NCBI GenBank assembly: GCA_050176605.1
Contig: JBFXHW010000001.1
Coordinates: forward strand, 1 to 48,044
DNA: 48,044 nucleotides
Origin: Sphingobium sp.
GTDB taxonomy: Bacteria; Pseudomonadota; Alphaproteobacteria; Sphingomonadales; Sphingomonadaceae
Direction of reading: 5' to 3'
Both the position numbers and the translations under genes were made by a program. Within the stretch, counting starts at the first letter, position 1, and every line of letters starts with the position of its first letter. Below, one piece after another: positions 1 through 48,044 of this stretch. The notes below the pieces were generated by a model. That model was not told where the DNA came from. It saw only the letters and a program-made list of their open reading frames with translations, and did no database searches.

Positions 1-150
1 GAACGCCCACAACAGCACGGCGGAAATGACCATCCACAGCGCGCTGTTGGTAAAGGCGACATTATATCCGCCCAGCGCCCAGTGATCGGTACCGAACAGC
101 GGCTCGATCGCAAACTGGTGCATCGGGTCGATTTTGCCGGATTCTGCCAC
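1..150 (-). CDS. atpB: F0F1 ATP synthase subunit a, N-terminal part (continues beyond window start)
   Basis: Manual translation from GTG at 150: MAESGKIDPMHQFAIEPLFGTDHWALGGYNVAFTNSALWM. DPMHQF and FTNSALWM are typical of alphaproteobacterial subunit a, and the gene follows atpI. Confidence 0.9.
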   Translation of the reverse strand, partial: MAESGKIDPMHQFAIEPLFGTDHWALGGYNVAFTNSALWMVISAVLLWAF

Positions 151-195
151 GCTCTAGCCCCTAAATCCCAACCATATCCTGCAACGAAAGCGCCC

Positions 196-516
196 TCATT
201 GCTTCGGGCGCTGCGTCGAAAGCCTGATGATGTTCCTGAAGGCCACGATTATCCCCAGAAAGAGGAAGACCAGCAGGAGCCAGGGTTGCGTGCCGAGGAA
301 GCGATCGAGGACCCACCCCACCAGCGCGCCACCGGCAAGTCCCCCGATCAGCTCGGCCAATACGCGATTGCCAAGGCGGGTGTTTTCATCCGCCTTCTCA
401 TCGCGCTTGCCGGTTCTGACCCTTTCGGTGTGCTCCGCCTGTTCGATTCGCTTTTCCAGCGAAGCGATGCGTGGATCTTCACCAATGGGGTCTTGCCCGG
501 GCTCGATTTCCGACAT
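196..516 (-). CDS. atpI: AtpZ/AtpI-family ATP synthase accessory membrane protein
   Basis: Motif ELIGGLAGGALVGWVLDRFLGTQPWLLLVFLFLG; directly upstream of atpB; GGAG lies upstream of ATG 516. Confidence 0.85.
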   Translation of the reverse strand: MSEIEPGQDPIGEDPRIASLEKRIEQAEHTERVRTGKRDEKADENTRLGNRVLAELIGGLAGGALVGWVLDRFLGTQPWLLLVFLFLGIIVAFRNIIRLSTQRPKQ

Positions 517-595
517 TTCCTGCCTCCTTTCCCATTTTTCGGCATGGGAAGGGAACGCATGAACTGCAAAAACCGCACCCGTCAAGGCGCGGCCC

Positions 596-624
596 GTTTA
601 GAAAGCGTGTCAGCGCAAGTCAAC
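596..624 (-). promoter_or_regulatory. Probable sigma70 promoter of the atpI-atpB operon
   Basis: Minus strand GTTGAC-N17-CTAAAC resembles the alphaproteobacterial consensus CTTGAC-N17-CTATAT. Confidence 0.5.
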
Positions 625-679
625 CGGCGTAATGCCCCTGTTGACCGCTATGTGCTGCAGCGCGGCAAAAAGGCCGCGC

Positions 680-1069
680 TCAGCCCGCCGTCGTGCAATA
701 ATCCGGCAGGGAAATCGGTCCTGCTCCCTTGGTCTGCCAGGGGCCTGAGCCGATTCGATAGACCTGCCCGGTCTTCACCCGCGTCGCCAGTGTCTGGCAG
801 CCGGTGGCCGCGGCGGCGTCCGCGACCGTGACACCGCGTTTGGCGGCGAGATCGGTATAGGCCGCGCGGCGCTTGATGTTGATCGCGTCCACCTCGGCAC
901 GGATGGCATCGCTCACCGTCCCGGCGATGCCGAGATAGCCGTCGGCTTGCTCGCCGACGCTGCCAGCGGCCAGCGCCTGCGAAACCTGCGCGCGGACGGG
1001 GGCCGAAAAGGCGAAACCGGCGGCGAGAACGCCGAGCGCGGCTGCTGCGAATAGGGTTTTGCGTGTCAT
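680..1069 (-). CDS. ydbL: YdbL (DUF1318) family periplasmic protein
   Basis: Signal peptide, GEQADGYLG and INIKRRAAY motifs; ATGA overlap with the ynbE stop; third gene of a ydbH-ynbE-ydbL arrangement. Confidence 0.8.
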   Translation of the reverse strand: MTRKTLFAAAALGVLAAGFAFSAPVRAQVSQALAAGSVGEQADGYLGIAGTVSDAIRAEVDAINIKRRAAYTDLAAKRGVTVADAAAATGCQTLATRVKTGQVYRIGSGPWQTKGAGPISLPDYCTTAG

Positions 1070-1290
1070 TGCGGGAACAACTCCGGATTGTTTTCGATAA
1101 GGTCTTGTGCGTCCTTTTGCAGGCGCACGATTACTTCCTGCTGCACCTTGACGTTGAGATTGATCTCGATCGGCTTTTCCGGTGCCTTCACGGTTATGCA
1201 GGCGCTCAGCGGCAATGCCAGCGCAAGCAAGGCCGGAAAGGCGACGGTGGGGCGAACATGGCGTTCGATCTCCTCGTGAAATTCGGTCAT
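1066..1290 (-). CDS. ynbE: YnbE-family lipoprotein
   Basis: Lipobox LSAC followed by ITVKAPEKPIEINLNVKVQQEV; overlaps the ydbH stop. Confidence 0.85.
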   Translation of the reverse strand: MTEFHEEIERHVRPTVAFPALLALALPLSACITVKAPEKPIEINLNVKVQQEVIVRLQKDAQDLIENNPELFPQ

Positions 1291-4200
1291 TTTCCCTCCC
1301 TTGGTGGCATAGTGTCGCTTTCGCGGGGCTGAACGGCAAGTCTGTTTTCACGCACCGTGGTCACCTGCTCGCCGAGCTGCTGGCGAACAAGCAGGCCGGG
1401 GTCATAGAAGGAACGGGCCGTATTGAGCAGGCCACGGAACGGCGCCTCTATCTTCACATTGAAAATGAACGGCAAACCGATGAACTGGCTGGCAATCGGC
1501 TTGGGTACGCTGGAAAGTTCGCCGCGATTGACGCCGTTGAAGGCCACCTGCGTCACCACTTCCCCGTCGATCGCGCCGTCCATCAGGATGGTGAGGCATT
1601 TATACTGGAGGTCCTTGAGCGCGTCGAAGGCGACCTTGCCCATGAAGCCCACATCCTCGTTCGAGACCTGCCCGACATAGGAAAGCCTGCCGCCCTGCCT
1701 GTTCCGGTCGCAGGGAATGTCTAGCCCCTCGATACGGTCGATGATGAACGGCGGCATCCCGTTTTGCCGCGCGGTGATGACCCCGCCGACGATTTGCCCG
1801 CCGTCGGCATCGAACACCATCGGCAGCAGGCCGTCGAACGTACCGGTGGCGGAGATGTTTTCCAGCTCCAGAAGCTGGATGAAAGCCCCTGCATCGAGGC
1901 CGAGAATGCGGAACGTCAGGTGGCGCGGCGCCTCGGAACTCATGTCCATCTGCGTCGGCAACAGGGTGAGGTCGCCGCCCGCGAACGGCCAGTGGCCGCT
2001 TTCGATCGCCACGCGCTGGCCGGGCAGCAGCCTGTAACGGATCAGGCCGTCGCGGACGATGATGCCGGGATTGACGACAGCGAGGCGCATCTCCTGCCCC
2101 GGCGCGGTCTCCAGGCCCAGCAGGTCGGTAAAGTGAATGCTGGTCGAAAGACCCTCGACCGGCCCGAAGGCGGCGGCGAGGTTCAGCCCCTCGGTCGAAA
2201 AATCGCCGCTGCTGGTAACGCCGTCTGGTGTCCAGTCGATCCGCCCGCGCCCGTCGACCGTCCCGAAAACATTGGCGACGACGCCGAGCGCAATATGGGT
2301 GATCTCGTCGGGCTGGAGCTGTTTGTCGAAACGCAGTGCATCGACCAGCAGGTCGACATGCCCCCTGCCATCGTCGAGCATATGGCGGATGGTCACGGCG
2401 GCGATCGTGCGCGTGCCGCCCGGCAGACGCAGCGTGCCCTTGGCATCGATCCGGCTGTCCGCCAGAGTCAGGCGGAAATCGGGGGATTCGAGCGGATTGA
2501 AGCGGTCCGGATTGGCCTCGTCCAGCACCAGTATCCGGCCATCGAGCGCCAGCACCCCGCCTGCATAGCGCCAGCGCGCATCGCCCTCCCGCACCAGCAG
2601 CGGCACCGCGCCGATCTTTGCATCGATACCGCTCGCCTGACCGCCAAAACCGCCATCCTCCGCGCCGCCGTCGAGCCGCGCCGCCGAAAGCTGCACCGTC
2701 TCGCCGCGTTCGCCCAGCCGCATGTCCGCGTCGACAAGCGCGAAACCGCCTGATCCCACAGACCAGCGCGCCGACGAAGCCGAAAGCTGTAACGGCGTTT
2801 CGCCCATCCGCCCCGAAAGGCGCGGTTCTGCAACCACCGCGCCGCCGCCGATAGTGCCGCCGCGAACCGACACAAGCGCGTTTCCTTCCGGACAAAGGCG
2901 CATGGTCGCTGCGCCGAGCCGCATCGGCCCGGTCCGCAACTCCTCGAAATGCAAAGGCGCACAAGCGGGATTGATCACGACATCGCCAGCGCGGCCGACA
3001 ATGGCTGTCAACGGGAAATCGAGCCCGCGCAACTGGCCGTCCGGCATCGGCCCGTCGAGCCGCACCTGTGCAACGATCCGCGTCGTGCCGCCGGGCCGCG
3101 CGGTAAAGCGCACGGTGCCAAGATCGAGCCGCGCCCCTTCGGCCGCATAAGGCTCTACGAACATCTGGCCAGAAAAGCCGCCATTTTCCGCGCGTGTCAG
3201 GCGGAGCGCCATTTGCGGCAGGCCACCCCCGCCGCCGGAGATCGATCCGTTGAGCGCCCAGCGCGCATCTGGAAGCGACAGGTTGAGGCTGCTTCCACTG
3301 CCGAGCCCCAATCTGGCGCCGCGTGCACCGCGAAGATCAAGCGTCGTAAAGCGGATCTCGCCACCGCGGTCGGACCGGTCAAGCGTGAAATCACCCTGCA
3401 AACGGTTTCCGCGATGGAGCGCGCTCACCCCCTGCGCCAGTCTGGCGGCCAGCGGGCCGACCGGCGTTGCGGCCATGCTCGCCGCCGCATTGCGCAGTGC
3501 GCCTTCATCAATGCCGCGCACATCGGCCATGCGGATTCGCCCTTGCGCAGAGAGCCTTCCGTCGTTCTGCCAGTTCCATGCCGCGCGAACGTCGCTGCGG
3601 CCCGCACGGGTGCCGCCCCGGCGCAGCGCCCCAGCGGAGAGAGTTCCGTTGCCGCGAAGCTGACCGTCAGCCGTTCCGTCGAATCGCATGTCGATCGCCG
3701 GACGCGCGAAGGTCGTCCCCGCCCCGCGCGCAGCCTCTGCGCCGCCGCTCAGTCTGCCTGTCCACCGGTCGAAAGCCTTTGAAATCGAAACATCGGCGGT
3801 CAGCGACAGGTCCGCTGCCCCCATGCTGCCGCCATCGCATCGCAGGACATCGGTGCGAACTGGCCCGGAAAGCTGCATCGCTCCGTTTCGCATATGGATA
3901 TCGAGCCAGGCGGACGCGCGCGGACTGGTGCATCCCGCCACCGCCGCATTGCGGATCAACGCCGCGACCTTGCCCGCGAAACCCGATTGCAGATTGCCGT
4001 CGCCGCGGGCAACGATCCCGACCGGACCCGCAGGCGTTTCGAGGCGCATCCCGGCATCATCCAGCGTCAGGTCGATATCCGGCAGACCGAGCGGCGAGGT
4101 CGAGCTGGGATCCCGGAACTTGTCCAGTTCGCCGAGATGCAGCCCCTTGTCATCGATCCGCCCGAAAAGCCGCACCCCTCGCGCCCGGATGGCGGCCACG

Positions 4201-4505
4201 CGCGGCACGATGCTGGCATAGGAGAGATCGACCTCGACAGAGCGGGCTACGAGATCGGGGTGCGCGGGATCCCCGAGCACCAGATCCTCGATCCGCTGCG
4301 TGCGCACGGCGATCTGGGCTATCTTGTAAGTGGCGTGCGCACCCCGCGCGTCGAGCTGGCGCTCGACGAAATGCTCGGCGATCGGGGTCCGCTGCCACCA
4401 GAGCAGCAGGAGGGCGACCGCGATCACCGCCGCCGCGAGGAGCATGGCGAGCCGCCTGCGGCGATGGCCGCCCCGCATCTCGTCTGCATCCGCCACTTCG
4501 GTCAC
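1287..4505 (-). CDS. ydbH: YdbH-family AsmA-like intermembrane lipid transport protein
   Basis: About 1070 aa with one N-terminal TM segment and a Gly/beta-rich body; C-terminal GGRLSY...AFDALKDLQY...LDGE-like motif. GTG start at 4505 is tentative. Confidence 0.8.
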   Translation of the reverse strand: MTEVADADEMRGGHRRRRLAMLLAAAVIAVALLLLWWQRTPIAEHFVERQLDARGAHATYKIAQIAVRTQRIEDLVLGDPAHPDLVARSVEVDLSYASIVPRVAAIRARGVRLFGRIDDKGLHLGELDKFRDPSSTSPLGLPDIDLTLDDAGMRLETPAGPVGIVARGDGNLQSGFAGKVAALIRNAAVAGCTSPRASAWLDIHMRNGAMQLSGPVRTDVLRCDGGSMGAADLSLTADVSISKAFDRWTGRLSGGAEAARGAGTTFARPAIDMRFDGTADGQLRGNGTLSAGALRRGGTRAGRSDVRAAWNWQNDGRLSAQGRIRMADVRGIDEGALRNAAASMAATPVGPLAARLAQGVSALHRGNRLQGDFTLDRSDRGGEIRFTTLDLRGARGARLGLGSGSSLNLSLPDARWALNGSISGGGGGLPQMALRLTRAENGGFSGQMFVEPYAAEGARLDLGTVRFTARPGGTTRIVAQVRLDGPMPDGQLRGLDFPLTAIVGRAGDVVINPACAPLHFEELRTGPMRLGAATMRLCPEGNALVSVRGGTIGGGAVVAEPRLSGRMGETPLQLSASSARWSVGSGGFALVDADMRLGERGETVQLSAARLDGGAEDGGFGGQASGIDAKIGAVPLLVREGDARWRYAGGVLALDGRILVLDEANPDRFNPLESPDFRLTLADSRIDAKGTLRLPGGTRTIAAVTIRHMLDDGRGHVDLLVDALRFDKQLQPDEITHIALGVVANVFGTVDGRGRIDWTPDGVTSSGDFSTEGLNLAAAFGPVEGLSTSIHFTDLLGLETAPGQEMRLAVVNPGIIVRDGLIRYRLLPGQRVAIESGHWPFAGGDLTLLPTQMDMSSEAPRHLTFRILGLDAGAFIQLLELENISATGTFDGLLPMVFDADGGQIVGGVITARQNGMPPFIIDRIEGLDIPCDRNRQGGRLSYVGQVSNEDVGFMGKVAFDALKDLQYKCLTILMDGAIDGEVVTQVAFNGVNRGELSSVPKPIASQFIGLPFIFNVKIEAPFRGLLNTARSFYDPGLLVRQQLGEQVTTVRENRLAVQPRESDTMPPREGK

Positions 4506-4632
4506 TATGGGGTCCGATCCTCTTGTCCGTCCCGACCGCGCTGTGGCGAGGGCGGGGTCAGGCTGTGCGGGAACGCATCCCGCCCCCGTAAATATCCTTG
4601 CGGGGCGATTTGGCAACGCCTAGCCATGAACC

Positions 4633-5415
4633 ATGCGCGGAAAAGGGAAGGAATCGCAAGCGAATGGTGGGCAGACTGTCCATGACGCGATGGGCAGCCT
4701 GTTCACCGTCACGCCCGACGAGAGCACGCCGCCCTCGCAGCCCCGGCCGCACGAGGGAACCGGCCATCGCGCGCGGCTGCGCCAGCGACTTGCCGAAGGC
4801 CCCGATGCCCTGCTCGATCACGAATTGATCGAATATCTGCTGGCGCTCGCCATTCCCCGGCGCGACACAAAGCCGCTCGCCAAGGCGCTGATCGGGCATT
4901 TCGGCGGGATCGGAGGCGTGCTGAGCGCGGACTGGCATGCGCTCGTCCGGTTCCCGGGCATGGGAGAGACCAGCACCGCGGCGCTCAAGATCGCGCAGGC
5001 CGCAGCGCTGCGCCTGTTGCGCGCGCCAGTCGCGCAGCAGCCGATTCTGTCGAACTGGCAGGCGCTGCTCGATTATCTTCGTGCCGACATGGCATATCTG
5101 AAGGTGGAACGGGTGCGTGTACTCCATCTCAATGCCCGCAACATGCTTATCCGGGATGATCACATGGCCGACGGATCGGTCGATCAGGCGGCGATCTATG
5201 CTCGCGAGGTGATTCGCCGCGCGATCGACCTCGGCTCATCATCGGTCATTCTGGTCCATAATCATCCCAGCGGTTCGCCACAGCCCAGCCGGCAGGACAT
5301 AGAGGTGACGCGACAAATCATCGAGGCGGGAAAGCAGCTCGGCATCGCCGTCCATGATCACATCATCATCGGCGGAGAGGGGTTCGCCAGCATGCGATCC
5401 ATGGGCCTGTTCTGA
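4633..5415 (+). CDS. radC: RadC-family JAB domain protein
   Basis: GHRARLRQR, helix-hairpin-helix region, and HNHPSG-x3-PS-x2-D plus HDHIII JAB motifs. Start may be ATG 4690. Confidence 0.93.
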   Translation: MRGKGKESQANGGQTVHDAMGSLFTVTPDESTPPSQPRPHEGTGHRARLRQRLAEGPDALLDHELIEYLLALAIPRRDTKPLAKALIGHFGGIGGVLSADWHALVRFPGMGETSTAALKIAQAAALRLLRAPVAQQPILSNWQALLDYLRADMAYLKVERVRVLHLNARNMLIRDDHMADGSVDQAAIYAREVIRRAIDLGSSSVILVHNHPSGSPQPSRQDIEVTRQIIEAGKQLGIAVHDHIIIGGEGFASMRSMGLF

Positions 5416-5438
5416 CGGTCGACCAGCAGACAGGCACG

Positions 5439-5467
5439 AAAAAGGGCGGCGGTGGGCGCCGCCGCCC
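5439..5467 (-). terminator. Intrinsic terminator after the EF-hand gene
   Basis: Plus strand AAAAA-GGGCGGCGG-tgggcg-CCGCCGCCC: 9-bp GC stem with a U-tract on the minus strand. Confidence 0.75.
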
Positions 5468-5499
5468 CTCCCGGGGAACCAACCGGGCAGGCTACGGGG

Positions 5500-5877
5500 T
5501 CAGCCGCCCAAATAGCTGGTCAGTTCCGCCTTCGTGACGCTCGCGCTCTTGTCGGCATCGGCCGTTGCAAAGGCCGCCGACGCCCATGCGGTCAGCTCGG
5601 CCTGCGGCATCGTCGTGCCGGTCGACTTCATTTCCTGCGCCTTCAGGGCGAGGATCCATTTGGAAAATTCGGGCTGTTCTAGGGCACCCGACTTGTCGGC
5701 GTCATAGACCGGAAATTCGCTGTCCACCACCGCGGCGACCTGGTTGGTCGCGTTAGCGGGTGTCTCTGCCGTCGGGGTTTCCGCGCCCGCCGGAGCCGTC
5801 TGCATCTCTTGCGCCAGCGCCGGGCCTGCGATCGCAAGGGCCGCACCTGTCATCAAAATCCTTATCATCTGCCTCAT
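5500..5877 (-). CDS. Small exported EF-hand calcium-binding protein
   Basis: Signal peptide ending ALA-Q; two EF-hand loops, DADKSGALEQPE and DADKSASVTKAE. Confidence 0.8.
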   Translation of the reverse strand: MRQMIRILMTGAALAIAGPALAQEMQTAPAGAETPTAETPANATNQVAAVVDSEFPVYDADKSGALEQPEFSKWILALKAQEMKSTGTTMPQAELTAWASAAFATADADKSASVTKAELTSYLGG

Positions 5878-6226
5878 CCTTTGAACTTCAATATCTCGCC
5901 CCTGCACATCCTAGGTGACGCTTTGGCGGCAAGCGTTCAAGCCTTGCAATCGAGCCTTTCCCGGCCGGTCGACGCCAGTCGCTCGACCGGTCGCGAGCCT
6001 GTGCAAATTTTGCGACGGCTGCGTGTCGGCGCACCCTCCGGGCCCGCATCATTTTGTCCGCCCGGCCCTATGGCCGGACCATTTTGAAGAGGAGCACCGA
6101 CGCTCACCGATTCGGAAATGGGCCGGATTCAGTGGCGAGAGCACTGCGGAGCCGAATGACCGTTTGAGGTCATTCCGAAAATGCTCTAGGCGGCGCCCAT
6201 CATCTGAAAGCCGGAAGAGTCGCCCC

Positions 6227-7536
<1,310 letters not shown>

Positions 7537-7555
<19 letters not shown>

Positions 7556-9024
7556 TCTCCGGGCGGCGGCGCGGGCTGTTGTGCATCGGCGGACATCTTT
7601 CCATCCTGACCGCGCAGCTTGACCCGCCGCTCCACCACGAACTTTCCGACCAATCGCGCAAGACCGGCCGCCTCGGATGAGAGCGCCCGGGCGGCGGCAT
7701 TGGATTCCTCAACCATCGCGGCATTCTGCTGCGTCGTCATGTCCATCTCGGCAATGCTGACGCTGACCTGCTGCAGGCCGATCGCCTGCTCTTCCGCGAA
7801 GGACGCGATTTCGCGCGCCTGAACGGTCGCGTCGCTGACCTGATCGATGATCTGCTCCAGCGCCTGACCGGTCCTTCCGACCAGATCGACGCCCTTGTCG
7901 ACATCGCCCCCGGACTTGCTAATCAGCTCCTTGATATCCTTTGCCGATTCGGATGTCCGATGCGCCAGCGCACGGACCTCGGCCGCGACGACGGCGAACC
8001 CCTTACCCGCATCCCCCGCGCGCGCCGCCTCGACACCGGCATTGAGCGCCAGCAGATTCGTCTGAAAGGCGATCGCATCGATCACGTCGATGATCTTGGC
8101 TATTTCGGACGAGGATTGCTTGATCTTGTCCATCGCCGTGACGGCATCGCGAACAATCTCGCCGGCGGTGGATGCCTCGCGATAGACCAGCGAAACGCTC
8201 CCATCCACCTGCTTGGCGCTTTTGGCGGTGGACTGCATGCCGCGCACCATGGTCTGCATCACTTCGGCGGCTTCGGTCAGCGCCGCTGCCTGATGCTCTG
8301 TGCGAGTAGCGAGATCGCCCGCGGCCGAGCTGATCTCCGTTGCTCCGCAGTTGATGTTGTTGGCCGCCTCGGCCATCTGGCCGACCACCTGGCTCGTGCG
8401 CATCCGCATCATATGGAAATCCTGCGCGATCTGACCATAGGCGGCGGGCAGATCCTCAAGCTTCGCGCGAAGATCGCCGCCAGCCATTTGCGCGAGCGCA
8501 CCGCCGAGCGAGGAAATCACGCGCTGACGGGCTTTCTCCTCTTCCTCAAAATAGGCGGAAATCGCCACCTGCATGTCGATCAACGCCGTCTTGACCAGCG
8601 TCGCTATCATGTCGGCACGGGCCTGCGGGGTCAGCCTGCCCACAAGATCGCCTGAAAATACCGAGCCGATCAGCTCTTCCAGCACCAGCGCATATCCGCC
8701 GATATACAATTCCGGCGGCAGGCCGACCTTCGCGTGCACGCTTCCAATCTTCTGCGACCTCTCCTTTGCCGCCTGGTCGAACGCCCCGGAGTAGAGGTCG
8801 AGCCAATGATCGAATTGCGCGTCTGCAGCCTTGTCACGCTGCCCTTGGGTCGGCAGCAGGCCAGAGGCGACCGGGTGCTTGCCGATGCGTTCATAAAGTC
8901 TTGCAAGCGACTTTCGTCCGGCCCGCTTTATCAGGGCGCGAATACGCGGAAAATGCCGATAATTTTGTTCGGTCAGCCCGACAATGGGTTCGACCGCTGC
9001 GGTCCCGTTCTTTTTCTCGTTCAT
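7537..9024 (-). CDS. Soluble globin-coupled methyl-accepting chemotaxis protein (HemAT-like)
   Basis: N-terminal sensor globin (AQFDHW; IGSVHAKVGL with the proximal His; YIGGY), no TM helix, MCP signalling motif IAFQTNLLALNAGVEAARAG. Confidence 0.9.
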
Positions 9025-9093
9025 CGAAACGCCCCAAGCGTTGAATGCGGCCGATCACATAGGTGACTTCACCGAGGCACCGCGTCGACACTC

Positions 9094-9120
9094 CCATCGG
9101 GCATAGGTATCGAGGGTTAA
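9094..9120 (-). promoter_or_regulatory. Possible sigma28 (FliA) promoter of the globin-coupled MCP
   Basis: Minus strand TTAA-N15-CCCGATGG versus consensus TAAA-N15-GCCGATAA, about 70 nt upstream of the ATG. Confidence 0.4.
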
Positions 9121-9151
9121 CAACTGATTGGTTCCGGGCCAGATACCCTGG

Positions 9152-9178
9152 AAAAAAGGGGCCGGACGAGCCGGCCCC
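9152..9178 (-). terminator. Intrinsic terminator after the PhoX-like/RTX gene
   Basis: Plus strand AAAAAA-GGGGCCGG-acgag-CCGGCCCC: 8-bp stem with U6 on the minus strand. Confidence 0.8.
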
Positions 9179-9203
9179 ATTCCCAGGCAATTGATGAACG
9201 GTG

Positions 9204-11165
9204 TCAGAGGACGAGATCGCCCACGCCGGTCAGATGGGCGTTCTGAACATTGATCTGAAAGTCGGCCTTTCCGTCGCCATCGACATCGCCCATTACATAG
9301 GACGAATGAACCCGCGCATTATAGGCGATGACCAGCTCGCCCGCCGTGCCGCTGAAGCTGCTGACGAGGGTGAAGGCATCGTCCGAACCGCCCGCGATCG
9401 CATCGATCCCCGAAACGTCGATCTTGTCGCCTTGCGCCGAGGAGAAGTCCTTGATGAAATCGGCCGAAGCCTTGGTCGAGTCGGCGATATCGGCGAAGAC
9501 GAAGATGTCCGCACCCTTGCCGCCGACGAGGCCATCGCGACCCAGACCACCCTGCAGCACGTCGTTGCCGTCGCCACCCAGAATATAGTCGTCGCCATCG
9601 CCACCGATCAGCGAATCATTGCCCTTGCCGCCGTCGATACGGTCGTTGCCCGCACCGCCGAACACCTGATCGTCGCCATCTCCGGCACGGACATTGTCCT
9701 TCCCCGAACCGGCGTAGATGATGTCGTTGCCGGCATAGCCCATGAAGGTTTCATCGGCATAGCTTCCGCGCAATATGTCATCCAGCTCCGTGCCCGTCGT
9801 GGTCGGATCGTCAACGAACATGGCGAGCAACTGTCCCATTTCCACCGTGGCGGGGTCGCCGGACGAGGCGTGCACCTGCGCATCGAGCAGATAGGCACGG
9901 GTTGTCGCGCTGCCCAGAAGCGAGGTGACGTCGATGATGCCGGAGCTTTCCTCGTCCTGGGTGATGAAGCCGGCCGCGCCCGGACCGAACAGCGCGGGGT
10001 CGAACCCGGCAACCTGGTTCAGCGTATCGCTGGCGATGTCATACTCCCAGACCTTGGCGATGTAGCTCTGGTTGCCCGGATCTTCCTGCAGGATCACCTT
10101 CCCGTTCGCGACCGTGAGGTTGTCGAACATGTGCTGGCCTTCCGATCCGTCGAGCACCGCCGTGATCGTGCCGCCCGCTTCCGGGTTGGTGATGTCGTTG
10201 AACGTCGCCTGATAGAGGCGGCTGTTGCCGTTGAAGCTGTTGGTCGTCGTGAAGTAGAGGACATTGGGATTGTCCGGATCCCATGCGCTGTCTTCCGGGC
10301 GCAGGAAGCTCGTGACCCCCTTCGCCTCGCTGTCGGCGTCGATAGCGGCACCGGTCATGTCCGAAACGTCGCCGGTGGCGCCGATCGCCTCCAGCGTGAA
10401 AGTCCCGCCGACAGCCGTGGCATCGGTCTCGTCGGTCATGCCCGCGACCTTGATGCCATAGAAAAGGCCGTTGGTAAGGCCAGCCATGTCGATGTCGCTG
10501 CCGGTCGACTGTTTGCTGCCGACATAGATGTAGACCTGGCCGTTGGTGCCGTCGTCCGTCGCGGCGACAATCGTCTTGGCCTGGGCGAAGGGGTTGGCCG
10601 TCACATTCTCATAAGCCAGGTTGCCGAGGAACGGCAGCTCATAGGCATTGCCCATATTGGCACCGCTGACGATCGTACCGACCGCGCGGCCTTCCGTGCC
10701 GCTCTCCTCTCCGGTCAGGTAGATGCGGGCGCTGGTGCCGAGGCCCGTTGTCGGATCGTAAAAGGCCGAAGGCGCGGCGAGATCGCCCGAGCAGAAACGG
10801 CTGAACGCGGTCGTGCCCGTTACATAGGTGTCGTTCACATCGTCCCAGAGGTTCAGTGTCTGCATCGCATCGTCGCCCGAAACGACGGCAAGCGTGCTCT
10901 TGTCGATCACCAGCCGGTCAATATAAGCGCCGATCGAACCGTGATCATGCACCGTGCCGACTGCATTGTTGAATTCGTGATTGACGATCACGGAGAGAGT
11001 TCCGTCGCCATTGTCGAACGCGCCAATGCCGTCGGGAATGCCCCCGAACACACCGCTCGTGCTGCCCGGGAGCGTATCGCCCACCGAGATGATCGAGGTG
11101 AAACGGACATTGGGTTCGGCGGCGAGAAGATAGGGCGAAAGGGAAGAAGAAGGTCCTGTGGTCAT
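9204..11165 (-). CDS. PhoX/DUF839-like phosphatase with C-terminal RTX calcium-binding repeats (probable type I secretion substrate)
   Basis: PhoX-like motifs VNHE, RFCSG, TGEE, YENV, RPED, FDNL, QED, ESSGIID; no N-terminal signal; GGxGxD nonapeptides and a serralysin-like tail (DFSSAQGDKIDVSGIDA, GDVDGDGKADF). Confidence 0.7.
   Translation of the reverse strand: MTTGPSSSLSPYLLAAEPNVRFTSIISVGDTLPGSTSGVFGGIPDGIGAFDNGDGTLSVIVNHEFNNAVGTVHDHGSIGAYIDRLVIDKSTLAVVSGDDAMQTLNLWDDVNDTYVTGTTAFSRFCSGDLAAPSAFYDPTTGLGTSARIYLTGEESGTEGRAVGTIVSGANMGNAYELPFLGNLAYENVTANPFAQAKTIVAATDDGTNGQVYIYVGSKQSTGSDIDMAGLTNGLFYGIKVAGMTDETDATAVGGTFTLEAIGATGDVSDMTGAAIDADSEAKGVTSFLRPEDSAWDPDNPNVLYFTTTNSFNGNSRLYQATFNDITNPEAGGTITAVLDGSEGQHMFDNLTVANGKVILQEDPGNQSYIAKVWEYDIASDTLNQVAGFDPALFGPGAAGFITQDEESSGIIDVTSLLGSATTRAYLLDAQVHASSGDPATVEMGQLLAMFVDDPTTTGTELDDILRGSYADETFMGYAGNDIIYAGSGKDNVRAGDGDDQVFGGAGNDRIDGGKGNDSLIGGDGDDYILGGDGNDVLQGGLGRDGLVGGKGADIFVFADIADSTKASADFIKDFSSAQGDKIDVSGIDAIAGGSDDAFTLVSSFSGTAGELVIAYNARVHSSYVMGDVDGDGKADFQINVQNAHLTGVGDLVL
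9495..9794 (-). repeat. RTX (GGxGxDxxx) nonapeptide repeat array
   Basis: About 9 to 11 tandem units, for example GGAGNDRID, GGKGNDSLI, GGDGDDYIL, GGDGNDVLQ, GGLGRDGLV. Confidence 0.9.
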
Positions 11166-11428
11166 GATGGCATCCCTGTGCTGAAGAAAGGCGGATGCCT
11201 GCTAGCGCGAGCGCGTGACGTCCCCATTATGGATCGATTGCGAATTGGCGACAGTTTCGCGATGTCACTGTAACAATATGGCGGGGCAGGGCGCGTTCCG
11301 CGCAAAGCGGTGCCTTTCGCAGGGATAGCGCCGCAACAGGCATTTGCCTTGGTTTCCTTGCCGGTTACCAAATTTCAAGCCTTTGGACTTATGCCCTCCG
11401 CAAAACAGGACAATCCAAAGGAATTGCC

Positions 11429-13297
11429 GTGCCCAAGAGTTTGACCATTTCGGCAAAGATGCTGACCGCCTTCGCGGCGCTGCTGGCTCTCGTGGCCGCG
11501 ATCGGCGTGTTTGCGATGATGAAGATCGGAGAGGTGAATTCGCTGTCGAGCGAGATGCGGTCGCGCACGCTGCCCGCCACGCAACTGATCGGCGATATTC
11601 ATGCCTACACGTCGCAATACCGGATTCAGCAGAGCGGCCACATCTCGGCGCCTACTCCCGAGGCCAAGGCCAAGGCAGAAAAGATGCTGAAGAACGCGGG
11701 TGGCGCCATATCTGGCATGCTGGACGATTATGAGCCCCTGCTCAAAAGCAGCGAGCAGAAGGCGCTGTTTGCCGATCTGAAGACAAACTGGGCGCAATAT
11801 CAGAATCTCACCGCTCAGATGGTCGCGCTTTCGGACGCGAACGATCCGGCCGCGCTGGACATGTTCAACGGCGAGGCGCTCGACATGTTCTATACGGTAG
11901 AGGACAGCATTCTTCAGCTGATGGACCTCAACCAGAAGGGCGGACAGGAACTGACCGCCCAGAGCGAGAAAATCTATGCAGAATCTCGCAAGATGTTGCT
12001 CGCCGCGATCGGCCTCGGCCTGGTCGTTACGATCCTCCTGACCGCCCTCCTGATGCAAACGGTCGCAAAGCCAATCAAGCGGATGGCCGGTTCGGTAAGC
12101 CGTCTGGTCGACGGCGACCTCTCTGTCGAGGTCCCCGGCATGAACCGCAGGGATGAGCTGGGCAGCCTTGCCCGGGCGCTGGACAGCTTCAAGGCGCTGT
12201 TCGCTGCCGACAAGGAGCGGGCGGAAGCCGAGGCCGTGCGCGCCCGCGAGACCGAGTTGACGATTGAAGCTATAGGTAGCGGCCTTTCCGCGCTCGCCCA
12301 GGGTAATCTCACCTATAGCGTCAGCGACGACGCAACCGGACCGCTGGCCAAGCTGCATACCGACTATAACGAGGCGGTATCGCATTTGCGGCAGGCGCTG
12401 GCCGAGATCGTGGACGGGTGCAATACGATCAAGAACGGCACGAACGAGATCGCGCAGGCTTCGTCGGATCTTTCACTCCGCACGGAACGCCAGGCCGAAT
12501 CGCTGGCCCACACATCCAAGACGCTCGGCGAGTTCACCGATTCGGTGAAGGTAGCGGCGGACAATGCGCATCAGACGAGCAGCCGTCTGGCGGTTGCCCG
12601 CGCCTCGGCCGAGAAGGTCGATGAAACCGCCAAGCAGGCAGTCGTCGCGATGCGCAATATCGAGGCATCGTCGAAGGAGATGACGGAGATCATCACCACC
12701 ATCGACGGTCTGGCCTTCCAGACCAACCTTCTGGCGCTCAATGCGGGCGTCGAGGCTGCACGTGCCGGCGCATCGGGCGCGGGCTTCGCGGTCGTCGCGA
12801 CCGAAGTCCGGCATCTGGCCCAGCGTTCGGCCGAAGCGGCCAATTCCATCCGTCAGCTGGTGGCAACCTCGTCGGCCCAGATCAACGATGGCGTATCGCT
12901 TGTGGAGAACAGCGGCGAGGCGCTGCGCCAGATCGTCACCGAGGTAACCGAGGTTTCCGACCTGATGGACGGGATCGCCAAGGCGGCCGGGCGTCAGGCC
13001 AGCGGCCTTTCCGAAATCTCCGAGATGGTTACGGCCATGGACACCACCACGCAGCAGAACGCCGCGATGGTGGAGGAGAGCACGGCGAGCTCGCGCAACC
13101 TCAACACCGAAACCGAACGTCTGGTCGAACAGCTCTCCTTCTTCGAGATCGGCCGCCCGGCCGGCACTTTCGGATATCCCGAGGACGGGATTGCGGGCGA
13201 GAGCGAGCGGCACGCGCCATACCGGAAGGCCGCAGCGCCCGCGAGCCATGGCAACCTTGCACTCAGCATCGAGGAGGATGACTGGGAGGAGTTCTGA
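11429..13297 (+). CDS. Membrane methyl-accepting chemotaxis protein (four-helix-bundle sensor, HAMP, signalling domain, C-terminal pentapeptide)
   Basis: Two TM helices around a periplasmic helical domain, HAMP motif RRDELGSLARAL, FQTNLLALNAGVEAARAG, C-terminal DWEEF (NWETF-type CheR/CheB tether). GTG start. Confidence 0.93.
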   Translation: MPKSLTISAKMLTAFAALLALVAAIGVFAMMKIGEVNSLSSEMRSRTLPATQLIGDIHAYTSQYRIQQSGHISAPTPEAKAKAEKMLKNAGGAISGMLDDYEPLLKSSEQKALFADLKTNWAQYQNLTAQMVALSDANDPAALDMFNGEALDMFYTVEDSILQLMDLNQKGGQELTAQSEKIYAESRKMLLAAIGLGLVVTILLTALLMQTVAKPIKRMAGSVSRLVDGDLSVEVPGMNRRDELGSLARALDSFKALFAADKERAEAEAVRARETELTIEAIGSGLSALAQGNLTYSVSDDATGPLAKLHTDYNEAVSHLRQALAEIVDGCNTIKNGTNEIAQASSDLSLRTERQAESLAHTSKTLGEFTDSVKVAADNAHQTSSRLAVARASAEKVDETAKQAVVAMRNIEASSKEMTEIITTIDGLAFQTNLLALNAGVEAARAGASGAGFAVVATEVRHLAQRSAEAANSIRQLVATSSAQINDGVSLVENSGEALRQIVTEVTEVSDLMDGIAKAAGRQASGLSEISEMVTAMDTTTQQNAAMVEESTASSRNLNTETERLVEQLSFFEIGRPAGTFGYPEDGIAGESERHAPYRKAAAPASHGNLALSIEEDDWEEF

Positions 13298-13328
13298 CCC
13301 CCGGCATCGTGCGAACCTGTCCGTTTAC

Positions 13329-13360
13329 AGGCCCGGCGTCAGACGATGCCGGGCCTTTTC
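13329..13360 (+). terminator. Intrinsic terminator after the MCP gene
   Basis: AGGCCCGGCGTC-agac-GATGCCGGGCCT followed by TTT. Confidence 0.7.
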
Positions 13361-13423
13361 CGTTGCGGTGCCCCAGATGGCCCGTCGGCCGTATCGCGCT
13401 CGAAACTCGACAAAAAACAGAGA

Positions 13424-13450
13424 TAAATCAAAAATTTACCATGGCGATAA
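13424..13450 (+). promoter_or_regulatory. Sigma28 (FliA)-type promoter upstream of the TonB-domain gene
   Basis: TAAA-N15-GGCGATAA, 11 of 12 matches to TAAA-N15-GCCGATAA, preceded by an A-rich tract. Confidence 0.65.
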
Positions 13451-13535
13451 ACCGTCTCTTATCCGCTGCGGGCTATCAGGATGATCACCGGTCTATCTTC
13501 ATTTCTGGATGAAGTCTGAGGAAGGAATAAGAAAA

Positions 13536-13886
13536 ATGTTCAAGAATATCGCCGGCAAGGCACTGGTCGCCGCCGCCGTCGCCACCGTCGCCGTCTCTCC
13601 CGCGTTCGCGCAGCCCGCCGCCTGGCAGCAGGCTGTCGCCCGTCAGATCGCTTCCAAGCAGACCTATCCCCGTGCGGCGCAGATGCGCGGCGACGAGGGC
13701 ACCGTCAAGGTGAAGGTCTTTGTCGGCGCCGACGGTTCGGTACAGAAAACCGAGATGGTCACGCCGTCCGGTTCGTCGGTCCTCGACCGCGAAGCACTTG
13801 CCCTGCCGGCGAAGGTCGGCAACCTGCCCGCTCCTCCGGGCGGCGCGACGGCCATCGTGCTGCCGCTGACCTATAAGCTGATGTAA
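13536..13886 (+). CDS. Exported stand-alone TonB C-terminal domain protein (116 aa)
   Basis: Signal peptide ending PAFA-Q; YPRAAQMRGDEGTVKVKVFVGADGSV...SGSSVLDREAL is the TonB C-terminal pattern; no proline-rich linker. Confidence 0.85.
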   Translation: MFKNIAGKALVAAAVATVAVSPAFAQPAAWQQAVARQIASKQTYPRAAQMRGDEGTVKVKVFVGADGSVQKTEMVTPSGSSVLDREALALPAKVGNLPAPPGGATAIVLPLTYKLM

Positions 13887-13914
13887 GCACCGCGCCTTCC
13901 CGCGGACGTTATTC

Positions 13915-13979
13915 CGGTCCGCCTCTCTCCGCATTCATGGCCCGCCGGGGTCGCGGAAAGAGGCGGACCGAATTTTATT
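13915..13979 (+). terminator. Long stem-loop, possible terminator after the TonB-domain gene
   Basis: CGGTCCGCCTCTCTCCGC (13915-13932) pairs 17/18 with GCGGAAAGAGGCGGACCG (13953-13970); AATTTTATT follows. Confidence 0.55.
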
Positions 13980-14076
13980 GCTGCCATTGCTCATCCGGGA
14001 AAAGTGCCACTGCGCCTCTGGTACAGCGCACAAAAATTGCCTAAGCTCCTCGCTCTCCGCCAATGGGAGCGCAGCC

Positions 14077-14415
14077 ATGAGTTTCCTTCGTACGGCATTC
14101 TGGGTAGTCGTCGCCGTCTTTCTGGCGGTGTTTACCGTGACGAACTGGGATGCCCCCCAGCCGAACACGCCCGGCCGTATCGCCATCGCGCTATGGGGCA
14201 CCAATGTCCTGGAGGTGCGCCTTCCGATCCTGATCATCTGCGCCTTTCTGCTGGGCCTGGTGCCGACATGGCTCTGGGGCCGCGCGCGCAAGTGGCAATT
14301 GCAGCGCAAGCTCAACAGCGCCGAGCGGGCGCTGGCAAGCGCGGTCGCCACGCAACAGACCGAAGCGGCGCTGGCCCGGCCGCAATCGCTTCCCGTCGAT
14401 CCGGATCCCGCATGA
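14077..14415 (+). CDS. lapA: LapA (DUF1049)-family membrane protein
   Basis: Two TM segments with F-x3-N and LPILIICAFLLG, then a basic coiled coil; ATGA overlap with pyrF. Confidence 0.7.
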   Translation: MSFLRTAFWVVVAVFLAVFTVTNWDAPQPNTPGRIAIALWGTNVLEVRLPILIICAFLLGLVPTWLWGRARKWQLQRKLNSAERALASAVATQQTEAALARPQSLPVDPDPA

Positions 14416-15086
14416 CCAGACCCATTTATGTGGCGATCGACACGCCGGACCTCGATCGCGCGAAAAGCCTGGCGGCACGCGTTCACAACCATGTCGGTGG
14501 CATCAAGCTTGGCCTCGAGTTCTTCTGCGCCAACGGCCACCATGGCGTGCACGAAATGGCGAAGGTTGGTCTGCCCATCTTCCTCGACCTGAAGCTGCAC
14601 GACATCCCCAATACCGTCGCCAAGGCGGTTCACGCACTGCATGTACTGGAACCAGCGGTCCTCACCGTCCACGCATCCGGCGGCCGCGCGATGCTGGAGG
14701 ATGCGAAGGCCGCGGCCGGGCGCAACACAAAAGTGGTCGCCGTAACCGTGCTTACCAGCCTTGATGCGAGCGATCTCGATGAAACCGGAGTCGCGCGCGG
14801 CGCTGCTGCGCAGGTCGAGCGCCTGGCCGATCTCGCACAGGATGCGGGGCTGGATGGCATCGTCTGCTCAGGCGAGGAGGTCGGCCTCATCCGCGATCGC
14901 TGGCCGGGCGGCTTCCTCGTCGTGCCGGGCGTGCGACCGGCGGGCGGCCGCAAGGGCGACCAGAAGCGCGCGGTGACGCCGCGCGCGGCCATCGACGCGG
15001 GTGCCTCGATCATTGTCATCGGGCGCCCGATCAGCCAGGCGAAGGACCCCGATCTCGCGGCGCGCGAGATCGAAGCCACGCTGTAG
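14412..15086 (+). CDS. pyrF: Orotidine-5'-phosphate decarboxylase
   Basis: FLDLKLHDIPNTV signature, LTVHASGG, VPGVRP, GDQKRAVTP, VIGRPI. Confidence 0.97.
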   Translation: MTRPIYVAIDTPDLDRAKSLAARVHNHVGGIKLGLEFFCANGHHGVHEMAKVGLPIFLDLKLHDIPNTVAKAVHALHVLEPAVLTVHASGGRAMLEDAKAAAGRNTKVVAVTVLTSLDASDLDETGVARGAAAQVERLADLAQDAGLDGIVCSGEEVGLIRDRWPGGFLVVPGVRPAGGRKGDQKRAVTPRAAIDAGASIIVIGRPISQAKDPDLAAREIEATL

Positions 15087-15126
15087 AATTTCCCTTGCGC
15101 GCCTGTTGCCGCTACTTCGCGCAGTC

Positions 15127-15774
15127 ATGTCCCGAATCGCGGTAAAGATCTGCGGGCTGTCGACGCCCGAAACGCTGGAGGCCGCGCTCGCTGCGGGCGC
15201 GAACCATGTCGGCTTCGTCCATTTCGCGAAAAGCCCGCGTCATGTGACCGCAGACCGGCTGGCGCAGCTCGCGGCGCGCGTGCCCGACCATGTCGGAAAG
15301 GTCGCGGTCGTCGTCGATCCGGACGACGCGGCGATAGAAGAGCTTGCGCACGCAGCCAGGATCGATGCGCTGCAACTGCACGGAAACGAGCCGCCGGCAC
15401 GCCTCGCCGCAATCCGCGCCCGCTTTCCGGGCCTGGCGCTGTGGAAGGCGGTTCCGGTAAAGACCCGGGCCGATATCGAAGCGGCCTCGGCCTATCGAAC
15501 CGTCGCCGACCTCGTCCTCTTCGACGCGAAAACGCCGGACAATGCGGCACTGCCCGGCGGCATGGGGCTTCGCTTCGACTGGAAACTGCTTTCGGGCCAC
15601 GATCCCCGCATGCCATGGGGCCTCTCCGGCGGACTCGACCCGGCCAATGTCGCCGAGGCTATCCGCATCACAGGCGCGCCGCTGGCCGATGTCTCGTCCG
15701 GCGTCGAAAGCGCGCCCGGCATCAAGGATGTGGACAAGATCGCCGCTTTCTGCAAAGCGGTTTCGCGATGCTGA
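15127..15774 (+). CDS. trpF: Phosphoribosylanthranilate isomerase
   Basis: VKICGL, SPRHV, QLHGNE, GGMGLRFDW, LSGGL, DVSSGVE. Confidence 0.96.
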   Translation: MSRIAVKICGLSTPETLEAALAAGANHVGFVHFAKSPRHVTADRLAQLAARVPDHVGKVAVVVDPDDAAIEELAHAARIDALQLHGNEPPARLAAIRARFPGLALWKAVPVKTRADIEAASAYRTVADLVLFDAKTPDNAALPGGMGLRFDWKLLSGHDPRMPWGLSGGLDPANVAEAIRITGAPLADVSSGVESAPGIKDVDKIAAFCKAVSRC

Positions 15775-15818
15775 CGCTGGCCCTCCCTTTCGAGCGCAAC
15801 TGGAGACGATGGCGCTGA
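15768..15818 (+). CDS. Putative Trp-containing leader peptide ([16 protein letters not shown]) upstream of trpB
   Basis: ATG overlaps the last 7 nt of trpF; Trp codons at 15801 and 15810; a hairpin (15817-15844) follows. Confidence 0.6.
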
Positions 15819-15876
15819 TTGCCGCCGCCGCACGGCGGGCGATCCCTCCATGCTGTTCCACGAAAGCGAAACGACC

Positions 15877-17100
15877 ATGACCGATATCGTCGCATCTTCC
15901 AATTCATTGCGAACCCAGCCCGATGAAAACGGGCATTTCGGCCAGTTCGGCGGCCGCTACGTCGCCGAAACGCTGATGCCCCTCATCCTCGAACTCGAAC
16001 GCGAATATCGCGCGGCAAAACAGGACCCGGCGTTCGAGGAGGAGTTTCAGTATCTCCTCCGTCAATATGTCGGGCGGCCCAATCCGCTCTATTATGCGCG
16101 GCGCCTGACCGAGGACCTGGGCGGCGCGAAGATCTACCTGAAGCGCGAGGAACTGAACCACACCGGCGCGCACAAGATCAACAACTGCATCGGCCAGATC
16201 CTGCTGGCCAAGCGCATGGGCAAGACGCGCATCATTGCCGAGACCGGCGCGGGCCAGCACGGCGTTGCCACCGCGACCGTGGCGGCATTGTTCAACATCC
16301 CCTGCACCATCTTCATGGGCGCGCTGGATGTGGAACGCCAGCAACCCAATGTGTTCCGCATGAAGCTCCTGGGCGCCGAGGTCCGCCCGGTGGAATCGGG
16401 CGCGAAGACGCTGAAGGATGCGATGAACGAGGCGCTGCGCGACTGGGTCGCGAACGTCCACGATACCTTCTACATCATCGGCACGGTCGCCGGGCCGCAC
16501 CCCTATCCCGAGCTGGTGCGCGATTTCCAGAGCGTGATCGGCAAGGAAACGCGCGAGCAGATACTGGAGGCGGAGGGCCGCCTGCCGGATATGCTGGTGG
16601 CGTGCGTTGGCGGCGGTTCCAACGCCATCGGCATGTTCCACCCCTTCCTTGACGACAGGGATGTAGAGATCGTCGGCGTCGAGGCGGCGGGTTACGGCCT
16701 CGAAACCGGCCAGCATGCGGCGAGCATCGCGGGTGGTTATCCCGGCGTGCTTCACGGCAACAAGACCTTCCTGCTGCAGGACGAGGACGGCCAGATCACA
16801 GAGGCGCACAGCATATCGGCGGGACTCGACTATCCCGGCATCGGCCCGGAGCACGCATGGCTGCACGAGATCGGCCGGGTGCGGTACGAGCCCGTGACGG
16901 ACGACGAGGCGCTTGCTGCGTTCCAGAAGCTCTGCCGCCTCGAAGGTATCATCCCGGCGCTGGAATCCTCTCACGCGCTTGCCGCGCTCGAAAAGCTCGC
17001 GCCGAAAATGGGGAAGGACCAGATCATCGTCGTCAACCTCTCCGGGCGCGGCGACAAGGACATCTTCACCGTCGCGAAGGCGCTGGGGGTGGAGATATGA
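15877..17100 (+). CDS. trpB: Tryptophan synthase beta chain
   Basis: [14 protein letters not shown]-lysine motif, [35 protein letters not shown]. Confidence 0.98.
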
Positions 17101-17909
17101 CCTCCGATCGCATCGCCTCCACCTTTGCAAAATGCCGCGAGGAAGGCCGCGCGGCGCTGGTGTGCTTCATCACCGGCGGCGATCCGACGCCCGGCGATAC
17201 CGGCGCGATGCTCGATGCGCTGGTCGAAGGCGGCGCGGACCTGATCGAACTCGGCATGCCGTTCACCGATCCGATGGCGGATGGCCCGGCGATCCAGAAA
17301 GCCAATCTGCGCAGCCTTGGCGCGGGCACGAGGACTGCCGATCTCCTGTCCATCGCCGCCGATTTTCGCGGTCGGCATCCCGAGACCCCCCTCATCCTGA
17401 TGGGCTATGCCAATCCGATGATCCGCCGCGGGGCCGACTGGTTCGCCACCGCCGCGCGCGATGCGGGCGTGGACGGCGTCATCTGCGTCGACATCCCGAC
17501 CGAAGAGGATGGCGAGCTCGGCCCGGCGCTGCGCGGCGCGGGCGTACACCTCATTCGCCTCGCGACGCCGACGACGGACAAGGCGCGTCTGCCCGCCGTG
17601 CTGCAAGGATCAGGCGGCTTTCTCTACTATGTCTCGGTCGCGGGCATCACCGGCCTGCAACAGGCGGCGCAGGCCAGCATCGAAACCGCCGTGGCGCATC
17701 TCAAATCCGGGACGGACCTGCCCGTTGCCGTCGGCTTCGGCGTCCGCACACCCGAGCAGGCAGCCGCGATCGGGCGCGTTGCGGACGGGGTTGTCGTCGG
17801 CTCCGCCATCGTCGATATTGTCGGCCAATACGGAGCAGAAGCGGCGCCCCATGTGCGCGATTATGTCGCCTCGCTGCACGCCGCGCTCACACAGAAGGAA
17901 AACGCCTGA
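17097..17909 (+). CDS. trpA: Tryptophan synthase alpha chain
   Basis: [42 protein letters not shown]; ATGA overlap with trpB. Confidence 0.98.
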
Positions 17910-18763
17910 TGAGCTGGCTCAACCGCGTTCGCAAGGTCATACCGTTCATGGCGAAAAAGGAGCAGAGCCAAGACAATCTCTGGCACAAATGCTCCGGCTG
18001 CGGACAGATGGTGTTCACCCGGGAATGGGAAGAAAATCTCGCGGTCTGCCCCAAATGCGATCATCATGGCCGCATCGGGCCGACGGAACGCTTTGCCCAG
18101 ATGCTCGACGAAGGCAGCATGAAAACGCTTGCCGTCCCCGCGGTGCGGGAAGACCCGCTCAAGTTTCGCGACACGAAGAAATATAGCGACCGTATCCGCG
18201 CCGCGCGGGCGGCGACGGGCGATCAGGACGCGCTGATCAACGCCAGCGGCAAGATCGACGGAAAGCCGGTCGTCATCGGTGTGCAGAATTTCGCCTATAT
18301 GGGCGGGTCGATGGGGGTGGCCGTGGGCGCCGCCTTCGTTCAGGGGGTCGAAGAAGCGGTGAAGCGCAAATGCCCCTATATCATCTTCACCGCGGCGGGC
18401 GGCGCGCGCATGCAGGAGGGCATACTCTCGCTGATGCAGATGCCGCGTGCGACGGTCGCAATCCAGAAGCTTCACGATGCCGGCCTGCCCTATGTGGTCG
18501 TGCTGACCGATCCGACCACTGGCGGCGTGACCGCCAGCTATGCCATGCTGGGCGACGTGCAGATCGCAGAGCCCAATGCGCTCATCGGCTTCGCGGGCCA
18601 GCGCGTGATCGAGAACACGATCCGCGAAAAGCTGCCCGAGGGATTCCAGCGTGCCGAATATCTGCTCGCGCACGGCATGATCGACATGGTCGTGCACCGC
18701 AGGGAGATGAAGGAGCGCGTCGCGCAGGTCGTCTCCTATCTCATGCCGAAAAAGGCTGCCTGA
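17909..18763 (+). CDS. accD: Acetyl-CoA carboxylase carboxyltransferase beta subunit
   Basis: CxxC...CxxC zinc finger, [29 protein letters not shown]. Confidence 0.97.
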
Positions 18764-18767
18764 ACTA

Positions 18768-18914
18768 TAGGGCCTGTGAGGATTTAGTTCAGGTGGAGAC
18801 GAAAATGGTGGATTTCGAGAACCGGAGCGCAGTGGACTTGAAGGTACATGAGCACCGGCAGCGCAGAAAGACGCCATTTGCAGGCCCGCATGGGCTGAAT
18901 CCCCGCAGGCCCTA
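18768..18914. mobile_element. MITE-like palindromic element (147 bp, 24-bp imperfect terminal inverted repeats, TA ends)
   Basis: Left end TAGGGCCTGTGAGGATTTAGTTCA versus reverse complement of right end TAGGGCCTGCGGGGATTCAGCCCA (19/24); inner inverted repeat AAATGGTG/CGCCATTT; internal direct repeat ACCGG(C)AGCGCAG. Confidence 0.75.
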
Positions 18915-18933
18915 GACTGATCGGACAGCAACG

Positions 18934-20256
18934 TTGGCAGACCACGCGGTATCAGATCATCCCGCCGTGCAGGCGCAGCTCGACCGGCTGGCGAGCCTGT
19001 CACCCGGTGCGGATGTGCTCGGGCTGGGCCGCATCGTCCGGCTGCTCGCCAATATCGGCGATCCGCACCGCGCGCTGCCTCCCGTCTTTCATGTCGCCGG
19101 AACCAACGGCAAGGGGTCGACCTGTGCCTTCCTGCGCGCCGCGCTCCAGGCGGAGGGCAAGAGCGTTCATGTCTACACCTCGCCGCATCTGGTCCGGTTC
19201 AATGAACGCGTCCGTCTGGGCGACACGCTGATCGACGACGAACGGCTGGCGGCGTATCTGGAGCGCGTGCTGGATGCCGCCGGTGACATCGGCCCGAGCT
19301 TTTTCGAGGCGACCACGGCGGCCGCTTTCCTCGCCTTTGCCGAAAACCCGGCCGACGCCTGCATCGTCGAGGTTGGACTGGGCGGGCGGCTGGACGCCAC
19401 CAATGTCATTCCCGCCCCGGCCGTCACCGGCATCGCGCAACTGGGCATGGACCATGAAGCGTTTCTGGGCAGCGAGATGAAGCAGATTGCCGCGGAAAAG
19501 GCGGGGATAGCCAAGCCCGGCGTGCCGCTCGTCACGCTCGGCTATGAGCCCGCCATTGCCGGGGTCATAGCGGAACGGGCTGCGACGGCCAACGCGCGCT
19601 GGCTGGCGATGGGTGCGGCATGGGATGCCGCCGTCTATCGCGAGCGGCTGCACTATCGCGACGAGGCCGGACGCATCGACATGCCGCTGCCGCGCCTTGC
19701 CGGGCCGCATCAGCCGATGAACCTGGCGCTGGCCGTCGCCATGCTGCGGCACCAGAAAATCGTGCCGGTGAGCGACGCGGCGATAAAGGCCGCGCCGCTC
19801 TGGGCGAGCTGGCCCGCGCGGCTCCAGCGCCTCACCCGCGGTCCGCTGGTCGGACGGCTGGGCGGCGGAGCGCGTACCATCTGGCTCGACGGCGGGCACA
19901 ATCCGGCGGCGGGAGAGATGCTCGGCAGTTTCTTCACGCCGGAGCGGCTGAGCGGCGAGAAGCTCACGCTGCTGATCGGGATGCTGGCGAACAAGGATGT
20001 GGCGGGCTTTCTGGAGCCCCTGCGCGGCGCGATCGGCGCCATTCACAGCGTCCCGGTCGAGGGGCATGCCCATCACGGCGCAGACGTCTTTGCTGTGCTA
20101 GCGGAGCAATGGGGCATCGCTCATGTGCCGCACCCCACAATAGAAGCGGCGGCGGACGGGATCATGGCGGACGGCGCGACCCGTCCGCTGCTGATCACCG
20201 GTTCGCTCTATCTGGCGGGCGAGATACTCAAGGCCAATGATCAGCCGCCCGACTAG
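18934..20256 (+). CDS. folC: Bifunctional dihydrofolate/folylpolyglutamate synthase
   Basis: HVAGTNGKGS P-loop, YTSPHL, EVGLGGRLDATN, LDGGHN, ITGSLYLAGE; TTG start. Confidence 0.96.
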   Translation: MADHAVSDHPAVQAQLDRLASLSPGADVLGLGRIVRLLANIGDPHRALPPVFHVAGTNGKGSTCAFLRAALQAEGKSVHVYTSPHLVRFNERVRLGDTLIDDERLAAYLERVLDAAGDIGPSFFEATTAAAFLAFAENPADACIVEVGLGGRLDATNVIPAPAVTGIAQLGMDHEAFLGSEMKQIAAEKAGIAKPGVPLVTLGYEPAIAGVIAERAATANARWLAMGAAWDAAVYRERLHYRDEAGRIDMPLPRLAGPHQPMNLALAVAMLRHQKIVPVSDAAIKAAPLWASWPARLQRLTRGPLVGRLGGGARTIWLDGGHNPAAGEMLGSFFTPERLSGEKLTLLIGMLANKDVAGFLEPLRGAIGAIHSVPVEGHAHHGADVFAVLAEQWGIAHVPHPTIEAAADGIMADGATRPLLITGSLYLAGEILKANDQPPD

Positions 20257-20260
20257 ATTT

Positions 20261-20279
20261 GTTATTGCAAGTCATTATC
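20261..20279. promoter_or_regulatory. Fur-like box
   Basis: GTTATTGCAAGTCATTATC matches GATAATGATAATCATTATC at 14/19 and lies in an AT-rich patch about 40 nt before the next ATG. Confidence 0.6.
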
Positions 20280-20317
20280 AATAGTATATGTTGATCCTGT
20301 TCGCACAGGAGATCAGC

Positions 20318-20782
20318 ATGCAGAAAACCCCTTTACCGCGCGAAATACCGCGACCGGATCGCGCGCCGCCAGTGACCCGGTTCGGCCCGGCGGGCCTTTT
20401 CTTCCTGCGGATTGTGCGGCTCATGGCGACAGGAGGCATCGACGACGCTCGCGCCACGGCGGCGCTCTTCGCCCAGTTCGGCCGCAACCATCGCCGCCCA
20501 CTGGTGCTGATCCGCGCGCTGGTACTCGAAATGTCGCGCGTGTCGAACCGGCGGATCGTGCTGGCCCCGCCCTGCTGCGGGCGCATCACCGCCGACGAAG
20601 CCATCATGCTGAGCGCGCTTGGCCGTGGCGAAGAGGGGTTCGCCAAATGCCATGCGGATAGCCGCGCGCTGCTGGATAGCGATAGCGCGCTCGGCGCGGC
20701 CACCTGCTTTCAGGCAGTAGCCGCCTGCTTCGCCGACCTTGGCGCTCCGTTCAACCGGCTTTCGCCGTTCGCCCCTGCCTGA
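20318..20782 (+). CDS. Hypothetical protein with a PPCCGRITADE motif
   Basis: AGGAG precedes ATG 20318; fills the folC-ampG gap; 154 aa with 5 Cys. Confidence 0.7.
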   Translation: MQKTPLPREIPRPDRAPPVTRFGPAGLFFLRIVRLMATGGIDDARATAALFAQFGRNHRRPLVLIRALVLEMSRVSNRRIVLAPPCCGRITADEAIMLSALGRGEEGFAKCHADSRALLDSDSALGAATCFQAVAACFADLGAPFNRLSPFAPA

Positions 20783-22430
20783 TCCATTCGAGAACGCACA
20801 ACGCCACGGCCACGAACCCCAGCGCCGTCGTGAACAGGAAGACCGGATAATATCCTTCGGTTTCTATCATCTTGCCGAGTGCGCCACGCCCCAGCGTGCC
20901 GACGAGGAAAGTGAGCGAGGAAAGCAGCGCATATTGCACGGCGCTGTACCCCTTTGACGTGATCGAGCTGAGATAGGCGACCAGCGCCGCCCCGGCGAGC
21001 CCGCCCGCCAGATTCTCCCCGCCGATGGCGACCATCAGCCGCGCGAGCCGTTCGTCGCCGCCCAGATGTTCGACCAGCCAGGTGAAACCGGTGAACCGCG
21101 AAACCGCGCTCATCACTGTCCCGCCCAGCGCCAGATCGGCATAGAGAAGGTTGGTGAGCGCGGCCGTGAGCGCGCCCAGAGTCATTACCGCCATGCGGCC
21201 GATAACCGCAAACAGCATGCCGCCGAGCGCCACGCCCAGCATCAGCGCGCCGACACCGAAGAATTTGGAGGCGACCGCGACCTCGCTCTTCGTATAGGCC
21301 AGCTCGTCGAGATAGAAGGGATAGGCGAAGGTGCCCCATATCGTGTCCGTAATGCGGTAGGAAAGCACCAGCGCCAGCACCAGAACCGCCGCCCAGCCAA
21401 GGCGGCCCATGATTTCCGTCAACGGCAGGATCAGCGCGCGGTAGCCATGATCGACCAGCGCATCGGACCATCCCGAACGCGGCGCGGCCTCGCTCAGCAC
21501 ATGCCGCCCACGCTTCTGCATCGCCGCCAGCCAGGCCGCGATGATCGACGGCACCACCACCGTGGCGATGACGATAACCGGCCCCTGCACGCTGATGAAA
21601 GCGACCGAATCCGGCCGATTCGCGGGATCGGAGCCGAGCGAGCGGATCATGAACTGCAGAACATTGCCGAGCGCCCAGAGCCAGAGGATTCCGACCGCCG
21701 CCAGCGCCGCAGTGCGCACCTTGGGGTTCAGCTCTCCCGGCTGGCGCAGAGCGTCGACGCTTTCCGTGGCCGCTTCCGCGCGTTCGCCCTCCGGCGCGAA
21801 CAGCGTCGCGACGCCGAGGCCGATCAGGACAAAACCCATCAGCGCATAGACCGGCGGCCAGCCCCACGCATCGGCAAGGAATAGCGCCAGCGCGCCGCCG
21901 ACCAGCACCGCAGCGCGATAGCCGAGCTGATAGACGGTCGAGAGCGTGTCGAGCGTTGCCGTCTCGTCCGCCACATCGACGCGCCAGGCGTCCACCACCA
22001 CATCCTGCGTCGCCGAGGCAAAGGCGCCCATGCCGGCGAGCAGCGAAAACAGCCCGATCGCGCTTGCCGGGTCGAGCGTCGACAGCAGGATCATGATGCC
22101 GCCGAGCAGGAACTGCGCGAGCAGAATCCACTGCTTGCGCCGCCCGAGCCTCCTCAGCACCGGCAACGAAATCCGGTCGATCAGCGGCGACCACAGGAAT
22201 TTGAAAGCATAGGTGAGCCCGATCAGCGAGAAGACGCCCATCGTCTCAAGATCGACCTGCGCATCCGAAAGCCAGGCGTAGAGCGTGCCGAGCAGCAGCG
22301 CATAGGGCAGCGCGGAGGAAAAGCCGAACATCACCATATAGGCGGTCTTGGGGTGACGCACCGATCGTCCGAAACGGCGGATGCCGCCCAGAAATCCGCT
22401 GGCCCTTTCCTGCGCGATGCTTGCCGCCAC
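20751..22430 (-). CDS. ampG: AmpG-family muropeptide MFS permease
   Basis: GFSSALP, FKFLWSPLID, GRRKQW, SATQDVVVDAWRVD, QYALLSSL; GTG start preceded by GGAGG. Confidence 0.9.
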   Translation of the reverse strand: MAASIAQERASGFLGGIRRFGRSVRHPKTAYMVMFGFSSALPYALLLGTLYAWLSDAQVDLETMGVFSLIGLTYAFKFLWSPLIDRISLPVLRRLGRRKQWILLAQFLLGGIMILLSTLDPASAIGLFSLLAGMGAFASATQDVVVDAWRVDVADETATLDTLSTVYQLGYRAAVLVGGALALFLADAWGWPPVYALMGFVLIGLGVATLFAPEGERAEAATESVDALRQPGELNPKVRTAALAAVGILWLWALGNVLQFMIRSLGSDPANRPDSVAFISVQGPVIVIATVVVPSIIAAWLAAMQKRGRHVLSEAAPRSGWSDALVDHGYRALILPLTEIMGRLGWAAVLVLALVLSYRITDTIWGTFAYPFYLDELAYTKSEVAVASKFFGVGALMLGVALGGMLFAVIGRMAVMTLGALTAALTNLLYADLALGGTVMSAVSRFTGFTWLVEHLGGDERLARLMVAIGGENLAGGLAGAALVAYLSSITSKGYSAVQYALLSSLTFLVGTLGRGALGKMIETEGYYPVFLFTTALGFVAVALCVLEWIRQGRTAKAG

Positions 22431-22528
22431 CTGTCGATCCTCCCGGCTTGAAGCGACGCTTGTAACCGCTTTACGCCCCGACGCCAGCGCTGGTTGCTCT
22501 TGCGTGCAATGTGGGGCATGGGCGGGCC

Positions 22529-23635
22529 ATGAAGCCACCGCGCAAACCCGGCCGCTCCGGCGGCAAACCGGTCTCCCCGCGAGGCAAGCCCGCACGTCCG
22601 CGCGGCGCGGCGCCGTCGGCGAAGCGCATCGCCGAACAATGGGGCGTGCGGGACGACGACGCGCCCGCCAAAGCGGCGAAGCCGGCGCGCGCGCCAAAAC
22701 AGGGCACGGCCAGGCCCGACCGACGCCTCGACGCGGCCCAGCCCTCGTCAGAGAGGAAGCCACCGCATCCAAAGCCGAAAACGCAATCGCGGGCGCGACC
22801 TGCACCCGGCAGGCCGGTTTCCGACAAACCGGCCTCTTCCCGGCCCGCCGCCGATCGCCCGACCGGACCGAAGAGCCCGCCGCAGGCCACCGCACCGGCG
22901 CGGAGCGAACAAAGAATCGCCAAGCTGCTTGCCCGCGCTGGTATCGCATCGCGCCGCGAGATAGAGCGGATGATCGCGGAGGGGCGCGTTGCCCTCAATG
23001 GCGAACTGCTGACAACGCCGGCGACGCTGCTCACCTCGCTCAAGGGCGTCACCGTGGACGGCGCGCCCGTTGCCGAGACGGAAGCAACGCGGCTCTTCCT
23101 GTTCCACAAACCGTCCGGGTGCATCACCGCCGAGCGCGATCCGGCTGGCCGCCCGACCATCTATGATCGGCTGCCAAAGGGCGACCTCCCCCGGCTGATG
23201 CCCGTCGGGCGGCTGGACATGACAACCGAGGGACTGCTGCTGCTGACCAATGACGGCGAACTCAAGCGCACGCTGGAACTGCCCGTCAACGGCATCGAGC
23301 GTACCTATCGCGCCCGCGCCTTTGGCGAGATCAGCCAGACGCAACTCGAACAGCTGATCGAGGGCGTCGAGATAGACGGCATGCGCTATGGCCGGATCGA
23401 CGCCAATCTGGAGCGGCGGACCGGGCGCAACCAGTGGATCGAGATGACCCTGACGGAGGGCAAGAACCGCGAGGTGCGCCGCGTTCTCGAACATCTGGGG
23501 CTCCAGGTGAACCGTCTCATCCGCACGCGCTATGGACCATTTGATCTCGCCGGGTCGGAACCCGGCGCGCTCGTCGAGATACGGCGCGGCGACCTCGACC
23601 GTTTCCTTGGCGCGCTCAAAAGGCTGGGCAAATGA
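22529..23635 (+). CDS. rluB: RluB/RsuA-family rRNA pseudouridine synthase with a long basic N-terminal extension
   Basis: S4 domain RIAKLLARAGIASRRE, VGRLD catalytic motif, EGLLLLTNDG, EGKNREVRR. Confidence 0.88.
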   Translation: MKPPRKPGRSGGKPVSPRGKPARPRGAAPSAKRIAEQWGVRDDDAPAKAAKPARAPKQGTARPDRRLDAAQPSSERKPPHPKPKTQSRARPAPGRPVSDKPASSRPAADRPTGPKSPPQATAPARSEQRIAKLLARAGIASRREIERMIAEGRVALNGELLTTPATLLTSLKGVTVDGAPVAETEATRLFLFHKPSGCITAERDPAGRPTIYDRLPKGDLPRLMPVGRLDMTTEGLLLLTNDGELKRTLELPVNGIERTYRARAFGEISQTQLEQLIEGVEIDGMRYGRIDANLERRTGRNQWIEMTLTEGKNREVRRVLEHLGLQVNRLIRTRYGPFDLAGSEPGALVEIRRGDLDRFLGALKRLGK

Positions 23636-24171
23636 GGATCATCGCGGGCGAATGGCGCGGCCGTCCGCTGGCCGCTCCGAAAGGAGACACGACGCGCCCC
23701 ACCGCCGACCGCACGCGCGAGACGCTGTTCTCGATGCTGACGAGCAGGCTGGGTTCGTTCGACGGGCTGGCGGTCGGCGATTTCTTCGCCGGGTCCGGCG
23801 CGCTGGGGCTGGAGGCGCTGTCACGCGGCGCGCAGAGCTGCCTCTTTGTCGAACAGGACCGCGCCGCGATCGACGCTTTACGCGCCAATGCGGCGAAATT
23901 CGGGATCGACCGGCCGGACGTTCGCGCGACATCGGTGCTGGCGCTCGGCCCGGCGACGACGCCGCTCGACCTGCTGTTGATGGACCCGCCTTATGGCACC
24001 GGCGCGGGGGCGGTCGCGCTGGACAGGCTTAACCGCCTCGGTTGGGTTGGACCGGCAAGCTGGATCAGCATCGAAACCGACCGGCGCGAAACGGTGAGCG
24101 TCCCCGGTTTCAAGGTCGAAGCCGCCCGCGACGTGGGCAAGGCGCGGCTCGCGTTGCTGCGCCCTGCCTGA
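23632..24171 (+). CDS. rsmD: 16S rRNA m2G966 methyltransferase
   Basis: MRIIAGEWRGR, RPTADRTRETLF, DFFAGSGALGLEALSRGA, DPPY. Confidence 0.95.
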   Translation: MRIIAGEWRGRPLAAPKGDTTRPTADRTRETLFSMLTSRLGSFDGLAVGDFFAGSGALGLEALSRGAQSCLFVEQDRAAIDALRANAAKFGIDRPDVRATSVLALGPATTPLDLLLMDPPYGTGAGAVALDRLNRLGWVGPASWISIETDRRETVSVPGFKVEAARDVGKARLALLRPA

Positions 24172-24180
24172 CGCCGGAAA

Positions 24181-24543
24181 TCACTTCTTCTTTGCGTAGC
24201 CGCGCGGCGCTTCACCGGGGTTCATGCAACCGTCCTGCACCGCACCGCCGCAGATCGGATAATGATCCTTGGGGGGCGGGGGTACCGTCATGTTGCCGCC
24301 CTCGACGATAGGATTGGCCGCGCTTCCGGGCCGCGCCGCCGGATTCTCGGCTACTCCGGGCGTCGCCGGTACCATATCGGGATCGTTCGCGACGGGTGTC
24401 GGCGGCACATCCGCATTGGGATCGGGCGTGGCCGGTGTCACCGCTGCATCGGGCGGCGGCGGTGGACCGTTCATTTCCTGCGCGCTTGCGGCCATGGACG
24501 ATCCCGCAAGCAGGGTCGCGGCAAGGATAGCGACAGTTTTCAT
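24181..24543 (-). CDS. Small exported Pro/Ala-rich hypothetical protein with a two-Cys C-terminal motif
   Basis: Signal peptide MKTVAILAATLLAGSSMAASA-Q, purine-rich RBS, low-complexity body, YPICGGAVQDGCMNP at the end. Confidence 0.75.
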   Translation of the reverse strand: MKTVAILAATLLAGSSMAASAQEMNGPPPPPDAAVTPATPDPNADVPPTPVANDPDMVPATPGVAENPAARPGSAANPIVEGGNMTVPPPPKDHYPICGGAVQDGCMNPGEAPRGYAKKK

Positions 24544-24693
24544 ATTCCGTTCCTCTCGGGTTATCTGCCCCTCGCTCTCCCAAAGCATGGGCGGCCCAAG
24601 GGTTCCGCCGCATGAGCTCCTTTTGTCCCGGCATCGGGCAAATGCGCCGAAACGCCCTTGCCCCCTCTTCCCATGTTCCCTAATTGTTCGGGG

Positions 24694-26976
24694 ATGAGCG
24701 ACGCCCTGGCCCCCGCCACCACCCCCGAACCCGCCTATATTGCCGGGCTGAACGAGCCGCAGCGTGAAGCCGTGCTGACGACCGAAGGGCCGTTGCTGGT
24801 GCTTGCCGGGGCAGGCACGGGCAAGACGGCCGCGCTGACCGCGCGGCTGGCGCACCTGATCGCAACGCGGCGCGCCTACCCCTCGGAGATCCTCGCCGTC
24901 ACCTTCACCAACAAGGCGGCGCGGGAAATGCGCGAGCGTGTCGGTCGCCTGATTGGGGAAGCAGTGGAGGGCATGCCATGGCTCGGCACCTTCCACTCCA
25001 TCGGCGCGAAGATGCTGCGCCGCCATGCCGAACTGGTCGGGCTCCAGAGCAATTTCACCATCCTCGATACCGACGACCAGCTTCGCCTGCTCAAACAACT
25101 GATCCAGGCGGAGGGGATCGACGAGAAGCGCTGGCCCGCGCGCCAGCTCGCCGGGCAGATCGACCAGTGGAAGAACAAGGGCCTTTCCCCCGCCGATCTC
25201 GGCGCGGCCGAGGCGGAGGGCTATGCAAACGGCAAGGGCCAGAAGATGTACGCCGCCTATCAGGCGCGGCTGCTCGCGCTCAACGCCTGCGATTTCGGCG
25301 ACCTGCTGCTCCATCCGCTGACCCTCCTCAAAAAGGACCGCGAGGTTCTCGACCAGTATCAGACCCGCTTCCGCTACATCATGGTCGATGAGTATCAGGA
25401 CACCAACAGCGCCCAGTATCTCTGGCTCCGGCTGCTCGCTCAGGAGCGCAAGAACATCTGTTGTGTCGGCGACGACGACCAGTCCATCTATTCCTGGCGC
25501 GGGGCGGAGGTCACCAACATATTGCGGTTCGAAAAGGACTTTCCGGGCGCGACCATCGTCCGGCTGGAACAGAATTACCGCTCGACCCCGCATATCCTCG
25601 CCGCCGCGTCGGGCGTGATCGCGGGCAACAGCGAGCGGCTGGGCAAGACATTGTGGACTGCCGAGGACCAGGGCGAGAAGGTGCGCGTGCTGGGCGTGTG
25701 GGACGGGCCGGAGGAGGCACGCACCGTCGGCGACGAGATCGAGCGCATGCATGGCGCCGGATTGCCGCTGGACCGCTTTGCCATCCTGGTGCGCGCGCAG
25801 TTCCAGACTCGCGAGTTTGAGGACCGCTTCATCCAGATCGGCCTTCCCTATCGCATCGTCGGCGGCTTCCGCTTCTACGAGCGCGCCGAGATTCGCGATG
25901 CGCTCGCCTATCTGCGCCTGATCGCGCAACCGGCAGACGATCTGGCGTTCGAGCGGATCGTCAACGTCCCCAAGCGCGGCCTCGGCGACAAGGCGGTGGA
26001 GCGGATCTTCCGCCTCGCCCGCGCCGAGGGCGTGACGCTGATGGCTGCGGCGGGCCTCATCCTCGACAGCGACGAGCTGACGCCGCAGGCGCGCCGCTCG
26101 CTTTCCGCGTTCATCGCCAATGTCGCGCGCTGGCGCGACATGGCGGCAAGCCTGCCCCATGCGGAGGTGGCGCGCATCCTGCTCGACGAAAGCGGTTACA
26201 CCGCCATGCTTCAGGCAGAACGCTCTGCTGAATCTGCGGGCCGCCTCGAAAACCTCTCGGAGCTCGCCCGCGCGATGGAGGATTACGAGACGCTGGGCGC
26301 GTTCCTCGAACATGTCAGCCTGGTGATGGACAATGACGCGGCGGACGCCAGCGCCAAGGTCACGATCATGACGATCCACGCCGCGAAAGGGCTGGAATTC
26401 GACACGCTGTTCCTGCCGGGCTGGGAAGAGGGCGTCTTTCCGTCGCAACGCGCGCTCGACGAGGGCGGTCTCACCGCGCTGGAGGAGGAACGCCGCCTCG
26501 CCTATGTCGCGATCACGCGCGCGCGCCGCCGCTGCACCATCCTGCATGCCGCCAACCGCCGCATCTACGGTCAATGGACCAGCTCCATCCCCTCCCGCTT
26601 CATCGCCGAACTGCCGCCGGCGCATATCGAGGAGGAAAGCAGCGTCGGCGGGGGTGCCAGCCTGTGGCGCGCCAATTGGGCGGATCAGCCCGATCCGTTT
26701 CGCGACGTCGGGCGCGGCACCGGGCGCGGTCCGGGGTGGCAGCGCGCGAGCCGCTCCGGCGGCATCGGTTCGCCGAGCAGCTTTCCGCAGGAGGTGCGCT
26801 CGCCCGCCATCTCCATGGCCGCAAAGCCGCGCGACGACCTGTCGACCGGTCAGCGCGTCTTTCACCAGAAATTCGGCTATGGCTCCATCGCTTCAATCGA
26901 CGGCAACAAGCTGGAGATCGATTTCGAGCAGGCAGGGCGCAAGCGGGTGATCGACAGTTTCGTGACAGCCGCCTGA
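24694..26976 (+). CDS. uvrD: UvrD/PcrA superfamily 1 DNA helicase
   Basis: AGAGTGKT, TFTNKAA, VDEYQD, GDDDQSIY, EQNYRS, TIHAAKGLEF, YVAITRA, and a C-terminal RVFHQKFGYG tudor-like domain. Confidence 0.96.
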   Translation: MSDALAPATTPEPAYIAGLNEPQREAVLTTEGPLLVLAGAGTGKTAALTARLAHLIATRRAYPSEILAVTFTNKAAREMRERVGRLIGEAVEGMPWLGTFHSIGAKMLRRHAELVGLQSNFTILDTDDQLRLLKQLIQAEGIDEKRWPARQLAGQIDQWKNKGLSPADLGAAEAEGYANGKGQKMYAAYQARLLALNACDFGDLLLHPLTLLKKDREVLDQYQTRFRYIMVDEYQDTNSAQYLWLRLLAQERKNICCVGDDDQSIYSWRGAEVTNILRFEKDFPGATIVRLEQNYRSTPHILAAASGVIAGNSERLGKTLWTAEDQGEKVRVLGVWDGPEEARTVGDEIERMHGAGLPLDRFAILVRAQFQTREFEDRFIQIGLPYRIVGGFRFYERAEIRDALAYLRLIAQPADDLAFERIVNVPKRGLGDKAVERIFRLARAEGVTLMAAAGLILDSDELTPQARRSLSAFIANVARWRDMAASLPHAEVARILLDESGYTAMLQAERSAESAGRLENLSELARAMEDYETLGAFLEHVSLVMDNDAADASAKVTIMTIHAAKGLEFDTLFLPGWEEGVFPSQRALDEGGLTALEEERRLAYVAITRARRRCTILHAANRRIYGQWTSSIPSRFIAELPPAHIEEESSVGGGASLWRANWADQPDPFRDVGRGTGRGPGWQRASRSGGIGSPSSFPQEVRSPAISMAAKPRDDLSTGQRVFHQKFGYGSIASIDGNKLEIDFEQAGRKRVIDSFVTAA

Positions 26977-27060
26977 ATTTCGGGCCGACCAAAGTTTTTC
27001 TGCCGCATGCCCAGCAAATAGCATGTTGCGGTCGCCAACGTCCCGGTGCAGAGGAGCGCG

Positions 27061-28386
27061 ATGAGCAGTTCCTCTCCGGGAGCCGGCCAAGCCAGCGAGC
27101 CCCGATCCGATCATCCGCTGAGATATCGCAACTACCGGATGTACCTGATTGGCCGGTTGTCCAATGGCTTTGCCGTCAACGGCATGACGCTGGTTATCGG
27201 GTGGCAGGTCTATACCATAGCCCGCCAGACGATGGAGACGAAGGCCGCCGCCGCCCAGCTTGGCATGATCGGCCTCGTCCAGTTCCTGCCGATGCTGCTG
27301 CTGACGCCGGTGGCGGGACTGATCGCGGACCATTTCGATCGCCGCCGCATCGCCCAGTCGACATCGCTGCTGCTGTGTCTCTGTTCCGCCGCGCTGGCGC
27401 TCGCGACCTTCGAAGGCTGGATCTCGCTGCCCATATTGTTCGCCCTGTCGTCCTTCCTTGGCGTCGCCCGGGCGTTCAACGGCCCCGCCTATAACTCGCT
27501 GGCGCCCAATCTCGTGCCCATCAACATCCTGCCCCGCGCGGTCGCGATATCGAGTACGACATGGCAGAGTGCGATCATCATCGGCCCGGCGCTTGGTGGT
27601 TATCTCTATGCGATCAAGGACTGGGCCGCCTATGCCGCGGCGACGCTGCTGTTCACGATAGGCATCACCGCCTTTTCGTTCATCGGCAAGGTGCCTCAGC
27701 CGCCGCGCGACACCACCCGGCATCCGATCCGGCAGATGGTCGATGGCCTCGCTTATGTTAAGCGGAACCGACTGGTGCAGGGCGCAATCACGCTCGATCT
27801 GTTCGCCGTGCTGCTGGGCGGGGCGACGGCGTTGCTGCCGGTCTATGCGCGTGACATATTGCATGGCGGCCCGACCGGGCTCGGCCATCTCGCCGCTTCG
27901 CCCGCGATCGGCGCGGCCGCCACCGGCCTCTGGTTTTCCTTCCACCCGCTGAAGACCGAGGTGGGCGTCAAGATACTGTTCGCGGTCGTCGTCTTCGGCA
28001 TCGCAACCATCGTTTTCGGCGCGACCGCCTTCATGCCTTCATCCATCGCCATGCCGGTGGCAATGGGCGCGATGGTGCTGTGGGGCAGCGCGGACATGTT
28101 CTCCGTGTTCGTGCGCCAGACCCTGGTTCAGGTCTATACGCCCGATTCGATGCGCGGGCGGGTCAGCAGCGTGTCGCAACTGTCGATTTCCGCGTCGAAT
28201 CAGCTCGGCGAGGCCGAATCGGGCTTTCTCGCCGCGCTGATCGGCCCGGTTGCCTGTGTCATTTTCGGTGGCGCGGGTGCTATAATCGTCACATTGATCT
28301 GGTCTAGGCTCTATCCCGAGCTTAGACTTGCGCGGACATTCGATCCCCCCGGCAGCGTGGCCGAACCGGTTCAGAAGGAGAGCTGA
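27061..28386 (+). CDS. MFS transporter (EntS-like)
   Basis: About 12 hydrophobic segments; [12 protein letters not shown] motif [28 protein letters not shown]. Confidence 0.88.
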
Positions 28387-28388
28387 AG

Positions 28389-29306
28389 ATGATCGCAGGG
28401 TCCATTTTGGAAACCATCGGCGGCACGCCGCACATCCGCGTCAATCGCCTGTTTGGCAACGCCAATGTCTGGATAAAGTCGGAACGCGCGAATCCAGGCG
28501 GGTCGATCAAGGACAGGATTGCCCTCGCGATGATCGAGGCGGCCGAAAAATCGGGCGAACTCACGCCCGGTGGCACGATCATAGAGCCTACTTCGGGCAA
28601 TACCGGCGTCGGCCTCGCTATGGTCGCGGCGGTGAAAGGGTACAAGCTGATCCTCGTCATGCCCGAAAGCATGTCGATCGAGCGTCGTCGCCTGATGCTT
28701 GCCTATGGGGCGAGCTTCGACCTGACGCCCCGCGAAAAGGGCATGAAGGGCGCGATCGAGCGCGCGCTGGAGCTGATCGACCAGACCCCGAATTCCTGGA
28801 TGCCGCAACAGTTCGAGAACCCGGCCAATATCGACGTGCACATGCGCACCACGGCGCAGGAGATTCTCACCGATTTCGCCGATCAACCGATCGATGCGCT
28901 CATCACCGGCGTCGGCACCGGCGGACACCTGACCGGTACGGCGCAGGTGCTGAAGGAAGCCTGGCCTAACCTGAAGGTCTATGCGGTCGAACCGACCCTT
29001 TCGCCCGTCATCAGCGGCGGCGCGCCCGGCCCGCACCCGATTCAGGGCATCGGCGCCGGTTTCATTCCGGCCAATCTGCACACGAAGCTGCTGGACGGAG
29101 CCATCCAGGTCGATCCGGCCGACGCCAAGGAAATGGCGCGACGCGCCGCGCGGGAGGAAGGGATGCTGGTCGGCATATCTTCGGGCGCGACGCTTGCCGC
29201 CATCGCGCAAAAGCTGCCCGATCTCGCTCCGGGATCGCGCGTGCTCGGCTTCAACTACGACACCGGGGAACGCTATCTCTCGGTGCCGGACTTCCTGCCC
29301 GAATAG
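28389..29306 (+). CDS. cysK: Cysteine synthase A
   Basis: [12 protein letters not shown] lysine, [30 protein letters not shown]. Confidence 0.97.
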
Positions 29307-29315
29307 GCGAAAGCC

Positions 29316-30572
29316 ATGGCCGTCGAGGCCGAAAGACGCCAGACTCTGCTGATGGCCGTGGCGGCGCTGCTGCTCGTGGCGCTGCCTGTGGCGGGGACGG
29401 GACTCGCACGGCTGGGTCTTCCGCCGGCAGGACCGGCGCAACAGATTGCCACCGCCATTCGACCACCGGCGAGCACGCCTCCGCCAAAGGTCGAACCGGT
29501 TAAGGTTCTGGAACTCGCGCCGGACGACGCGCGCAAGCTCAATGCCGCCGTGCCCTTTTCGACCGCGCCCAATCCGGCCGCCCGACCCTTCCTGTTTTCC
29601 GGGAGCAATGCCGAGCGGGATCGCGCAATAGACTGCCTCGCCGCCGCGCAATATTATGAGGCTGGCGACGATCCGGTAGGACAGAAGGCGGTAGCTCAGG
29701 TGGTACTGAACCGGGTGCGCCATCCCGCCTTTCCCAAATCGGTATGCGCGGTCGTGTTCGAGGGGGCGGAACGAAAGAGCGGCTGCCAGTTCACCTTCAC
29801 CTGCGACGGGGCAATGGCGCGAACGCCGCCCGACGCTGCCTGGACACGCGCCCGTGTGCTGGCCCGGCGGATGCTGGCCGGGCTTGTCGACCGCAAGGTC
29901 GGATATGCCACCCATTATCATACCGACTGGGTCGTCCCCTATTGGAGCGCCAGCCTCGACAAGATCACCGAAGTCCACACCCATCTCTTCTTCCGCTGGT
30001 CCGGCTGGTGGGGAACACCGGGCGCCTTCCTGCGGTCGGTCAGCACGACCGAGCCGCAGATCGCGTTGCTTTCCCGCCTTTCGCCATCCCATGAAGCGCC
30101 CGCCGGGCTATCGCCGGATGGTCTCACGGCGCCGCAGATGACGCAGGATGCGGCGCAGATGGCCGCAGGCCGCATTCAACTGGAAGGCCCAACCCTGCCC
30201 GGCGGGGTAAAACTGGTGGCGACGTCGCCGGAAAAGGATTCCTTTATCGTCTCCATGCCCCGGGCGATGGCGACGGGCGACTATCTCGCTTTCACCCGCA
30301 ACATCTGTTCCGGCCGCCAGCGCTGCCGGATCATGGGCTGGCGCTCGGATACCTCGCCGCCCGGCGCTTTCCCGATACCGGACAGGGCGCTATCCTCCAT
30401 GCTGTTCAGCTATATCCACGACGCGCCGAGCGGATTGCAACGGCTGCTGTGGAACTGCCGCCGCATTCCGCAGGACGACCCCCGCAACTGCATGCGCGAG
30501 CGCGTGCCGCTGGGACAGCTCATTCCCTCCGCCAGCGGTCCATCAGCCCCGAAAGCCGCGCCCGCTCCATGA
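29316..30572 (+). CDS. SleB/Hydrolase_2-family cell wall hydrolase with an extra C-terminal domain
   Basis: [55 protein letters not shown]; N-terminal hydrophobic segment. Confidence 0.9.
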
Positions 30573-31948
30573 CCGTCAGCCTCTTTGACCTTTTCAAGAT
30601 CGGCGTCGGGCCCTCCAGTTCCCACACCGTCGGCCCGATGCTTGCCGCCTTCCGCTTTCGCGAAAGACTGGCCGAGGACCGCCATCTCGACAGCATCGCG
30701 CGCCTGCAGGTGGACCTTTATGGATCGCTGGCCCTCACGGGAAAGGGCCACGCCACCGACCGCGCGATCCTGCTTGGGCTTGCCGGATGCCATCCCGCGA
30801 CCCTCTGCCCCGATGAGGCGGATGCGCTGGTCGGGCGGATACGGTCGTCGGGCCGAATGCCGATCGGCAGATCGTGCGAGATCGCGTTCGACGAGGAGAG
30901 CGATCTGCTCTTTCACCAGCGCGACCGCCTCCCCTTCCATTCCAACGGCATGCGCTTTGCGGCCTTCGACGCGGGCGGAGGGGAACTGGCCATATGGACC
31001 GCCTATTCCATCGGCGGCGGCGCGATCGTCGACGAGGCCGATATCGCCGGAAATGCGCCACCTGCCCTGCTCGCCGACATTCCCTACCCGTTCCGGTCGG
31101 GGCACGAACTGCTCGAACGCGCCGAAACGGCTGGGCTGTCGCTCGCCGAGCTCGCGCTCGCCAACGAATGCGCTGGCCGCAGCGAACCGGAGGTACGCGA
31201 AGGCATAGCGGAGATCATCGGCGCGATGACCGCCTGCATCGAGCGCGGGATCGCCAGCGAGGGAACGCTGCCCGGCGGCCTCAACGTCCGGCGGCGCGCT
31301 CCCGCGCTGCATCACCGCCTGACCAGCCGGGCCGAATGCTCGCTCGCCGACCCGCTCTCCGTCATCGACTGGGTCAATCTGTGGGCGCTCGCGGTCAACG
31401 AGGAAAACGCGTCGGGCGGCCGGGTCGTAACCGCCCCGACCAATGGCGCGGCCGGTATCGTGCCCGCCGTGCTGCGCTATTATCAGCGCTGCGTTCCCGG
31501 CGCGACCGACGAGGGCGCAACCCGCTTCCTGCTCGTCGCGGGCCTGATCGGTTCGCTGTTCAAGGAGAATGCCTCGATCTCCGGCGCAGAAGTCGGGTGT
31601 CAGGGTGAGGTGGGCGTCGCCTGCTCGATGGCGGCGGCGGGCCTCTCGGCCGTGCTGGGCGGAACCAACGCGCAGATCGAGAATGCCGCGGAGATCGGCA
31701 TGGAGCATAATCTCGGGCTCACCTGCGATCCTGTCGGGGGTCTGGTGCAGGTGCCCTGCATAGAACGCAACGCGGTCGGCGCGATCAAGGCCATAGAGGC
31801 CGCGCGCCTTGCCCTGATCGGCGACGGCACGCACCGCGTCAGCCTCGATCAGGTGATCGAGACAATGCGCCGTACGGGGGCGGACATGAGCGAACGCTAC
31901 AAGGAAACGTCGCTGGGCGGCCTCGCCGTCAACGTCGTCGAGTGCTGA
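30569..31948 (+). CDS. sdaA: Fe-S-dependent L-serine ammonia-lyase
   Basis: [55 protein letters not shown]. Confidence 0.96.
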
Positions 31949-31960
31949 AGAGCCAGACTC

Positions 31961-33763
31961 TCACCGATCCGCGAACATCTCCGGAGGCAGGGCCATCATC
32001 GCCTCCGCGCCGCCCTCCATCTTGCGACGCAGGGCACCCGCGTCCGGCATGATGCGTTCGGCATAGAAGCGTGCCGTCACCAGCTTCGCCTCCAGCCAAG
32101 CCTTGTCCCCGTCGCCTGCGTCGATGCGCACGACCGCAGCGGACGCCATGCGCAGCCACATCAGGCCGACCGAGACGATGCCCATGATGTGCATGTAATG
32201 ATAGGCGCCCGCTCCGGCGTTGTTCGGGTTGGTCATGCCGTTCTGCATCAGCCACATGGTCGCAGCCTGAAGCTGGCCGTTCGCCTTTTCCAGCGCCTCG
32301 GCGAACGCCGCAAGCCGGGGTTCGGCCTTCGCGGCGGCCACTTCCTCGCCGACGATCTTCAGGAACAGCTGCAGCGCGCGGCCACCGTTCTGCGCCAGCT
32401 TGCGCCCGACCAGATCCATCGCCTGCACACCGTTCGCGCCCTCGTAGATCTGGGCGATCCGCGCGTCGCGCACATATTGCTCCATCCCCCATTCGCGGAT
32501 GTAGCCATGGCCGCCATAGACCTGCTGGCAGTTGACGGCGATCTCGAACCCCTTGTCGGTGCCATAGCCCTTGATGACCGGGGTCAGCAGCGAGATAAGG
32601 TCGTCAGCAGCCTGCCGCTCCTCCTCGGTCTGCGCGAAATGGGTAAGGTCGACCTGCAGGCCGCCCCATAGCACCAGCGCGCGCAACCCTTCGGTCAGCG
32701 CCTTGGCCTCCATCAGCATGCGGCGCACATCGGGATGGACGAACAGCGTGTCGGCCTTTTCCTCCGGGTCGGCCGGGCCGGTCAGAGCGCGGCCCTGCCG
32801 CCGGTCCTGCGCATATTGCACAGCGTTCTGATAGGCGATCTCGGCCTGGCCAAGGCCCTGCAGCCCGACACCCAGGCGCGCATCGTTCATCATGATGAAC
32901 ATGGCGGCGAGACCCTTGTTCTCCTCGCCGACCATCCATCCGGTGGCGCCGTCATAGTTCATCACGCAGGTCGCGTTGCCGTGAATACCCATCTTGTGCT
33001 CGAGTGACCCGCAGGAGACCGCGTTGCGTGCGCCCAGCGATCCGTCATCGTTCACCATGAATTTCGGCACGACGAACAGCGAAATGCCCTTGCTGCCTTC
33101 CGGTGCGTCCGGTGTCTTTGCCAGCACCAGATGGATGATGTTCTCCGAAAGATCGTGCTCCCCCGCCGAAATGAAGATCTTCGTGCCGGTGATCGCATAG
33201 CTGCCATCGGCACTGGGAACGGCCTTGGTCTTGATAAGGCCGAGGTCGGTGCCGCAATGCGGCTCGGTCAGGTTCATCGTGCCGGTCCAGACGCCCGTCA
33301 CCATGTTGGGGATATATTTGGTCTTCTGCTCCTCGCTGCCCTTGGCGATCAGCGCGTTGATCGCACCGGAGGAGAGGCCGTGATACATCTCGAAACTGTG
33401 GTTCGCCGAACACATGAACTCGCCGAACGCCGTGGCGACGACCGACGGCATGCCCTGCCCGCCATATTCGGTCGGCGCGTGCAGTGTTGACCAGCCCGCT
33501 TCGGTGAACTGCTTATAGGCGTCCTTGAAACCGGTCGGCGTGGTCACGCTGCCATCGTCATGACGGGTGCAGCCTTCCAGATCGCCTGTCTGGTTGAGCG
33601 GGAACGCTACCTCGGAGGCGAACTTTCCGCCCTCCTCCAGCACGGCCGCGACAATATCGGCCGAAGCCGCCTCGAAACCGGGCAGGTTGGAATAATTGTC
33701 GAGCTGCAAGACTGCATCGAGCACGAAGCGCGCATCCTTCACAGGAGCATTGTAGATCGGCAT
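31961..33763 (-). CDS. Acyl-CoA dehydrogenase (600 aa, extended C-terminal domain)
   Basis: GTMNLTEPHCGTDLG, GTKIFISAG, EHKMGIHGNATC, GGHGYIRE, IYEGANGVQA. Confidence 0.95.
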   Translation of the reverse strand: MPIYNAPVKDARFVLDAVLQLDNYSNLPGFEAASADIVAAVLEEGGKFASEVAFPLNQTGDLEGCTRHDDGSVTTPTGFKDAYKQFTEAGWSTLHAPTEYGGQGMPSVVATAFGEFMCSANHSFEMYHGLSSGAINALIAKGSEEQKTKYIPNMVTGVWTGTMNLTEPHCGTDLGLIKTKAVPSADGSYAITGTKIFISAGEHDLSENIIHLVLAKTPDAPEGSKGISLFVVPKFMVNDDGSLGARNAVSCGSLEHKMGIHGNATCVMNYDGATGWMVGEENKGLAAMFIMMNDARLGVGLQGLGQAEIAYQNAVQYAQDRRQGRALTGPADPEEKADTLFVHPDVRRMLMEAKALTEGLRALVLWGGLQVDLTHFAQTEEERQAADDLISLLTPVIKGYGTDKGFEIAVNCQQVYGGHGYIREWGMEQYVRDARIAQIYEGANGVQAMDLVGRKLAQNGGRALQLFLKIVGEEVAAAKAEPRLAAFAEALEKANGQLQAATMWLMQNGMTNPNNAGAGAYHYMHIMGIVSVGLMWLRMASAAVVRIDAGDGDKAWLEAKLVTARFYAERIMPDAGALRRKMEGGAEAMMALPPEMFADR

Positions 33764-33783
33764 GGCCTTCTCCTTGGTCCGCC

Positions 33784-34221
33784 CTAATTCTTCCGCTTGT
33801 CGAGCCTGGCGGCGGCCTCGACCAGTGCGACGAAGGCGGACAGTTCCTCGATCGCGCCTTCTATATCCTCCCGCTGGCGTTCCAGCAGGCCAATGCGCTC
33901 GCGGCATTTCCGCAGCGTGATCTCGCGCTGGGTCACGCGCCCGTCGTCGAGATCGTAGAGATCGATCATTTCGCGAATGTCGGCAAGGCTGAAACCCACC
34001 CGCTTTGCGCGCAATATCCAGGCGAGGCGCGCGCGGTCGCGGCGACCATAAATTCGTGCGGCGCCCTTGCGCTGAGGCGAGAGCAGCCCCTCATCCTCGT
34101 AGAAACGGAGCGCGCGCGGCGTCACCTCGAACTCGGCGGCAAGGTCGGAAATCGAATAGTTTTCCTGCTTGCGCTCGTCGGGCAGGTCCACCCATCCCGG
34201 GCTTGTGATCATCTTGTTCAT
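33784..34221 (-). CDS. liuR: MerR-family regulator, LiuR type
   Basis: YSISDLAAEFEVTPRALRFYEDEGLLSP helix-turn-helix, RAKRVGFSLADIREMIDLY; precedes the acyl-CoA dehydrogenase and has a LiuR-like operator upstream. Start may be 34212. Confidence 0.8.
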   Translation of the reverse strand: MNKMITSPGWVDLPDERKQENYSISDLAAEFEVTPRALRFYEDEGLLSPQRKGAARIYGRRDRARLAWILRAKRVGFSLADIREMIDLYDLDDGRVTQREITLRKCRERIGLLERQREDIEGAIEELSAFVALVEAAARLDKRKN

Positions 34222-34230
34222 CGAACGCCT

Positions 34231-34259
34231 GTATAGTTGACGTTTACGTTTACGTCAAC
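34231..34259 (-). promoter_or_regulatory. Sigma70 promoter overlapped by a LiuR-type operator
   Basis: Plus strand GTTGACGTTTACGTTTACGTCAAC (8-bp inverted arms, three ACGT cores); minus strand reads GTTGAC-N17-CTATAC. Confidence 0.8.
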
Positions 34260-34803
34260 CCTTGCGCGGACACATCAACCGGCCTTCCGCGGAGCGCGCG
34301 TCGCGGGCCACGTTCTCGTCCCGCGCCACGCGCGGGATCGATACACCCTCCAGCGATCCGCGCTTGCTGCAAAGCGACTGGCATTCCACGTCCATCACGC
34401 CGGGAAAGGATATCCGGTCGCCCTCATAGCGCACCACGGCAAGGCAGGCGGAGCGCGCGAAATTGAGGATCAGCTTGTCGCCGGAAAGGCGCGCGGTGCC
34501 ATGGCCATTGCAATCGATGCCTTCGCCGAAGGCGGCCTCCATCGCGAAATCCATCTTGCCGTCCTTGCCAGGAACGATGCACAGGCTGTCGCGCCCGGCC
34601 TCATGGCTGTTGCGATAGAGCCCGACCGGGGAGAGCGATCCGGCATCGGCGACGACACCCGCATCGACGGCTGCTTGCTCCAGCGACGAACCGGCACCAG
34701 GCGCAGCCCCGTTTCCGGGCGTACCAGAGACTTCCGGCGATGGCTGGTCACATCCCGCGATCAGGATCAATGCCGCGAAAGCCGCGAAACGCGCGCTAGT
34801 CAT
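34255..34803 (-). CDS. Hypothetical lipoprotein
   Basis: Lipobox IAGC and six further Cys; start overlaps the hisI stop. Confidence 0.75.
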
Positions 34804-35161
34804 CGATCCTTTCCAGCCCGGCTTCGCCGATCCGGCGATAGAAACAGCTTGTTTCGCCGGTATGGCAGGCCGGGCCAGCCGGCCGCGCGACGAGCCAGAC
34901 CGCGTCCTGATCGCAATCGATGCGCATTTCGACGACAGAGAGGACATGGCCGGAGGTTTCCCCCTTCTTCCACAGCCGCCCCCTGCTGCGGGACCAGAAA
35001 TGCGCCTCTCCCGTCTCCCGCGTCATGGCCAGCGCCTCGGCATTCATATGCGCCAGCATCAGCACCGCGCCGGTTCCGACATCGGTAACGACCGCCGTGA
35101 TCAGGCCGTTGGCATCATATTTCGGGTCGAGCCTCAGGCCCGTCTCGCGTTCGTCGCTCAT
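34796..35161 (-). CDS. hisI: Phosphoribosyl-AMP cyclohydrolase
   Basis: [35 protein letters not shown]. Confidence 0.96.
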
Positions 35162-35170
35162 GCTCCGCTC

Positions 35171-36373
35171 TTAGGAGCGACGGAAGATCGCGGCAAGCTC
35201 GACATGGGTGGACCAGCGGAACTGTCCGACCGGCTGAACGCGCTCCAGCCGATAGCCGCCTTCGACCAGCGTCTTCGCGTCGCGCGCGAAGCTCGACGGA
35301 TTGCAGGAGACATAGGCGATCGTCGCGACCGCGCTTTCCGCTAGCTGCATCACCTGTTCCCGCGCGCCCGCGCGCGGCGGATCGAGCAGGATGGCATCGA
35401 ACCGCCCGGCTTCCTCCACCGTCAGCGGGCGACGGAAGAGGTCGCGATGATCGACCGCGACCTGCCGCTGCGCCCGGTTCGCGGCGGTCTTCAGCGCCAT
35501 CACCATGTCGCGCGCCGCCTCGGCCGCATAGACTCGCCTGCCCTCGCCCAACGCCAGCGCGAAGGTACCGAGACCAGCGAACAGATCGGCCCAGACCGAC
35601 GCACCTTCGAGAGCGGGCCTCACAGCCTCGATCAACGCGGCCTCGCCGTCGGCCGTCGCCTGCAAAAAGGCGTAAGGCGGCACCGCGACCGGCAACCTCC
35701 CGAGGCTGATCGTCACGGGCTCGGGCTCATATCGCGTCTGCGGCCCATAGCCATCGTCGATCGACAGCCGCGCCAGCCCATGCGCGGATGCAAATTCCGT
35801 CAGCCTTTCGGCGGCCTCAAGCCCTTCGGCCTCAACCCCTTCGATCAACAGGTCGACGCCTTGATCCGTCAGCGTCATCTTGGCCTGCGCCGCGCGGCGA
35901 TCGCCCACCATCGGCCCGAGCAGACCGCGCAGGGGATCGGTCAGCGCGAACAGCGCGGGATGCACTATCTCGCACATCTCCATGTCGACGATGCGGTGGC
36001 TGTTGCCGCTCGAAAATCCGAGGACGATCTTCCGGCCGAACCGCGCAATGCGCAGCGCGGCCCGCCTGCGGCTGCGCGGCGGCGAAACATGGGCCGGGAA
36101 CACCTCCCCGGCCTCCACGTCCTGCCCGGCGAGCGCGCCCGCCACCCGGTCGCGCACATAGGCGGCGAGGCTCTCCTCATCGAGATGCTGGAGCTGACAG
36201 CCACCGCACAGCGGATAGTGGCGGCAAACCGGATCGGCATGATGGGGGCCGTGCTGCAGACCGCCGCCGTCCATCAGCCGGTCGCCCGGCGCGCTCATCG
36301 GCACATGGCGCCCGTCTCCGGTGACCCCGTCGCCTTTTGCGGCGATCCGGACGATCGTCGCCGGATCGCTCAA
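35171..36373 (-). CDS. RlmD/TrmA-family RNA m5U methyltransferase
   Basis: CRHYPLCGGCQLQH Fe-S motif, AFLQA, DLFAGLGTF, LDPPRAG, YVSCNP; TTG start overlapping the nnr stop. Confidence 0.9.
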   Translation of the reverse strand: MSDPATIVRIAAKGDGVTGDGRHVPMSAPGDRLMDGGGLQHGPHHADPVCRHYPLCGGCQLQHLDEESLAAYVRDRVAGALAGQDVEAGEVFPAHVSPPRSRRRAALRIARFGRKIVLGFSSGNSHRIVDMEMCEIVHPALFALTDPLRGLLGPMVGDRRAAQAKMTLTDQGVDLLIEGVEAEGLEAAERLTEFASAHGLARLSIDDGYGPQTRYEPEPVTISLGRLPVAVPPYAFLQATADGEAALIEAVRPALEGASVWADLFAGLGTFALALGEGRRVYAAEAARDMVMALKTAANRAQRQVAVDHRDLFRRPLTVEEAGRFDAILLDPPRAGAREQVMQLAESAVATIAYVSCNPSSFARDAKTLVEGGYRLERVQPVGQFRWSTHVELAAIFRRS

Positions 36374-37767
36374 AGGCAGCGGCCCAGCACGCCCGGCAGA
36401 TGCGGCAGCAGATCGTCCGCGATGAAGCCCGGCCCGGCCATGCGCGCCGCCTCGCGATGCAGCCACACCGCCTCGCACGCCGCTCCATAGGGGTCGCCCG
36501 TCACGGCGAGCCGCGCCGCGCATATTCCGGCCAGCACATCGCCCGTCCCTGCGGTCGAGAGCCAGGAACTCGCCCGGTCCGAAACACACGCCCTTCCATC
36601 CGGCGCGGCGACAACGGTCGTCGGCCCCTTCAGCACCACGACCGCGCCCGATCCCTTTGCGGCGGACAGCGCCTGCTCGATCACTGTCCCGGCGATGTCG
36701 AGTCCCTTGAGATTGGCGAAAAGCTGAGCGAATTCGCCCGCATGCGGCGTCAGTATCGCCTTGTCCGGCAGGGCCGCCAGAGCGCCATGCGACAGATGCC
36801 AGAGCGCATCGGCATCGAGAACGGCGGGGTGGCGATGCACCAGCACCTGCCCCAGCCGTTCCGCCGCCGCATCGGACCGCCCGAGGCCCGGCCCGACCAG
36901 CAGCGCATCGATCCGCTTGTCGGCAAGCTCCGTCTCGTCCTTCAGCGATCCGCGAACGATGGCATGCGATGTATCGACGATCGCCTGCGCGCCGAGCAGC
37001 TTCACATAGCCCGCACCGGAGCGCGCAGCGGCCTCCGCACCGAGCGCCGACGCGCCCGCCATTTCACCGGCGACCGCTGCGACCAGCCCGCGCGTATATT
37101 TGTGCGCTCCGTCGTCCGGCGCCGACAGGAACGGACGCGCGATGCGCCTGACCGCCGCACCCGGCGCATCGATGCCAATGTCGCAGCAAACCATCCGGTC
37201 CCAGCAGGTCGCAGCCGGACGCAGCATATGGGCGCGTTTCCAGGCACCGAGCGATATGCAGATATCGAAATGCGGCACCGGCGACAGCAATGCGCCGTCG
37301 TCGGTGGAGATCCCGCTCGGCAGGTCGACCGCATAGCTGTGCCCCGCCGCCTCGACCAGGTCCGCCAGCCGCGATGCAACGCTCAGCTCCAGCCCGCGCG
37401 ACAGGCCGGTGCCGAACAGTGCATCGACCACCTGATGCGCGGGCGTTGCGGTCATCAGGTCCTCGACCGGGCCGTCCCAGTCGGCGCGTGCCTGTTTCGC
37501 GCTTTCTGTCACCGGCTCGGCCAGCGCCGCCACCCGCACCGGTACGCCATGCTCGCGCAAAGCGCGCGCGATCACATACCCGTCGCCGCCATTGTTGCCC
37601 GGCCCGCACAGGATCAGCGTGTCGCGATGCGCACCCGTGCGCCAGATGATCTCCGCCGCCGCACGGCCCGCGCGCACCATCACATCATATTCCGGCACGC
37701 CGCTCGCAAAGAGGGCCTGTTCGGCGGCACGCATCTCCGCGGCATCAAGGATGGGCTCCGCCATCAT
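36370..37767 (-). CDS. nnr: Bifunctional NAD(P)HX epimerase/dehydratase
   Basis: CGPGNNGGDG, DALFGTGL, DLPSG, GPGLG, DADAL, TPHAGEF, TAGTGDVLAG. Confidence 0.95.
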   Translation of the reverse strand: MMAEPILDAAEMRAAEQALFASGVPEYDVMVRAGRAAAEIIWRTGAHRDTLILCGPGNNGGDGYVIARALREHGVPVRVAALAEPVTESAKQARADWDGPVEDLMTATPAHQVVDALFGTGLSRGLELSVASRLADLVEAAGHSYAVDLPSGISTDDGALLSPVPHFDICISLGAWKRAHMLRPAATCWDRMVCCDIGIDAPGAAVRRIARPFLSAPDDGAHKYTRGLVAAVAGEMAGASALGAEAAARSGAGYVKLLGAQAIVDTSHAIVRGSLKDETELADKRIDALLVGPGLGRSDAAAERLGQVLVHRHPAVLDADALWHLSHGALAALPDKAILTPHAGEFAQLFANLKGLDIAGTVIEQALSAAKGSGAVVVLKGPTTVVAAPDGRACVSDRASSWLSTAGTGDVLAGICAARLAVTGDPYGAACEAVWLHREAARMAGPGFIADDLLPHLPGVLGRCL

Positions 37768-38091
37768 TTCACCCGTTCCTCGCCCAGCCGATAGACATCG
37801 CCTCCGACCGTGATCCGCCACGCACCGTCCTGATCCCGCGTCAGAACGACCTTCTCGGCGCCGTCCGTCGTCGCCGTGGACATGTCGCCACGGCTTAGCC
37901 GGAACCGGCGAAACCCGCCATCGGGATGATGCAGGATGAATCCGTCAAAGCCGTCCTCCTCCATCGTGCAGTCGCGGGCGAAGTCGGGCATTCCCCCGAC
38001 CCGGCAATCGACCGGGCGGCCAGGAAGCTTCGGGTCCGCCGCACCGGAACAGGCGGAGAGCATTACCATGCCCGCCGCCAGCGCCAGAGGA

Positions 38092-38105
<14 letters not shown>
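37764..38105 (-). CDS. Hypothetical small lipoprotein
   Basis: Lipobox LSAC, two further Cys and HPDGGFRRF; overlaps both ilvD and nnr, consistent with an operon gene. Confidence 0.7.
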
Positions 38106-39813
<1,708 letters not shown>

Positions 39814-39861
39814 GAAAAGAGGCCCTTGTTGCTGCGGGAGCCTCTATTCTCTCGCGGGGCC

Positions 39862-40578
39862 TTATGCAAGCAGGGCGCGGCAGCGCTCCACCACAGGCGC
39901 GAGTATGTCTGTGAAGCGCCGCTGGCCATCCGGGCTGCCCGCGATATCCTGCCGCATTTCGATGCCGAGATAGGGGACGCCGTTCGCCTCCGCATGGCGG
40001 TTCATCGTCGCGTTGAGCAGCCTGCCGGAATAGGGAAGCTGGTCGCCCACGACGAGCCCTGCGTCCTCCAGCATCGGGATGGCGATGCGCGGGGCGCGCT
40101 CGTCCTCGTTATAGAGGACGCCGATCTCCCAGGGGCGCTGGTGATCGGGATCGCTCGCAAAACTCGCCGTAAAGCTGTGCAGTGACAGGATGAACGGCCT
40201 TTCGATTCCGGCCAGCCGCGCCGCGATCTCGGCATGATAGGGGCGGTAGAAGCGGGCGAGCCGAGCCTCGCTGTCGGCGCCAAGATTGCCCGGAATCATA
40301 TGTCCGTCGCTCATTTCGGTGATGAGGCCAGGCGCGTCCTCTTCGCGGTTGAAATCAATTACGAGGCGGGACACACCGCCCAGTATTGCGCGGCAACCCA
40401 GCCTTTCGGCCAGCAGCCCCGCGACGGCCGCGACGCCGACATCGACCGCGATATGCTCGTTCAGCAGCGCCGGATCAATACCAAGGTCGATGTCGTCGGG
40501 CACATGATTGGACGCATGGTCGGCAATGATCAGGACAGGCGCATTGCCGCCATCGATCAGTCGGAACGCCTCGTTCAT
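39862..40578 (-). CDS. N-formylglutamate amidohydrolase family protein
   Basis: DHASN, HIAVDVG, SRLVIDFNR, SLHSFT, RPWEIGVL, IEMRQD. Confidence 0.88.
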   Translation of the reverse strand: MNEAFRLIDGGNAPVLIIADHASNHVPDDIDLGIDPALLNEHIAVDVGVAAVAGLLAERLGCRAILGGVSRLVIDFNREEDAPGLITEMSDGHMIPGNLGADSEARLARFYRPYHAEIAARLAGIERPFILSLHSFTASFASDPDHQRPWEIGVLYNEDERAPRIAIPMLEDAGLVVGDQLPYSGRLLNATMNRHAEANGVPYLGIEMRQDIAGSPDGQRRFTDILAPVVERCRALLA

Positions 40579-41414
40579 CTCAATGCCCCCGTCATCGTCC
40601 ACCAGCCGGGATGGATCGCCCGGATTGCCGTTTCGGCCATATCGCACGCGCGCGCGTCCCCGAACAGCGCGAAGCATGTCGCGCCCGATCCCGACATGCG
40701 CGAAAGGACGGCGCCCGGCTGCGCCGCCAGCGCCGCCAGCACCTCGCCGATTTCAGGAACCAGTCGGCGGGCCGGCTCCTCCAGATCGTTGCGACCGCTC
40801 TGCCATTCTTCGGGATCCAGCGCGCCCTGATCCACCCCGTCCCACGCCGCGAACACCGGCCCGGTCGGACAGGGCAGGCGCGGATTGACGAGCAGCACGG
40901 GCCTGCCCGAAAGATCGAGATCGACAGGCTCCAGCCGCTCTCCGACCCCCGTGCCGAACAGCGTCGCCGACGCGAGGCAGGCGGGCACATCGGCACCCAG
41001 AGTGCGCGCAATCAGGGGAAAATCGAGGGTAGCCGGGTTGATACCCCACAGCCGCACCAGGAGGCGCAACGCGGCGGCCGCATCGGCCGATCCACCGCCC
41101 AGACCGGCCGCGACCGGCAACATCTTGTCGAGCATGATCCGCGCGCCCGCGCCGCCGCCCGCCGCATCGGCAAGTGCCATTGCCGCGCGGACCACCAGAT
41201 TGTCCTCGCCTTCTCCCACCTCTCCGGCGAAGGGGCCGGAAACAGTCAGCGTCAGGTTGTCGGCGGGTTCCGCCCGGAGCCGGTCGCCACCATCCACGAA
41301 GGCGAATAAAGTCTCGATCTCATGATAGCCGTCCGGCCTTCTTGCGCGGACATGAAGGGCGAGGTTGATCTTGGCAAAGGCCGTTTCGGAGAGCGTTTCG
41401 ACGGCGACTGTCAT
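40575..41414 (-). CDS. ispE: 4-diphosphocytidyl-2-C-methyl-D-erythritol kinase
   Basis: AKINLALHV, DGYHEIET, PVAAGLGGGSADAAA, LGADVP, RMSGSGATCF. Confidence 0.96.
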   Translation of the reverse strand: MTVAVETLSETAFAKINLALHVRARRPDGYHEIETLFAFVDGGDRLRAEPADNLTLTVSGPFAGEVGEGEDNLVVRAAMALADAAGGGAGARIMLDKMLPVAAGLGGGSADAAAALRLLVRLWGINPATLDFPLIARTLGADVPACLASATLFGTGVGERLEPVDLDLSGRPVLLVNPRLPCPTGPVFAAWDGVDQGALDPEEWQSGRNDLEEPARRLVPEIGEVLAALAAQPGAVLSRMSGSGATCFALFGDARACDMAETAIRAIHPGWWTMTGALR

Positions 41415-43042
41415 GGTCTGGCGGAGACGCCCCGGCTTTCGTTCCCACGCTCGATCTTGCTCGCGATCTCCTTGCGCCGCGTCTCGTCCCCCGCCTCATC
41501 GTCCAGCCCGACCAGCGCGGCTTTCCAGGCATAGCGCGCCTCGAAGCGGCGGCCCATCGCCCACAGAAGATCGCCCATATGGTCGTTGATCTCTGCGTTT
41601 TCCGGTGCTGCCGCTACCGCATCCTGCAACAGCGGCAGCGCCTTGTCATACTGGCCGGACCGGAAAAAGGCCCAGCCCAGACTGTCGGTGAAGGCCGGTT
41701 CCTGCGGCCGGAGCCGGTTCGCCTTTTCGAGCAGCCTGATCGCCTCGGGCAGGTTCTCGCTGCGGTCGGCCAGCGCATAGCCCAGATGATTGAGGGCGGG
41801 CGCGCTGTCGGGCGACAGTTCCACCACCTGTTCGAGAATGGGCCTGGCCACCTGCCATTTCCCGGCCTGTTCCAGCGCGCCGCCCAGTTGCAGCAACAGC
41901 GCCGCGTCGGCCTTTCCCTCCTGCGCAGCGCGCACCCCGCCATAGGCATCGGCTGCCGCCGCATAGTCTCCCGCCTGCATCAGCACATCGCCCAGCAGAC
42001 GCTGCGCGCGCGCGCTTCCATCGGATGCCGCAATGGCTCTCGCCTGTTCGACCGCTTCCTCGTTGCGCCCCTGCGCCAGCCGCGCCTGCAACCGGACCGC
42101 CTGTGCGTTCAGCCATCCTGCCGAGCCAGGCAGGATCTTCCCGGCTTCCGAATAGGCCGTGTCGCGATAGCCGGAGGCAAGCGCCGCGCGGGCGACGGCA
42201 AGGCGGACATCCTCGTCCGACGGGTCGGCAAAGCTCGCCATGCGGGCGATGCTCAGCGTCGCGGTACCCTCGCCCTGACCCAACAGATCGAGCGCCAGCC
42301 GGACCATCAGCGTGGCAAGGCCGGATTGCGGCGAATCGGGGAAATTGCGATAGCGCTTCCGCGCGTCGATCAACATCGCTTCCGGATCATCGGCGGCGCC
42401 GTCGGTCAGCACCTGAATGGCGATCTCATGGTTGCCCATCCGGTCGAAGCGCACCGCAATCCGCGCCCGCTCTTGGGCACCGAAAGGCGTTCCGCGTGCC
42501 TTCGCCTGCGCATAGGCTTCCTCCGCGCCCTTTACATCGCCCAGCGCCAGCCGCTGGAGCAGGAGCTGCTCCTCCAGATAGCGAATGGCGAACGCCGCAT
42601 AGGGCTCGGCCGCCGGAACGACAGGGAGGTCATAGGGGCCATCGCGCATCGACACCCAGCTCGTCATGAACGGGACGAGGAAGCCGAGATTCTGTTCCTG
42701 CTCCAGCCTGTCGATCAGGCCCCGTGCCTCGTCCCACTTCTTCCGGTCGAGCGCGTCGATCAGCAGCAGGACGGTGCCGTCGCGCGGCAGCTGCCCGATC
42801 TGATCGAGCGCATGGGCCGTCCGCAGCGCCAGCGCCTTGTCGCCCGCCAGCACGGCCTGGCGAAAACCGCGCCGCGCCACCTCGGGATTGGAGGGGTCGA
42901 GCACCGCTGCCTGCCGATAGGCGCTGGCCGCATCGAGCAGCGAGCCCTCTGCCTCCGCAAGCCGGGCGCGCGCATAGGCCTCCATGCGCAGATCCTCTCC
43001 GGCCGGCTCGCGGCTGGCGACTGCCGGGGCGGAGAGCATCAC
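41411..43042 (-). CDS. Exported tetratricopeptide repeat protein; true start probably further upstream
   Basis: Multiple TPR units with ALNHLGYALAD, DSLGWA and HMGDLLW; lies upstream of ispE. The frame stays open to about 43150 but has no further ATG, GTG or TTG. Confidence 0.85.
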   Translation of the reverse strand: MMLSAPAVASREPAGEDLRMEAYARARLAEAEGSLLDAASAYRQAAVLDPSNPEVARRGFRQAVLAGDKALALRTAHALDQIGQLPRDGTVLLLIDALDRKKWDEARGLIDRLEQEQNLGFLVPFMTSWVSMRDGPYDLPVVPAAEPYAAFAIRYLEEQLLLQRLALGDVKGAEEAYAQAKARGTPFGAQERARIAVRFDRMGNHEIAIQVLTDGAADDPEAMLIDARKRYRNFPDSPQSGLATLMVRLALDLLGQGEGTATLSIARMASFADPSDEDVRLAVARAALASGYRDTAYSEAGKILPGSAGWLNAQAVRLQARLAQGRNEEAVEQARAIAASDGSARAQRLLGDVLMQAGDYAAAADAYGGVRAAQEGKADAALLLQLGGALEQAGKWQVARPILEQVVELSPDSAPALNHLGYALADRSENLPEAIRLLEKANRLRPQEPAFTDSLGWAFFRSGQYDKALPLLQDAVAAAPENAEINDHMGDLLWAMGRRFEARYAWKAALVGLDDEAGDETRRKEIASKIERGNESRGVSARP

Positions 43043-43106
43043 GGCCCACAGGCCCAGCAGGACACCAGCGCCGCCGTAGCGCCGGTGTGTCAGATGCCTC
43101 AGCCGC

Positions 43107-44759
43107 CTACATATTCGGATAATTGGGACCTCCGCCGCCTTCCGGTGTCACCCAGTTGATGTTCTGGGTCGGGTCCTTGATATCGCATGTCTTGCAGTGG
43201 ACGCAATTCTGCGCGTTGATCTGAAAGCGTGGCGCGCCCTCATCCTCTCCGACGACCTCATAGACGCCTGCCGGGCAATAGCGCTGCGCCGGTTCGTCAT
43301 AGAGCGGGAGATTATAGTCGATCGGAACCGACGGGTCCTTGAGCTGAAGGTGGACCGGCTGGTCCTCCTCATGATTGGTATTGGAAATGAACACAGAGGA
43401 CAGCCGGTCGAAGCTGATCACACCATCGGGCTTGGGATAGTCGATCGGCTTGCAATGCTCCTTGCGCCACAATTTGGTGTGATCGGGCTTGTGCTTCATC
43501 GTGATTGGCAGGCCGATCTTCAGCACCCGCATCCACATGTCGATGCCGGCAAGCACGGTACCCAGCGTGTTGCCATATTTGGAGACCGCAGGCTCTGCGT
43601 TCTTCACCAGCTTCAGCTCGTCCGCGATCCAGCTTTCCCGCACCGCCGCGCCATAATCGCTCAGTTCGTCGCCGGACCGGTCGGCCGAAACCGCCGCGAA
43701 GGCCGCCTCTGCCGCCAGCATCGCCGATTTCATAGCCGTGTGTGTACCCTTGATGCGCGGCACGTTGACGAACCCGGCACTGCACCCGATCAGCGCGCCA
43801 CCGGGAAATTCCAGCTTGGGTATGGACTGCCAGCCGCCTTCGTTGATCGCGCGCGCGCCGTAGGAGACGCGCCGCCCACCCTCGAGATATTTGCGGATGT
43901 CAGGATGCTGCTTCCAGCGCTGGAATTCCTCGAACGGAAAGAGATAGGGATTTTTGTAGGACAGGCCGACAACGAAGCCCAGCGCCACCTGACCGTTCGC
44001 CTGATGATAGAGGAAGCCGCCGCCATAGGCATCTGTCAGCGGCCAGCCCTGGGTGTGAATGACGAGACCCGGCTGGTGCTTCGCCGGGTCGATATCCCAC
44101 AGCTCCTTCATGCCAAGGCCATAGACCTGCGGCTCGCTGTCCGCCTCCAGATCATATTTCGCCTTCAGTTGCTTGGTCAGGTGGCCGCGCGCGCCCTCCG
44201 CGAACAGGGTATAGCGCGCGTGCAGCTCCAGCCCCGGCTGATAGTCGGGCTTGTGGTTGCCCTCGCGGTCCACGCCCATGTCGCCGGTGGCGACGCCCTT
44301 CACGCTGCCGTCTTCATGATAGAGGATTTCGGCGGCCGGAAATCCGGGGAAGATCTCGACGCCCAGTCCCTCGGCCTGTTCGCCGAGCCAGCGGCAGAGA
44401 TTGCCGAGGCTGCCGGTATAGGTTCCCTCATTGTGCATGAACTTCGGCGTCATGATGTGCGGCATGGCCATCTTGCCGCCTTCGGTCAGAAACCAGTGCT
44501 GGTTGTCCGTCACCGGCACGTCGGCAAGGCTGCAGCCCATATCGCGCCACTCGGGGATCAGCTCGTCGAGCGCCCTGGGATCGATCACCGCGCCGGACAG
44601 GATATGCGCGCCGATTTCCGACCCTTTTTCAAGGATGCAGACCGAAATTTCCTTACCGGCCTCGTTCGCAAGCTGCTTCAGCCGGATCGCGGCGGAAAGG
44701 CCAGCCGGCCCGCCACCCACGATCACGACGTCGTAAGGCATGGATTCGCGTTCAGTCAT
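43107..44759 (-). CDS. etfD: Electron transfer flavoprotein-ubiquinone oxidoreductase
   Basis: DVVIVGGGPAGL FAD motif, GAHILSGA, CPAGVYE, NCVHCKTCDIKDP 4Fe-4S motif, GGGPNY. Confidence 0.96.
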   Translation of the reverse strand: MTERESMPYDVVIVGGGPAGLSAAIRLKQLANEAGKEISVCILEKGSEIGAHILSGAVIDPRALDELIPEWRDMGCSLADVPVTDNQHWFLTEGGKMAMPHIMTPKFMHNEGTYTGSLGNLCRWLGEQAEGLGVEIFPGFPAAEILYHEDGSVKGVATGDMGVDREGNHKPDYQPGLELHARYTLFAEGARGHLTKQLKAKYDLEADSEPQVYGLGMKELWDIDPAKHQPGLVIHTQGWPLTDAYGGGFLYHQANGQVALGFVVGLSYKNPYLFPFEEFQRWKQHPDIRKYLEGGRRVSYGARAINEGGWQSIPKLEFPGGALIGCSAGFVNVPRIKGTHTAMKSAMLAAEAAFAAVSADRSGDELSDYGAAVRESWIADELKLVKNAEPAVSKYGNTLGTVLAGIDMWMRVLKIGLPITMKHKPDHTKLWRKEHCKPIDYPKPDGVISFDRLSSVFISNTNHEEDQPVHLQLKDPSVPIDYNLPLYDEPAQRYCPAGVYEVVGEDEGAPRFQINAQNCVHCKTCDIKDPTQNINWVTPEGGGGPNYPNM

Positions 44760-44847
44760 CTTTGTCTCCGCCCGGGATCGCTGTCCGTCTTGAGTCTCCG
44801 GTTGGCGTGCAGTTCCAACGCTTCGGCAAGGGAATGCGATGACCCGT

Positions 44848-44865
44848 CTTGACGAATTCGTCAAG
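44848..44865. promoter_or_regulatory. Perfect 18-bp palindrome, candidate operator
   Basis: CTTGACGAATTCGTCAAG between the divergent ETF-QO and UDG-like genes. Confidence 0.6.
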
Positions 44866-44884
44866 TCATGGCCCAAATGAAGCA

Positions 44885-45625
44885 ATGTCGGGGGATATGA
44901 ATATCATGGCCCACGGCGGTGGCACACGCGCCCATATCGATGGGTTCTTGGCGTGGTGGGCGCTGGCCGGGGTCGACATGGCCGTGGACGAGGAGTGCGT
45001 GAACTGGCTGCGTCCTGCCGTGCCGCCTGCTGGCGCGCGCGCGGGCGCTCCGCCGCATGGTCAGGCCGCGCCAGCGGCAGCGCTGCCGACAGACCTTGCA
45101 GCATTTCACGATCATCTCGCCAATGCATCGAATCTGCCCGAACAGCGCTGGCCCGGCAAGCGCGTCCTGCCGCAAGGGCCGGGCAATGCGAGACTGATGC
45201 TGGTCTTCGCCAGCCCGGAATCGCGAGACACTCTGATCTCCGGCGATGCGCAAAAGCTGCTGGATCGCATGCTCGGCGCCATCGGGCTTGTCGCGGAAGA
45301 GGCCTATTTCGCCTCGCTCAGCCTCGTCACGCCCCCCGGCGGCCAGATCGACGAGGACGCCCTCGAACCGCTGGCCGCGCGCATGCGCCACCATATCGGG
45401 CTGGTCGCGCCAAAGGCGCTGCTGATCGTCGGCGATCAGACGAACCGTGCGCTGGCGCCGACGACAGATGGCTCCGGCGGCGGAAATTTACCTTTTGTTA
45501 ACTATTCTGGCGGCATTGTTAACGCGGCGATGATCGTGCACCCCCGGCTGCTGCTGAAACAGCCATGGGCAAAGGCGGGTGCATGGAACGCTCTGCGGCA
45601 GGTGGCGGGGATTTGGAAACGGTGA
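44885..45625 (+). CDS. Uracil-DNA glycosylase family 4-like protein with degenerate catalytic motifs
   Basis: GPGNARLMLV, KLLDRMLGAIGL, PPGG, HIGLVAPKALLIVG, HPRLLL...KAGAW. Start uncertain (44885, 44897 or 44906). Confidence 0.75.
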   Translation: MSGDMNIMAHGGGTRAHIDGFLAWWALAGVDMAVDEECVNWLRPAVPPAGARAGAPPHGQAAPAAALPTDLAAFHDHLANASNLPEQRWPGKRVLPQGPGNARLMLVFASPESRDTLISGDAQKLLDRMLGAIGLVAEEAYFASLSLVTPPGGQIDEDALEPLAARMRHHIGLVAPKALLIVGDQTNRALAPTTDGSGGGNLPFVNYSGGIVNAAMIVHPRLLLKQPWAKAGAWNALRQVAGIWKR

Positions 45626-47355
45626 AACAACTTCCATTCTTGATGGCGGCGGGCGTGCTGGCGCTGCAGGCGGGTATTGCCCGTGCCGACGAACCCACTC
45701 TCCAGACCGGCCGGTCGGATACGGCCAGCGCGATCGAGGATGTCCGCCCGCTTGCCGGCAAGGACGCCTATCGCGCCATCTTCGCGGCGCTGCGCGCGTC
45801 GAACTGGGCCGAGGCGAAGTCACGCATCCTGCTGCTCGACAAGAATGATCCGGTTCGCGCGGTGGCGCTTTCTGAGCTGTACACCGCGAAGAACTCTCCC
45901 CGCGTCGAGCTGTTCGACCTTCTCGCTCTGCTCAACACCGCGAACTGGCTGCCGGACACGGATCAGCTCGGCCGCATGGCGCAGAAGCGCGGCGCGGAAC
46001 TGATCCCCGATGGCCCGCAGACGCGCAAGCTCATGTATCTGGGGGCCGCGCCCAAGCGGCGCTATATCACCCCGACGCGCGAGGACACGGCCGCGCAGGC
46101 GCTGGTCGCGCAGATCCTGCCCTATATCAAGAATGACGATCCCGCCGGCGCCGAGGCGCTGCTCGCTCCGGCTGAGCCCGGCCTGTCGCCTGACGGCATA
46201 GCCGAGGTGCGGCAGCGGGTCGCCTGGTCCTATTATATCGAGAATGACGACGCCGGCGCGCGCCGCCTTGCCTCACGCGCGCTCGAAAGCGGATCGGGGG
46301 GCGACTGGGCGGTGCAGGCGCACTGGACGATCGGTCTCTCCGCATGGCGCCAGAACGATCTGCGCGGAGCGGCGGCCTCCTTCGAACAGGTCGCGGGCCG
46401 CGCCTCCAACGAGGACATGCGTTCTGCCGGCGCCTATTGGGCCGCTCGCGCATGGATGAACGCGGGCCAGCCTGCCCGGGTGCAGTCGCTGTTGCGGCTT
46501 GCCGCAAGGTCGGCGGACAGCTTCTACGGCATGCTCGCGCGCGAAACGCTCGGCATCACTGCACCGGCACCCGCCGCCAACCCGCTGCTTTCGGCAGAGA
46601 TTGCCGACCGGCCCGCCGTTCGCGCCGCCGTGTCGCTGCACGAGATTGGCGAGGACGGTTTTGCCGACGAACTGCTGCGCCGTCAGGCGGAGATCGGCGA
46701 CGCGCGCGAGTTCGACGCCCTGCTCTCGCTCACCGATACGCTGAACCTGCCCGAAACCCAGCTCTGGCTCGCGCATCATGGCCCCGCGGGGCATGAGCCG
46801 GACAGCTTCGCCCGCTTTCCCATGCCCAAATGGGCTCCGGACGGCGGCTGGCGCGTCGACCCGGCGCTTGTGTTCGCGCACACGCTTCAGGAATCGAATT
46901 TCCGCGCCCGCGCCGTCAGCCCGGCAGGCGCGCGCGGCCTGATGCAGGTCATGCCCGGCACCGCGAAGCTGGTGTCCGGCTCGCCCGATCAGCTTTTCAA
47001 TCCGTCCACCAACATGGAATATGGCCAGCGCTATCTGGAGCAGCTGCGCGATTCGTCGGCGACCGGCGGCCTGCTGCCGAAGGTGATGGCGGCCTATAAC
47101 GCCGGGCCGGCACCCGTGGCGCGCTGGGCCACCGAGGTTCGCGACGGCGGCGATCCGCTGCTGTTCATGGAATCGCTGCCCTATTACGAAACGCGCGCCT
47201 ATGTGAACATCGTCATGCGCAATTACTGGATGTACGAGCTGCGCGAAGACGGCAAGGCGGATGCGCTGACCGCGATGGCGGAGGGCAAATGGCCCGCCTT
47301 CCCGACGATGAAGAACGGCAAGACCGTTGCAATGAGCTACCGGATGAAACGCTGA
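45622..47355 (+). CDS. Slt70-like soluble lytic transglycosylase
   Basis: Signal peptide, helical repeat region, SLT motifs [31 protein letters not shown]; GTGA overlap with the upstream gene. Confidence 0.92.
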
Positions 47356-47882
47356 TGCCGATCGACGAGGGCATCGCCTTCACCCCGGTCCGGATTGCCA
47401 TCCTCACCGTTTCCGACACACGCAGCCTTGCCGACGACCGGTCCGGCGACACGCTCGCCGGGCGGATACAGGCCGCCGGGCATGAACTGGTGGCACGCGA
47501 GATAGAGCGCGACGATGTCGAGGCGATCCTCGCCCATTTCCACCGCTGGATCGACGATCCGGAAACCGACTGCATCATCACCACCGGCGGTACCGGCGTC
47601 ACCGGCCGCGACGTGACGCCCGAGGCGCTGGCGAAGGTTCAGGACAAGGACATTCCCGGCTTTGGCGAGCTGTTCCGCTGGATTTCCTATGACAAGATCG
47701 GCACCTCGACCATCCAGTCGCGCGCCTGCGCCTGTGTTGCGCGCGGCACCTATATCTTCGCGCTGCCCGGCAGCACCGGCGCGGTGAAGGACGGATGGGA
47801 CGGCATTCTCGCCTTCCAGCTCGACAATCGTCACAAGCCCTGCAACTTCGTCGAGCTCATGCCGCGCCTGCGCGAACGCTGA
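47355..47882 (+). CDS. moaB: Molybdenum cofactor biosynthesis protein B
   Basis: [48 protein letters not shown]. Confidence 0.95.
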
Positions 47883-48044
47883 TCAGTCTTCCTTCACATA
47901 GACGGCCAGTTCCAGCCCGTCGGGATCGGTAAAGTGAAATCGCCTGCCACCGGGATAGGGATAGATATCCTGGCTGATCGTGCCGCCAGCGGCGACGACA
48001 GCCTCTCGCGCGGCCGCGATGTTCCCGACCTCGATCACCGGCAG
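47883..48044 (-). CDS. VOC/glyoxalase family protein, C-terminal part (begins beyond window end)
   Basis: Manual translation: LPVIEVGNIAAAREAVVAAGGTISQDIYPYPGGRRFHFTDPDGLELAVYVKED, then stop. Confidence 0.85.
   Translation of the reverse strand: MPVIEVGNIAAAREAVVAAGGTISQDIYPYPGGRRFHFTDPDGLELAVYVKED

Follow-up and report, generated by a model that had tools for sequence, protein, structure and literature searches.

What is a TonB C-terminal domain doing on its own, directly behind a chemoreceptor gene? The question is raised by contig C1 of a 3.04-Mb genome that is 90.7% complete and whose nearest homologues are Sphingobium-like; this contig, 48,044 nt long, is the whole stretch of DNA analysed here (the window). 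On it, a gene for a methyl-accepting chemotaxis protein (MCP) is followed after 238 nt by a 116-aa open reading frame that consists of a signal peptide and a TonB C-terminal domain (CTD). A first-pass annotation had proposed that the product is a periplasmic adaptor between TonB-dependent transporters (TBDTs) and the MCP, expressed from a sigma28 promoter. The CTD gene does lie directly downstream of the MCP, and the features that bear on the question are as follows.

11350 to 11370, + strand: conserved element before the MCP, TGGTTTCC-N5-GGTTACCA, found by eye; it resembles a CtrA half site, its putative function
11429 to 13297, + strand: MCP, a 622-aa transmembrane chemoreceptor with 4HB sensor, HAMP, MCP signalling domain and C-terminal DWEEF tail (Pfam)
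11519 to 11998, + strand: periplasmic 4HB sensor, MCP residues 31-190 (AF2 model, pLDDT 95)
13329 to 13356, + strand: terminator-like hairpin between the MCP and CTD genes (-25.7 kcal/mol, z -5.8)
13424 to 13450, + strand: promoter element with an 11/12 sigma28 match, whose conserved part, T(T/A)AA-N7-TT(T/A)ACCAT, is CtrA-like (motif scan, upstream alignment)
13536 to 13886, + strand: CTD open reading frame
13536 to 13610, + strand: signal peptide, likely cleavable, residues 1-25, AFA-Q (AxA-like site in orthologues)
13611 to 13886, + strand: mature stand-alone TonB C-terminal domain, residues 26-116 (Pfam, NCBIfam, AF2 model, fold searches)
13671 to 13691, + strand: alpha-I helix (RAAQMRG, residues 46-52), predicted to form the patch that binds the MCP (complex model and Met50 pattern)
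13683 to 13685, + strand: Met50 codon of the CTD gene
13915 to 13970, + strand: likely terminator 3' of the CTD gene, a hairpin followed by a T-rich run (-43.4 kcal/mol, z -6.1)

The receptor carries the Pfam domains 4HB_MCP_1, HAMP and MCPsignal, and its tail is kept as DW(S/A/E)EF-like among orthologues. The closest solved fold to its sensor is that of Vc1313, or MCP-DRK (TM 0.88 at 17% identity; HMM E 1.2e-7). Because the hairpin at 13329-13356 separates the two genes, the CTD probably forms its own transcription unit in this Sphingobium genome. Two neighbours on the minus strand deserve mention: a 653-aa protein (9204-11165) in which a weak PhoX-like domain accompanies RTX calcium repeats and a C-terminal domain of the serralysin type, similar to an ORF found near the MCP-CTD pair in several close loci, and a second chemoreceptor, a soluble, HemAT-like protoglobin-MCP (7537-9024).

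The CTD reading frame starts with MFKNIAGKALVAAAVATVAVSPAFA-Q and has a purine-rich ribosome site at 13520-13527; an alternative ATG at 13509 would give 125 aa, and homologues are about 114-116 aa long and align from Met1. The first-pass reading of a signal peptide joined to a TonB domain was borne out by Pfam TonB_C on residues 41-115 (E 2.1e-13) and by TIGR01352 of NCBIfam (E 2.4e-16). All 13 PDB sequence matches are TonB or HasB, the H. pylori TonB-CTD matches at E 1.4e-12, and the YP motif, the alpha-I helix and the last beta-strand are kept. By fold, the AF2 model (pLDDT 83) matches TonB-CTDs, with TolA-CTDs matching nearly as well. A helix beginning near Trp30 directly abuts the signal, so that there is no Pro-rich linker, as had been noted; a family search matched 172 proteins of comparable size, and the length is 112-124 aa at 81 of 81 orthologous loci. 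An AxA-like site precedes the conserved Trp in 79 of these 81 orthologues, and a His lies within the hydrophobic stretch of the signal in 1 of 81. TonB energy transducers have an uncleaved N-terminal anchor with a conserved His. Judged from these sequence features, the product is likely a cleaved, soluble periplasmic domain. Other unusual TonB_C arrangements turned up alongside: one more short TonB_C-like ORF of this genome that looks secreted (G000:C222:2760-3284), secreted-looking proteins of about 230 aa with two tandem CTDs and no linker (P0123-P0125, P0127, P0128, P0133, P0135, P0136), a 708-aa protein that joins a pair of TonB_C domains to an outer-membrane efflux (OEP) domain (P0198), and five TonB_C repeats in 560 aa (P0121).

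Is the neighbourhood of receptor and domain more than an accident of this contig? A scan of species genomes gave 108 relatives, and among the best 80 taken for locus comparison an orthologous MCP lies directly upstream in 66 (65 recognized by tblastn; in L015 the MCP tail and a genome match identify it). By common flank genes these 66 loci fall into 9 groups, 6 of them with at least two loci, and even the commonest flank gene, pyrF, occurs in only 18 of the 66. In 22 of 64 loci, just 39-70 nt separate the two genes (two negative values, due to frame breaks, were excluded), which suggests operons. In an evenly drawn sample of 301 family genomes (sensor E < 1e-59, CTD family E < 1e-28), the 4HB sensor occurs in 8, all 8 with a CTD gene about 2 kb away, and the CTD family in 26. 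Since related genomes do not count as independent cases, these figures exceed the number of separate events. A search among longer proteins at E 1e-12, a weak test, turned up no fusion of CTD and MCP. The gene pair is real and conserved, and the linkage of short TonB-domain genes to MCPs, for which a neighbourhood survey had been proposed, is borne out by that survey (66/80 loci; 8/8 genomes with the sensor).

At 14 of the 80 loci the CTD is kept in a genome that has neither the 4HB MCP (best match 29% identity) nor the second MCP type described below; 5-14 other MCPs are present in each of the five such genomes tested. These 14 loci likely reflect two losses, one in a Novosphingobium clade of 13 and one in a Sphingobium, L057 being counted as independent on account of its different genus and flanks; a quick CTD tree built on 93 columns does not by itself force two. 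In the 301-genome sample, G007, G048 and G063 likewise have a CTD with neither the 4HB nor the second MCP found. One MCP-less, Novosphingobium-like locus (L059) has a full-length TonB_C protein (6598-7341) after the short CTD gene.

We modelled the mature CTD with two copies of the sensor, using a 64-row alignment, alongside three controls. The complex reached an ipSAE of 0.77, and the best control 0.01. That mark is attained by 116 of 157 solved complexes, as well as by 2 of 215 mismatched pairs; it is a rough guide here given our own alignment and the two sensor copies, and ipSAE expresses model confidence, not binding. At least 88% of contacts agree between runs, with partner pLDDT at least 90. 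In the model, the alpha-I helix of the CTD lies across the sensor dimer, on a site to which one subunit supplies helices 1-2 and the other helix 4. The CTD contributes R46, A47, Q49, M50, R51, G52, S81, V82, R85 and L115, which meet D56, Y60, Q63, K85, M86, N89, A90, G92, A93 and M97 of one subunit and Y155, E158, D159, L162 and Q163 of the other; the last strand of the CTD is intact and stays outside the interface. The invariant sensor residues Q63, Y155, E158 and D159 fall within the modelled interface; others, such as His58, lie outside it. Sensor interface residues are more conserved than other sensor residues (0.78 versus 0.58), those of the CTD barely more than its other residues (0.81 versus 0.78). 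The matches of the fold search contain no solved CTD-chemoreceptor complex.

Met50, the central interface residue, makes the lowest-error contacts in the model, and its distribution follows the receptor. Of the MCP-linked copies, 67 of 67 have Met at position 50; although Met50 formed part of one search pattern, a pattern without it also finds 51 of the 66 linked loci. The MCP-less copies have Ala, Ser or Glu in 14 of 14 cases and Met in none, and no other of the 26 invariant CTD residues is lost in all 14. TonB of P. aeruginosa also has Ala at this position, like those MCP-less copies that carry Ala50. Met50 is kept in 7 of 7 genomes found by profile, six of which probably overlap the first set, and G048, where neither MCP was found, has Ala. 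Contrary to the pattern, Met50 is present in G063, where no such MCP was found. Together, model and pairing make the CTD a probable physical partner of the MCP, and we hold this with some confidence: the direct interaction, so far undescribed, is predicted with good computational support. Of the proposed periplasmic adaptor, the link to the MCP has strong support from synteny (66/80), co-occurrence, an ipSAE of 0.77 and the loss of Met50 with the MCP. The MCP-less copies also remain under purifying selection (dN/dS about 0.10, against 0.06 in linked ones), which implies that the CTD has a second job, one that needs neither the 4HB MCP nor Met50.

More distant CTDs keep company with other receptors. 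One of these, a second MCP type with an HBM-like sensor and a length of about 720 aa, occurs in 17 of the 301 family genomes and is accompanied by a CTD in 16; conversely, 15 of the 18 CTD-bearing genomes besides the 8 with the 4HB sensor hold it. The HBM-like MCP profile was built from 10 of the 17 genomes, and of the 7 held out, five gave strong CTD matches; the match in G110 is weak and short, and G185 has none. At L103, L105, L106 and L107 this MCP immediately precedes the CTD, several other loci have it no more than a few kb off, and none of the 301 sampled genomes has both it and the 4HB MCP. Position 50 of the accompanying CTDs is mostly Ile, Val or Leu. Outside the family, 401 alphaproteobacterial genomes yielded 3 short signal-plus-CTD genes, 2 of them tail-to-tail with a third, NIT-like MCP. 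The same arrangement recurs in 3 of 10 metagenome loci of the clade to which these genes belong, two of which are probably lineages already counted; the order-level searches for this clade covered only 2 genomes each. The tail-to-tail order seen in several of the distant pairs is compatible with co-regulation as well. By sequence the three sensor types are not clearly related (hhalign probability 4.9% for 4HB against HBM-like). Among these loci we also observed a short CTD gene between an sdhB-like gene and fliF-fliG(-fliN), with an HBM-like MCP about 3-4 kb away (L092-L095), two tandem short CTD genes in genome G010 (L101, 4977-5330 and 5407-5790), and loci where a short CTD gene and a TonB-dependent receptor gene are transcribed divergently (L109, L110, L155-L157).

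Under either regulator suggested by its promoter, CtrA or sigma28, the CTD gene is tied to motility. The sigma28 consensus is TAAA-N15-GCCGATAA, and the reported 11/12 match, TAAA-N15-GGCGATAA at 13424-13450, is there; it is the sole match in the window, 0 of 100 shuffles match, and the genome has fliA (TIGR02479, 219 bits, cut-off 189.6). Conservation tells against sigma28, however. Among the 14 closest CTD upstream regions, the -10 core GCCG is retained in 6, 3, 8 and 7, whereas the spacer block TT.ACCAT is retained in 12-14 and T.AA is also among the best-kept positions. We therefore down-weighted sigma28 as the conserved control element; CtrA fits better. CtrA motifs comprise a full site, TTAA-N7-TTAA, or a TTAACCAT variant (PMC6180460, in part). 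The CtrA-like block of the CTD promoter is TTTACCAT (13435-13442), and the site in the window, TAAA-N7-TTTACCAT, has 2 mismatches in 12. Across 57 CTD upstream regions, at most two mismatches to TTAA-N7-TTAACCAT were found in 16 (0.3 expected) and at most two to the sigma28 consensus in 5 (0.2 expected).

A perfect CtrA site precedes a cheA-like gene elsewhere in the genome. The best ctrA matches are two pieces on separate contigs, covering profile positions 1-138 (truncated by a contig end) and 158-224, each below the whole-protein cut-off. The element before the MCP (11350-11370) recurs in most close MCP orthologues, and its TTACC in many Novosphingobium too, as judged by eye. From these upstream motifs, CtrA control of the CTD gene seems probable to us and the case for sigma28 control weak: the motif of the first-pass claim stands, and with fliA in the genome sigma28-driven expression is possible but poorly supported. 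Of the two flagellin genes, one has TAAA-N15-GCCGTTAT (motif scan) and the other TAAA-N15-TCCGTTCT (by eye), both unlike GGCGATAA, and at one flagellin promoter (G000:C104, upstream of 7100) TTAACCAT is followed directly by TAAA-N15-GCCGTTAT, which shows that a CtrA-like site can lie immediately next to a sigma28-like one here. The eight best sigma28-like matches in the genome have, by crude ORF calls, no evident motility gene downstream besides the CTD locus.

What would such a partner convey? Crystal structures of TonB bound to transporters show alpha-I turned towards the plug and the Ton box paired with the last strand (PMC6118199, in part). The modelled MCP site is on this helix and overlaps the transporter face, and binding to MCP and transporter would thus likely be mutually exclusive; with a second job for the CTD as well, a switch between partners is the reading we favour. 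The likely secreted, unanchored CTD would dock through alpha-I across the periplasmic 4HB dimer, as in the model; ligand-loaded TBDTs, by exposing their Ton boxes, would draw it off the receptor; and its release would change CheA activity, such that transporter loading steers chemotaxis. Our confidence in this whole chain, from docking on the chemoreceptor to the switch and its effect on swimming, falls somewhat below even. That Ton-box exposure is the signal read by the pair, with transporters competing for the CTD, we put forward a little more tentatively. More speculative again, though possible, is a free CTD messenger titrated by Ton boxes, through which one receptor would report on dozens of transporters, with three sensor types, across Alphaproteobacteria. 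The genome has 30 TBDT matches above cut-off, and none of TBDT, ExbB or ExbD matches on the CTD contig, which agrees with the earlier remark that no exbBD or transporter lies nearby. A TBDT gene neighbours the CTD sporadically (L008, L015, L018, L109/110, L155-157), and since these genomes are rich in TBDTs, CTD-TBDT linkage is weak.

Other explanations share part of this evidence. The CTD might bind the MCP and use its free beta-edge to sense some other strand (the TolB N-terminus, unfolded outer-membrane proteins or periplasmic peptides), giving envelope-state or peptide taxis. All the evidence for CTD-MCP binding serves this reading equally, TolA-CTDs tie with TonB-CTDs in fold searches (9ddz, Z 11.2, rmsd 2.6, 83 aligned), including one solved with a TolB peptide (6s3w, Z 10.1, rmsd 3.5, 91 aligned), and the FusB CTD has been solved with ferredoxin (9hi3). 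The CTD is nonetheless TonB-type by sequence in all 13 PDB matches, and the scanned flank genes contain no tol/pal neighbours; we consider this reading unlikely. Less likely still is a constitutive accessory subunit that stabilizes or tunes the receptor dimer while the 4HB sensor binds a small molecule directly. Its model would be Vc1313, which binds D-Arg/D-Lys inside the monomer (PMC10390336, in part), and invariant residues away from the interface, such as His58, could form a pocket; it leaves unexplained why the CTD stays under selection in MCP-less genomes and why it pairs with different sensor types.

The remaining alternatives deny the partnership. Both genes may simply belong to a motile-cell (CtrA) programme, the CTD capping Ton boxes and so damping phage entry or uptake that depends on TonB. 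Soluble TonB fragments do inhibit uptake, CtrA-like elements precede both genes, and distant CTDs lie beside different MCPs, often tail-to-tail, or beside fliF-fliG-fliN. A passing complex model with clean controls, the specific loss of Met50 and the keeping of the pair through 9 flank groups are, however, not what this account predicts, and we rate it as improbable as the accessory subunit. That the CTD is a short but ordinary membrane-anchored TonB, working with ExbBD encoded elsewhere, is very improbable. ExbB and ExbD are indeed present, on other contigs only, and homologues bear the database name 'energy transducer TonB'; against this stand the missing linker, the AxA site (79/81) with a His in just 1/81, the absence of exbB/exbD from the scanned flank genes of CTD loci, and contig C393, which already encodes a conventional TonB with His-bearing anchor, Pro-rich linker and an adjacent exbB-like gene.

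The inputs of most chemoreceptors are unknown, and to our knowledge their protein partners are ABC-type solute-binding proteins (SBPs). A TonB-CTD partner, if true, would be a new class, and an undescribed route by which cell-envelope signals feed into swimming behaviour in many sphingomonad bacteria. If Ton-box exposure is what is read, TBDT-rich bacteria could, at the outer membrane, sense scarce or bulky nutrients without a receptor for each. In the literature searched, mostly freely accessible papers, we found no description of a soluble TonB-CTD with an MCP.

Set against known systems, the CTD shares its sequence family (PF03544, TIGR01352) and fold with the energy transducers TonB, HasB and FusB, but by anchor, linker or linkage it is not one of them: it lacks the anchor His, the Pro-rich linker and exbBD linkage, its signal is likely cleaved, and it is paired with a chemoreceptor, with Met50 specific to the linked copies. 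Similar to the proposed arrangement are MBP-Tar, DppA-Tap, GBP-Trg, XylFII-LytS and TorT-TorS, in which a periplasmic protein acts on a mono- or bimodular 4HB sensor, MBP contacting both Tar subunits as the CTD does in our model (PMC8050422, in part). There, however, the partner has the SBP fold, whereas here it is a 91-aa TonB-CTD with no known small-molecule site, and for that reason we do not count the system among SBP-stimulated receptors; genes for chemoreceptor SBPs mostly lie by transporters, that of the CTD by its receptor, and 'TonB' occurs 0 times in the main text of the 2021 review of these receptors (PMC8050422, in part). Vibrio cholerae MCP-DRK, the closest solved sensor, likewise co-evolves with a linked gene, but it binds D-Arg/D-Lys directly as a monomer and the linked gene encodes a racemase (PMC10390336, in part). 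FecA-FecR-FecI, the TBDT cell-surface signalling system, reports transporter loading across the periplasm (PMC11658791, in part), as the CTD would; it does so through an N-terminal signalling domain, an anti-sigma factor and energized TonB, and its output is transcription, whereas that of the CTD and its receptor would be chemotaxis.

Follow-up and report, generated by a model that had tools for sequence, protein, structure and literature searches.

A candidate leader ORF with one conserved Trp codon between trpF and trpB of Sphingobium, behind a predicted promoter embedded in trpF

In classical trpL attenuators (E. coli trpL; S. meliloti trpL/rnTrpL, PMC6614838) a short ORF with tandem Trp codons near its end lies upstream of Trp biosynthesis genes, the control codons take part in alternative pairings, and the terminator has a U-tract. 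In S. meliloti, by the account in PMC6614838, only trpE(G) has such a leader, and trpFBA responds to Trp by a route left unexplained there. The mycobacterial polycysteine attenuators (10.1101/834739) are leaderless or near-leaderless first ORFs in which cognate codons report charged tRNA and an intrinsic terminator is absent; the case worked out in that source combines runs of Cys codons with a duplex that sequesters the Shine-Dalgarno (SD) sequence. In tnaC, speFL, mgtL, corL and cruR, as treated in PMC12360218, ribosome position sets the access of Rho to a leader without a U-tract, and tnaC and speFL sense a free metabolite via a conserved nascent peptide stalled at the stop codon. Two RNA motifs, judged by their descriptions, do not match the element treated below: SRC-39-1, known as 'trpB motif' (PMC11109978), sometimes precedes trpB, but belongs to Firmicutes and Fusobacteria and has an intrinsic terminator, and the odc1 uORF motif (PMC8632094) is alphaproteobacterial, but has a fixed 11-aa peptide, a sequestered ribosome-binding site (RBS) and a pseudoknot.

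The element described here lies between trpF and trpB in a window of 48,044 nt (the whole stretch of DNA that was analysed). With classical trpL it shares a short ORF with a Trp codon near its end, a position upstream of Trp biosynthesis genes and, possibly, alternative pairings involving the control codon; it differs in having one conserved Trp codon and no U-tract, in preceding trpBA rather than trpE, and in having its predicted promoter and its start codon within trpF. A near-leaderless first ORF, a cognate codon that reports charged tRNA and the lack of an intrinsic terminator would be shared with the mycobacterial attenuators, whereas Cys runs are replaced by one Trp codon and no SD-sequestering helix was detected. 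Control of Rho access by ribosome position would likewise be shared with the tnaC group, but the peptide is variable. The rare Arg codons of speFL offer a parallel to this leader. The element thus appears to work like a leader-peptide attenuator that stands outside the classical trpL family by codon number and terminator. We found no description of it in the open-access literature searched, including passages of PMC8632094 and PMC11109978. Sphingomonadaceae are important degraders of aromatic compounds whose route of Trp regulation we likewise did not find described there, and the leader is a precise candidate for such control that is amenable to mutation.

Profile matches place pyrF, trpF, trpB, trpA, accD and folC in this order on the + strand of the window, with the following features (members are the leader-bearing loci compared below).

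14412-15086, + strand: pyrF, upstream gene of a long operon (NCBIfam NF001273/TIGR01740, above cut-off)
15127-15774, + strand: trpF (NF002295, above cut-off); its final codons also contain the start codon of the leader and, as predicted, a promoter for trpB
15731-15736, + strand: predicted -35 element TGGACA; 52 of 54 members have it at the same distance from the leader ATG
15754-15759, + strand: predicted -10 element AAAGCG, 17 nt after the -35 and 8 nt before the leader ATG
15765-15768, + strand: predicted transcription start, 0-3 nt before the leader AUG (15766 with N. aromaticivorans spacing)
15768-15818, + strand: leader ORF, 16 codons and a stop; frame kept in 54/54 members over 8 length classes and in 5/5 later members
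15794-15800, + strand: strand B, predicted to pair with the Trp-codon strand; consensus GCGCATC, here GCGCAAC, columns conserved in 41-48 of 54
15801-15803, + strand: first Trp codon, nearly window-specific
15807-15818, + strand: invariant core CGA TGG CGC TGA (Arg-Trp-Arg-stop), strand C, with the putative sensing codon TGG at 15810-15812
15817-15844, + strand: hairpin D, after the stop; consensus UCGCUU-loop-AAGCGA, with covariation
15843-15855, + strand: C-rich strand E, which can zip onto the Trp codon and lengthen the hairpin; ends at a pause-like Y/R (15854/15855), 12 nt past the stem
15862-15871, + strand: weak purine-rich ribosome-binding region of trpB (GAAAG/GAGA)
15877-17100, + strand: trpB (TIGR00263, above cut-off)
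17097-17909, + strand: trpA, overlapping trpB (TIGR00262)
17909-18763, + strand: accD (TIGR00515)
18934-20256, + strand: folC (TIGR01499)

We infer that the window belongs to Sphingobium, because named Sphingobium records bear the element and sit among the same-genus rows of a TrpB tree. Relatives were picked by their trpF match alone, so that the sample is independent of the leader. Of 55 same-genus genomes with such a match 48 were examined, and 39 carry the leader in a spacer of 80-125 nt, with the ORF starting on the trpF stop and with CGA TGG present at every one of the 39 loci; the other nine comprise eight direct ATGA joins of trpF to trpB and one short spacer without a Trp ORF. Elsewhere in the family the leader occurs at 1 of 88 loci examined in other genera (159 genomes matched), in 7 of 25 in a second genus reached from that one locus, at 1 of 20 loci in the genus to which a record with the label Altererythrobacter belongs, and in two Sphingomonas-labelled records. 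None of 23 trpF-trpB junctions from other alphaproteobacterial families has it (29 loci of 87 matched, six of them without trpF), so the element would not explain the trpFBA response of S. meliloti. A covariance model gives a single match in the window's own genome (67 bits, next best 18.5), by which paralogous copies of the element were rejected; across 151 family genomes it scores G053, G111 and G198 at 68-70 bits and the rest at no more than 28. Trp-containing ORFs that begin on the trpF stop number only two among 133 non-member loci, both of them unrelated, and among the matches listed in a pattern scan of named genomes 18 of 119 are trpF-trpB junctions, the remainder being mostly chance.

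On the TrpB tree (141 rows, built by a quick method and with weak support) the distribution of the leader is patchy, losses being nested within groups of carriers; the tree scores the duplicate leader loci L024 and L126 as lacking it, so its 12 changes are an overcount. Because leader and trpB both start with ATGA(C), a single deletion would be expected to restore direct trpF-trpB coupling. At one locus (L032) a 39-codon ORF (…SWRP…) directly after the trpF stop fills a 105-nt spacer and stops 2 nt before trpB; it may be a leader that has decayed, or a variant of one. Across several genera this junction has received REP-like hairpin elements (…CCTGAGCTTGTCGAAGG…CTTCGACAAGCTCAG…), inserted behind the embedded promoter in the trpF-trpB spacers of L071, L078, L084, L086, L104, L113, L351 and L374.

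Sequence comparison was made on 54 distinct members after removal of six duplicates; the members are kin, and counts among them overstate independence. The pattern used to collect them contained CGATGG, and the 48-genome sample picked by trpF alone held no leader with another codon at that place. The original prediction had described a leader peptide starting at ATG 15768 and ending TGG AGA CGA TGG CGC TGA, with two Trp codons around rare Arg codons. This ORF is present, its ATG (15768-15770) overlapping the trpF stop (trpF ends at 15774); AGA and CGA are indeed rare, with 2 and 28 occurrences among the 1014 Arg codons of trpB at member loci, and a Trp-containing leader ORF before trpBA is conserved. 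Of the two Trp codons only the last (15810-15812) is conserved, the first occurring in 2 of 54 members counting the window (1 of the 53 others). Extra TGG accounts for 2 of 534 other leader codons, both at the first-Trp position, and was gained in two separate TrpB clades (L001, L224). The sensor is likely one Trp codon, not two, and the AGA codon and the predicted TGGAG:CTCCA pairing appear essentially window-specific; the complementarity (15801-15805 with 15846-15850) exists in the window but was not found conserved. The alignment of trpF-trpB spacers that had been proposed as a check, made here over Sphingobium-type relatives, thus returned covariation of the stem and one conserved Trp codon, but not the second.

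The distance from the trpF stop to CGA takes the values 17, 26, 29, 32, 35, 38, 47 and 50 nt, all of them 2 modulo 3, while the distance from the leader stop to trpB spans all three frames. In-frame stops before the leader end are found in 0 of 54 members versus 10.8 expected by shuffling; the other two frames hold stops in 22 and only 2 of 54, so that the absence of stops is a weak test by itself. The leader ATG is retained though the overlapping trpF codons vary (GCA/CAA/CCA/CGA/TCA/AGA, each followed by TGY) and despite a bias against A at third positions (54 of 622 are A); in L019 the overlap reads CTA TGG TAA, another overlap type. With the frame kept across eight lengths, the ATG kept and the peptide variable, the leader behaves as a translated ORF, and we regard its translation as very probable.

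The original prediction had treated the leader as intra-operonic and coupled to trpF. Its ATG does sit on the trpF stop, but a promoter predicted inside trpF would make it the first ORF of a transcript of its own. The family-wide trpF end reads TGGACA-N17-NAA, in which K, Q, N or E is encoded by rare codons that keep AA; AAA makes up only 121 of 913 Lys codons in trpB. Among the 54 members the -10 reads AAAGCG in 41, AATGCG in 9, CAAGCG in 2, and GAAGCG and GATGCG in 1 each. The strict motif, with a background of 1.7e-4 per position, is found in the trpF end of 43 of 54 loci with the leader and of 49 of 72 where trpF and trpB are joined directly; in all 43 of the former its distance to the leader ATG downstream is exactly 8 nt, and the other 11 have mostly AATGCG at the same offset. 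Where trpB is separated from trpF, the motif stands in non-coding DNA 6-10 nt before trpB at 7 of 17 spacer loci and 3 of 4 inserted-gene loci, and is absent from the trpF end of these ten (10/10); seven other spacer loci retain it in trpF, and 23 joined loci do not have it. Motif sites are at 15731-15759 in the window and in the trpF ends of L008-L137; others are in the spacers of L049, L059, L064, L076, L083, L088, L110, L339 and L348 and before trpB in L087, L101 and L115. An opposite-strand gene of about 200 codons lies between trpF and trpB in L087, L101, L115, L340, L342-L344 and L347.

An E. coli-type promoter scan of the window found no promoter, as expected of a -10 without T at -7. 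The Z. mobilis start-site table (PMC7566282) lists no start in the interval that we take to contain trpB. The supplements of PMC7703639 have no entry for the gene. In N. aromaticivorans, a mapped trpB start site has TGGACA, 17 nt, CAAGCG and 7 nt to +1 (PMC8407463 supplement, which lists the gene neighbouring trpB as a porin-family protein); a mapped start site of Caulobacter trpB is in the same supplement. In Caulobacter, short 5' extensions reduce but permit leaderless initiation (PMC8459731). Given a motif at a fixed 8 nt and the mapped homologous promoter of N. aromaticivorans, the element is probably the near-leaderless 5' leader of an internal trpBA transcript, secondarily coupled to trpF. 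The embedded trpB promoter would be a family-wide finding by itself, and implies a near-leaderless trpB mRNA in genomes without the leader.

The fold of the window region alone does not exceed chance (z = -0.32, equalled in 74 of 200 shuffles); the evidence for RNA structure beyond chance is comparative. The hairpin predicted at 15817-15844 is present, and its six core pairs are paired in 45-54 of 54 members, with eight cells in which both sides have changed; none of 500 shuffles is as good, slid controls are 30-38% paired, and cognate strands form better duplexes than non-cognate ones (p<0.001). The Trp-codon strand C has two potential partners. Upstream, the B:C duplex reaches -10.3 versus -6.8 kcal/mol with B shuffled; strand C is invariant, so that covariation of B:C cannot show. 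Downstream, the long C:E hairpin beats shuffled E in 46 of 54 members (14 of 17 thinned) by about 2 kcal/mol, reaches p<=0.1 singly in only 15 of 54, and gives no cognate-versus-non-cognate signal (p 0.2-0.6). In folding, the GG of the Trp codon is bistable, its mean pairing being 0.29 to the upstream side and 0.58 to strand E, and a switch between B:C and C:E is plausible.

Beyond the hairpin, a pattern of G at -10 and Y/R 12 nt past the stem occurs in 23 of 54 members (15 of 32 and 5 of 17 thinned), the best shuffled offsets giving 5.1, 3.5 and 2.3. The 11-12 nt spacing is known from hairpin-stabilised pauses (PMC12288461); the G at -10 is absent from the window and would be equally explained by pairing with the Trp strand. 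As had been predicted, there is no U-tract: we found no terminator-like stem with a T run in the window, and the members average 3 U in 8 nt. C exceeds G by a modest margin: the mean skew of 0.10 falls at about the 80th percentile among upstream regions of the own genome and is positive in 49 of 54 members, with C 274:G 115 in the hairpin loop and C 366:G 121 after the stem across members. A search against Rfam returned three matches of 12-13 bits, all far below gathering scores and none a Trp leader.

From these parts we propose, with about even confidence for and against, that the leader senses charged tRNA-Trp at its single conserved Trp codon and gates trpBA by premature, Rho-assisted termination. 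RNA polymerase would start on the leader AUG or no more than 3 nt away from it, giving near-leaderless translation; on the long transcript, the leader could also be translated by re-initiation from trpF. The rare CGA codon would slow the ribosome right before UGG, and polymerase would pause about 12 nt beyond hairpin D. With Trp plentiful, the ribosome would reach the UGA two codons on and leave, upon which the Trp-codon strand would zip onto strand E to form a long hairpin with a pyrimidine tail, and Rho could load on the naked, C-rich leader of about 100 nt and end the transcript before trpB. With Trp scarce, a ribosome held on UGG would cover strand C, block the long stem and divide the leader into pieces too short for Rho, so that polymerase continues and translation of trpB begins at the weak ribosome-binding site in front of it. 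For scale, rut sites are put at 60-90 nt (PMC12360218) and the reach of a stalled ribosome at about 12 nt beyond the translated codon (PMC4833913), and such a ribosome may reach some way into hairpin D. Against the mechanism count that a single Trp codon would sense weakly beside known leaders with tandem ones, and that the leader is missing from 9 of 48 genomes in the genus and from 87 of 88 loci in other genera. The parts of the proposal are not equally firm. That the leader responds to Trp seems rather likely, and about two thirds of that likelihood falls to termination as the output; Rho-dependent control is the favoured option, and an unproven one.

The strongest competitor keeps the same Trp sensor and lets the stalled ribosome alter initiation at trpB or the stability of the mRNA, the long hairpin hiding a pyrimidine-rich standby region 20-30 nt before trpB or making a nuclease site; we consider it unlikely, if well short of negligible. 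The near-leaderless layout resembles the mycobacterial polycysteine case (10.1101/834739), a U-tract is absent, and from the end of the long hairpin to the trpB ATG there are about 20-25 nt. The absence of a clear SD before trpB, as first described, stands only insofar as the site is weak: most members have purine-rich GAAAG/GAGA 9-15 nt upstream (15862-15866 in the window). Pairing of strand B with this region is marginal (p 0.02-0.10, uncorrected). Against such an output, no anti-SD covariation was detected for the leader 5' part or for strands C, D and E, and the energy needed to open the trpB start is nearly unchanged by ribosome position (7.0 kcal/mol free, 6.3 stalled, 6.1 at the stop; 6 versus 17 of 54 members favour either state). 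Translational control by occlusion of the SD, which the original prediction had entertained, thus finds no support in folding or covariation, and an SD occlusion switch was rejected: footprint folding had no consistent direction, and hand-spotted anti-SD pairings did no better than non-cognate or shuffled controls (p=0.53, 0.32, 0.05 for the leader 5' part with the RBS).

Termination at a Trp-sensing leader is also to be weighed against an arrest peptide or a general sensor of translation stress, in which R-W-R would stall the ribosome as a '+X+' sequence in response to macrolides, indole, free Trp or slow peptidyl transfer, and which we judge improbable. RWR fits the Arg/Lys-X-Arg/Lys motif of macrolide arrest (PMC10314930), the commonest peptide end is R-I-G/E-x-R-W-R (R in 42 and I in 35 of 54), and there is a single Trp codon only. 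The peptide, however, varies widely in sequence and in length (10-21 residues), and what stays constant is CGA TGG together with the stop and the hairpin's distance from it; leaders end CGA-TGG-CGN-TGA with one exception that has CCC (RWP). A conserved sequence or length of the TnaC/SpeFL or +X+ type is therefore absent, and only the RWR tail fits +X+. The Arg is held by its rare codon CGA, and the codons for 'RI' are the ones that pair with the Trp strand, so that their conservation would be explained by RNA; moreover, the genes downstream make Trp.

More doubtful still is a non-translated RNA or DNA motif, such as a protein-binding site or a stabilising or processing hairpin, with an incidental ORF. 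Conservation does act at the nucleotide level, wobble positions included, the window fold alone is unremarkable, and one other frame is nearly free of stops; but eight length classes share one frame while the post-stop distance takes all three, the ATG is kept in spite of trpF codon bias, at a constant 8 nt downstream of the promoter motif, and the third core codon varies (CGC/CGT/CGG/CCC). Least probable of all is a relay in which ribosomes from the UGA restart at the ATG in CG-ATG-G (15809) and follow a frame beginning MALIA through the hairpin to the trpB ATGA, which would tie trpB to a finished leader, since what the relay would account for, namely the invariant A of CGA, a frame ending on or near the trpB start in most members and a spacing biased modulo 3 (36:14:4; thinned 19:10:3 and 9:7:1), is set against 10 of 54 members that stop this frame 20-47 nt early and 2 of 54 that fuse it to TrpB, stops near trpB that belong to the RBS/ATGA sequence in any frame, and a rise of TrpB under ample Trp, opposite in sign to what suits a biosynthetic gene. 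The modulo-3 bias itself is real. In the window the MALIA frame (15809-15880) ends on the trpB ATGA, as it does in 24 of 54 members. Read-through of the leader stop into TrpB was rejected (14 of 54 leaders are in frame with trpB, several of them with more stops), as was frameshifting at CGA-TGG, where by eye tRNA-Arg has no slippery re-pairing.

Should the leader act as proposed, one codon would suffice for amino-acid sensing, leaderless-sORF attenuation would extend from mycobacteria to Alphaproteobacteria, and control would be exerted on the pathway's final step, at which indole may come in. Elements of this kind are missed by searches that look in intergenic regions or for runs of cognate codons. 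A wider proposal, which we offer tentatively and with more doubt than confidence, is that sphingomonads shifted their only ribosome-read Trp sensor from trpE to trpBA in minimal form: a promoter and start codon in the trpF end, a single Trp codon that is both sensing codon and switching strand, and a hairpin-stabilised pause leading to termination where no U-tract exists. A single step between two ATGAC words would add or remove the whole module, which would provide natural with/without pairs inside one genus. In 11 of 11 genomes checked, trpE is without a leader and directly 3' of a ppiD-like gene, and in the own genome trpG, trpD and trpC are close behind trpE. No TrpR was found in that genome (assembly 90.7% complete); a C-terminal fragment of rho is present at a contig end.

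At L288 (1417-1420, G000:C374) and L290, trpE overlaps the ppiD-like gene by GTGA, and trpE-trpG-trpD-trpC-moaC form a single block in which a leader is absent. Downstream in the window, accD and folC (17909-20256) are possibly co-regulated with trpBA. A small membrane-protein ORF at 14079-14415, putatively LapA-like, overlaps the pyrF start (ATGA). Further upstream, on the - strand (9204-11165), a 653-aa ORF has C-terminal glycine-aspartate nonapeptide repeats by eye and likely encodes a secreted RTX-repeat protein with a phosphatase-like N-terminal part.
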